From Botryllus schlosseri (lineage: Eukaryota): a DNA stretch of 64,000 nucleotides. Made by a program: the position numbers and the translations under genes. Positions 1-64,000 of the stretch are shown one piece after another. Location: contig CM119375.1 in the NCBI GenBank assembly GCA_051294905.1, positions 15,500,001-15,564,000 of the forward strand. Reading direction: 5' to 3'. How positions within the stretch are numbered: position 1 is the stretch's first letter; each line of letters begins with the position of its first letter. Below the pieces are notes generated by a model that saw only the letters and a list, made by a program, of their open reading frames with translations, was not told where the DNA came from and searched no databases.

Positions 1-811
1 AGCTACCCGAAATCCACGATCCTCCAAGATGCCGACACATTTCCAGAATATAGGCATACTCGAAAGTCGAAATGAAGCCACCGACTTTGTTGCGCAGTAT
101 GCCAAGGGTTTGGAAACAGACGTTACCTGGCCACTGGCATAAACTTGGAGAGCGTGTGTAGCTGGTTCATCATCATCTACAGGTCTCGACTCCCCAAGAT
201 CAACGAATCCTACCATTCCGTCTTTCGTTGTACTGAATACAATATTCTGTTTCACTGAAAATGCAAAAAATCAGAAGTAGTTAGACACATGAAACATCAC
301 CGTGAACAGCATTGCTGAAATATTCGCGATGAAGTTTTCGACACAGCTATAAAGTCATGACAACACAATCTAGCCAATTTACAGGCAAATTTAAGGTTGG
401 AATTGCTCCAATTTGCAAATTGATCGATTTGTGTCCTATACGCAAGAGCAAATGCATTAGACATTAAAACGAAACTCGTTTCATCAGCTTACCAGTCAAC
501 TACCATAGGAATCAAAATATATAGTCAAGGTAGCCCACCACTCTGTAGTGCTTATGCAATGATGAAGAGTAGGCTACAGTATAGAATCATTTCCTCACCT
601 TTCAACAAATCAGATGAGGCGAATGAAGTTCGCAAATCTTTAAATCGTCTTTTTTTGTACAATTGATCCAGCCACGATCTTGACGCATGCTCCTTATAAA
701 TTTCTCAAGGTTTTCCGCCCATTCATATTTGGCGCCAGTGCAAAAACGTTTTGCTGGAACTTTAAACAAATGCGCATTGGCAGAGGTTTTAGCACACCCT
801 GGTATGCAACA
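1..811 (-). pseudogene. Degenerate THAP-domain / P-element (THAP9-like) transposase, continues beyond the left edge
   Basis: Minus-strand translation gives THAP pieces CCIPGC..LFKVP (811-750), ICELH (about 630, frameshifted) and GAIPTLNLP (about 400). An open stretch at 262-1 reads VKQNIVFSTTKDGMVGFVDLGE..ATHALQVYASG..KPLAYCAT..FWKCVGILEDRGFRV, the GFVDlG region of P-element transposases. Stops and frameshifts occur in the THAP part. Confidence 0.75.
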
Positions 812-2674
812 CTATCTCACATCTGACGCAACCAACTATTCATCAATCAACTATTAGTGAGAAAAAAGAGTTATAAATATTATAGTAGCCTTCAATAAAA
901 TTGCTTTAGACTGTTAAATGGGTCTCATCGAATTTTCAGGTTGGCCACCCACCAGCAATAAGATTACTCACAAAAGCATCTTAATCAGTTTCGCTTTCAA
1001 GATATCAGATGGCGTAATTGATGCTTACAAATGTTCGAATCTCAATCTGTCCTAATTTTCCAAGCTTTTTTACGCTCATCCACAGGTGCAAAAACCTAAG
1101 CAGCTAGTCAGTACCTGAATATTGCGCATTGGCGGAAGTTTGAATAGACCTTAGTATGCAGTACTGTCTCACTATGCTCGCAAAACCTGTTAACAATCAA
1201 CCAACAAACGAAAAACAGTGGAATAACTGCCAGCAAAGGTGATAGCAGTACTCCACCACGGCCAACATTACTCAATGAAGTGTATGCAGTCAACCTTATC
1301 CGCGCACACGTTGATTTCGGCGGGAGTAAACCTTACAGCGTTAGGGGGCGTGGCAGTTTCCAATCATTGTATAATGTATATATATCATTGGCGCTCAGCA
1401 ATCACTGATAGCATGGATGAGAATAAAAAAACGGGGGTGCAGACTAGATGACCTTGCTATAAAGGTCGTATCGCATCTTTGTCGCCAAAGCATCTCGATG
1501 CTGCGGGCGAAAAAAGAATTAATATATCTACTATCTCTCTCTCTCCTCTACTTAAGTAGGCCTACGAGCCGGGTGCGAGTAGAAATAGTGCTTTTCGAAG
1601 CAGCCGAAAACGATTTCAAGTAGAAGTAGAATTTACTGGCTTTGAAAACTACTCAAGTAAGTATACCGGCAGTCGACGAGCATGTCCAGTGTCCACATTC
1701 AAGTCGAAATACAAACAATTACTACTAAATGAATACAGTCCACCTTCAAGATTACCGGACCACGACTGACCTATCGATCTCGCTTCCCATGACATGCCGC
1801 CCTATTCTTGTCGCTTTCTTTTTCTATACTATCTTCTTTACTTTCATTCAGTGTGCAATGTGCATGCCTCCTCTTTACATCGCCTAGGCCAAGGTGGGTG
1901 TCCGATTCCATAGACTACTCCTAGTCGCTTCGACATCTTCCTGTCATTTCATTGTATCGCATTTTTTGTGGTGTATTGAACTGATCAAATTGCTAACAAA
2001 CCAATGATGATGATGCAAAGTATTCGTAAATACGCTCTATCATTGACAGTCAAAACGTTTAACTGACAAGCAGACGTTGCAGAGAACTGGGTTCATATTT
2101 ATCAATTGCATAAGGATTCGACAGCAATATATGATGCGAATGATGGCTTTGTTATAGAGCAGTGGTTCTTAACTTTTGTACGCAACGCCTCTATCAGAAA
2201 ATAAAACGGTATGCGCACTCCCCCGTATTATAATAAGGCTCGTGGTTAATTTAGCGATGACCATAACAATGACCCGTTGCGAGAGAGAGAGAGAGAGAGT
2301 CTTATTGCGACTCTCTGATTGTTCGAACAATGCCGATATTTCGACTTGGAGGACGGATTCTAGGTGGATCAGTGCCTGATCATTATTTTAATTTATATTT
2401 TCGAAATCGGTGCAACAGTGGCTTTCGATCAAGACCATATTCAATAATTTCTGTGCTCGTGAAGATAGCTTTTGGATTGCCAGAAATCCTACAGTCGCTT
2501 ACGCAAATCCACTCTCCACTCCAGCCTCGGCGAAGCGGAACGAAGCTGCAAAATCGGTCGTTGCCGTTCCATGTTTAATTTCTATACTTTAACGCTCAAA
2601 AGTGGAGTAGGGGTTAAACCCGCTTAGAGGCCAAACGCCAGACGCCAAACGCCGAGCGGCGGCCAAATGTCTGT

Positions 2675-2895
2675 ACGGCGTTTGGCGTCTGTTATGGTGA
2701 GACGCCGAGTAGCTATACGGCGTTTGGCGTCTGTTATGTTCAGACGCCGAGTAGCTATACGGCGTTTGGCGTCTGTGATGTTCAGACGCCGAGTAGCTAT
2801 ACGGCGTTTGGCGTCTGTTATGGTGAGACGCCGAGTAGCTATATGGCGTTTGGCCTCTGTTATGTTCAGACGCCGAGTAGCTATACGGCGTTTGC
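2675..2895. repeat. Subterminal tandem array of a 42-bp unit with an internal hairpin (5 full copies plus a partial); degenerate inverted copies at about 6838-6945
   Basis: Unit acggcgtttggcgtctgttatgttcagacgccgagtagctat starts at 2675, 2717, 2759, 2801, 2843 and 2885. It contains the inverted pair ggcgtctg-N7-cagacgcc. Confidence 0.95.
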
Positions 2896-3077
2896 CCCCG
2901 ATTGGTGTCTCGATAAACTGAGCAGAGGCCTAATCATTTCATGGTGCGACTATCAAGTTCTCGCAACTATGTGATATCTAAGATTGCAAGTTGTAAAATT
3001 TTTGTCATAATAAGCGGTGGCAGAATCCCAAATGATCTATTGCATGTTCAGCTGTATCAAATTATTGTATCACCGCC

Positions 3078-3450
3078 CACGGTTGCAATGAATCGAGTCA
3101 TGACTCGACTCACTTTCTTAAAAATGGATTTACTCATTGTATGACTTTTTAAGAATGGTATATCGGGACTGATAAATAGGCTCAAACCTGCCTTTTATCT
3201 GTTACAATAACCATGTTTAGAATGGAAAAAATGAAGATAAAAATTATCCGAGACCTTCGATATCACCCCCACGAGTTCCACAGAAGTGATCTGAAGCTGA
3301 ACTCTATGGGGAACAGTAAACACCATGACTTGGACTCGACCCATTGCTCTCAGGTTTGACTCGTTGGGGATTGCTCGGACTTGACTCGCCGGTGAATTGA
3401 AAACGACTCGACTTGACTTCTTGAAACCTAGTGAATCGGTTGCAACCCGG
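3078..3450. mobile_element. hAT-type MITE (GACTCGAGTC-rich family) nested in the 4.4-kb element
   Basis: Ends cacggttgcaa / ttgcaacccgg; 8-bp TSD tcaccgcc / tcaccacc (7 of 8 match); repeated gactcgac/gacttg motifs. Confidence 0.7.
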
Positions 3451-3511
3451 TCACCACCCCATATTTGTACACTCGCAATGAATTTCAGACCCAAGTCTGC
3501 AGATACAGCAT

Positions 3512-4266
3512 GTAATGAAACCACAATATGAAATGGGCAACGAAACCACAGCAGAAGGCAATGAAACCACGGTAAAAGTCATCGAGAAATAAGAAGTGGA
3601 ACCACAGTAAAAATGACTGAGAAATATGCATTGCAACCATAGTAAAAGTCACAACGAAATAAGCAGTGGAAACACAGTAAAAGTCAGAGAAATATGCAAT
3701 CAAACCACAGTAAACGTCACTGAGGAATCAGCAGTGGAACCACAGTAAAAATGACTGAGAAATATGCATTGCAACCATAGTAAAAGTCACAACGAAATAA
3801 GCAGTGGAAACACAGTAAAAATGACTGAGAAATGTGCATTGCAACCATAGTAAAAGTCACAACGAAATAAGCAGTGGAAACACAGTAAAAGTCAGAGAAA
3901 TATGCAATCAAACCACAGTAAACGTCACTGAGGAATCAGCAGTGGAACCACAGTAAAAATGACTGAGAAATATGCATTGCAACCATAGTAAAAGTCACAA
4001 CGAAATAAGCAGTGGAAACACAGTAAAAGTCAGAGAAATATGCAATCAAACCACAGTAAACGTCACTGAGGAATCAGCAGTGGAACCACAGTAAAAATGA
4101 CTGAGAAATATGCATTGCAACCATAGTAAAAGTCACAACGAAATAAGCAGTGGAAACACAGTAAAAGTCAGAGAAATATGCAATCAAACCACAGTAAACG
4201 TCAATAAGAAATCAGCAGTGGAACCACAGTAAAATTGACTGAGAAACAGGCAACGAAACCACAGTA
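3512..4266. repeat. Minisatellite of 33-35 bp monomers organised as a 138-bp four-monomer higher-order repeat
   Basis: The tggaaacacagtaaaagtcagagaaat monomer recurs at 3667, 3875, 4013 and 4151 (138-bp period, with one extra 70-bp dimer at 3805). The edges are degenerate. Confidence 0.9.
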
Positions 4267-4286
4267 AAATATAGAAGCATCAGAAT

Positions 4287-6673
4287 TCACACCACAGTAC
4301 ATAGCATGCAATAAAAATCATCATCAGGATCAGGTATCCGCTGTCCCGGGCAACAGTCCTCGTGTGTCCATCGACCACAGCCGTCACACGCAACCTGGAA
4401 ACAAGTTAGAATCAATATACCCGACGAATGTAATCTCGTAATTGCATACCCATTTCATGTCTTTTTTTGGGGGGTCTTGACTACCGCATTTAATGCAATA
4501 ATCTTCCAATTCTTTCTCATCTGCGGGAGAAACATGCAACGTATTTAATATGGTTTTAACCTGACATGGACCAGCATACCCGTTGCATCAAGCAAAATTT
4601 GACCAAACTGCTGGCGGTAGCTTTCGCAAGCTTGTTGAGAATGATCAAAATCCAGGTTTGCATCGGGGATTGATAATCCAGTGGTTAAGTAGAGTTTGGC
4701 AGCCTATTAAGTGTCAGTTGATTGCAAATTAATTTTCTCAAATCTCAATACATGAACGCATCACAAACCTTCAAAGCAAGGACTCCACAATTAAATCCGT
4801 CATTTTGAACACCGGTCCTTATTAATCCTGTATATCTCGCAACTGATTCTCTTCTTGAGTACGTTCGTATAAATTCGCTGGATTAATACAGAAATGAAAT
4901 ATGTCTCTTGAATACGACCTCATCAACTTACTCAAACTGTTGCAAGACATTCCCATAGCGATCCTCGTGGCCCATTGGATCGTATAGTAGAACCATATTT
5001 GATTCAACGTCAGATACCTGAAAGAGTATATACATACATTACACTAATACAGAATATACTGACGAGACAGAACATGGGTGGAAGGGGTGAGAAGCAATGA
5101 GTTTCACAAACTTACAATATCAAGGTAGAATCTGACAGGTATGGAACATGCTTACCAAAAGAATCCAATGGTTGCCCCTGCCCACACCAGTTCCGCCACA
5201 ACGAACATTAAGTGGCGCTACAAAAGATTTTGTAGCTGCTTCTTTCTAGAGTGAATCACTAAATTAGAGAATATTCAAAAGTCTTGTTACTATTACACAT
5301 ACTGTTTTCTTTTTGCCAGAGGCAAATTTCCCAGCAACAAACCAATTAGTAGCTAGCAGACAGGAAACAACCATTGTATGACCTTCCGACTGAAATTACA
5401 AGCTTTAAATAGCTTTCAGCAACAAAAAACTTGAGCAAGGCAATGACTTACTTTTTCATTGAGGGTCCCAAAAATTGATATACAGTCTTTGTCTTCACAC
5501 CCAATCAGGCTTCGTAATAAATGCTTCGTAACGTGCAAAGGAGCAGCTTGGCCTGATGATCCTTGCGAGACCATAAACACACCATTTTTCGGATCAATAC
5601 AAACTGCAGGAAGGGTTGATGGATGGCCGTGGGCATCTCGTTCATGTCTTGTCAAGCCATGAGACCTTGCATATGACTTGTCGCATTTGGTGCATTGCTT
5701 TTTACTTTTGCTATCTGCTGGTTGATTTAAACGACGAGTCTTGCTTTCCTTGTTTGGTGGCGGATTGCCACATACTTTCTGTAAATGACTTTGAAATGTA
5801 CCACGTCGACCAAGAACTTTAGTGCAGGTATGGCAGTGGTAGTGACTCCTGCCTCTGGCCTGACCAATACGTTCCATACACTTCAAACGGCATGGTACGA
5901 TATAGCCTGGAATATGTGAATACAATTAGATACACAAGGGTAAATCCATGTCAAATCAACCACACTCCTATCCACTCTCCACTCCTATCCAAGTAGTTGA
6001 GAGTGGATTATAGTGTATAATGATAGAATATATTGAAGGAAAAATTTCTCCCAATCAAATTGATCATGCATAACATGAACTAGCGCAATTATGTCTACAC
6101 AAAAATTGGAAATTAACATGTCATAATTATGAGAGCTGGTTCAGAGAGAAACATGGCTGACTCCGCTGACATGTCTTGCTAACTAATATTTGATGGGTAT
6201 AAGTAGCCTACCTCAAAATTAATCAACTTTACATAAATACTTCTGAATCCATTGGGTAGGCCTACCGGTTACAATGCAATTTGAGATTAACCACAGCAGA
6301 GATTGGTTCACTCTCAAGTCTCAGATTTTTCTGAAAATTGCCTCAAAACATGAATTCCAGTTTTCAAGTAATCGCAAGCCATGATAATATTAAGCTTTTT
6401 AACACTCAGTCTATTACCCATAAATCACAATCGAGTAGAGATTCTTCACTAAGGAATGCGACATGGCTATATACTCGGGTAAGATATTTACAGACCTTGC
6501 ACTTCGTTGTCGATATAGTGAGGTACACGATGAGCCCAGTGTACCGCCTCGATATGCTCATTTAGCTTTTCTGACGTTTTGAACGTGTTGATTTCGCAGA
6601 GACCGCAATTAAGTTCTTCTGTTATGATTCTAATGAGGTGTGTCAAATCCTCAGTTAGAGCAATCGCTGTCAT
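4287..6673 (-). CDS. 435-aa spliced protein: C2H2-type zinc fingers + Ulp1/SENP-like C48 cysteine protease + PHD finger (transposon-encoded)
   Basis: Nine GT-AG exons with matching phases and no stops: 6673-6496, 5906-5452, 5389-5303, 5245-5156, 5017-4932, 4877-4769, 4703-4580, 4520-4450, 4394-4287 (1308 nt). Motifs: CGLC..HIEAVH, CHTC..H, CTKC..HERDAH; PLNV..NHWILL, LLYDPMG, VQNDGFNCGV (His, Asp, Gln, Cys); CIKC..W-VACDGCGRWTHEDC..YCMLC (C4HC3 PHD). The start codon is tentative. Confidence 0.85.
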
Positions 6674-7380
6674 TGCTGCAAGAAAACTCGATAATCATAA
6701 GCATCTAAAGACGTCTACCATAGTGTTCTATGTAGCAGACATCCTTTGTCTGTCGGCGTTAAAGCTCCCAACTTCGACTCTCTAGCAATCCCTGAGAGTG
6801 ACTACCCTCATATAAGATCCTATACGCTAGACAAATTCAGACGCCAAGTAGCTATACGGCGTCTCACTTTTCGGACGCCAAACGCCGTATAGCTACTCGG
6901 CGTCTACGCCATCTAGCGTCTCCGTTCAGCCGCCAAACGCCGTGTAGACATTCGGCCGCCGCCCGGCGTCTGGCGTCTGGCGTTTGGCCTCTGAGCGGGT
7001 TTAACCCCTGTTGCAAAAGTGAAGACCCAATTTTCCAGTAGACATCCGCGAATGTCCGGCACCGGTTGATGACATTACTACAACCACAGCGGCAGGTATA
7101 TCTATAGATCACTAACCATAGGTTAGTAATCATCTATTGTATATCAGTTGATTCCAGGCATAGGAGTCGAGAGCTAACATTCCGTTGTTCGCACTGGATG
7201 TTTACTTACCACCCAGTGCAGTTTTAGTGATTTTGCGCGATGGATGGCATTCGCAAGGGCGAAATGGACAGGAAAAGTTATGTTTCTTTCTGTATGTATT
7301 TTCTCTCTCAATAAAAAATAACCAAAAACCACTCATTGTTTAATTACTATATAATGTGCCAACGCAAATTCGGCTATAGC

Positions 7381-8769
7381 CAGGGTTGCCATACCGTCCT
7401 TATTTCTAAGATTTGTCCTTATTTTGAAGGGCCACGTCTTAGAAAACTCAACTGTCCTTATTTCTAAGAAATGTCCTTATTTTCGACTTGCGTCCTTATT
7501 TTGTCTTATTTTCAACCGCTACAGAACTTCGATCGTTTCCCTCTAGTATCTGTGTTGCATAATATTCTAAAATTATGATTTTTCCTCGAGATTTTATGAC
7601 ATCATAAATGAAAGGAACTCTCGTGACGTACACATCGCAAGATTTGACTTCTAAGTGGTGAGATTGCTAGGGCATTGAGTGGTGGTAGGCATATAGCAGT
7701 TTCGTCTGTACCAAGCTACCGCAGCGGACGTAATTTTAGCAGTAAACAGCAGTACCAGGTTCCTGTTGTTTGGTCTACAGTAGAATAAGCTCAAGCTGTG
7801 GGGAAGGCAGCATTTATTGCGTTGTGAAAAAGGCGCAGTGCAGTCGACACATTTGTTTAAAAGTAGTAAAGCTATAAATCATTGATATTTTTTTCTAAAT
7901 TATATTGCACTTGCGCATATAGTTTTAGCTACAAATAAGGCTAAATCTGACTAGTTTAAATGAACAGGCGTAAAAACGTTTTTCGTGGCGATTATGAGCG
8001 AGAATTCAAAGGTATCTAACGAAACTTGAAGGGCGAGTGTTTCGCACATAGCAATATCTGCAATTGTGACATTAACCTAGAGGCCATAGGAAAGACCGCT
8101 ATTTCAAGTCACATTGATACCCCAAAACGCAAGAAGTGTGTCATGATGATTAATTTGAGTCAGTCGATGAATAATTTTTCCGCAAGTCGATCAGCACCAA
8201 CGACCACAGACTATAAGGCAGCTGCTGCAAATGGTACGTGGGCATTCCATACTGTCAAACACCAACAATCATTCCTCACCAACGATTGCTCATCGCAAAT
8301 GTTCAAAGCAATACTGCCCGATTCCAACATTGCAAATAAGTTTGCTTAGGTCAGGACCAAGACTACAAGCATTGTTACTGGAGTTCTTGCTCCATACGCT
8401 CAAAAATTATTTTGTCTTAACTTGGTGTACGGCCTCTTCCCTCTTGGTTGACGCCTCTAACGAGGTAAAGATGTTTGGTTCATTATCCGAGGGGGTGGAT
8501 AGGGCAATACCAACAGTTTTTTTGGGGGGCTGACGAAGTGCTGTTTCGGCCCTGAGTAAAGGTAAACAACTTAGACCTGAGCTGTCATGATATACATGAA
8601 GCACTTTCTAAAATCAAGGAGCTGCTCAAGCAGATTGTTTCTGGTGTAAAGTATGGAATGTGATATGCCACGGCTCGTATAAATACAAAGTATGTACAAA
8701 AACGCTTTTTCATGTTAATCTAATTTTTTTACTGTCCTTATTTTTGGGTCCATGCCGATGGCAACCCTG
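7381..8769 (+). mobile_element. Internally deleted hAT transposon with a degenerate transposase fragment
   Basis: 12-bp TIR cagggttgccat / atggcaaccctg; perfect 8-bp TSD GCTATAGC; subterminal gtccttattt repeats. Fragments at 8026-8600 read CNICNCDI..SH, TWAFHTVKHQQSF..NDCSSQMFKAILPDSNIANKF*..RTKTTSIV and DASN (first catalytic Asp region), with stops and frameshifts. Confidence 0.85.
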
Positions 8770-9593
8770 GCTATAGCTGTAGTAAATGACGGACTGCGTT
8801 AAGAGTAGCCTATGATGTCACTTCGCAGTTCAGACTAAGACCACGAATTCAATACTGTTCTGTCTTGTTGGAATGGTTGATAATGATAACAAACATTATG
8901 CTTGAATTACACAAGTTCACTTTACTGTGAATGTGAAGTAGTGCCGGCTGTATTAGTATTCATAGAGGAAAGGGCATGTCACCATAAACTGCTATAGTAG
9001 TATACCTATTATCCAAGGACATGGATGCTTATGTAATATGTTATTTTATTAACATGCCAAATTGGTATTGATATGTATATTTCAGTATAATGATATCTAA
9101 ATATCAAATAAGGTACCGTATACACTTAGAATTGTGGTCTTTTACGGCTAGCTTGGTTTTACGCGCGGGTATATAATATGGATAATTTGACATCGTGATA
9201 TGATGCATAGAATACAAGCTCTGTAATTCTGCTTGGCTCGCAGTAATATTTCAGGTTATGTCTTGATGCTTATTTTAAAATACAGGTGTCATTCAGATAT
9301 CGTTAAATTTCAACAACTGGAAAAATAAATATTTCACTCGGGATATTTTTTACATGTGATTTACACTTCCGAATCTGTGTTTGAAGCTTTCAAGTCTTTC
9401 TTCTTGAATTTCTCAGTTCTCCGATTTGTGACGAGTCGTAGTGAATTATAATTTGCTACAAACACTTGATGGATCTGCGAGTTGCTTCGAATCGAAAAGC
9501 GCGCGACAGCTAAAGTGGGTGTCATCTTTTCAAGTTTGATGGATCGCATCGACAGTGAAAGAACGTGCGACGTTTACACAAGACTCTGGTACG

Positions 9594-12290
9594 ATGTGGC
9601 CGAAATGCAGGAAGTTAATCAGTTTGAAGAAAGGTGCCAAGTTTCTCGGGGGAGTCGGCATAATTCTGCTCATTTACTTCTATTTTTCACAAGACGGACA
9701 GTATATTGAGATTCCCAAGTCATCAAGCGACTCGTTACAAAACGATGACGACTCGTGCGATCGACCTTTTGTCGATAACTCACCGGCGATTCATTCGCGC
9801 CTTCAGTCCGGCTCATCACTCAAAACTCGACAACACATACTCCTCTTCCTAGCAGATCAGTATTCGCGGGATGGGAAAGCGATAAGGTACATGCTCGAAG
9901 CTGCCAGAATGAAGTACCATCCTCAATATGGCACTGTTAAATCTTTACCTTCGTTAATCGATGACGAAAAAGGCCGCTTCATGGTTATCATATTTGAGAC
10001 AGCCGAAATCTACTTGAAACTCTCAAAGTGGAATCGTGAAATATTGGATAAATACTGCGTCAAATATGACGTTGGAGTAATACTTTTTATCCCACCGTCG
10101 AAAAAGAAGCCTCAAGAGTACGTGGAGATCCAGCGTTTCGGCAATTTTCCGTTATCATATACTGCGAACCTCGACATGAAAGACGCTGTCATCAATCCGG
10201 AATCGAAAGTATTGCGGATAACCCGTCCTGGAAAGCAAGTCGATGGCAGCATCGGCAAGGGCTGGTCTGTCTTCAAATCGAACCACAGCACTTATGAAGC
10301 TGTCGTGTCCGGGTTTTTGTCTGATCCTACCACCGCCGGTAGAAGTAAGTTTTTCGCGGGGCAACTTATGGACTTGAATTCGGAATCGAATCCATCTGAA
10401 AGTAGAAAAGTATTCAAAAAGGCAAAAACAGCTCATCCAATCATGATCGTTGACAATGGGAAGCACGACAAAATCCGTAGGGTGATCTATGGAAATAATC
10501 TGGGGTTTTGGCTGTTCAAAATACTATTTATGGACGCTGTCAGTTTTTTATCGAAGGGGAAGTTATCGCACCCGTTAAATCGTTATATACAGGTCGATAT
10601 CGATGACATTTTCGTGAGCGTCGAAGGCACTCGAATGACAAAGGACGACGTCATGAAACTGGTCGAGTTCCAAAGCGACATGCAAAGCAAAGTCCCCGGT
10701 TTTAACTTCTTAATCGGTTACTCGGGCAAATTTTTTTCGCACGGCAACGAAGCCGAGAATCTGGGAGACCGTACTTTCCTGGAGCAAAGCCACCGTTTCC
10801 AGTGGTTCCCGCACATGTGGTCGCACATGCAGGCTCACCTGTTCGGCAATTCAAGTTACCTGTGCGATTACATGGAGCCTAACAGGAAATTCGCCGTCAG
10901 GCATAAGCTGAACGTGTCGAGCCGTTACGCGGTCGCGCCTCATCACGCCGGAGTTTACCCGGTACACGAGCCTTTGTACGATTGCTGGAAAAAGGTTTGG
11001 GACGTCGACGTCACTAGTACGGAGGAATATCCGAATCTTAGACCTGATCAGAATCGCAGGGGATTTATATACAGAGGGATAAAAGTGCTGCCGAGACAAA
11101 CGTGTGGCTTGTTCACCCACACGAATTACCTTGAAAAGTACCCAGGCGGTCCCGATAAACTTGATTCTCTCATAAACGGCGGTCAGCTGTTTTTGACCGT
11201 CCTGTTAAATAAATACAACATTTACATGACTCATTTCTCCAATTACGGCAATGACCGTTTAGCACTGTATGTCTTTGAAAAGCTGATAAAGTTCGTGCAG
11301 TGCTGGACGAATTTGAGGCTGTCTCAAATACCGCCCGCTGACATGGCGCGGAAGTATTTCGAAGAATATCCTCAAGAGGAGACTCCGATTTGGACCGACC
11401 CTTGCGCGGACCCGCGTCATTTGGAGATCTGGTCGAAAGACAAATCCTGCGAGAGGTTGCCAAAATTTGTTATCGTTGGCCCGCAGAAAACTGGCACTAC
11501 CGCGTTGCATTGGTTCCTTCAAATGCATCCGGATTTAAAACCGAGCAGGCCGAGCCCGCGAACTTTCGAGGAGATTCAGTTCTTCAACACCCCGAATTAC
11601 CTAAAAGGCCTGGACTGGTACATGGATTTTTTCCTGTTTCCCGAAACGGGCGGGGACACGTTGCTGTATGAAAAAAGCGCAAACTATTTCAGCAGCCCCG
11701 TGGCGCCTCACAGGCTGCACGCACTGCTACCTCATTCTCGCGTCGTAATTTTATTGATAGATCCAGCCAAGAGAGCGTATTCGTGGTACCAACATATGGT
11801 GTCTCACGATGACCCTACTGCGCTTAACTTTTCCTTTCATGACATCGTAAAAGCAGGCATTCGATCTTCGCCTGCGGTGCTTGCGCTGCAAGCCCGTTGT
11901 CTTTTACCTGGCCGGTATGCGGAGCACATTGAAAAATGGTTGGAATATTTTCCTCCGTCACAAGTCATAATCGAAGACGGGGAGCTGTTAGCGAAAAATC
12001 CTATTCCCGTACTCGAGAGGCTTCAGATCTCCTTGGGTGTAAAAAACATTCTCAACTACTCGCAACATGTTCAATACAACGCCAAGAAGGGCTTTTATTG
12101 TAAGATCGGAAACTCCAATAAATTGGACTGTCTGGGTAAGGGAAAGGGTCGGGAATACCCCGATATGTCAGAGAGGTCTCGCGTGTATTTGAAGGCGTAT
12201 TACAAGGAGTCGAACGAAAAACTGGCAAATATTTTGAAACGGATGAAGAGACGGTTCCCAGATTGGCTTCAGGAATCCATAGACGCCTAA
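9594..12290 (+). CDS. NDST: Bifunctional heparan sulfate N-deacetylase/N-sulfotransferase, single coding exon, about 898 aa
   Basis: First ATG of the 9555-12290 ORF is at 9594 (MWPKCR..), followed by a type II TM segment. Deacetylase motifs DIDD, WFPHMWSH and APHHAGVYPVH; sulfotransferase 5'-PSB GPQKTGTTAL, EEIQFF, EKSANYF, PAKRAYSWYQH and CLGKGKGR. Confidence 0.97.
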   Translation: MWPKCRKLISLKKGAKFLGGVGIILLIYFYFSQDGQYIEIPKSSSDSLQNDDDSCDRPFVDNSPAIHSRLQSGSSLKTRQHILLFLADQYSRDGKAIRYMLEAARMKYHPQYGTVKSLPSLIDDEKGRFMVIIFETAEIYLKLSKWNREILDKYCVKYDVGVILFIPPSKKKPQEYVEIQRFGNFPLSYTANLDMKDAVINPESKVLRITRPGKQVDGSIGKGWSVFKSNHSTYEAVVSGFLSDPTTAGRSKFFAGQLMDLNSESNPSESRKVFKKAKTAHPIMIVDNGKHDKIRRVIYGNNLGFWLFKILFMDAVSFLSKGKLSHPLNRYIQVDIDDIFVSVEGTRMTKDDVMKLVEFQSDMQSKVPGFNFLIGYSGKFFSHGNEAENLGDRTFLEQSHRFQWFPHMWSHMQAHLFGNSSYLCDYMEPNRKFAVRHKLNVSSRYAVAPHHAGVYPVHEPLYDCWKKVWDVDVTSTEEYPNLRPDQNRRGFIYRGIKVLPRQTCGLFTHTNYLEKYPGGPDKLDSLINGGQLFLTVLLNKYNIYMTHFSNYGNDRLALYVFEKLIKFVQCWTNLRLSQIPPADMARKYFEEYPQEETPIWTDPCADPRHLEIWSKDKSCERLPKFVIVGPQKTGTTALHWFLQMHPDLKPSRPSPRTFEEIQFFNTPNYLKGLDWYMDFFLFPETGGDTLLYEKSANYFSSPVAPHRLHALLPHSRVVILLIDPAKRAYSWYQHMVSHDDPTALNFSFHDIVKAGIRSSPAVLALQARCLLPGRYAEHIEKWLEYFPPSQVIIEDGELLAKNPIPVLERLQISLGVKNILNYSQHVQYNAKKGFYCKIGNSNKLDCLGKGKGREYPDMSERSRVYLKAYYKESNEKLANILKRMKRRFPDWLQESIDA

Positions 12291-12942
12291 ATTTCAGCAT
12301 CCTGTGGCGAATATTGGATACAGAGTACGAATCTGTTAGCCCTCGCGTCAGTATTTCAAGTCCCGTTTATTGCCGCAATTTTATAGTTTTTTAGCATGGT
12401 TTATTACCGATAGCGCCGATCCATATTGGATTGAAGGCTACAGTCCGTTCAATTGTATGCTGCGATGTTTTTGCCAGTAACAAACTTGGTCGTTGTTCAA
12501 TTTAAAAGCTCCAATCGCATGCACGCCTTTGAATTTGTGCTACATCAAAAGCACGATTTCATGTGATACAAGGTCGGAAGTAGTCGGTTCCTAATTACAC
12601 GGTGACGTTTTCATAGTATCATACTCAAAAAAGGAACTGCTCTCTACTACTTCTATTTCGACCGAATTCAAAGCCAAAATGCACCAGTGTTGCCAAATAC
12701 AAGTAGTTGATTTATCTATATCATCATTTTCACAAATCATGCCGTCACAACCGCCTATCGGCGATGGAAATGAAATGAATTTGTTAACGTTTTTTTGAGT
12801 TGTACACCGTTTTTCATTTTACAATTGTGAAAGCTCCTGTGGAGTAATGGCTAGTACATTGTCTCAACCATTTTCTTTCGCTACTCCACCTATTATCGAG
12901 CCGTTTTGTTTTATACTTCTGCTTGGAGTAGAAGCACTCGGC

Positions 12943-13155
12943 CAGTGGTTCTCAAACTGAGAGGCACGCCCCCCTCGGGAGTGTTAAAAAGCACCCGAGG
13001 GGAGGCGCGAAGCTGCCTGAGAGAAAATATTTTTCTTGAACTCGCATTGAGTTTAATTTGTGCTGAAACTTCCAAGTTCCAACAATGGCAATAGTCCTAA
13101 TTTAAATTTTTCACTATCATCAAGAAGGCGTATTGAAAAAATTTGAGAATCACTG
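12943..13155. mobile_element. hAT-type MITE
   Basis: Ends cagtggttctcaaa / tttgagaatcactg; flanks only partly duplicated (cactcggc / cactctag). Confidence 0.65.
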
Positions 13156-14080
13156 CACTCTAGGCTGACATTCATGTGTATTTGAGTTAACTTTGACAAA
13201 CGCTTTTAGGCAAGTGGTTTGGTCGTTTTCAATCACTGATAGCGATTGACTTGAGATTAGCATTATGTTCTGCACAATTCTCGAAATCAATTATTTGCCA
13301 AATCTATAATCCCTGCCAATTATTACGACGACCTCATAGCGAGTAAGCTCGTGCGCATAAAGTGACGGATATTTCGTCTGCTATTGCATGCCCTTCTGTG
13401 AAGGCGGTAATTACTATGCATAACTCTGCGTTTTTGAAGTTGGAGCTGGAAAACTTCGCTTATCCATATTTTATTTACTGCCTTCTTGTTGAACTAGTAC
13501 ATGTATATTGATTTAAACCGGCTGCGGGGTAGATACGTTGTCTGTCTTATACTCATTGGATTCTAGCAAATGTTGGCAATGAAAAATGAGTAGGCACTCC
13601 AAGTTCGTTCTCAGTTCTTGTGTCCTAAATTGTTGTATCGTGTACGTGTTGTTTTAGTATTTTTCTTCTATACATCGTCCAAATATGAGCAAATCTTGTA
13701 GGAAGTAGCGATTTATCTGAACACGCATTTATCGGCTGATCTTCGGCTGTGGAAGGCCGAGTGATTGTTTAGTGTACACAGCACAATTTGCCATTTTCGT
13801 TCGTGGCTGTATCAAAGATTGAGTAATCCATAGAAGCCTAAGTTAACCAATTAAAATCAGTGAATTGTTTCGGCAAGTGGAGTCGAAGGGTCATATTGCG
13901 ATACAGCATCCGGTGTTTCATCTTCAGTTGGATGTAAAATACAATTTCAGCCCAATCCTTTTGATGTTGCTTGGGTGGGGTAGGTGAGAATTGCTAAGAA
14001 ACTTGCGCAGCGCATACAGCTCTACTCAGTCAGTAATGTTCTCTCCTGTTGAGTGCTGCAACACCTGACAACGTCTAGTA

Positions 14081-14530
14081 CAGTGGTTCCCAACCTTTTT
14101 GTCTTCGTTCCCCACTTCAGATTTATTCCGAGTCTTCTATCGTCGTATCTACTTTCAACTTTTGTCATTACTGAGCAGCTGTTTGCTTGTTTGAGTACAC
14201 AAGACGCACAACCACACCATTACGCAAGACAACTGCCTATAACTTCAACTTGAACCGATACCGGTAACCCGCAAAAGTTAGTGAAAGCGTTATTCACGTC
14301 ATACCGGTTGTGCTGGATGCGTTTGTGTCGCAATCATTGGTTCTTCAGAGTTAGAAACGAGATTTTGTGAACAACACGCAATATAGTTACCGCTACATAC
14401 ATTCCTGAGTAATTAAATGGCCACAGTAATCGCACATGTGTCTCCGTAAATATGTAGACTATCCTGCATATAATGTTCAACAAATGCGTCTATTCCCCAC
14501 CAGCAACCACCCACCGGTTGGGAACCACTG
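14081..14530. mobile_element. 450-bp hAT (Buster-type) MITE
   Basis: TIR cagtggttcccaac / gttgggaaccactg; perfect TSD GTCTAGTA; homologous to the ends of 16040-17493. Confidence 0.9.
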
Positions 14531-14937
14531 GTCTAGTACATAAGCGTATACTGCTGAGCCCAGTGTTGGGATCAAGTCACTACCTTCGAGTCACGAGTCA
14601 TTGCACATTTTGACTCGAGTCAAGTCAAGTCACTCGATGTTTGGAGGTGACTCGAGTCAAGTCAAGTCAAGTCACGAGTCAAGTTACCTTTTTGAAGTAT
14701 GAGACATGATTAGCCTACGTCATTGCATTTTGCTAGCTGTCTGAAATACAGATTGAGTGGTGTAGGACGCCCTGCGCCCTCTCACGGTTCATACACTTTG
14801 TAAGATACAACATCATTATGGTACATCGCCCATATCTGTATATCACGTGACTTATATCTTCTCGCTACCACGTGACTTACCATTTATCAGCTCGGGCATT
14901 TCAATTACAAACCAGACTCATCTGCGATATCCTACTG

Positions 14938-17900
14938 CAGGGGTTCTCAACTTCCCTTGCATGACGGGCCGCATTTTAACAGCAAAAGACGCTGCGGGCC
15001 GCAGAACAATATTACCATGTATTTGTGGGCTACTATTAAATTTAAGCTACTGTAGCCTATTTACCAGTCGTATACAGGCATTTGGTATATTTTTATGCAT
15101 TATAAAGTATTAATGGACAGCGTTCGTAAGTTTGCAGCTGCTGCTTGTTGTGAGAATATGTAGGCCTATCTTCTAGCGGCGTAAGTAAATCTTTTCAAGC
15201 AGCGTGCTTTGCATTCGTTGCCAAGTCGGTATATGCAACTTCAAACGCTACCACCAGAGAACCGACCTCTCTGTTTCAATGCGTGAGCGAGCAAGTATAA
15301 ATTACGGTAACTTTTGCGTTACAGAGGCCATTATCGCATTGAGCTCTGAGCGATACGAGAAGTCTGGCGTTCGGGGCAATTTCTGAGCAAACCAATCACC
15401 CCTTATCATTTCCTTCCATAGCAGGGGCTCTGCACCAATAGTTACAGAATCCCGCTTTGTCAAGTTGATATTTTTAGCTGGTCCCCTCCCCACGTTTGTC
15501 CAACCAGCATTTCCTCTGCATATATTATGCAAAGTTGGTGGATTCGTCCGAGGCTGGGTTAAAGTAGTCTACACGGCAACGTGTTTCAGAACTTGCGATA
15601 AAAGATCGACTGGCATTGATGTTACTCGTCTCGTCACGATTGAATCATATGCGACTGTATCTTAGAAATTTGTCAGGTGATGTTGTCCTTGCTGCTAAGT
15701 TCAGGAAACAGCAAATATTCGCACACTAAGGTTTTATTGAAATCACACCTTCTATAGCAGATTTCTTGGTTTAGCCATATTCCAAGCAATTTTGAACGAT
15801 GCGTCTGTAACGTAGTCGGCAATCTCAACAACCGTTCACAGTGAGTCAAACACTCTTTAAAAGTTTAGGCCTACTAAATAGCAGGATTCTCATGAATCCG
15901 AGTCCAGCCGAATACCGATTCAAAACAATAACAATCTGAAGTCGAGCATATATCAAGAAACACCCCATTAAAGCAGTGGTTATCAAACTCTTTTAGATAC
16001 GCCCCTTTTTCATGGGGAAAAATTTCGAGCCCCCTAACGCAGTGGTTCCCAACCTTTTTGTCTTCATTCCCCACTTCAGATATATTCCGAGCCTTCATTC
16101 CCCACCTGGACCGTAACATCAGCTCTTTGTCAGCCCCGCCAAAAAATCGGTGGTCTTGGGCCCCCATAACCCCCTCAACCCGGCTGAGCCCTTACGCTTT
16201 TTCCGTGCAACTTATCAGCTACATTTGGTCTACTGTTTAGTGCGTCTCCTGGCTCCGAGTAAACGCGCGAAGCGCGAAAAATTTATCTAATTCGTGTTTA
16301 AATCGGTCAATATGATCGGGAATTGGCTATATTTTGCTATCAATTTTTTATACCCTCTCTGCTCACGTAATCGGATTTACCGGTAAAGCTGAGTGAGGTG
16401 TGTTGGAGAAGGTAGGAGCTCTAAATAAGAATTAAACATATTCGGGCGGACCCGCTGGTATATTGACTTCGTTACATTATGCTATTTCGTGACCTCTATG
16501 TCTGCTATGTCAAAAGATATGGAAATCGCAAAAACTAAAAGGCACACACGATTTCAAATTGGTATTGGTTTACTGGCAACTAATTTTTCCCTGCGGGATG
16601 GCATTTATCCTGTGGGGTTCTGATCACTAGGACAGGAACATTCGGCGCCAGCCATTTAGCCAATTAAACATGCATATTGTATATATATCGTAGTTTTGGG
16701 TCACCACAAGGGCATTCCTTCTCGGCCAAGGTCTTCTCGCTGTTGATCGTTCTGGCACACTTCTCGGAGCTGCATGTTACATGGCCTCCGACTTCATATG
16801 CATTTGGTGCGTCGTGGTGCAGTAATGGCCGACGCCAAAGTCTCCATTTCTATAAATTATACGTATTTTCGTGGGGGAAGCGCATCCAATAATCGGATAT
16901 ACGGCAACATTAAATCGCGCACCCAGTGCGATTTTTTTGAAAAAGTGGCATAAATTTCAAAGAAATACTTTAATTTATGTTAATTCACGAAATAATTTTT
17001 GTGCCCCTTCGAGCTCGCCCCCTACCCCATTGGGGGGTTTGGGGTGCGGCAGTTACGGTCCTGTTCCCCACTACCAAACACTTTTGTCATCACAGAGCAG
17101 CTATATTTGCTGGTTAGACTACACAAGACACACAACCACACCAGTACGCAAGACAATCGCCCGTAACTGCAACATAAAACGTATTGTGAACCGATACCAG
17201 TAACGCTCAAAATTTCGCGAAAGCGTTATTTGACGTCAAACTAGTCGTGCCGGATGCGTTTGTGACGCCATGATTGGCCATCGAGAGTTAAAATTGCGTT
17301 TTTTTTAACAACAAGCAATATAATTTTCGATACCAACGTTCCAGAGAAGTTAACTGGTAATGGTAATCGCGCATGTGTCTCCGTGAATATGTAGATTGTC
17401 TTGTATATAATTTTGAGCAAATGCGTCTATTCCCCACCAGAAACCATTGAATTCCCCACCAGTGGGGAATTCCCCACCATTTGGGAACCACTGCCCTAAC
17501 GCCATATAACAACCTTATGACAACCTTATAACAACCTTACGTAATATATGCAACCTTATGCTAGCAATACAAACGGCTAGTTTGATGGCATATGGAAGGT
17601 TATGGCTGTTGATGAGAGAATTCTCAAATATGAAACCAGACTATACAGTGAAATAACAATTGAATTGGAGATAAATTGCGCGCAGCGCGAACATTTTTTT
17701 TGAGACGACCTCAGTTTCGCCCCGCCTTCAGATGCTTTCACGCCCCTACGGGGCGCGCGCCCCAGTTTGAGAAACACTGCATTCAAAAATGAGTAATCAA
17801 ACGAAACAAAAACGGTGCAATAATAGTGCTAAGTATTTAAATTAATTTGTAACAATACTGTGTCAGTAGTACTTGCGTTTATGATGAAAGACGTCGCGGG

Positions 17901-17942
17901 CCACAAAATAAACGTCTGCGGGCCGCGGGTTGAGAACCCCTG
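14938..17942 (-). mobile_element. 3.0-kb degenerate Buster/SPIN-like hAT with nested insertions
   Basis: TIR caggggttctcaac / gttgagaacccctg; perfect TSD TCCTACTG. Minus-strand remnants TDASFKIAWNMAKP, DESTN and a GAEP-like degenerate DGA motif at about 15300-15850, with many stops. Confidence 0.8.
16040..17493. mobile_element. 1454-bp non-autonomous hAT nested in 14938-17942
   Basis: TIR cagtggttccca / tgggaaccactg; perfect TSD CCCTAACG; a longer relative of 14081-14530. Confidence 0.88.
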
Positions 17943-18013
17943 TCCTACTGCATATTCGACAAATATATCTATCTGAGGCAATACTGTCGTTGCATTCACG
18001 TTGAAGTTGTCAG

Positions 18014-18520
18014 TAGGGCTGGGCAAAATCGAGTACCTGAGTGATTCGATTCTGAATCACGTATAACACTTCGAGTCGAGTCGAGTATCACTCATTGTGA
18101 CGTCACAACAGAATGTACCATGTCAATCTTCAAATATGTACCTTTTATGCCACCACAAAGAACATAATGCCTGTTATCCGTCACATTAAAGATACTTTGG
18201 TATTTTTTCGACCATACCGATTTCATTGCACTTGTTGACAATGTTGTTGGATGACCATGACTTCGGAAATGTGTTATTTCCAGTAACGTTCGTCGTTTTG
18301 TACTATGCCTCGTATGCTGCGACACGACCAATCAAGGTTTCAAGGCTTCCTCTTTGGAAAATAGTATCAAAACTATAATATTCGTTAGTAAATTACCTTT
18401 CAGTTGCGACGACCGTATAATGTCGGTACTCGAAATAATCGTCTTTTACTACTCGACTAGAATCATTAAAATTAATGCCCGATTCAGATTCGAGTACTCG
18501 AATCATTGTGCCCAGCCCTA
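18014..18520. mobile_element. hAT-type MITE, TAGGGCTGGGCA family, copy 1
   Basis: TIR tagggctgggca / tgcccagcccta; perfect TSD GTTGTCAG. Confidence 0.9.
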
Positions 18521-19294
18521 GTTGTCAGATCAAGGACTAACACAGGGACGTGCGTCTGCTACGAAAAGAGCTAAGTATATCTACCCAGCCACACATTACG
18601 TGGGACTCAGGTTGCAACTCTAGTAGGTTATCAGACGTCATGTCTGGTCCGCAGTGGTCATTGATACTGAACCAATGAGCGAATATAGAGTCAAATATAC
18701 ACGCAATAAGGCGCTGTATCGCTCACATATACGTAGAATTGCTAAACTACGTAAGTTATTGCACAGCCTCAGTTTATAGTTACCAGCCAAAACAGAGAAT
18801 AGAGAAACGAATTGATAAGATGCAATACATCAACTATATTTGAATTCAATTTCAATAAAACAAGAGGTTTGGTTAAGGAAAAACAGAGAACAGAAATAGA
18901 CATTTTGCTATTAAATTACTTTACTGTACTAGTTTACGACAAGGTAATATGTAAGTTTCGATCACTTCGTTTGCGGTTAATTTATTTGTGATAGAACAAT
19001 GGAGGTTCAGTAAAGCGCACGATCACTGAAAGACTGGTCGCTCTCACGGGTTACACCAGCATTTAGCGAACAGTCCGACCATATGCAAGATACAGGAATT
19101 TTAATCGACGCCGATTACTTGACGACATGAAATTGACTCGTGAATTTTGCCCCTAGTCACGAGTCAATCCACATTTTTGATACGCCGAGTCAAGACATTT
19201 TAGCAAAATGACTCGAGTCAAGTCATACGAAAAAAGTGACTCGAGTCATCCCAACACTGGCTGAGTCTTGTACAGACATACTTACCATCGCGAC

Positions 19295-19814
19295 TAGGGC
19301 TGGGCACAATGATTCGAGTACTCGAATCTGAATCGAGTATTAATTTTGTTGATTCGAGTCGAGTAGTAAAAGGCGATTTTTTCGAGTACTGAAATTATAC
19401 GCTCCCCGCCACCAAAAGTTAATTTACTAACGAGAAGTATGGTTTTGATACTATTTTCCACTGAGGGAGCCTTGAAACCTTGATTGGCCGTCTCGCAGCG
19501 CAGCATACGAGACATAGTACAAAGATACGAACGTTACTGGAAATAACACATTTCCAAAGTCATGATCATCCCACAACATTGTAAAGAAGTGCAATTAAAT
19601 CGCCATGGTACAGAAAATACCAAAGTATCTTTAATGTGACGGATAACAGGCATTATATTCTTTGTTGCGGCATAAAATATAAATATTTGAACTATGAAAT
19701 AGTACATTCTGTTGTGATGTCATAATGAGTGATACTCGAATACTCGACTCGACTCGAAGCGTAATACGTGATTCAGAATCGAATCACTCAGGTACTCGAT
19801 TTTGCCCAGCCATA
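19295..19814. mobile_element. hAT-type MITE, TAGGGCTGGGCA family, copy 2 (inverted relative to copy 1)
   Basis: TIR tagggctgggca / tgcccagccata; perfect TSD ATCGCGAC; the body is the reverse complement of 18014-18520. Confidence 0.9.
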
Positions 19815-19920
19815 ATCGCGACCATCCGCAACAATTTTCATTTTAGTCCATAACTTTCTTTTGTGTTAGCAAGGCACGAAACTAGCAATCTCATTTGATT
19901 GAAGTCATTACGCATGAACT

Positions 19921-20319
19921 TTAATCAAGTCATGATTCGAAACTCAGACAGCCAAAACCGACATTCCATTGTGATTTTAGTAAAAGAATAGTAAAGCAAC
20001 AACACTATTGGGATTTCGTCTATTGGTACTGGAACTTGAAAATGTGACCAGAAACTGCTAAAAGTGAGGAAAATGAATATATTATAACTGCGAACCATTC
20101 GATATCACCAAGTAAAGTAAAAAAAAAAAGTGGGTTTAGCAAGACTTTAGCTGGAAACTGAGTGGTCAACGCAATGACTTGGACTCGAGTCATAATATCC
20201 CGACTCGGACTCGACCCTCTGCTCACTGACTTGGACTTGACTCTGTGGTGAATTGGAAACGACTCGAGTCAAGACTATAAAAGTGAGATGGACTTGTTTG
20301 TGACTTGGTTACAACCCTG
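19921..20319. mobile_element. GACTCGAGTC-rich MITE family copy (other partial copies at about 14560-14690, 19136-19259, 42444-42830, 56235-56473 and 59575-59660)
   Basis: Ends in gttacaaccctg. The internal segment (cagacagccaa..accagaaactgct..gcgaaccatt..gactcggactcgac) is shared with 42444-42830, which begins cagggttgtaat. Boundaries are approximate. Confidence 0.65.
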
Positions 20320-22127
20320 CATAGAAGACACCTTCAAGACAACTGCAGTAACACAGTAACAGTCGCCAGTCAAAATTCTAATCTTATCAACATGATAAAA
20401 AATATCGCGATTTGCAATCAAAGATATTCTAAAACACGACTTCAGCCTTGCACAAGCAATGACCACAGACAGTTCGTCGCGATGATTGTCAAGCACACAT
20501 ATGACGTACAAATCTGTTTAAAAGCGTGAAATCGATAAACACAACTCAAACAGCAGCCTTTCTGCTCGGAGAAGCAAAACCCGCAGTCGTGACTTGGGGT
20601 GAAGCCTGCATGTTAACATTCGGCTCCATGATGGGATGCTGCGATTTCATCTGACAAAAACAAACGAGATATGAAAACACCATCTGAAGAACGAAATTAA
20701 TTTGCAGAACGTCGACAGGGACTAGTCGAACTCGAGCATTTGGGTTCAAGGATCGCGAGACTTCATTTGTGGTTCGACACATATACATACAAATCTTACA
20801 AAAATGTTCGAGTGTCTAAATACATAACCACTAGGGAGGAGTGAAAATGACTTTTTTCAAATCGAAAAAAAGGGGTTCTTAAATCCCGAGAAATGACCTG
20901 AAACTTCAATAAAAATTGAATTTAGGGGAATGCCCCCATTTTCCAGCTGGCAACCACTGGTCGTAGAGTCGTGATATATAGCTCAAAAGCTGCAGAACCA
21001 TCATGTTTATAGAAGTCCTAAGAAGAAAGTTTTCTCTATTGTGAACACAAAACTAGGTAAAGCAACAAAAAAAAACAAACAGTAAAACGCGGGTAAACGA
21101 CGGGAGTAACTACATACTCAGATGTGTTGGGGCTGCGGGGAGCCCATCCTGGTGACGTGAGGTACCAGTCGTTTGCAACTGAGGTGAATACAAAGTTGTA
21201 ACAACAAGATCCTTGTCCAACAGGGATACTCGGCAGGTTGCCGTCAGCGGACCGGAGAGTGCCGCTGACGACGCCAAATTGGTTGATCTAGCTAGAATAT
21301 GGCTGTGGAAGGAGACCCTGAGTGGTCGTCGGACCCCCTTTCAGTGGGGTGGCAGGACCCCGTTGTCACAAAGCAATAAACAAAACCTTAGTCAATTAAC
21401 TTCCCCGTATTGCCGATCACACAGGTGAAATCGGGATGTGTACACTGTACAACTGTACATCAAGCTCGAACCCTATGGTACGAGCCCTTAGGCCTACCCG
21501 ATGGTTGTTATAGCAACCTTGATTTGATCACGAAGCACATAAAATTATTATATCGTTAATTAGTCGAGTGGTACTAGGACGCAATTCGAGCACGAAATAT
21601 TTCTAATAGTTAACTCCCAACCCGAAACTGGACTTCAAGCATTTACCCAGTGTTTTTTACAACAGTCTGAAAAATAGGGGGCGCCAGACCCATGAAATTT
21701 TTGAAAGGGGGCGCTGTAGGAAAAAGGTTAAGAACCACTGCCTTTTAGCATCTTGCAAGCGGGACCACGTTTGTTTCCCCTCTCAGGTTTTACTTTAGAC
21801 CTTTTTCCGTTGCCACCAGGGACTAAATCTTCCTCAGACGAGGCTGGGAGGACATTGCTGGTGCGATATATTCGATACTGAAGCCCATTTTACTGATTTG
21901 GCGCACGACACCGCCCACACACAACGTTGCATCTTATGACTAGCACATCTTGATATGATATCTTCTGTGTTTAGGACACCGAATCTCTTCAGCAGCGACT
22001 TGTTGGGTGGACAATAGGGAGTATTTTATGCTGTAGTTTTTGAAGTGGCTCCATAACAGTTTTAGTGGCAGCCCCCCAACAGAGGATGCCGTATTGTAAC
22101 TTCGTTGGATCAAGAATTTAAAGAGTA

Positions 22128-25100
22128 TCAGAAGAACCCAGGCTGGTATGCAGCATCTAAGGCCGTAGATTGTCCATTGACTTGGTTACCAGCGCCCAAT
22201 TCACAACACAAAATCTTCGAGAATGACTTATCTTACCGGCGACGGAGTAGGACGTCCCGACTGCTTCGCCATATTTGAGTCGGCAGAGACAGAGGACTGA
22301 ACCTGCAAAGACGATAACTTGGTCTTGAGAAGCATCAGCTGCTCTTTCCTGGAACAAAAAGAACACCAATAGAGCTAAACAATGCTTGGAGCCGGTCAGA
22401 GTGGAATGTGGAAGCGAAACTGAAGTTGAACTAAATTTCAGAGCCAGAACAAAATGAAAAGCATGCGAGTAGTAGTTTCAGAAGGGAAGGGAAAAATAGT
22501 TTGTGGCACTCTCTAGCACTTCTAGTGGCGAGTAGCCAAGTGGTTTGTTTTGTTGCACCAGTGCACCTATTCAAGCACTCAAGTAGAAGCACTCACTGCC
22601 TCTGTCGATTAGGTAAAGTCAAGCAAAAAGATGGATTCTTGCCTGTGGGTCATTGATTCGATGGCGCGCTCCAAAGAGTCGTTGTCTTCTCGAATTTTCT
22701 TCAGCGCGACCATTAGCGACGACACTGAAAAGACACAGAATTCCACAAATCAACGCAACAGACAGAAAGTTCTCTCTTTCACGGTCAAATTCGGTGTTTT
22801 GCGTCTCATGTCGGGAGGCGTCCCACAGCAAAGTTTATCTCCTGTTCCGCGCATCTGGTCTGGCCAAAGCTAGCAAGCAGATAGTAGATCGCATAATTTC
22901 GAATACCTCACAGGCCGAAAGCGGTCAATGCACTCGATAACACTGCTCGCATAAAAGCAGCAAAGTAGAAACGATGCCATAAATCGACACTAGATTACAA
23001 GCAGTGGCAGGATTACACCAGTTCTATGCAATTGGTCAACAAAATTTACGAGACGAGCGAGCTGGTTACTGTCAATCCCCTTTTGTGACAGAGCCTGACT
23101 GACAAAAATTTGAATTTCACCAGTCCAGTGATAGCAATTATAAGTATTATTTTCAAGACATGTTCTAACTCTTCCAAATGAAAGTAATAACGGAAGGTCA
23201 GAAGTACGCGAGTCGGTAGTTTCACAAAGTAGATTTAGTCGAAAGATCGCAAACTTCGTCAGATAATCGTAATCAGAAATAGTTACTTTCGCAGTTGAAT
23301 CTTGCATTATGACAAATGCAGAAAAAAAACCTACTGCTCTGAAACAACAGAAGCATTGAAGTTACTGACTGACACTTTTTTAATCCAACCAAGCCCACCT
23401 TCGGAATCGGTGCCATCTTCGCAAATAAACTTGAAAGCATCCGCTATTTGATCGTTCATCATTTTCTCGAAAGCTGTCAAACCATCTCCGACAATATCGT
23501 TTTTGAAAATCCTACGTCAAACAAAACAGTTATCGGTGGAACGCGAAACAGACGCACAGGCCTCGAACCTGTTATTTTCCGCTGTGTCGAGAGGGTCGCA
23601 GGCGTCGCTGCGGTCGAGACCCAACATGTCCAAGGTGGCGAAGCTTTGGCGCGGATAAATCGCGGTGCCCGTCTCCTCGGATTGGTCGGGGTCCGTGGGC
23701 TGGGGCAGAGTGGGACGGTGAGGTATGAAACCAGACAACGGGGCCTGAAATGGACGAAATCAAGTTAGCATAGTGTCGCATTGAACGTTGCTAGCAGATA
23801 TGAGAGGATTCAATATTTTTAACGCTAAATCCGGATTTGGGAATCAAATCCTTCATCTCTGGCGACGGCTGAATCTTCATTTGAAATTCCAAGGTTCGAA
23901 TCTATATCCACAGTTTCAAAAATATCCAATAATAATCTCTCCAAAATTACTGAATCATTTCCAAATCCATGCGTAATTACGCATCCCTGGTTACGAGCCG
24001 ATGGTGATGATAACACAACACCAAGTCCAATATTTAAGGGGGTAAGATCACGTTTCACATTCCTTACCTACACAGGTGCCATATGCAAACAACAAAGCAT
24101 TTTTTTTTTTTCATATCCGCAGTGTCACAGTCATAATTCCACCGGCTTCACTGTTGAATCATCAAAACACACTACAATAACTTGCCCATGGATTAAAGTG
24201 ATGGAAGGTAGAATACCGTGGGCATTATGAGCACCGCAAAAATACGGTACTCGAGCCCAGAGATGGTCAGTAGCGAAGCAGAGCAGGCTACTTTAATTTT
24301 TTGGAGTATTCAAGTACGCTTTGGCTACTTGCACTACTTATGTAGTTACAATTTCAATTTCTCAGATTTCAGTATTTTAGGTAAAATTAGGCCTAGATGA
24401 CTTGCTTTTTATTTACTTGGAAATCGCTAAGTCTACCTGTGTGTGAGTAGCAACTTCCAATACTTCTACTTGAGCACCGATAATGACTACATTGACCACA
24501 AAATCGCCGATATCGGTAACTAACAATTTCGGTGTGGCGTGGTGGTTTGATACTGCTCAGTACTGGTTAAAAATCACTGATGTTTACAGACATGAACAAA
24601 ATCTGACCTTATTCTTCTTAATTTGCTTTCTTTTATCTTTCTTCAAGCCTGCTGAATAAGGCAATTTGAAAAAAACTGTATTGCGGGCGTACAACATTTC
24701 ACGTTACCCCTGCCGCCATCTTTCAATCTCTTGTTGGAGGCGACAATCTTTCCATCTTTTTTCGGACGCTTCAGAATCGTTTTCGTTGCTTCTGAATTCG
24801 AATGGACAATTCAATTTCAAAGTATGGCTCGGCAAGTCTGCCTCCAAACAGACGCCAATCATTTCGACTATGGGTAGCAGGTGGCCTAGTATTCATTGAG
24901 GGCACGATTGTATTGTATTTACTTCAATTAAGAGCGTCTCAGTGCTGCGAGAGCTCTTGAAACATATTTACCCTATCATAAGGTACTTCATGGGCGAAGT
25001 GCTGTCATTCTCAAAAAAAATTGTAGCAATTACATCGTGGGTTCCACGCAAGAATCAATTGTATTTATTCACCTTAACACACAGTGATAAAGCCAGATAA

Positions 25101-28100
25101 CAGGTAAGGCTAAGACACTGCTACAGTCGAGTGTACCATATTGGCCGGTGATTACATAGAAACAAACCATTTTCAGGTTGACAAAAATGCAGAACTTTGT
25201 CGGACAATTTATACGATGACACACACCAGTTAGTGTTGCAGATACGAAATGACGGTGATTGATGGGTATTCCAGTGACAGTGGTGCGTGCCAGCAAATGT
25301 GCCATGACCGTAAAATGACGCTAGCGGCTAGGGATGGTGCGACCGTTTGTGTTTCGTATGCGAACGTTGAGAATTCAATGGTTCGTCTGAACTAATTTTG
25401 GTATGTTCAACCTGTAATATCTTTGTCAAACACCAGTAGCCTATTTTCCAGTCCTGTCTACATCTACAATAAAAAATTCATCAGATTACAGAAAGGCAAA
25501 AGTGATTTACAACGCGACTCTTTAGGGGGTTCACACCATCCCTATTTGAACGTTTGTGGTGATTATAAACAAAGTGACGGTGATATACAATACACGCAAA
25601 CACACTTGCCGAACGGAGGTCACGTTCATGTCCATTCAATAAAAAGCGAATATTCAAACAGATCGGTCAACTTCGATACCGAGTGACTTTTGATTACATC
25701 CCAATCAAATCAACATTCGAATTGAATCAAGGCAGGTTGGCATTGTCGACGAAATAGAATGAGACCCTTGATCGTGCTGGTTAAAGTCAGTGTTGGGTTA
25801 GATTCGGGATTTGGGACTATTTGACGGTTAATTCTCCGGTCGGAGGGAGTTCAAGGCAGGAGTGGTCATCAAGTTCAGGGGTTATAAAGTCGCATGCTCG
25901 ACTGTCGTTATTGATTGTGTCCCATGCTTTGGCACCCAGTCGGAAAGACAACGACTTATCACCGGTCGTGACGAAATTCAGAAGAAAGATCACCACACGT
26001 TAAAGACGTCTGAGATTACACCTACGCAGGCCGGGTCGCTAACACAGACTCGGCGATAACTTCACCTTTCGCCATGTCGGGTGCGTCGCTTGATCCTGTC
26101 GTCGCCTGCTGAGTCTCGCCAGACCCGGACTCGTCAATCACCATTGGCGAGTCCGACTCGGAAACCACGCCGTCCAAATTCGATTCGCCTGTTTTCGACG
26201 TTCCACTGCCGGGAGACAAACCAACATCGCCGTTTGGCTCCGGCTGTATTTCGGCATCCGCGTCTTTTTCAGCGTTTTCCGAATTGCTCTCTGTTTCTTT
26301 TTCTGAGGGAGCCGTCTCCTCGGTATGTAGCGATTCCTTGCAAACGTCATCTGAACGCGTTATAGATACCGTGGAGACACAACACTCAAAGTAGACCACA
26401 AAAAAGTGTCAAACGTTAAGAAAAAACAGTGCCAATAACCTGTTGAAAGCATACACGAAAAACAGTTTAGTGGTTGTGGAAAAAGGAAATTTTACTTTTT
26501 TTCGGCACGGCTTCGGTCTCTTCCATATTCTCATCCTGCAAGAAACGCATTTTACAATCATACAGCGGAAAGAAGCGCAAAATAATCCAATAATCATCGA
26601 ATGCCATCGAAACATCAACATTATTACAGCAGAGTGAAACGTATCAAGAAGATTTATATTTGATCAGGCACGCGAAGAAATGAGCAATGTCTGAAACTCA
26701 CACTCTCAGTCTGAGAGCATTCCACGGCCAGACTCTCTTCCAGGCTCTTGCTGCGTTTCTTTCCGGCTTTCGTGTAACGAATATCGCCTGGTTTTGTCAA
26801 GCTATGAGCAAAGTTTACAGCGATCATTATATCTCTTGCTCTTGGTCACAGAGCTATACGAGCTACTCGCATCATGTTATGATGCTGTTTTCATTGCAAA
26901 CACAGTAGCTATATCAAGTATAAATCTCAGAGTACTTTTTACATTCGTGTCATCTCATGAACGAGAAATGGGCAGAATACTCCGAGTGATTGCAGGATAT
27001 ACTGGTGAAACTCTGCTTACGATACTTCCAATGTCAATGCAAGCGCTTACCCAAAATATCCGGGACACACTGTTTTTAACAGCTGTGCTTTTCCAGGACA
27101 ACTAATACAGGAGTTGTTTGTATGCGATACTTGCTACTTCCACTTGACGTAGAGAGAGAGAGAGAGATTTTGGGAGAATTTGGGAGGACAATAATATTCT
27201 CACCTTTCTGCAGTAAAATATTCTTCTTCTTCTGGCGATATGACTTCCTCCGAAGATGAGTTTGCGCGACATTTATAAAGCTGCAAAAATGGACACAACG
27301 CCAAGTATTTCATGATCTTCTGAATTTCCGAGCACTTCACTTCAGTTTACAATGGAAATTGCGATTTTATCGGCAGTTTTATACAGTAGGCCTGCATTGA
27401 TTACACAGTGCTGCGTTAATTTTGAGGTTACTAAAGCATTGACGGTTCTTAGTCTACTTTTTGATGCTGAATCCAAAACTGTTATCCGTTTTTTTCAATC
27501 AGGTTTAGATTTTTGGCAAATCAGCTTTCAGCGTTATGCGATTAAAATTTGTGACGTCATGAAAAGGATTTAGCAATGATGTTTTGATGAAATGTTTAGG
27601 AAATATTCCAATTATGACGAAGACCATTCCCTATAGAAGTGGTTCTAAAAGTGGGGGCCGCGAAGCCGCTGTTACCTAAAATTGTTTTAGCGCTTCGTGC
27701 AATTCATCTCCTGCTCATGTTTGCAGATAACCATTCATACTTAACCCTTTCTAATCGGCCGGCCCACTGGCAAAATTTTACTGCATCCACAAAAAAGACG
27801 ATAAAATGTCTTACATATGGTTTAAATCGACGCCCCATATATTGCCGTAAACCTGAAGTAGCCGCCTAGCGGTCTGAGATACTCTTACGGCTCAGACGCC
27901 AGAGAGAATAGCGGCGTGCGAGAAAATGTTCTCGATTTCTTGAAAATAAAATACAATTTTGTTCTTCTATATCTTCTGACGTCATACTTAGGCCCTCTCT
28001 TGGTATATGACCACCTGATTGCGTTTCGCATGAATCTCTACGTTCCAACGAGACATTACACGCTACTATAGCGCTTCATAGCCCACCAGCCCAGCGCTAC

Positions 28101-31100
28101 GATCTTGGAAAGGTAGACATGAAAAGTACGGATCACGCAGCCGCCGCCGATGAGTAATCGATTACGTAATCACGTGATCTCGTGGAAAGCAATTCACTTC
28201 CAATTCTACATAACATAGTAACTATTTTATATATCTGCATGCTATTGAAGTGGTATCAACCCCAGTGGCTTGTTATATGTAACTTGCAACTGCATAACGG
28301 ATTCATAAGTATACTCATATTGGCTTATTCGACACTGCCCAGAGCCAATGTACGCTCGAGAAGTCAGTTCATGTGATACATTATTGCTTTATTCCACATC
28401 AATTTGAACTGTATTCTACACGGCTAGTCTTCCATGTATGATCAACAGTAGTCATAGAAACCAACAGTAACTTCGTGTGCCATCTAAACCGATATATAAC
28501 TGCCTCTATATCAGGGGTGGGCAAACTTTTGAGCTCGCAGGCCGCATTCAACATCTGAATCCATTCGCGGGCCGCACTATATAAAATTGGGATCATAAAC
28601 CAAAACGCAATATTTGAATATATAGTGAGGACATGGAGATAATATATATGCTTATTTGAAACAAACCAAACATTGCTATGATGATATCGGACACGCGCCA
28701 GAAATAATGGCGAGATTTCATAGGCTGGTCGACCTCAGTATCCAATTTGTCAAAACTGTTGTCCCGATTCTTAGAACAGGATTGAAATTTAAATCTGTGA
28801 GCATGAGCAGTGATCTGTTCATTGATTTACTGATTCCGCTTTGGGTTCAGTTCCAGGACGCACAATGCTTACAGCATCATAACCACGTTAGCTTCAAACA
28901 CGCTTCTACTATATGTGTAGATTTCGCGCCCACTTAACGTCATATCACAAAACGCAACCAGGATGCTATAGCAAACCTAACGGATAGGTCAGTGGCATGG
29001 GAGGTTACGACTATTGATGAGAGAATTTTAAATATGAAATTCATACTAAATACAGAGCAATGATTATGAAGTGGAAGTGAATCGCGCTAAGCGCGGAAAA
29101 AATTTTCAGTTGAGCTCAGCTTCGCGATCTTCTTTAGATGCTTTCATGACCTCAAGGGGCACGCGTCCCCCAGGTTGAGACCCACTGCCTTAGAATTATC
29201 ATGGTGAAATGTACTAAGAAAAAGATTAATCAAGTCCCTGTATTAATTCGATTTTTAGTACGAATTTTATCAATATTTTTAATAAGTTTCTTTAGACTCT
29301 CGCGGGCCGCACAGAACGGTGTTGCGGGCCGCATGCGGCCCGCGGGCCGTAGTTTGCCCACTCCTGCTTTATATGATGTTGTTATTACAGGCTCTGTTAC
29401 CAAAATAGCCTAACTCTCACGCTTATTTGTGTAGTGTTAGGGCTGGTGTCGACTTTGTTATACAATACTAAACCCCATGATAGGGATATTGATGAATATG
29501 CCAGGATAATGGCCAACCATATGTACAATTTGCAATTGCCTGAAGCAATTGTACATCTGTTTGAAGCCGCAACGAGTCGGATGAACTTACGCAGCCATGA
29601 TTTTCACGTAATAAGGTATTTCTTTCACGTCGATTAGAAACATCTCTATACGTGCTAATCTTCGATATATGGACTTTCATTGAATAGTATGAACAACAAC
29701 AAGTCATAGAAGATAACTGTAATTGGTTATATGACGTCTAGAACGGAAGATACAATGGTTTATATTCCAGGCGTTCATTCACGCGAACATCATTACAAAT
29801 TCAATTTTGCGGGAAACGTTTTTGCGTGTTCACTGTTCAATCTGCATTTCAAGCAGGATATACATTGATATAATAGGCTGTACATTAGGGCTGTTCAAAA
29901 ATAACTTTTTTTCCTGAATCTTGCTGGTTACTTGATTAAATCGTTAGGTTGCCTTAAAAAACGACGCATACCAAATTTTAATTCATTCCGACAAATATTC
30001 GCGGGTTACGTAGAGTTTGAAAATTTTGGATTTGCCCAAAAACGCAAAAAATTTTTTTTTCAAATTTTTCTGCCAACCCCATGAAATTGTTGGGCTGTCT
30101 TCAAAAACTATGCAAAACAAATTTGACTCAATTCCAAGCAGTAGAAGCGGAGTTATTTCAGTTTTTATTCGCTAATTCTGGGATTATCCTTGATTGGTGG
30201 ATAATCCAAGAATTATCACCGAAAAACTGGAATAACTCCGCTTCTACGGCTTGGAATTGAGTCAAATTTGTTTTGCATAGTTTTTGAAGACAGCCCAACA
30301 ATTTCATGGGGTTGGCAAAAAAATTTGAGAAATTTTTTTTTTTGCGTTTATGGGCAAATCCAAAATTTTCAAACTCTACGTAAACCGCGAATATTTGTCG
30401 GAATGAATTCAAATTTGGTGTGCGTCGTTTTTTAAGGCAACCTAACGATTTAATCAAGTAACCAGCAAGATTCAGGAAAAAAAGTTATTTTTGAACAGCC
30501 CTACTGTACATGGTCTTATGTATGCGTATTCATAATAACTATTCATATAAATCGATTGTTACCGTTTAGAAAGTAATGCAGGTCGAGCTATTTTAGAATA
30601 AATAACGACTCCTCCGTGTTAAACAATCGCGGACCAGTATACTGGTCCGCCGGTCGCAAAGGGTTAAAGAGAGATCCGCACACAACGAAAAACATGGAAG
30701 AGAATCTTAGAAGCGACATTTATTGTCAGCATAAATCATTTGTATCTTATTGTTATCGTGTTTATCGTCGAAATATCGGTTTCTTACATCGCATCTAGCC
30801 TCAGATCCTGGACTTAGTAATCAATACTCAAACTCATACCTCAAGTTGATCATCATCACAGGCCAACATAACTTTCCACTATTACAATTGAATCAACGTA
30901 CGTAGTAACCCACGCCACAGTTTTCGGATCATTAATCTCATTTCTAAAGCAGGCTATAAAAGTTTACAGTTTCTGCATTGATACTAGTTTATGCACAGAA
31001 AATTTTCAAGCTCGCAACTTACCTTGGTACTGGATAGATTTTTGTGACTCCATTCCTTTTTTCTTTTGGGCAGATGAGCTTTACAATAACCACAGTATTT

Positions 31101-34100
31101 GGTTTGATTTACCCCGGTCGACTCCTCGTACAGTAGACTGGATATCTGGGCGCTGGTGAAATTAGAGATTAGTTAGAACATTTCTAAGTAAACAATAAAT
31201 GCATAACAACAAATATAGGTTTCCTATGAGAAAGTTGAACGATTCATATTACTTACCACTTGAAGTATTGTGGGAAATATCTTTGTGAGAGCAAAGTTGA
31301 ATTAGGCAGTTATAAGAATTATAGTGAATCTTATTCGGGTAAAATCGAAGACTGATGAAGTTACCTGATTTGATTTTGGTAAAGTACTTGTACAATTGAT
31401 CATTAGGGTTGTCCATAATTTGGAAAATCTTACAAATCCTCGGTTGTAATGTCTTATTCGATAGATTATTGATAAAAAACGACACCGAGCCTGAAAGAAG
31501 CTCACAGAAAGGCCGTTAAGATTTCGTGCAAAGCGTTTGAAAGTAGCTGCCGAAGAATGGGCGTGCCATCGACCATAGAACGGCGAGAAAGACTAGTAAT
31601 CAAGAAACCACGGCTCTTGATTGGATAATCGGCTATGCTTCAATGACCACGTCAGCAGCAGCTTGCTGATTAGGTGAACAAGGAGTCTGCTACTGGCGGC
31701 GATTCTGAAAGCGCATTGTATGTAGGTTGACAGATAATGATTTAGGATTGATTAAGGGTATGTTGAGGTACGAAATACATGATGAACAAACAACAGATGC
31801 TTCACAAAAACGTCTAAAGCATGTCTGCTTTATTGTGAAAGAAACCGCTGTAGCCTATATGCCTTGTTTTCAACGAGGGAAAGCATAGGCGCCTATGCAA
31901 GTGGCGACTGATTCCTAGTTTCAGAAATAATATATCATTATTGAATACAAAGAGAAAGCTTAACAATGACACTATAGTTTGTGTGATCTCATTGGGCTCA
32001 GGTTGTAGTACATAGTTGAAGTTTTGAAAGCTATAAGGGTCGGCTGAATCAGCGGGTTATGCTTGGCACTTGTCAGATGCTTGCATCAAACTGTATTCAC
32101 TTGCAAGTGTTGTCAGAGTCCTTGATGATGAAGCAGAAAAGAGGCGTAAAAGTAAGCACATAATATGCTGGATATGACATGTCAAATTCATTAATAATCG
32201 CGCAGAAAAGGGATGTAAAGGTAAACACAGACAATGCTGCATAGTGCATAGTATCCAGCATAGTTTGCATATCATATCAAGCAGGGCCTGTGGTTGCATT
32301 TAAACCTCGTTTCTGCGACATCATTAGGGACTTTGAAAACATTTACAAGTGAATTCAATTTGCTGTAAACATCTGATGAGTGCTAAGCCTAACCGTCTGA
32401 TTCAGCCGATCGCTAGAGCATTCAAAACTTCAACTATTGCAACCTGAGCCCAATAAGATCACCTAACTTATAGTGTCATTGTTAAGCTTTATCTTTGTCT
32501 TCAATAATGATATATTATTTCTGAAACTAGGAATCCGTCGCCACTTGCATAAGCGCCTATGCTTTCCCTCGTTGAAAACAAGGCATATAGGCTACAGCGG
32601 TTTCCTTCACAATGAAGCGGTCATGCTTTAGACGTTTTTGTGAAGCAGCTGTTGTTTGTACATCATGTATTTCGTACCTCAAGATACCTTGAATCAATCA
32701 TTAATCATTATCTGTCAACCTACATACAATGCGCTTTCTGAATCGCCGCCAGTAGCAGACTCCTTGTTCACCTAATCAGCAAGCTGCTGCTGACGTGGTC
32801 ATTGAAGCATAGCCGATTATCCAATCAAGAACCGTGGTTTCTTGATTACTAGTCTTCTCGCCGTTCTATGGTCGGTGGCACGCCCATTCTTCGGCAGCTA
32901 CTTTCAAACGCTTTGCACGAAATCTTAACGGCCTTTCTCTGAGCTTCTTTCAGGCTCAGTGTCGTTTTTTATCAATAATCTATCGAATAAGACATTACAA
33001 CCGAGGATTTGTAAGATTTTCCAAATTATGGACAACCCTATTGATCATCCATCAAGTATATTCTTGGTAGCTAGCTACCTTCACCAAGTGCTGTAGCCTA
33101 TTACTGATGACAAAGGCGTGCAGGTCAGTTGGATGAAATAACGTCAAGCAACATGATACTCTTTAGAGAGAAATCATCAACAACTTTGAATTCACACTGC
33201 TCCTGAGCACTAGGCTGGTCAGCAAAATAGATAAAGTTTGTATTACATCACTTGAGATTTACAAAGTTATTTGAAATATTTTATCTGTAACAGAAATTTC
33301 TTAGCCTCGCGGCTCACACAACACGGGCTACTACTTGAAACCCTCTAAATAGAAGATATTTTAAAACGAGACCAAATTGAATATTACCATGTAACATGGA
33401 ATGACGCTTTGCATCCCAGCTTTGCACAATTCATGCACGCTCCAGTATTGGCTTTACTAGAACGGTTTTGCTCTTCACAAATAAAACACACCTGTTGAAT
33501 AAATAAAAAATGCATTTTCAAAAAAATAATAAATATTTAAGATGCGATAACTTGGGCATCCGAATCCATTCGATTAATCTACGACAAACAAAATCTACCT
33601 TATTGTAACGATCACTTGGCACTTTGGCTAAGATGATAGGCTCCATTTTCATGACACAGTTGAACGTCACTTCAGGAATATATAGAGCGCACACGACATG
33701 AGCCCATCCTGCAAAGAAAGTAAACGGTGCTTCATTCTAAACAGTTGGCGAACGCAAAGCAGATTCCGTTACCGCCGCTATCAGTTTTCTTCAAGGCACC
33801 TTCCCGGTGTGGACAGAGTTCGCATTTCTGTTGTAAAAGCATAGGCCATGGAAGCACTATTTATGAAATATAAAAAATTGCTATGTTCTAACCACTTTTG
33901 CCGCTCTTTCCTGTGATTCACACTTTCTACAAAACCATGGTCCATCAGGTACCTTTACGATTCCATAGCAAGCTTAATAAAAAGAAAATGCATTACGATA
34001 CAATTAGGATGTGGCAATTATAATTGTGCGTGATGGGGATTTTCCTCACATGACATAGCTGATTTTGCGGCGAGACAAAACCAAAACTATATATACTGTG

Positions 34101-35010
34101 AAATGTTTGGAGGGATTAGTGTTTCTTTTCAAATTAATACAATCGAAGCCAATCCCACCAAAATTACAAAACAACATAAGTTACTGAAGGCTATAGCGAC
34201 TAGGGTAACCGTATTTTGGAATCGGGAAAGGAGAACACTTTTTCAATATTTTCAGACTTACAATACTACGGGAGTAAAATCCAGGAAAAAATGGTAAATT
34301 TACTGCGAAATTGTGGTTGGTTAACTAAAAATAAGTTTGAACCATGAATTTCCTGTTTAGAATCATTTATGCCCAATTTCACACGAATCTATCTATCCTC
34401 TTAGTACTAAAGCTGTCAAGATGGACAAATCGCCAAAAAGGACTTTTAGGCGTCCTCGGAGGACATTTTCAAAAACCTGAAAAAGGAGGACGTATGGTAA
34501 CCCTAACAGCGACAACACTGTTGACTAACGCGAGAGTCCAAAGCAATTTACAACATTTATGGTGGGTCAGATCAAGATGACCTTTTTCTGTCGGAATTTC
34601 AGTCCATGTTGGTCGCTCATGTAATACAACTTACACAAACACAATCACGATAATGTTGCTACATTAGAAATAAATATACACCCTGATATTGATACAAGTG
34701 AAGGGCCAAGAAATACTAATCCCGTCAGGCCGTCAACAGCAAGTGTGAAGTGAATAATAAACAAATAACTATGCATAGCATATAGGATACTATATTGAAA
34801 CAATTTTTCATTCGCCATCACTAATAGTACTGTTGGTGTACGGGCCGGTAAGCGATTAGACGATATGGTAACGAATAATTGCGAATCTTGAATACCTTGA
34901 TGAACAGCAACATTACAGGACTCGCCATCACAGTAGACAAGGGGATTTTCTGTCCATCCTCTTTCATCGAGACATACGCAGCAGCCACCCAACATAGGTC
35001 TATCTGACAT
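22128..35010 (-). CDS. MLLT10: AF10/AF17 (MLLT10/MLLT6)-like protein: N-terminal PZP (PHD-Zn knuckle-PHD) and C-terminal OM-LZ; middle and last exons only partly resolved
   Basis: Exons 35010-34896, 33972-33893, 33827-33773, 33708-33599, 33491-33388 and 31152-31023 splice to MLGGCCVCLDERGWTENPLVYCDGESCNVAVHQACYGIVKVPDGPWFCRKCESQERAAKVKCELCPHREGALKKTDSGGWAHVVCALYIPEV..KYCGYCKAH. Exons 23744-23569, 23511-23399, 22724-22643 and 22348-22237 give FEKMMNDQIADAFKFICEDGTDSEVSSLMVALKKIREDNDSLERAIESMTHRKEQLMLLKTKLS. Likely low-complexity exons lie at about 26070-26790. The last exon is uncertain (22142-22128 or about 20650-20546). Confidence 0.9.
28512..29366. mobile_element. hAT (Buster-type) MITE
   Basis: TIR caggggtgggcaaact / agtttgcccactcctg; TSD ctctatat / ctttatat. 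Confidence 0.85.
29886..30503. mobile_element. 618-bp almost fully palindromic (foldback) hAT-type element
   Basis: Arms of about 280 bp are near-perfect reverse complements (tagggctgttcaaaaataac.. / ..gttatttttgaacagcccta); perfect TSD CTGTACAT. Confidence 0.93.
31404..33040. mobile_element. 1637-bp foldback hAT-type element with about 650-bp terminal inverted arms
   Basis: 31404-32059 is the reverse complement of 32390-33040 with scattered mismatches; spacer about 330 bp; ends tagggttgtcc / ggacaacccta; perfect TSD TTGATCAT. Confidence 0.93.
34201..34505. mobile_element. hAT-type MITE (gtcctctttt subterminal family), in AF10 intron 1
   Basis: Ends tagggtaaccgt / atggtaacccta; TSD atagcgac / acagcgac; related to 36492-36860. 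Confidence 0.75.
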
Positions 35011-36114
35011 AATTAGAAACTGCGGTATGAGCACAAAGTTTCCAATCATATACCAAATCAATTGCACGGGTGTGACTCGTATGAGCCTGTCTTGTAGTTT
35101 GCAAAGTAGAGGCCTACAATCAGATAGGCTACCTAGTGACACAATTCTTGGTGCTATTATTTGCTGCATTTCGTACTGGATACTCATTCTTTGTATATAT
35201 ACTTAATATTAATACAGTGCAAGCCAGAAGCCCAAAACTCACAAGGAACCCGTCAATCGCTTTTGCGGATCCTTTAATAGATAGTTTTATTTTGTATAAT
35301 GACTGCAGTCAATGGTGCTTCTATAAAACTCGAATTTCTCACTTGGTATGATCGAAGTGTAAAGACTTCCTACACTATTTGACTCACAGCTCGCGTGAAA
35401 ATAAACAATAAAACATAGTAAAGCCGACCACATAACGGACCGAGTTCGAAGTCGGCGTTCAGAAGTCCGGATTTTTATCGGATCATTGAACCATGAGTGA
35501 GAAAGGGCCAATGCCACGGTTGACTTTGGTCAAGACGGCGTGGGCTAGCACTTAGCAGTACGTGCAAAACAAAGTGATGGTGACCTACTTTGGATTCTAC
35601 TTGCCTAGATATGAGTATATCTGTACCTTTTCTTGCGGCGTTAAAAAATGCCCAGAGAAAGACCCGATGACGGACTAATGCAAAGAATACAATGAAAAGA
35701 ACGAGGGATCGTCGAACGCCAGACACCAAATCAAGATCGACGGCTGTTATATCAGGCATTAATAATGATAATAGCTGTAGGCAGACTTGAATGTTAAATT
35801 GCAAGACCTTACTTCGTCGTTTCGACATCCTCCTATCTGTTCATTACATCGCATTGTATCTCGGGTGGATCAAAATGATAATGGTGATGACAGTGGAATT
35901 ATTGAGACTCTTTCGTAGGATCATAGCATGGTTGAATACAAGAATATCAAGTACAGCTTACGGCACATAGCGGTTTGTAAAGGCTATGGTTCAAATCACG
36001 GTTGAAGTGCGGACTGAGGGTGTTGTTGTCGAGTGTAGCCATTTGTGACGCAACAATACGTGTCTATTTTTTTACTCGCAACATTTTATATCTTCCTTCA
36101 CTAAAACACCGAAA

Positions 36115-37658
36115 ATGCAAGGGAAGAAGCTAAGCTTATATTCCGAGCCATATTACCCTCCTGGGTACTGTGGGTATACGCCACAGTTTAACTTCCAGTT
36201 TGGAGACACATACGGAAAGACTACGTCTCGTCTGCTCAAAGATGGAAGCGTGTCCAAATCGCGAAAATCGGTGCTTGTGGATTTGTTTCCAGATCAAGAA
36301 GGCGATAATGACGGCACAACGAGTGTGAACGACTGTACTCGCCTAAAAAGACTGAGTTGGGGAGATCATAAACTAACTCACAAAATGGTACCGGGGTACA
36401 CCGGATATATTCCAACAGGAGAGCACCACTTCGGAAGCAGGTGATCAATTTTGGGGAATGAAATAGGCCGTGTTTAGCTATTTACCTAACTTAGGGTTAC
36501 CATACGTCCTCTTTTAAAGAGGATTTGTCCTCTTTTTTGACTTTTTTGAAAGTGTCCTAGGAGGACGCCCATTTGTCCTCTTTTTTGAGATTTTGTCCTC
36601 TTATTTGAAAATTTAGGTCAGATTTAGAGCAAATTGCGAGTGATATGCCGTAAATTAGCACAGAAGTGACGCTCCGGCGGGTATTTCGGAGCGAAAAAGG
36701 TGATATTAGCCCTGAGCGAAAAGAAGACTTTTTTTTTTAGTCAACCGATCACAAAGTGGGAAAAAATTCACCGGTTTTTGAGAATTCTTCTCTGGTTTTG
36801 CAAGTCTCAAATTTTTGAAAAAGCGTCCTCTTTTTAGATTTCCAAAATATGGTAAGACTAACCTAACTAGGATGACCGAAAAGCGTTCTCCGTGGTGAGT
36901 CACTTTTTATCCGGTAATATACGCGACAATTTCACAGATACGCACAAATATGTGACAATGCGGTCTCTCAGTTCCACAACAACCAGCGCATCGCGCACCA
37001 GGAGAGGTTAAAGAGTTCGGCTTACCGAAAGAAACCGCCTTTAGTACGGAAGCAGAAGGACGCCGCTCCCTACGTATCAATCAATCAGACGCAGCATTCA
37101 ATATCCCCCTATTTTATGAGCGAACATGACCCCGACAAAACGTTCATGTCCGGATACACGGGTTTTATTCCACGATCGCGACCAAGGCAAGTCATTAATA
37201 ATGTTCAATGACATTCATTCTTTAGTATTATTTTCATCGATTCACAAGATTACAAAATTGCATGCGATACAACGAATTTTTGATTTGGCGGTCCCTCGTA
37301 AACGCTTGCGATTGCCTACACCTCACGTTCGTATACATATAAATGCATAATCAATTAACCATCTATCTAACTTTACAGGTTTGCTTTAGGGTACCCACGT
37401 CTCACAAAACGCGCTTTGCAAGAATTCACTCGCGAACAGCAATCATTCAAAGCGAACGCGTTAGTCGATGTTGATGTGAGCGGGCAGCGACCGCCCACTA
37501 CGAAGGAAAGAGATTCCTGGGCGCAAGCGCATTCGATATACGTAAAGAACGGCCTGTTACCTCAATATACGGGATATCTGCCCGGACATAAATTTAGGTT
37601 CGGTGACACGTACGGAACCAGCGCGAGATATTTCCATTCAACAAAGTGTTCCGATTAA
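36115..37658 (+). CDS. FAM166B: FAM166B/CIMIP2-like ciliary microtubule inner protein, 3 exons, 284 aa
   Basis: Exons 36115-36440, 36938-37186 and 37379-37658 are in frame (intron 2 has a GC donor). Repeated motifs PGYCGYTPQ..FGDTYG, PGYTGYIP, SGYTGFIP and PQYTGYLPG..FGDTYG. Confidence 0.85.
36492..36860. mobile_element. hAT-type MITE in FAM166B intron 1
   Basis: Ends tagggttaccata / tatggtaagacta; perfect TSD ACCTAACT; gtcctctttt repeats. Confidence 0.85.
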
Positions 37659-39025
37659 TGGTGCGAGATGAAATAAAGCGTATGTGTGCACTGTGCATGT
37701 CGAGTCTATATATATCCATTTAAATACGGCAGCGCCACTCCGTATGTGCAACTACTAACGGCCCGAAGACTTACCCGCAAAACTGGTACCCACGCCTTCT
37801 TTCTTCAGCGCTCGGCGCCCTGACACGTTGATGGTGCGAAAAAAGGCATCTTCCTTCACCATATGCTCCGGCTTATTGAATAAGTCGTTGATCTTTTAGA
37901 CTTTACAGCCGCTTGATCCACGCACTGTCAGTTTCAAAAAACTATTTTGGGCACTCGGTAGGGTTGGTTTAGTCGCGGTACCTTGTCAGGTGGTGTTAGA
38001 CGGGTTCTAGTCCATCAAAACGCGCACATATAGTTACGTTCGACAGTCTGCGATGTCTCATCCGAATCTTCTCATGAATTGGGAAATACTCAAGAACAAG
38101 TTGAAGCATAGCCTACTCAATTTCTACAAGGTAGTTATTTACAGGCCACGACAAATTTACTAAACACAAGACTTGGAAGTGGGCAATGAGAGCCTCGGGT
38201 CTAACGGCCATGCACCTCGCGAAATTACATTCAGCCGCCGGAGCACACAGGCCTAGAAGACTTCGGTCATATCGGGTCTCCCAGTCTATACCGTGTAGAA
38301 TATAAAAAATGTACTATTAGACGTGAATGTTTGTGGACAATGGATATCGCCTATACTATATTTCATGGTTGACGAATAAAAGAATTCTCTCTCTCTCTGA
38401 ACTCATCATCAAAAACTACTATTCACTTAACAGTATCTAAAAGCACGAGAGTAAGTGGTGCAAGTAGACGAAACCTATACGAGTGTTCAAGAAGTTTTAT
38501 CCTACTTCTACATGGGAAACCTTGATGAACTCTGCTTGGAACTGACAGGAACTTCGAAAACTTGAGACATCAGACACAAAAGCAGATGGGTTAGGTAAAT
38601 TCATACCTCAACAGCTGCGATGCTACCATGTTTCAGTACTTTTTCAATGAAACCCCTTTGGAATCAGAGTGATGATAATATTAAAGAAACGGCGTAAGAA
38701 GAAAGGCAGTGAAAAGAATTTGATCACATAGACAGAACAATAATGCAATACATAGGCAGTGATTACAGAATTTGAATTTCGCCACATCCAGCGTTAGCCC
38801 CATCATGGGAACACTTTTACACACCATTACTTATGACAAGCGCAAAAACTCGGAATAAACAGGCGTTCGCGGTGACGACGCTCTGCAGCAGTAAATTGGG
38901 GCAAAGAACAACAGAGCAAATGAGCGAGAAATTGCAGTGTGTGAACCCAGGTATTGTCTCAACGCATCTATCGGTCTTTGTAAGTTAACGTGGCTTCAGT
39001 ACAAACATTAGCAAAATGGGTCCTT

Positions 39026-42000
39026 TCACTGTTGCTTACAATCAGCCGTGTCTATCGTATTCTCAAAACCCCGCCTCTTTTGAGGTTTCCCCGTTTCCTT
39101 GCAGTCACTATTCACATTGGCTTCCGTTTTCACGTCTTCCGTGATTTTGTGCTCGATTGTTTTTTCAGCCAGAGGCTGTCGGCCGTGTTTCGTGCTTGTG
39201 CCTTCAGACACACATTTCCCTGCCGGAGCTCTGACCTTGGGTGTGTCGCCGGCCGGGGCTTCGTTTTCTTTGTCTGCGTCTTCCAACTCTGTTTTGGACG
39301 AGACATCTGAAACTGTGTGATATCAAAGTTGATATAAAAGGAACACGAGCATAAGGTCTTTTGATGGGTGGATAGAAATAAATCGAGAAATCGATCTGAC
39401 AAATGACTACGTGTCAGAATACCAAATATTTACATGCATTCCTCGTTAGAAAAAAAAGTGTGGTTGGTCATCAAGGTGGTCAAGTAGTAATCAGTGGTAC
39501 TATAGTGGTAAAGTAATGTCGTAACTTCCTACTCAAGCACAAGTAGATAGCCTAAAAAACAGAAAACGGTAGAGTAAAAGTAGTCAAAAATCACAATCAA
39601 AGCTACTTGCGTACTTCGAAAAAGCAGAAGTACGTAGTTACTGACGACATCTGATTGAAACTAAACTGTTTCATAGGGCGCTGCGGACGCACTGAGATGT
39701 CAACAGTCACGGCCAGTGGTCTTGAATATATTACAATATATTTATCTGTAGACTGCAACGTCCGATAGGCGCATAAGTACCAGGAAACGCCGCCAAAATA
39801 TGTGTCACATGATCGCATTCGCAACAATACACAATTGTCTCGGTCAATCTGAACCTGTCAAAATGTCTGATGTGTACGGTAACTTATACTTTGTTCCGGA
39901 AGATGAGCAGATGAGCTATACCTTTTTTGAATCCAATAGTAATCTATTTTACACCCATGAAAGATTGTTATGAAACAAGCACCCCACATACGACACCAGA
40001 GTGAAATGCACGTACGAAGATATTAGGAGCGGGACACCAGATTGTAACGGTTGAGTCACTTGAAAAGGGTGCCTATCTGAATAACTTTGATACTACTGAA
40101 ATTTGCTTCTGTTCGCAGAAAAACAGTACAAATAAGTTTACCGTTCTCATTATTTTCGGTACTGTCCGTAGATGGTTCGTTACCGCAAACACGCTCTTCG
40201 AAGCGATTGTTATTCATTTCTGTAGGCAAAAGAACATCAATGAAACACAAACAAGCAACGATAACAAGCAGCATGTACCGCGGTCACTTTGTGGATAGGC
40301 TTCTCTACAGGGCAGTTTTTCTGAAGCGAACGAGTCCAGGTCCATCTTCTTACCGTCTACAAGACAAGCGAGCGCACTCAAATACATATCACCGAACTCA
40401 GGTGAACAACAGAATATTTCAATGCGGACCGAACTTCATGATTCGGCCACAATATTTAAAGATGTACTAAACCCAAGAGAAATTGCACGAAGTCGCGATT
40501 TGAAATTCAACGAGGGGGCGCAGAATCGCATAGAAGAGAGACGCAAAAATCCAGAACACCTTCATGGTTCATTTTCCATTTGTCGAATTCCAGCTGGAGT
40601 CGGTACCGGGCCGCGTTGGCCGCGTCAAGAAGCTTGCCCTGTTCGAAAATATCTTTCTGCATGGCGGTGACTTTCTTGGCTTCGAGCGTCGAATAGATCT
40701 TGTTGAGTCGCAGCTCTTCGCGGACCTTTGCCAGTTCGTCACTGACGCATATTGACAGAGAATTAAACACAACGGAGAACATTTCTTTCATCGCAGCCAA
40801 ATCAAGCACGCCGTGGCTACGCTACACTGAAATGACGATTTTCCGTTTACTCAAATGTATGTTAATTTTCAGGCAGTTACAACTACTCAAAAATGCTAGC
40901 AGAGCATCGAATTGGCACAAAAACCAATAGTGAATAACTCAGCCATACTAGTCTTATTTTCAAAACGACTCAAATCACGCAGGTAAATTGATATGACCAA
41001 ACAATAGCGTTGGGACCACGGGAAATCCTGATCCCGGGATCCCAGGATTTGCAGCAATCCCGATCCCGGGATTATTCACAATGAAATCCCAGGATTTGTA
41101 AATAGCATCTACCAAGGCTTACGTAGCACAATATCTCTTCTTTTTGTAATGAAGCAGTGTCACAAACTCGGCTGATTGTCTAAAACTGTGGTTTCAAACA
41201 CGCGGCCCGCGAGAACATTTTTTGTGGCCCGCGTCGACATTTTGACTTTTCAAGTATTCGACAATATTTAACTGGAAAATTTCTTATTTCGGAACTTGAA
41301 AGTCACTCTAAAACCACTCCAAAAACCTGAATCGCTATCACATGTCAAATGTACGCTAGCTGCGAAATTATAATGCGACAGCTGTTACGATGACATGGCA
41401 CATTTATCGTCGCGCATGGTGTCTAACTGTCCATAACTCATTGTTTCGCCAAGTTATGCCAAGCACAACAATATTTTTAATAAAATATTTAAAAAAATAT
41501 GACTTTTTCGTGGCAAACGTGAATATTACAATAGTGAATCAGATTTTCACAATGTGTATGGAATGCCAGTCTGCAAGGTCCGTCAAATAAGGCCTACTTG
41601 GAAAGACACATTATACCCCTATTTGATGCAGCGGCCCACCGCGTCATCAGAAACTACGAAATTGACCCGCGAACAAATTGAGTTTGAGACCCCTGGTCTA
41701 AACGATGATACTCTTGATGCTCTTATGTTTTTGCATCAATATTACAAGGAATTAGGTGTTGTTTGAGTGACTTGTATGTGTATTTTACTACTTTTCCAAT
41801 CCCGGAAAATCCCGGGATTGAGAAGTGAAAATCCCGATTTCAAATTTGATCCCGAAGTCCCAACCCTACCAGACAACAATAGTTCAACGACACCAGCCGC
41901 TAGACAGTAAAGCCTCACTTTTTCGTTTTCAATTCATTCTCCATCATCTTCGCAACGGGCCCACTGTCTCCCAGGCGACTGTTTTTGGCCTCTTCTAGAT

Positions 42001-45000
42001 TATCGACCTGAGATATAAAAGGAAGACGATATGTAAGCTTAGTGGGTCAATCAACCACAAACCGGCATATAAACTTCTAAATAACGCTGGAAACAAGGAC
42101 ACACGACCAGCTATCTGAAATGGCCACTCGGGACATCATGAAAAGATTTTTCTGGACTGAAGTAGAAGTCGAGCTAATCAAAGTATTAGGATTAGCTGAC
42201 AGGCTTCGTAACCTGGAAGTGCGGTCATGGGGGTATGAGATCTTCCGGAATCCACAGACACACGAATATATTTCAGACGTTGATGCGAAGTAGATTTAGC
42301 GATAAATCTCTTCAAACGCGTGTGTAAGGCGCTTTTATACTCGAGCTAAATTACAACAGGACATAACAATAGTCCATAATCGCGGCACGGTGTGGAGCGA
42401 TATCCAAACGTAGTATTGACTTCATGGGATACACACTCGCAGCCAGGGTTGTAATGACTCGAGTCACGATTTTCTGAGGACTAGACTTGACTCGAGTCAT
42501 TTCCTCAAAATACGGAAATGACTCGACTCGAGTCATTGCGCATGACTCGAACCAAGTCATATGACTTGAGATTCAGACAGCCAAGACCGATATTTCATTG
42601 AAATTTCGAAGAAAAATAAATTAACCACACTAATGCGACCAGAAACTGCTCAAAGTGAGGAAAATTAGTATGTTATAAATGCGAACCATTACATATCACC
42701 AAACAGAGTGATAAAAAGTGGATTTAACATGACTTTAACTGGAAACTGATCAATCAACACAAGGACTTAGACTCGAGTAATAATACCATGACTCGGACTC
42801 GACACTCTCTTCGCTGACTTGGACTCGGACCTGCCAAACAGACCCGCGGCCTGTTCCAGAGAGGTCATGTCACAGAACCCCAGCAGACAACATTCAATCC
42901 CAAAACAACACAACGTATCACCCACCAGTTCACGCAGCGCTTTCAGTTCCGACAGCAATTTCGTATTCTCTGCCCGGCTGCTAGAGAGAGAGTCATCCAG
43001 TGATTTCACCAGACGCTCGTCGGTAGTTTTCGAACTCGTTTGAAGCAACGTCGAAATTTGCATCTGTCAAAGAAAAACGCAAAGGCGTTTGGGGATCGAA
43101 AACAGGTCGACGAGGTAACCTAAAAATACCTTCAACTTCAAGACATAATGCCGCAGTCGGTCGTTTTCACGTTGCGTCGATTTGTATTTGGCGGAGAGAC
43201 TGAAAACGGAACGACTGACAAAATCAGATTCAGCACGCATTCAAATTTCGCATAGAATATTTGAATCCCACAACGTGCACCCAAGGTTGCTCAGGCGTTC
43301 AGCACTTGCTGCACACGGTGTACTGAATTTTACGTTGGAAATGGAATGACTGTAATTAACCCTACTCCCGCGGTCGGCCTCCAGGCCAAATTTTAATGCA
43401 TCAACCAAAAAGTTCATGAAACGCGGACAACGGGACTTGAACCAACGCCCAATATATCGCCGTGATCAGGAAATAGAAGCCTAACCAACTGAGCTACTCA
43501 GAAGGCTCAGGCGAGAGAGGTGACGATGATATTGAAACCAGTCTACGCGATTTCTCAAAAGTGAAAGAGAAATTTGTTTTTCGTTTTCCCGTGACGTGAT
43601 ACATAATCCTTCCCATGGTGAATGACCATGTAGTTGTCTTACATATCAATTTCGGCATTCAAACCAGACATTACTGAGCTTGAAATCTTTACGCAGCCGA
43701 GCGCACCGCCAGTGGGAAGTTTTCGTTATAAGCGTTACTCACGGCCGCCGCTGATTACGTCATCGCGATAGAGGCAACGCGCGTTGTAATTCGTGTTTGT
43801 TTGGCTATGCCTGGTCCAGTTATATAAGTCCAAATCCATGTTACTGATCTTATAGATACTATTGATCGTACATAACTAACAAAATATTCAATTTGCAACT
43901 GCACAAGGCCATCGTAAGTAAATATATTGCCTTGATTGACACTTCTCATAGGCGCGCGATTTCTCTTGTTGCTTCATTTCATATCAATTTGAAACGTGTT
44001 CTACACATCGAATGTCCGATACAGGTTCGTCAGTATATGGGCATATGATCAACATCAATTCATTGAAGTCTACAGTAACTTCGTATAACATATAAAACGG
44101 ATGATTCAGCTGTCTGTATGATGTTGTTATTACAGGCGCAAGTACCGTACACTCGCGCCAACTTACACACCCATGTCTGCTGTGTTTAGCACTGGCGTCG
44201 TGTAACTTATATAAGACCAACCTTCGTGATACTGATCTTGTTGAAGTGTTATGGACTGCATCTAACTATGTGTGTGACATTCAACTGTATAAGACAATCG
44301 TAAGTGAATGTATATGGCCTTATGCGGCAATGCTCATACGTGCATGGCTTTTTTCACGTAACAGAATATTGCTTTATTTCCCACCAATTTGAAGCGTGTT
44401 CTATCCAACTAATTCCCGATATTATGGTTGCAATGAGCTCTTGCGATCAACAACTACTCTAAAACGACAACTGTGTCTGCTTACGACCTGTAGAACGGAA
44501 GATATAAGGAATTATAAGATTAGCGTTCATTCAGGCGAACTGAGCTTGCGGGAAACGTTTTTCTGTATTCAATCTGCATTTTGAACAGGTTATGCCATAA
44601 GGCAATGGGTTATATATAGCTGGTCGTATGCGTATCGACAATCGCTATTTATAGAAGATCATTGTAACCGTTTATGACCCCTACAACGCAAGATGTCGTT
44701 AATTGATTGAAGCGTGTTTGTGAAAAACTGTGCATGGATCCTCTAGGATCCACCCGCAGCGAAAGGGTTAAATATGAAAGCCATGCATCAATATTGTAGT
44801 GGATGGAAAAATGAACGCTTCACTGAATACGAGCGTGAATTGTAGCACTTGGTGAATTTGAGATTGGAAATGTAATAGCTATTATTATTATTATGAAAGC
44901 TGCATCAATATTGTATTAATAGATTCGAAAATTTGTTTCACTGAATCTAAGCATGGATCGTGATATATGGCACTTTGCCAGGGAAGGTTAGGGATAGGAT

Positions 45001-48000
45001 CACTGGTTACAGCAGAGGTCTCAAACTCAAATGTACTCGCGGGCCAATTTCCTAGTTTTTGATGACGCCGTGGGCCGCAGCATGTATAATAGGGATTTTC
45101 GATGCATAATTTCCAAGTAGGCCTTATTTGACGGACCTTGTATATATACAGGCATTCCACAAACACCGTGGAAATGTAATTTACTATTGGAAAAATATCA
45201 CGTTTTAAAATATTTGAATAAAATTGATTTTGTGCTGGACCTAATTTCTTTAATTAATGAGTTAAAGACGTCATACGAGTGGATGCACCATGACATCGTA
45301 AAACTGTCGGGTTATTATATTGCAGCTAGTAGGTAACTTTGACGTGCTACAATTTTATGTGGAATATTTTAAAATGTACTGAAGATTGATCTGATATTAG
45401 AGCATTTGAGCGGTGTGGCCTAATCCCGGTTTTGATATAGTCGTGATAAGCATAAGCTATTGTTATCGCCAAAGTCAAATTAAATCAACGTTAGATTTTG
45501 CCTTCCATTATTATTGGAACATATCAATAACAACTTAAATATAATCATTATTGAGCCATTGTAATGTGTTTCCTAAACTTTTTAGCGATCGTACCCCTTC
45601 CTTCCAATGAGATTTCTCGTAGCCCCTGTCTATTTTAAACAAAATTGTTGCGATTTCAGTGATTTTTATAGTAGTTTTTGGATGAACTCCAAGTTCTTAT
45701 ATCTAAAAAGGATATGTCACTTGAATATATGTTGACTACTTGAAATTTCAAAATGCTCTCGCGGGCCGCGTGTTTGAGACCTCTGGGTTACAGCATCAGA
45801 TACTTACCCGATCGCTATTTTCTCGGCGTGAACTCTCTTATCCTCCACTTCTGCGAAGAGCGAATTCCCTTTGGTGCCGATGCTGCTGGTTTGCCCGGCA
45901 TTTATCTTCTCTCGGAGTTCCGTGTTCTCTTCCCTACAGCTCTGAAAACCGGCAGCACCACCATATCAACAAATTTCGACCGATCTTCGTATCAAGTCAC
46001 TACTGCGAAAATATGACGGCTTCGCAGCCGTGATTCCAAAGAGTTTGTTTTCATACACACAGAGGTGGTGGCCATAGTGGTAATTACGACAAGAGGTAGC
46101 AGGCAAGACATCCGGGTGCGTGCCTATTCGGTATCTGAACCTATATAATTGATAGATTCTCGTTCGCAAACCAACCGTGTTCTATCCTGCATACATTTTT
46201 GTGGAATACCCGTATTTTCCAGTAATCTGAACATCGATGATCAGAATTCCTCAAAAGGTCCTAGCCTTATGAAGTTATTTGGTGTGTTCCATCTGTCAAA
46301 TGCGCATTATCAAAGCATGTCAGTTGCAGTAAAGAATTTCCTCCCATCTCTCATATCTTTAACGAGATGACGACAGTTTATAAACCTTTTGTACGAATGT
46401 CTCAATATTGTATCCATTAAAAATCAAATGGCGATTTAATAATAATATTAGTGATCTCAAACATGTCTTTTACTTCATTAATCGCATCCACGTGAAAATA
46501 TGAAGGGGTAAAACATACCTCTATCATTTCGTAACAAGATGACAATTCATTTTGTATTCTTTCTTTCTCATATTTCCAATTCTCCTCCTTCATTTTCAAC
46601 GATTCCATCTTGACAACAAAATAAGAAATGAATAACGGAAGCTTAGCAGTGACGAAATTGATCGAACAGTGGTGTGGGGATGCGGCATATTTTCACGCAA
46701 GGCAATAGAAAATACCAATATTTGCCTCTTTAATTTAACACTTGTGGCAAGCGGGTATTTCTTTACATGCGTATAATCATTACAGGCAAGCGGCCAATAT
46801 GGTTCAACCGTTACACCGATCGTCTCATAGGTCAGATTTTGCAGACGAGATTCCTGCCGGCTGTCTCTCAGAACTTAGCCATTGGCGAGCAAAAACCAGT
46901 GCCAGCCCCATGCTCAGGTAAATGGTTGGGCAGGGTTGTGGTAGGAACGGCGTCAGGCATAAAACTTCAGCCAAATCATCATTCAGATCACTGATACGTT
47001 ATGGCAAACCCACGCACAGGCTAGATTATTGCTCAAGTTTAGATGGGGTCAACTTCACATGCTAATCTCACTACATCTATAGAGAATCTAAGATAGTAAA
47101 GATATTTCGTTTGCATGGTTACAAAGGAGATGAGTGTTTGTGCAGTTAAAATGAATTAACACCAATGTTAACCAAGGTAGCTTTCACACCAAAATGATTG
47201 GCTGCCACAGTGAGTCAACTTCAGTGCATTTTCATGGTAAAAACTTGTTCATCTCACCTCGCCCTGCAGTTGTTCGACGGACTGAGTCAGTTCATGCTCT
47301 CGCATCACGGCCTCCTGTACCTCCAACTTCAGGTTGCAGTTTTCGCTTACGAGTTCTGCGTATTCGCCTTGAAGCGTGTCGTTCAAGCTGGCAAACAAGG
47401 CGTAAAGGATCAGACTTGAATAGCTCGAATAGGTCAATGCTTGTACAAGAGTCAAGACGTCATGAAATTTACAAATTAAATATGTGTGGCACTTCGTAAG
47501 GCCACGGTGGCTAAACTGAAACACCGCACAGTGTCAGCATAGAATGAAGCATCCTGTAAGTTCTAAATAACCTACTATAGGTATCATGGAATAAAAATGC
47601 TTCGATGTCTATCACGACAAGAGAGCATTATTCTGTGAAAATCAGGTGGCATGACAAAGGTCTTGATTTTTGATATATATGACAATCGGTTCCTAAGGTA
47701 ATGAGGACCAAGACGTTGGTCCTGCATGGTTCTGCGAGTTGATGGGTGGATAGTAGGCTGTGGCGCCATATTTTTAAAATACAGTCTGACTATTATGAAG
47801 AGATACCGAGTCTGAAACCAGGCACCAGTTAATGCAAATCTTATACCGGCTAGTATCATAGTACTGCTCTTGCAGCGTATATACACACTCTACAATTTTC
47901 AAAGTATCCATCTCCAATCAACTGCTACCCTACGTCCAAATCTACTTTGTGAAACTACTGACCTACATACTTTTCACAATTGATTTTCTCCTTACACTTG

Positions 48001-49280
48001 AAGCATTTTTGACCTGTCCCGGGAATCACTATTTCTACTTGTAATTGAGTAGAATTTCATGACACCAACTACTTTGACCACTTCTGTATATTACCCAAAA
48101 ACTATTAAAAGTGCTTACTTACCTGGTTTGCATAGAGAGGACTTCTTTTTTCAACTTAGCGAGTTGTTCACTCTTGATCGCGATAGTGTCTTCACGCTGT
48201 GCGCTAGTCAGTTTCTCTTGTTCCAGCAAGCTGTTGGCATCGTGCAGTTGCTGTTGAAGCGCAGCAAGCTCGGCGCCGTGCTGCCTCACCAGGCGTTCCT
48301 CGAGCTTGAGACGTTCGCTTTGCCAATTATCACACTCGTCCTGAAGACTGGACTCGTATTGAGACGCCAACTTTTCGTGCACCTGGTAAGGAATTGGGGG
48401 AGAAGGTTTGAAACAACACTGGGGTCCAGTTCTACAGAATTCTCTTAGCAGCGGTATTTCAAACGACTTGCTGGCTATTTTTCCAAAACACGAGTACAGT
48501 GGTTGCTTAAAGACGAAATGAATCAAATTAAAAATGATTCTGTAGATATGATATCCCTATTTTATTATGTGTATTTTATATGTAAATATTTTGGCTCATG
48601 GGCAGGACAAAAAATTCGGGAACTAGCTGGGCCGGATATACAACAACAATATAGAATTCGCAATGATATCGAATTCGCATCCATGGTATAGGTACTACTA
48701 AGGTTCAGTAGCCATCAGTTTTTTTATGACAGATTACCTGAAAGAAATTTATTGGTGTAAAATTATGATAATACGATATGCACAAGGATTCAATGTGACG
48801 GTTGAGGTTACTTCGATTCGTTCGCATGACCGGAATTAGTTACTAGAAAAGATGCCATTTCTTATGGATCCGTTATCCAGGTTAGAAGTCTTAAAGTAGG
48901 CGGACATCCGTATTTATAATTCCTGAGCTGCCTTCATATAGCACGGCTCACGAATTTGTAAAACGACACCGGGCCTGCTTCTGAGCGACCTTGACCAGTA
49001 TGAAGAGGTGGTTCGAGTAGCCGCCGCCAAAAGTTTTCTGCGCAATTGTACTTACAGAAAGTTTATTCCTCAAGGTATGATTCTCTTGCTCATAATTCTC
49101 AACCACCGCCGATTGTTCCTTTCGTAAATTTTCCAACGCCTCCTCCAAATAGATGTTCTCAAGCCGTAGTTTTTCTGCGGTTTTAACGGCCTTATTCAGA
49201 GCAACGTCTTTCTGTTGCAGATCCTCCATTAGATTTTCTTTATCTTCTGAAAGTATGTCGCCAGCAGGCACGGTTTCCAT
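39026..49280 (-). CDS. SPDL1: Spindly (kinetochore dynein-dynactin adaptor), 12 exons, 584 aa
   Basis: Exons 49280-49056, 48382-48123, 47387-47258, 46608-46519, 45941-45808, 43199-43130, 43063-42926, 42007-41919, 40741-40560, 40356-40279, 40219-40142 and 39306-39026, all phase-consistent. Spindly motif KGNSLFAEVEDKR, ENYEQENHTL, MQISTLLQ, long coiled coils, and a C-terminal farnesylation-type CKQQ*. Confidence 0.92.
41005..41868. mobile_element. hAT-type element (atcccggga repeats) with a nested MITE, Spindly intron 8
   Basis: Ends tagcgttgggac / gtcccaacccta; TSD ccaaacaa / ccagacaa. Confidence 0.8.
41186..41695. mobile_element. Buster-type MITE nested in 41005-41868
   Basis: Ends ctgtggtttcaaac / gtttgagacccctg; TSD gtctaaaa / gtctaaac; inverted homolog of 45013-45785. 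Confidence 0.8.
43360..44767. mobile_element. piggyBac-like (TTAA) non-autonomous element, second copy
   Basis: TTAA|ccc at 43356 and ggg|TTAA at 44765-44771. It shares cggcc..aaatttta.tgcatc..aaaaag, agaacggaagata..gcgttcattca..gcgggaaacgttttt and the right end with 27745-30663. Confidence 0.6.
43425..43503 (-). repeat. tRNA-derived (SINE-head-like) fragment
   Basis: A-box tagctcagttggttag and B-box gttcaagtcc; no acceptor stem; homologous to 55641-55725. Confidence 0.5.
45013..45785. mobile_element. Buster-type MITE in Spindly intron 5
   Basis: TIR cagaggtctcaaac / gtttgagacctctg; perfect TSD GGTTACAG. Confidence 0.9.
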
Positions 49281-50231
49281 CGCTAAGCCAAACTTATACC
49301 TATTACAGTACAGTACCACTTTTCCCTTATAACATAAGAGAAAGATAAAATTTTCGTTAAATCATATGGATTGTCACAAATACCGCTGCCGACGAGAAAT
49401 CAATGAGTAAAAGTGTTTACGGCGCTTTGCAAAATAGATATGCGCTCCTCTCACTGTTTAAAACATCCCAAACAATGCACGAGCGATACATGAATAACAA
49501 TATCTAATATCATGAATTTCAAAATCTGTATCCGAACCATTAGGATGATTTGATATCATCGTGTCCCTGACCCTATGTAGAACTAAAACTGATGCACACA
49601 ATCTGGTTCACACAAATGTCAAAGTTCTATACAAATCACAGTAGAGCAAACACGAGTTCCTCATTCTGAAGCAATTTACATTTTCTACTCCTGACACATA
49701 GGCACCTAAAGACAGGATTACACGGAAGGTCCAAGAGTATTGCAAAGCACGATAATTCGCAAGGTAAACTCTGGGGCATGTCACATCAAGACACATGCAT
49801 TCGTTGAGGGTATGGATATGGTTATGAAGATGGATTAAGGCATATATGATTCGAAATCGCAAACGGTATAAGAAGTCATCACATTGCTGACCAGCGAAAA
49901 CTATCGACTAAAATTGAGGGTTTGTGCCTAACAAAACACGATAAAATGAAATCATGCAGTGCATTCTTAACCCAGTCAGTAGAGCCCCACACCACACTCG
50001 ATTGTAAGGCACCAGATAAATGTATTCAAAATCTCAACGAATATATAGCAGATGCATCCATTCAAGCATATGAACTCAAGTTTTGGCTTGCTATGATGTT
50101 TGCATAGACTTTTTCAAACCATCTACATCCAACAGGTTAACATCATGAAGTGCCAATACGCTATATTTCAATTCACATGTTCTTTGGGACAGAGATATAC
50201 GATGGTATTCAAGGGTTGCTTTGAGGGCCAA

Positions 50232-51851
50232 TTATTTGCAAGCTTGATTCATACCGCTTTGTATATGAGCAATGTGAATTTCGACATTGTTTTGAAAAGA
50301 TTCCGTGTTCTCGTTCATAATTTTTTGTTTGATATTGTTCATCGTGTCTGTAATCGCTTTGAACTCGAACGGATTGGCATTGTTCTCTCGTAAAAACCGT
50401 ATTTGCATCATAATGCCAGTTAATTGTTTCACTAAATTAGTCAGGCTGCTGTTTTTAACGGCGTTTTTTCCGTTGGTCGTTTGATTCTTGGAGTCCACCA
50501 TACGGTCCGCGGTATCCATGGCCGATTGCCGAATCTGAGAGACTTGGTCGCAGAGTATCGTACTCTCAGGCGATAACTCCTTACAGAACTTCTGTATTCC
50601 CAATATCAGAGCATTGAGATCCTTGTTCAACCTTTCGAGATCGATAATAACGGTCGCGTACTTACGCTGGAACTCGATCGGCAAAGTTTCGCCGTAAGAC
50701 TGACTTTTCTCGGCTTGCGAGTTCATCTCTTTTAAAACCTCCAGATTGTCTTTCTTGATGGCTAAAATTTTCGAGAGACGGGCCACCTGAACCAAAAACG
50801 TAACCGGGAATCCGCCTAGAGTGCCACCGGGAAAGGATGCTAATTTACTACGAGCTGGTGACTGACCTAAAACAGGGTCATATTCTATCGGCGGGCTGTT
50901 GTAACCATCATGAAATTCAGATTGCATAGGCGAGAACGCGTTATACAAAGGCCGTTTTCTTTCCATTAGAGAATGCAGCTGGATTGTTTCTTGTGGTTCC
51001 TCACTTGCGACTTCAATATCAGGCACTTCCCTACTTCCGATATTCCTCCGATCGAACGTAATCCGGTATGATGAGTTTGTGACATCCACAGCGTCGATTG
51101 TGCCAGTGAATAGCCCTTCGTGCGCGCCCCGTAACCTGGCCGTGACTTTAGTCCCGAGAATTAAAGACATCGGGATTTCTTTGGGGAGATCGCTGAAGGT
51201 AGCATTGTCTTCAAGAACATTTTTCCTCTGTTGCAACATTCGAATTTTTTGACGCTTGCTCTCTAAAGCGTTGCGTTCTTCCGCGAAAAACGCTTCGGAA
51301 CACCGCCTCGGTTTGCCCATAATTCTTCTGATTTTTGACCAGTGAGCGCGCGTAAGACCTTTTTTACTGAGATTCGGAAACGATTCGTTTAAACACACGA
51401 TGAAGTCGCTGTCGCCTTCAAAAAGACAACGGTCTATGTTGGAGTAAAACCACTCGAAAATGCACATCTTATGAGCTTTGGGCAGTTTCAAGAGATTTTT
51501 CAGTCTCACGCCGATTTTTCTGGCGGTAACGCGGTCAGGGGCAGTGTTTGAGACGTTATGGGAGAGCATGGAGGAAGAAGTGGCTTGATCCGAGTCTATC
51601 GGGTGCATTCTATCGACGCTGGTGACACTTTCGACATCCGAAGATTCAGGTTCTTGTTTTTCAGATAAGCTGGCGAGAGGGCTGTCTGTGATTTTCATGA
51701 CTTTTTTCTTTCTGAACTTCCCCTCCTCTTCGCTGGATACCTCGTCGTCGCCGTAGTAGATCAGTGTATTCCGTTTTCGATTTCTTTGAGGTCTGTTCGG
51801 GGACATGTTCAAATTCGACTCCCAATTCATGGCGTATGAGGTCCTCGTCAT
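50232..51851 (-). CDS. LIN9: LIN-9 homolog (MuvB/DREAM subunit), single coding exon, 539 aa
   Basis: DIRP domain LKNLLKLPKAH..FEWFYSNIDR..W..IRRIMGKPRRCSEAFFAEER; Tudor-like GTKVTARLRG..GLFTGTIDAVD..YRITFDR; C-terminal EFQRKYATVIIDLERLNKDL and NNVEIHIAHIQSG. Confidence 0.95.
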   Translation of the reverse strand: MTRTSYAMNWESNLNMSPNRPQRNRKRNTLIYYGDDEVSSEEEGKFRKKKVMKITDSPLASLSEKQEPESSDVESVTSVDRMHPIDSDQATSSSMLSHNVSNTAPDRVTARKIGVRLKNLLKLPKAHKMCIFEWFYSNIDRCLFEGDSDFIVCLNESFPNLSKKGLTRAHWSKIRRIMGKPRRCSEAFFAEERNALESKRQKIRMLQQRKNVLEDNATFSDLPKEIPMSLILGTKVTARLRGAHEGLFTGTIDAVDVTNSSYRITFDRRNIGSREVPDIEVASEEPQETIQLHSLMERKRPLYNAFSPMQSEFHDGYNSPPIEYDPVLGQSPARSKLASFPGGTLGGFPVTFLVQVARLSKILAIKKDNLEVLKEMNSQAEKSQSYGETLPIEFQRKYATVIIDLERLNKDLNALILGIQKFCKELSPESTILCDQVSQIRQSAMDTADRMVDSKNQTTNGKNAVKNSSLTNLVKQLTGIMMQIRFLRENNANPFEFKAITDTMNNIKQKIMNENTESFQNNVEIHIAHIQSGMNQACK

Positions 51852-53706
51852 AAGCCTTGCGAGTATGTGGAGATGAAAACTACAGTAAGTATGCCTTAAA
51901 ACGAAATCTCAACAATGAAACAAATGCGTAACATATTCATCTTGGATAACTATAGTAATTATAGTTGTCTAATTATAATTGGATTAATTATAGCAAAAAA
52001 ATGGTATAATTTAATTCTAATTCAACTTGCGAAATGTTTCTATAATAAAATTTCAATTCTATTCTAATTATTTATTTTCCTGAAAAATGCTCCAGGAAAA
52101 CTGTACACTGTGAACGCGAAATGAGGCATAGGCTTATGCAATGAACTTTGATACGAACTGAACTGTATTTTAGTATGTTAGTATTTCTTTCAATTTAATC
52201 CAATTCAATTGACGAAGTTTTGAGAATTCAGTATTTCTAATCTAATTTTATCAAAAGCTGACAATTTTCCAGTCCAACTGTGCCTCTCACTAATTGACGT
52301 AACAAAACACGGGTAACGATCTCGAAATATATAGACGTCACTTCTCCCGACCAAATTGCCTACCAAGAGTAAGCGCATCCACACCTGGGTCTCTTTCAAC
52401 CAACTCAGCTGCTATTGTGTCAAAGAGCGTACAATCTCCTCATCGCAAATTAAACTGCTACCTACTGAATATGTTGTGTTTCCAGGTTCATCGAATACCC
52501 TAGATTGCAGAACGGATTTCGCGCGTAACCATTTCCTTTTTCTCTTGACATCTAGTAACCGGACACGCTCCAATGCACACTCCCAACGTAGATTTATTGT
52601 GTCTTGCCAGACTTTGTTCTAAATGAAGTCAGGAGGCAAATAGACCAACAGCAGTCGGAGTTCTTGCGGTATTCCAGAGTTTGAATACTGCAATGGTACT
52701 AAATACGGATATGTGCATCAGTGAGAATGCGTTTAGTCTTTGGATCCACAACGAGAGTCTCTGAAAACGACACTGTATCTCTCGATAAATATTTAGATAC
52801 CGTGATCCAAGGGGGATTTCACGCGGTTTTTGTCACAATCTCACTCACGAGAGCGATGACAGCTAGTCCCAAAATCTAAACTGTCGACAATAGTTTAAAG
52901 ATGTTCAAGTTGAGGTAGTATAAAACACGATCACTTGAGTAAGTAGTGCAAGCGGGCAAAAACCTACTTGAGTAAAAAGTACTTCGTTACTAACGACCTC
53001 TGATAAGGACATGTCTGAATTCTAACCTGATTTGCTGTCAGCCTGCTAAACTCAAAACCACAGCTTTCCCACAGTCACACCTCTCACAAATCACTAATAT
53101 TTCATGCCATTATTGCTGAACACATGCAGCAATACAAATTTTCAGAAGACCGACATGCACAGTAACGCGTCAATAACAAAAATGGCACTTGATTTGTCGT
53201 ATGTGATACGACTCCGCTTACTTACAAGACAGTGCAAGATTCGAGCACAATGCACTAATCCCAATAAACGTTGGCACAATTTCACTACTAGAGGACAAAG
53301 AATGACACTAATATTCATAATTCAATTATACAATCCAGAGTAACAAAGGAATTCAGTTGAATGTCATGCTGCCTCAATATTAACTAGTAATTTAAGAAGA
53401 TATTCACGGTAAAGGTACACTTTTACAAATCATAGTTTCTGGTGTATACAACATACTGTAGTACCATGTCAAAAATTGTCAGTTACACCCACACACCAAC
53501 ATATGAGAATGCGAAAACAGCAATTTGTTGAAGATTCATCGGCTCATTACGAACATGATATGGTGAACTATTTTAATAAGCCATGGATTGAAGTGAAAAA
53601 CAATGTAATGCAGGATGACTGAGGCAATGAGTAAGAAAAAACAAATCGTCTAATGCAACTGATCAAACTATAGTTGAAATAATGTCTTCGAACGATTTCC
53701 CTTTTT

Positions 53707-56700
53707 TCAATCTTGCTTCGGCCGCGTCCGCTGTATCATAGTTTCTGGCGACCGATACAAGAAGATAAGTTTGGCATACAGATCTTCCTCCAGTTGAAAT
53801 TCTCTCTCCTCTCGCACCAGATAGATATCGAGACAGATTTGCAACACCCTTTCAACTCGCGGTAATTCTCTGAAAATGGCAAATTATTGATGAAATACAC
53901 TGTAAGGCATGTGAATCGATTTCATAAAGCTTTGAACATTAAATTTGTAGATATGTAGATGATATATTTGACCTGAAGGTATCAAGTATAGAGCTAACAG
54001 GCAGTGGACAATCCGCTGTTAGTGCATACTTCCGAGTACATGCTATGGCACTGCATGCTATGGCTATGTTATATCTGTAATTCACAGACTCGGACATTGC
54101 GGAGTTATTGATATTAATCCAGTGATTAGGGTTGGGCACAATAGGATACGCACGAACGTTCGTGGAAACGATATAACTGGGAATTTTGATGGGATGTACC
54201 CAACAGCATTTTTATTGTGGGACATATGCAAACTTCGAAGTCATTCAAATCGTTATGATATCATAATCACTGGTACTTAAATACTCAAAGCCTGACACTT
54301 TACTCCATATTGAATCTCCCAGGTATTAGATTTTTCCCATACCTACCAGTGGCTACATAGAACCTCTAGCTGAGTTCATATAGAGAGATGAAGAAGAATA
54401 CTGCCATTGACTACTTACTGGAACATGATAGTGTTTGTGTTCCCAATCAGTATCGACCTCACAAATCTTCCGACGACAAGAACAATGGAAACGTACAATC
54501 CAACGATTCTGCGAACGACATTGAACAATGTCAGTATTATTATGATACATATGTATATTGGAATAGTGGTGGTGCAGTTGCATAATACTTTATATTCAAC
54601 AAGAGCGGCTAGTTCGATAAGATCTCATGGTATTTTCATTGCAATGTACTTAACGGAGCCGATGAGACTGCTTCATTTGATAAAATTATATCCAGTACAA
54701 TGATGATGAACTCTTTCCATGATATGAACAACTTTTGTGACGATACACATCTTGGATAAGAAGTGTAGATCTTTACGAGATGTGACACAACAAATTTAAT
54801 AATTCAAGCCAAAATCCTAGATCGATGCACAGATGGCAGTAATACAAAAGATTTACAACTAGAGATTTTGAGCTCACAATCAAATTTGGCCAAGTTCCCA
54901 TCTCGAAATTGAACATCATCAACAGACAACAGTGATCAGTATCATCATTATTTAGGCGTTCATATTGGTTTTTATCAAGTTTTAAGACTGACCTATTCAT
55001 AGAGCGATGGAAGCATTTTGAATTCAGCATTTAACCTACGATGGTATCGAATGGGAGTTGTGTGAACAAATGATTGTGATCCCTTCATGTTTGTCTTCTA
55101 ATTTGATTAATTATAAAATGACATTCTTTTTCCTTCCCAAACTGCACAAGACGAAGCATAAAGGAACTGTCTGTGATGACATAATGCGGGGAGTAGTATC
55201 AGTCCTGTTCACGGCCTTGCCATGCAAGCCGCTCCCAATTTTTTATAGCATCGTATCACAACTTACCCGTAACCAACGAGAAACGTGAGACTCGAAGAGG
55301 AAACTTTATCGCTCAATATTACAATCTCCAACGAAGAAGACGCAGTGAGCTGCTCTGATGATTCGTAAATGCGCCACCACGACGTTAAGTTATCCCTCTC
55401 GTCGTAACGGATCGTCATGTTTGTATCGACAAAAATGAGAGAGCGATCTAGGAAAGAATCGTCGTTGAAAATAACGCCTGACAAATCCCCAGTACCACAG
55501 AGACGGCCAATATAACCGACTAATACTATCTGAAAAGCATCCTCAGTACAACTGCTTCCACTTGACGTATCAGTTTTTTTAAGCGGTCTGGGAGGGTCAG
55601 ACTGCGTGTTCATCGTGAAATACTTGCTTTTCTCTTGTCTAGCTTCGTATCCTAGTTGGTTAGGCGTTGAAATTCTGAATTCAAGGCTATATTACTTGTT
55701 GGTTTCGAATCCCATTAAGGTCGTGTTTTTCAGTTAGCAAAATTTTCGGGAAAAAGCAGCCGGTTAAGTATACAGTTTACAGCATTACTCTTAACTTCTA
55801 CTCGAGTACCAAAGCTGACTACTTCAAACACGTCTGGCACTATTTGGCAAACATAACGGATGTAAGCTGAGTCAATAAAGTATTGTGTGAACACATAAAG
55901 CAAAGTCAAAGCATACTTGTCGAATGAAGCTGATACGCCGGCAGGGACTTCGTCTTTTCGCTGCCGTAGATATATCTCGGGAAAAGCCCAAGTATTTTTC
56001 TGCGACAAAACCGTGCCATTAACCGCAAAGTAATATAGCACAAGGTTGACGAGGTCTTACGCGGGCGATTCGACGACGCCAGGAGTTTTCAGAAGGTTGT
56101 ACAACTGCAGCCGCGACGGATTGCTCTGGTTCAGCTGCACAAGGTTGTTTCCGATGGATTGCACCACCGCGGTTCTTTCTGGATTTCTGCAAGAGATTGG
56201 GGATGACAATCACATCATCTCAAAGCCGGAAGGTGATGACTCGACCAATATGACTCAGGACATTCTAATATGACTCGATTCAAGTCTGGTGTATCGAGGC
56301 CGATACTTGAAAAATAGGCTCAGAAACGTCTTTTATCTGTTAAACAGAGAGGAACTCAATGAGGAACAGTGAAAACTATGACTTGGACTCTTCGGTTGAT
56401 ATTTACTCAAGTCAAAACTATAAAAGTAAAATTGACTTGTGACTTGGAATCTTGTGACTTTGTTACAACCCTGGTTCTTTAAGAAGAAACTAATATATCT
56501 TTTTACGCTTTGCATTTTGCAGTAGAGAGAGCCATTGTATCACGGTAACTGGATATATATTCGAAAATTAAACCTGTTTGAGGTGGGACTGGTCATTAGT
56601 TCCGAAGATTCACCCTGAAATCCCAAAAGTGGCGACGCGTGGTCAGATTATTACCTTGACAGAGTCCATTCGAAGTCGATCGACACGGTACTGGAGCTGT

Positions 56701-59700
56701 TACTGTTGAGTTTCTCCAATAGCGTGTCCCTTTGCGGTGGACTGATGGCCCACACAGTCTTAGACTGTCCGTCAAATCGCACCGATACAACTTGAGATGC
56801 CGTAAACGAAGACAGGAAGAGAGCAGCTGTCTGTGACATATACAAATGTAGAGTTCGACCTATATCTGTCTCCCTAGAAATATTAGTACCGGCCATCTCT
56901 AGCCGATATTTAGTGGCCCGAATGAAGTCGTCACTCTTATAATTGTTATGAGGGAACAGAATTCAGTAGTGTTGGATTGGATTACATTGACAATAGGAGT
57001 AATAGTTTCTCATTCACTGGGAGTTTTATTGCAAATTAATGATAAGTATATCTGGCAGCATTCTCAAAACCTACAGAAAGGGACCTAAATCTGAGTTTTG
57101 TTGACATCCCGCGAGTCAAGCATCGCGCATCGAAAATAAATGCATTTCTAATGTTAGTATGCTATGTTTTTATGCACATGCATGAAATAGAGAAGGGTTC
57201 ATACAACCAGTTGTATGCTACGCAGTTATGATAGTCAATGATTCAGAGAGGTTGATGTCGCTGAAATTGTTCTATCATAGTATTTTAATGCAACACTCTT
57301 CGTTTTTCACACTACACTTGAGCCAACATCCCTGATTTCAATCGGTTTTCATTCAAAACAGGTATCCATGATCAACACAGCATCACTCACAATGCTAAAA
57401 TGATCAATATCAAGAGAATCAAACCTCCTGTTATGCTTACGCACTTACGCAGTGACTGTAACCATTCCTATCACAACGGCTCATAATCACCCAATGAGTA
57501 CTACTATACAAGATTTACCAAATGATTCAATAGCAAAAGCTATTGCAGTATAGCACAGAAATTACTCCCAAGTACCGTCAGAGGCATATTATATATTATT
57601 TACGCACATATCGGAAGCAGTATTGCATTATTACCGGCAAATTTGAGGCGGACTAAGGGCCCCAGTCCAAATCTCAACTAATTGAAATTGCCGATATGAA
57701 TAAAAAATAATTGAGCATACAGCGTCCTTGGAATACTGCTCCACGAGTGAATCGAAACGCGACTGGCTCCACGGCTGAATACTGTCAGCGTCGGCAACAA
57801 GTTGAAACAGCGGCTAAAACACATTTCAATTAGTCGAGGATTGCAATCAACGAGATAAATCGTCGACTAACTTCGAATGTGTTGGCCGTAATTTGAATGG
57901 AAAACTGAGTGGGATTGTTGGTGACTCCGCCGATGGTCAGCGCGATATTCATGAAGAGCAGGGGAAACCAGATGATGGCAACCAGGAAAAACACAAGCAA
58001 GCCTCCCTCTAAGTACTTGATGAACTTTGATGTGGCGGTCGCCCGCGGCGATGGGTAGTTCTGAACAAGAAAAAAAGAGTCGGTGAATGTGTTTGATGAT
58101 ACATTTCTATCGCAGTGTAAACGCACAATTCATGATCAAGAAATTAGCAAGATGGATTGCAAACATGCTATCAAAAGAAAGATCCAAAGGCGATCAAAAG
58201 CCGTTAGAAAGTACTCTACTTTTTCGAAATACCGAAGTATGTTCTGCCTACTTGCCCACAACGACGCAATTGCTGTACTAAACTATTTGAAAATTGCCAA
58301 CAACTCGCTTCAGATCAGTAATAGTAAAGGCGACTATGACTTTTTGAACAAAATATGACTGAACAATTTAGCGACATTTCACAGTATAATAGAATCTAGC
58401 ATACAGTGAAATTGCATTTCTTTCAAAAAACAAACTGAACGGTCAAAATCGAGTCAAGGTTGCCTTCCAGAAACCTCAATAGAACCACGCATAACAGGCG
58501 TAATATCACTATGACAGAATCATCAACTTTCTCAAGCTCAAAAGCTGATGGTTGAGTTGAAAGCCGCTAGCCTGTATACCTGCTCAAACACGCGCCAGCA
58601 CTTGAGCTCGAAAACTTCCGCGTAAATCGCGTGGAACTTGAACCATTCTCCCGTGCCCATCGTCGTGTCGACAAACATCCAATCCATAATCGCCGTCAAC
58701 TCGGCGAGGAAGGGAATCATCCGATACCTGCGTCAAAAGCATACAAATACTGCAGCAGCCCATAAACCGATACTTCAACGACAAGGTCATACCCTTTGAA
58801 AAGGAAGAGATTTGCCGTGCCGTAGGCTTTGGTCAGAAAGTTTCCGAGCACACGTTTCGGATATCCGCAGCGTATCTGGTAGGACGACAGCAGGAAGTAG
58901 ACCGCTTTGAAGAAATACCAAGTCTGCGCGACATGATTCGTGTAGAACGGGCTGAACGACAATGGTAGGTGCAAGACGTGTTTATTTGGTTACCAGGTAA
59001 GATTTTTTATTCCACAGTATCGCGAGCACATAAAAACAACTTGACTAATACATTTAAGAACACATTTGCTGACTTTTGGTGTGCCCCTTAGTGGCACAAT
59101 GTGAAGTAATATATCAATATAATGTATAAATACTTTTCATTGTGCTGTTAACTCTTGTTAAGGGGCACGTACAAAATCTTCACATGAAAAAGTTATGCTG
59201 CAATGAATATAGTCATGAAAGCGATGTTCAATTTTAGTACCGCCAGTCACTTATTTGAGTAAAATCCAAATTATATCCTGACTGTAACGATGGTAGAAAT
59301 CTATCCAAATCTGCTGTCCCCTATTTTGTAGCTTCCATTTCATGATTCAGTCACTGTGAAGAAACCTTCTGGGTGCAACATTCTTGAAGGACCCGATACT
59401 GGCAGAAATGCTCGAAAAAGGCGACATACCGTTCGTTGATCGCGGGAAGTATGAAGAACATCCAGACGTGAACGCCGATCACCAGGGCAACGTGGAAAAT
59501 GAGTTTGCCGACGAGATTTTTGCGGAGATACAGCGCCCGGTCGATGAACATCATCGCAAACTGAAATAACATTGAGGCACTTGACTCGAGTCACTGATCC
59601 AAAATGACTTGACTTGGACTATGAAGAATACTAAATGACTCGGACAGAAATTTTTCGAGTCTTTGCAATAAGAAATGAAAAATTTCACCTGAATAATAAG

Positions 59701-62700
59701 CATCACCAAAAATCCAGTCGGCACCCTGTTCGCGGCAATGTTCGAAACGACATCAGTAGCTTTGGACGCATATTTCTGCGCAGAAAAATGAACCAGGTAT
59801 AGAACACATACGTGACTTGGAACACAACGTGCAACTCACTCCAAAGGCCCAGTATCCGAAGATGACAATAATGAAATTGATGACGTCGCAAAGGAAGATG
59901 TAAATGTACACGTCGGTGACCGCGGCAAACTGCTGATGCAGCAAGCGGTGGAAGAATCGGTAAGGAGATGTCAGAACGCGCTTCATCCTGGAGCAGATAA
60001 CATGGTTACGTGACTACAACTAACAATTATATTTTCGATCGAGCTATTTTATGCCTAACAAACTATTTTATGGAAACGATGATGCCAGTGAGATTCCAAG
60101 TCGTCTCCAGTATTTGGCTTCTGAATCTGCCAAGATATCTGGAATTACGCAAGGATTCCAATCAGCATGTTGGATATCTCATATGCCGCAACAATTCGAA
60201 TTTGGCTACGTTAGACATCGCCGTAAACTCGGCCCCAAAATGTCGTCAAAGTAGTTATCGTTGGAGCTCAAGTATTGTTAAATTTCTGCTCAAATATAAG
60301 TAGAAGTTCAATGATTTCCCAGCAAGTAATCCAGGCCCAGTATTGTCAAAAAAAAACTGAAAACTGTTAATAGGACACAGAAGTAGATAAAATCATAACC
60401 ACTCATATGTAGTGCAGCCAGCCAATACCTACTAGAGTACCACGTAAAAGTAATAGTACTTTTTTACTGTCCAGTGACCACCTCTGACCATCCCTGGTAC
60501 AGCATTTACTTGACACAGTGGAAGTGTACTGCGCTCCCAATAAACAAACTAAACTCTACAGTTCTATTATTAATATCGTTCCATCGTAAATCCGACAAAT
60601 CATTATTATTATTATTTATTATTCATTTTTATTATTGTCGCACATTGGCAGAAACTTAGAATATCTCTCAAACATCTGGGACGATTACATCACCATTTTA
60701 CCTCCGTAAAATCTTAAAATCTTTTCTGACCTGCTAAAGTCTCCGTTCTCCGACTCGTCGGCGTCCTCCCCGGGCACCTCCTCTCCTTTTGTAGCGACCG
60801 CTTCTTTCTTTGTGATGTCTTCGCTTTTCGAGTTGGTGTCAGCGTCAGATTTACTTGTCGTTTCGTTCTCTTCTTCAGTTTTTTCGGCTTTGTCCCACAG
60901 TCCGTGAATCTATCCGAACGGAACGTTACTAAAACCATATCACACTCGCACAAGTGGTCAGCAATGAGGCACTTTTACTTTTTCAGAGCGTACGTTCCCC
61001 CTACTCATACTACTGACTTCTGGCTATGTTTTTAGACTACTTATACTTCCGCTTGTCAGTATTGTAGGCAAAACTACTTACTTTCTACACATTTTGTAAA
61101 GTAGAAAGTTGTTTTGGGGTACGCTTGTTTTGGAATACGCTTGTCATGAAAAATGGGCAAGAGAGCCCCTGCATCACATTAACTGGAGACATTTTCGATG
61201 ATTGTAGCTATTTGTAGTGTCATTGGTAATTAAACATTAGTAGCGAAGATGTACCACTGATTAACTGCAAAAAGTATGTGACCCATTGACCAAATCTACA
61301 TTTTGAAACTATTTACTTGGGTAATTTTCACACGACTTGGAAATTGCTACTTCTACTTGAGTAGCAATACTGGCACAGCGACCAAACATACTATTTGGAA
61401 TTACCTTCATTTTCCAAATAATTATGATATGCCTTGTAACAGAGTAGAATTTTAAGATGTTAACTCTACTTCTACTGAAAAAGCAACACTTTGACTACCT
61501 ATGCAGGCTCGCAGCCGTAAAACTCACGCTGAGCATTTGCTTGTGGAAGAAGAAGGCAATCAGCTGTGCCAGATCCATTGTGCTCCACTTATCTTTTTGC
61601 TCAACGCCGATAATACGCGGGGGCCAGAACGGGTTGTTGGCGTGCAGGTTTTCTTCCGTCGCGGCATTCCACGGGATGAACTCGAATTGGAAAATCAACT
61701 TCAACAGGATGACGGCCTGTGAACGAAAAAAGAGGCATGCATCATCGCTTGAATGCGCAATATGCCAACAATCAATACTGAGAAGGTGGTATTGTCAAAA
61801 TCATGACATTTTGAAAGTTGGCCATCATTCAGTAGCCTAAAAGTTCAGGATGGTAGCCCTACAGTTGAGCATGCGAACTTGGAACGCAACACCGAGCCTC
61901 AACGCCAAAAGTAATCCTTACCCTAACTACATCCGAAACATAGCCCAATCCTAACCCTAGATTTAACCCACACTCTGAAGTATTGCCTGCTCATACCAAA
62001 AACATACATACAAACATAGTAAGAACGAATTATTACGAAGTTCAAATACATACCATCATACGTTCGCAAATGAAGAATTGCCATTTGCACTTATCAAAAT
62101 AAATATTTTCTTTTTGTTATAAATAACGCACTCACTATACCATGTGATAATGCTATAGGCTCAACAATACAATGTTGTATCTCCACGGACACGCACAGGC
62201 TCATGCTACATGATACGATATTGCCGATCTAAGTTTCAAGGCTTCAAATGTGATGGCTGATTTAGGTGTCAGCTCCAGTCTTCTAGGCCTGAAATTCAGG
62301 CAGTTTCATCAGTCTAGTTTGAATTTGCGAGTGAATCTGGAAATTCTGTAGGTATCGAGAGGTCTGCTTGCCGCTATTACGGCGACGTCGGCTGCTATAC
62401 TAGGTAGCTTCAATCCATAGCTTTATCAACCCTTATAACATCACAGGAGAAAGGAAAACCGTCCTCACCTCCAAATAAAAGATGCAAAAGCTCCAAAATC
62501 GTTTTGTTGGACGCGGCGTAGACAGTGTTGACCAGAGAAATATCGCGATCGGAAGCACCAGCGACAAGATAGACGCGCTCAACATCAAGTTGAGTATGAC
62601 CAGAAAGTAGCACACGATGTCCGTGCGGGAGATGATCGAATACCTAAACGTGCGACGTGAAGCAACATCAAAAGTTCACGGTCAAGACCGCGCGGGCAAA

Positions 62701-63930
62701 CTCACCATAGCGCATAAAACAATCTCACAAGTCGCATTTGATCTTTGTCGAAATCGTGCGGTTTCAAATCGATAATTTGAGAGTCGTCGTCAGATTCGCC
62801 GCTGTCACTGTTAAATTGAAGTTGACAGAATGACAATGTTGCAAGTGTAACACTGTCAAAATTAGAAAGAACTTTTGGGATATGGAAGTGTTGCTTTTCA
62901 AGAGCAAAATTGGAGTGCAACAGATCATCGCAACCGGATATATCTCCGAAGAATGGGCCTATTAGTGGTGTCGTTTTGCGCCGGTCAGCCTGCAGACCCC
63001 GGACCAAATTTTCTTTTTGAAACTTCTTGCTTGTACACTCTTCAGACCGTTCATTTTCCATTTGAATTTAAAGCAAATCTCGAGATATCATGGAAATTAC
63101 TACGTTTGCTTGAAATCTAGCACAAATTTTCGGTGTTACTGCTAATCCTACTTCAGGAGCATCGCTGACTACTTCCACTATATCAGGTTATGAGTCAAGA
63201 ATCGGGGAGTTTTGCAGTTACAATTTTCGTTTCGTTGGAGTCGGGAGTGTTGATTACTTTCCAAGGTTGTAGCTCTTGCTCTTTCACAAAGGGCTGCGAG
63301 CATAAGGACGCATTCCGAATGGTATCGACTGAAAAAAAAATGAATATTCACCCATCGATTGGCAGCGTTTGTGCTCCGGGCTCTCCAGCATCTATCAGTA
63401 TTTCCGTGGACGCGGTGTCTCGCGGCTGTGGCTGTTAATCAAATATCATTATAGTAATGTGTCTGCATTGACAGTTGAATCGAAAACAAGAGAAGACTCG
63501 ACAATTTGATTCAGAACAATACTCCGCACACATTAACGCTCTGCGACCATGAAGGATTCAACCTCCTTATTGGCTGTTACATCATAATCACTTTTAAAAC
63601 GGGCACAATGATTTATTAATATATTATATATATGTTAGGGTTACCCTAACTGATTGCAAGCCCAGAAATTATTAGCATACTGCATATTTCGAGATTTGTG
63701 GTTGCTAGCCACAGTTGTAACAGTCCCTAATTAGGACCAACAACAATAGGTAAAAAACAGCACTACAATTACCTCACGCAGTCGTAATTTCGCTAAGTCG
63801 TCCTTTTCGCTAGACAATCGCAGTGCGACATTGCGATAGTCGCAGCTGGCGGTGTTCAGCCACAGAGTGAGCGTGTCGACGCCAGAGAGGCAGAGCTCAT
63901 AACAGAAAATCATCCCTTTCTTGAATTTTC
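53707..63930 (-). CDS. PIEZO: Piezo mechanosensitive channel, 3' portion (5' part lies beyond the right edge)
   Basis: Last exon 53869-53707 reads [40 protein letters not shown]. Inner-helix exon 54508-54419 reads [17 protein letters not shown]. Other exons: 55270-55630 [14 protein letters not shown]; about 57860-58070 KYLEGG; 58600-58970 [12 protein letters not shown] and IRCGYP; 59350-59560 DRALYLRK; 62500-62640 [11 protein letters not shown]; 63930-63773. Not every boundary was resolved. Confidence 0.95.
55641..55725 (+). repeat. tRNA-derived (SINE-head-like) fragment in a Piezo intron
   Basis: agttggttaggc A-box-like and gtttcgaatccc B-box-like; aligns with 43503-43425; no cloverleaf. 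Confidence 0.45.
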
Positions 63931-64000
63931 CTGAGAATTACATCCAACAATAGAACTAGAATCGCACCACGGATGTCGCCGTAAAACAAACCTCTCTCTT

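Follow-up and report, generated by a model that had tools for sequence, protein, structure and literature searches.

Several known systems of DNA transposons can be set beside the element described here. The Kaonashi (KI) MULEs of Arabidopsis reportedly carry ULP-like genes (Hoen et al. 2006, cited in PMC2836005), the VANC proteins of VANDAL elements are anti-silencing proteins, and the KP repressor of the P element is a truncated-transposase regulator. Zisupton elements generate 8-bp target-site duplications (TSDs) (PMC12730594). In animals, Ginger1 and Mutator transposases possess a C-terminal Ulp1 domain, joined in some families by a PHD finger (Bao, Kapitonov & Jurka 2010, PMC2836005). That Ulp1 and PHD domains ride on transposases is thus already known, and it has been proposed that they act in transposition itself or in the repair of DNA (PMC2836005).

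The window analysed here is a stretch of 64,000 nt from Botryllus schlosseri (GCA_051294905.1, CM119375.1:15,500,001-15,564,000), and all coordinates count from its position 1. It contains a real copy of a cut-and-paste transposon of 4.4 kb (2605-7013), which is probably an internally deleted, non-autonomous representative of a Zisupton-like (KDZ) family that is mobilised in trans. Like Zisupton/KDZ elements, it has an 8-bp TSD, terminal inverted repeats (TIRs) and an N-terminal domain in common with CxC4 proteins, and its full-length relatives have Ulp1 on the C-terminal side. The copy in the window differs from these in having no CxC4, SWIM-like finger or core; its head is followed immediately by a shortened protease part and then by a PHD finger. 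With Ginger1 and Mutator it shares Ulp1, and with some of them PHD, on an animal DNA-transposon protein; however, those belong to another transposase superfamily and their domains are attached to an intact transposase. The Kaonashi MULEs are similar as transposon copies which bear and amplify an Ulp1-like gene, but they are plant elements of the Mutator superfamily with longer TSDs and an N-terminal domain that is not KDZ-type.

The element is flanked on both sides by the octamer CAAAAGTG, at 2597-2604 and 7014-7021, which is the sole 8-mer direct repeat among 225 offset pairs compared (chance expectation 0.003). The left TIR (2605-2691, plus strand) has a GAGTA tip followed by GGGGTTAAACCCGC, and the right TIR (6927-7013, minus strand) is its inverted match. 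The arms at 2609-2691 and 6927-7009 are complementary at 92% over 83 nt, and both the TIRs of about 80 bp and the perfect 8-bp TSD of the initial annotation are therefore borne out. Weaker inverted homology of the ends extends to approximately 170 nt, and the outermost 5 nt (GAGTA/CAACA) are imperfect, matching in only two of five places. In the 64 kb, GGGGTTAAACCCGC lies at 2610 and, as its reverse complement, at 7008, and nowhere else. The right boundary at 7013/7014 is supported by an RNA-run contig from another copy, since this departs from the window sequence at 7014.

Much of the non-coding part of the element is repetitive. A subterminal tandem array of 5.3 units of 42 bp lies on the plus strand at 2674-2894, and repeat units inverted relative to it are present at 6836-6905 (minus strand), a position at which the other copies have tandem variants. 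Each 42-bp unit of the left array has the 13-mer GGCGTTTGGCGTC, and 13 of the 14 matches to this 13-mer in the window fall within the two ends of the element (shuffles give 0.65); it is a putative target of the N-terminal domain. A satellite array (3558-4269), with a unit of 35 bp and a higher order of 138/208/346 bp, starts approximately 18 nt past the stop codon, and expressed sister copies part from the window sequence near it, at approximately 4293. The remainder of the element had been described as repeats and a MITE. The repeats are there, but the MITE is not confirmed: the non-coding filler so described (2937-3557) shows just a 15-nt inverted repeat and two matches of 38-39 nt elsewhere in the window. 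No transposase core is found in the window, as tblastn with 130 relatives (including P0091, P0010 and P0017) gives matches confined to exons 1 and 2, which agrees with the reported lack of a transposase in the element. Nor does the 64-kb window hold a full-length partner with the same TIRs.

The gene carried by the element is on the minus strand and has nine GT-AG exons, totalling 1308 nt and coding for 435 aa with no internal stop; the phase-consistent exon structure first predicted was reproduced. Exon 1 (6496-6673) provides the start codon and a first C2H2-like finger, and exon 2 (5452-5906) two C2H2 fingers and a conserved beta domain with the pattern CxD..G..V..G...PxHV..CE...C. On homology, these two exons are the N-terminal zinc-finger domain of KDZ/Zisupton-type transposases. 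A search with exon 2 gave 130 relatives (best phmmer E-value 2.8e-38), and CxC4, a domain "associated with KDZ transposases", is present in 7 of the 61 relatives scanned. Exon 1 has its homologue in the opening exon of the transposase gene at the related locus L001, with an identical intron position. The C2H2 nature of the fingers stands even though the Pfam score (22.4 bits) is below the cutoff of 25.2, for AlphaFold models two fingers (pLDDT approximately 90), all Foldseek matches are DNA-binding C2H2 proteins, and C71, C74, H87 and H92 are invariant or nearly so in 48 relatives. A word-indexed protein search with exon 2 gave no match in the length range allowed. A profile search with A3, in which the first row outweighed the others, yielded fish relatives of P0016 and nothing else. 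Neither P0010 nor P0015 has a gene record.

Exons 4 to 7 make up the Ulp1-like protease part. Before them, exon 3 (5303-5389) codes for 29 aa of uncertain origin, and it is followed by exon 4 (5156-5245) with the His box GNHWILLV, exon 5 (4932-5017) with the Asp box LLYDPMG, exon 6 (4769-4877) with the Gln/Cys box VQNDGFNCGVL, and exon 7 (4580-4703), in which the protease-like domain ends and a linker lies. The catalytic residues H266 (NHWILLV), D283 (YDPMG; His+17) and C329 (QNDGFNCG; Gln+6), together with the oxyanion Q323, follow the order and spacing of Peptidase C48, and all four are conserved in the related loci L001, L003 and L004, where the His box reads NHWKLLV (L003) or GNHWNLLV (L004). 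With phmmer, the His and Asp boxes align to the His/Asp region in the Pfam C48 domain of P0091, and exon 6 is homologous to the Cys boxes of L001, L003 and L004. An Atlas feature search with exon 6 named Peptidase_C48 in 72 of 100 named matches (score 0.88), which serves as a lead only; exon 4 had no match there. The exons searched singly against Pfam gave no C48 (PF02902) match, exon 6 had no BLASTP match in the C48 region of P0091, and a PDB sequence search with exons 5 and 6 yielded no relevant entry.

The stretch before the catalytic His is much shortened, and for this reason a complete C48 fold is not supported. There are at most 54 aa between the head domain and the catalytic His, compared with approximately 83 residues (about 90 profile positions) in P0091, and at least some 37 of those 90 positions are absent; L003 also has two additional exons between the head side and the His box region. 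Of the Ulp1/SENP C48 fold proposed by the initial annotation, the four motifs are borne out, and the completeness is not supported. Exon 3 may be a remnant of the C48 Trp helix, and it has no significant counterpart in L003 or L004. In this shortened form the protease part may be active or inactive.

The PHD finger is complete, as had been claimed, with its first half (CxxC) on exon 8 (4450-4520), its second half, along with the stop codon, on exon 9 (4287-4394), and all eight C4HC3 ligands present. Exon 9 by itself scores 24.5 bits against PF00628 (cutoff 24), and exon 8 equals its L001 counterpart in length (71 nt) and phase.

The domain order of the relatives is head, SWIM-like and CxC4 clusters, core, Ulp1-type protease and PHD in one long protein. 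Three full-length relatives have the head, core and Ulp1(-PHD) in one gene or gene string. In P0091 the N-terminal domain, CxC4 and Peptidase_C48 occur within a single ORF of 1389 aa; no TIRs were found around it in L002, and a protein search with its C48 region returned P0091 itself only. L003 and L004 have the head, the core and the His, Asp and Cys boxes on the same strand, with a PHD also in L003. The best matches of exons 4-9 in L003, that is the Ulp1-PHD tail, keep the exon order, and L003 is flanked by inverted tandem-repeat arms like the ends of the window element.

The reading as an internal deletion rests on the TSD and TIRs, the exon-2 relatives with CxC4, the domain order in L003 and L004, the lack of a transposase remnant in the window, the 13 copies of GGCGTTTGGCGTC in the ends and RNA contigs similar to exon 2 which run into P0001-like sequence. 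A deletion derivative had been listed as one alternative and is now the best fit, given that the zinc-finger part is a KDZ N-terminal domain and that relatives join head, core and Ulp1(-PHD). The suggested link to Zisupton likewise gains from the 8-bp TSD, the TIRs and the N-terminal homology to KDZ-type proteins. Homology to the CxC4 relatives is limited to the N-terminal domain, and the copy would be a non-autonomous member of Zisupton/KDZ at most, because the core with its CxC cysteine cluster is absent. The lost segment would extend from just past the N-terminal domain into the protease domain, the likely cause being a deletion from intron to intron which kept the frame, and the sequence downstream of the stop codon would also have been lost, its place now being occupied by the satellite.

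Such a copy would move only when a full-length transposase supplied by another locus attaches to the GGCGTTTGGCGTC arrays at its ends. Any 435-aa product would recognise these arrays too, via the N-terminal domain that it has in common with the transposase, and, by analogy with other truncated transposases, would most likely be a competitor or modulator of it. The KP repressor is alike in that an internal-deletion copy encodes a DNA-binding head without the catalytic core; it differs in that the product here retains a protease-like part and PHD and its repressor role is inferred only. The element would provide a clean, dated example of Zisupton-like decay, in which the catalytic core is lost in frame and the DNA-binding head is tied to an Ulp1-PHD tail. 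Should such short forms be maintained and expressed, the family would have natural regulators in them, and they would offer a handle on a question open since at least 2010, namely why SUMO-type proteases and PHD fingers are found on so many transposases of animals (PMC2836005). At present, this copy is of value mainly for annotation and because it points to the full-length partner.

The four sequencing runs examined were all RNA, their strain may not equal that of the assembly, and Logan contigs may mix paths among near-identical copies and drop rare variants. Of the eight predicted junctions, introns 3-8 are spliced in contigs and reads of family transcripts (intron 8 in X1, X5, X23 and X16), but spliced forms of introns 1 and 2 were not seen in either. 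Exon-2 transcripts continue into transposase-type sequence: contigs 98% identical to exon 2 read on beyond 5452 into NPGVQCDHLD, comparable to NPGVPCIHI in P0001, and exon 2 differs from transposase-type transcripts by 7-10 differences in 457 nt (approximately 98% identity). Expressed sister copies, including a transposase-type transcript, thus exist, and copies at other loci have their own flanks and 95-100% identity. At the diagnostic exon-2 sites, none of the 6-10 raw RNA reads per site has the letters of the window copy; every raw exon-2 read has sister-copy letters, and so expression of the window copy is not shown. A segment related to exon 7 has an RNA depth about 10-fold above its neighbours.

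Several points speak against the deletion reading. Homology with the transposase-type transcript ends exactly at a consensus GTAAGT donor, so both deletion breakpoints would have to be intronic. A second expressed lineage with an identical exon 2/exon 3 junction but a diverged exon 2 hints that the short form may be old and maintained rather than a one-off, and a full-length partner with these TIRs was not seen in the window. In L001, the end of an Ulp1-PHD gene lies upstream, not downstream, of the transposase gene, 500 bp before its start and on the same strand, with phases identical and lengths near-identical to those of exons 6-9. There is no inverted-repeat junction between the two.

This arrangement speaks for a reading which we regard as unlikely, namely that the 435-aa protein comes from a dedicated and conserved accessory gene A (head, Ulp1-like part and PHD), that gene B is the transposase and that the element kept A and lost B, with A aiding the family, for example by deSUMOylating chromatin factors at its ends, as in the anti-silencing idea of the initial annotation. 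The satellite would then replace the post-stop region, the place of B in L001, and the retention of His, Asp, Gln and Cys in L001, L003 and L004 would fit as well, as would a second expressed lineage which has the identical exon 2/exon 3 junction in frame, with a diverged exon 2 and an in-frame 2-codon difference. On the other side, Ulp1 lies downstream of the core, without a second N-terminal domain before it, in L003, L004 and P0091; the L001 sequence does not include the 5′ half of the upstream gene; much of the N-terminal subdomain of the protease is missing here; and the 6 synonymous and 8 non-synonymous substitutions relative to sister copies give no significant constraint. It is quite improbable that the short form (head, abbreviated Ulp1-like core and PHD) is a second, conserved gene of a KDZ/Zisupton clade or a regulatory lineage that propagates itself. 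Such a form would have stayed in frame in two or more diverged lineages of the genome, would adjoin a transposase gene in another species (L001), and would be directed at the terminal 13-mer arrays of its own element, where it would change transposase activity or SUMO-dependent chromatin. The self-targeted anti-silencing mechanism originally put forward for the product is not supported. VANC is similar in idea, as an element-encoded sequence-specific factor acting on the element's own chromatin, and the likeness is limited to that idea.

We also give little credence to a recent chimera, in which a transposase gene would have supplied exons 1-2, through recombination or gene conversion, and a separate short-form Ulp1-PHD copy exons 3-9, so that the intactness of the gene would reflect its youth only. 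Transcripts with exons 3-6 begin from a diverged exon-2 copy, and a contig that matches exons 3-6 at 100% identity has an exon 2 which is under 95% alike and differs by an indel, in contrast to the closeness of exon 2 itself to transposase-type transcripts; no read or contig links exon 2 of the window copy to exon 3. The possible mixing of near-identical copies and loss of rare variants in the contigs, and the possible difference in strain, weigh against reading this as recombination.

That the gene is a host gene domesticated from a transposon, its surrounding inverted repeats and 8-mers having no present role, is hardly credible: the intact ORF, the conserved catalytic motifs and the depth at the exon-7-related segment would suit it, but the TIR and TSD structure is still intact, near-identical copies lie at other loci and the raw reads are without the window copy's letters. 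Capture of a host gene was rejected, as each half of the protein has its counterpart within the KDZ transposase genes of relatives.

The element is placed at 2605-7013 on the basis of the 8-bp direct repeat CAAAAGTG at 2597-2604 and 7014-7021, which was the sole 8-mer direct repeat among 225 offset pairs tried (0.003 expected by chance) and whose copies lie 5 nt from the perfect TIR core, equally on both sides. The TIR arms (2609-2691 and 6927-7009) are 83 nt long with 92% complementarity, weaker inverted homology extends to approximately 170 nt, and the tip GGGGTTAAACCCGC has just two occurrences in the whole window, at 2610 and, in reverse orientation, at 7008. These features bear out the TIRs of about 80 bp and the perfect 8-bp target site duplication (TSD) proposed in the initial annotation. 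The outer 5 nt of the element, GAGTA and CAACA, match at two of five places. The right boundary is independently supported by a contig of another copy in RNA run X16, which follows the right end to 7014 and then enters a different flank. Thirteen copies of GGCGTTTGGCGTC are present in the element ends, whereas the remaining 60 kb contains a single loose match and 0.65 would be expected from shuffled sequence. At 6847-6924 and 6874-6905, sister copies seen in the RNA runs show a 76-to-19-nt replacement as well as several variants of the subterminal-repeat spacers, so several distinct copies of the family exist.

The minus strand of the element possesses a stop-free gene of nine GT-AG exons (1308 nt, 435 aa), namely exons 1 (6673-6496), 2 (5906-5452), 3 (5389-5303), 4 (5245-5156), 5 (5017-4932), 6 (4877-4769), 7 (4703-4580), 8 (4520-4450) and 9 (4394-4287), with introns 1 to 8 being 589, 62, 57, 138, 54, 65, 59 and 55 nt, respectively. 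The gene is thus intact as first described. The rest of the element includes a 42-bp tandem array (2674-2894), 620 bp of filler (2937-3557) and a 35/138-bp satellite (3558-4269); a MITE reported inside it was not confirmed. When 130 protein relatives were compared with the window by tblastn, matches were found in exons 1 and 2 only, so the transposase core is absent, in agreement with the earlier description of the element as transposase-less.

These relatives were those matched by exon 2 (151 aa) among 1.8 billion representatives. Their common domain consists of a C2H2 finger followed by CxD..G..V..G...PxHV..CE...C, in which the residues C, C, H, H, D, G, G, P, H, C and C are invariant or nearly so. 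AlphaFold models this N-terminal head as two C2H2 fingers (pLDDT ~90) with a less certain beta part, and Foldseek with the model returned DNA-binding C2H2 proteins only, in keeping with the fingers originally noted. A CxC4 cluster 'associated with KDZ transposases' was found in 7 of 61 relatives scanned. In one relative, P0091, a single ORF of 1389 aa combines the N-terminal domain (26-214) with CxC4 (420-528) and Peptidase_C48 (987-1194).

The tail of the product has the putative catalytic residues H266, D283 (His+17), Q323 and C329 (Gln+6), and the corresponding His, Asp, Gln and Cys boxes are also conserved in the related genomic loci L001, L003 and L004. By phmmer, the His/Asp box aligns to the His box within the Pfam C48 domain of P0091 (E 0.03, that single target), and of the 100 named clusters that best matched language-model features of exon 6 alone, 72 were Peptidase_C48 (score 0.88), which serves as a lead only. 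The gap from head to His is at most 54 residues, compared with ~83 residues (~90 profile positions) in P0091, and before His L003 contains two exons, one of them for the Trp helix, neither of which has a counterpart in the element. As judged from sequence, the catalytic motifs of the C48 fold claimed earlier are present, but the stretch before His is shortened, support for the fold is limited to these motifs, and the product may or may not be an active protease. The PHD finger is complete, as had been stated, with exon 9 alone reaching the Pfam cutoff.

In the multi-exon loci L003 and L004, the head, core, His box, Asp box and Cys box lie on one strand, with the PHD also present in L003, where the best matches of exons 4 to 9 fall in perfect order (17905, 17991, 18199, 18401, 18823 and 19579). 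The last four exons of the homologous gene in L001 have the same phases as in the element, with lengths of 109, 106, 71 and 92 nt versus 109, 124, 71 and 108 nt, and the spliced alignment between the two scores 214 (shuffles 29.8 ± 5.3). From this order and phase homology, one long Zisupton-type protein is best read as the ancestral architecture, the 435-aa product being its head joined to its tail. The KDZ element of L003, on an annotated eukaryotic chromosome, is bounded by long inverted arms (6810-7961 and 23774-24198) of ~197-bp tandem repeats, the right arm extending beyond the end of the locus; these resemble the inverted 42-bp repeats of the element.

Four RNA runs (X1, X5, X16 and X23), all of which behave as RNA, were aligned to 4280-7300. 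Of the eight junctions for which RNA confirmation had been proposed, those of introns 3 to 8 were seen as spliced joints: introns 3, 4 and 7 in X1 and X5, intron 5 in X1, X5 and two reads of X23, intron 6 in X1 and X16, and intron 8 in X1, X5, X16 and six raw reads of X23. No spliced joint was found for introns 1 and 2 in the four runs. Contigs with exons 6 to 3 show zero differences from the element and upstream enter a diverged exon-2 end (...DCILFALNEK versus ...DCISIFGTLNEK). Contigs with exon 2 have 7-10 differences in 457 nt and past 5452 read NPGVQCDHLD, which matches NPGVPCIHI of the nearest relative, P0001, there leading into a SWIM-like motif. The element's own letters at five diagnostic exon-2 positions are absent from the raw reads of X23, which have the other letter in 6/6 to 10/10 cases, and this absence may be affected by a difference between the strain of the runs and that of the assembly. 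Depth of X23 raw reads is almost nil over exons 3 to 5. These contigs and reads show that the family is multi-copy and transcribed, and that a transposase-type transcript exists within it; they do not support expression of this particular copy. Coding differences from expressed sister copies (6 synonymous, 8 non-synonymous) are too few to show constraint.

Taken by sequence, the element is best read as a non-autonomous Zisupton-like deletion derivative. Its homology to the transposase-type transcript breaks exactly at the consensus donor AAA/GTAAGT, for which an intron-to-intron deletion would account. Opposed to this is a separate two-gene set, or a maintained short form, which we consider rather unlikely. 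It stays alive because of the position of the break at a donor, the same in-frame exon 2/3 junction in a diverged expressed lineage, and the layout of L001 (1-4739), a Logan contig of genomic DNA from a different organism. There, the end of a Ulp1(Cys box)-PHD gene occupies 46-618, and a KDZ transposase gene in the same orientation, collinear with residues 26-808 of the relative P0010, begins 500 bp further downstream. No inverted-repeat junction lies between the gene end and the transposase gene start, and this may be a two-gene arrangement.

As a deletion derivative, the element belongs to an already known kind, since Zisupton generates TSDs of the same 8-bp length (PMC12730594) and animal Ginger1 and Mutator transposases bearing Ulp1 and sometimes PHD were described in 2010 (PMC2836005). 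In that work Ulp1 on transposases was proposed to serve transposition, and Arabidopsis MULEs with ULP-like genes are cited (PMC2836005). With the catalytic core absent, the element would be expected to move only in trans.

Transposase usually binds to short-repeat arrays at the ends of a transposon, and the head, being common with transposase, is the predicted binder of the GGCGTTTGGCGTC arrays. If made, the 435-aa product would occupy the same sites as the full-length enzyme, and its most likely role, by analogy with internally deleted transposases such as KP of the P element, would be as a competitor or modulator of that enzyme. The product could also deliver whatever the Ulp1-PHD tail normally does.

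Two further features were seen in the RNA runs. Over 70 nt of exon 7 (4597-4666) the depth is 394-443, approximately 10-fold above its neighbours, in transcripts which lack about 24 nt (4667-4689) and are then spliced to a diverged sequence resembling exon 6, which suggests a Ulp1-PHD paralog with far stronger expression, possibly a domesticated or active copy. At 4392-4579, three raw X23 reads, in which the joint has 1-3 additional letters, skip 186 nt in a manner resembling exon-8 skipping and probably derive from a paralog.

Elsewhere in the window, a 180-aa ORF (34645-35187, minus strand) had no match in a Pfam search. A single 539-aa ORF at 50232-51851 (minus strand) encodes LIN9 (DIRP and LIN9_C) and appears intronless. 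Approximately 2.5 kb from the right end of the element, an uninterrupted 911-aa ORF (9555-12290, plus strand) encodes a heparan-sulfate N-deacetylase/N-sulfotransferase (HSNSD_N, HSNSD-CE and Sulfotransfer_1) and is apparently a host gene without introns.
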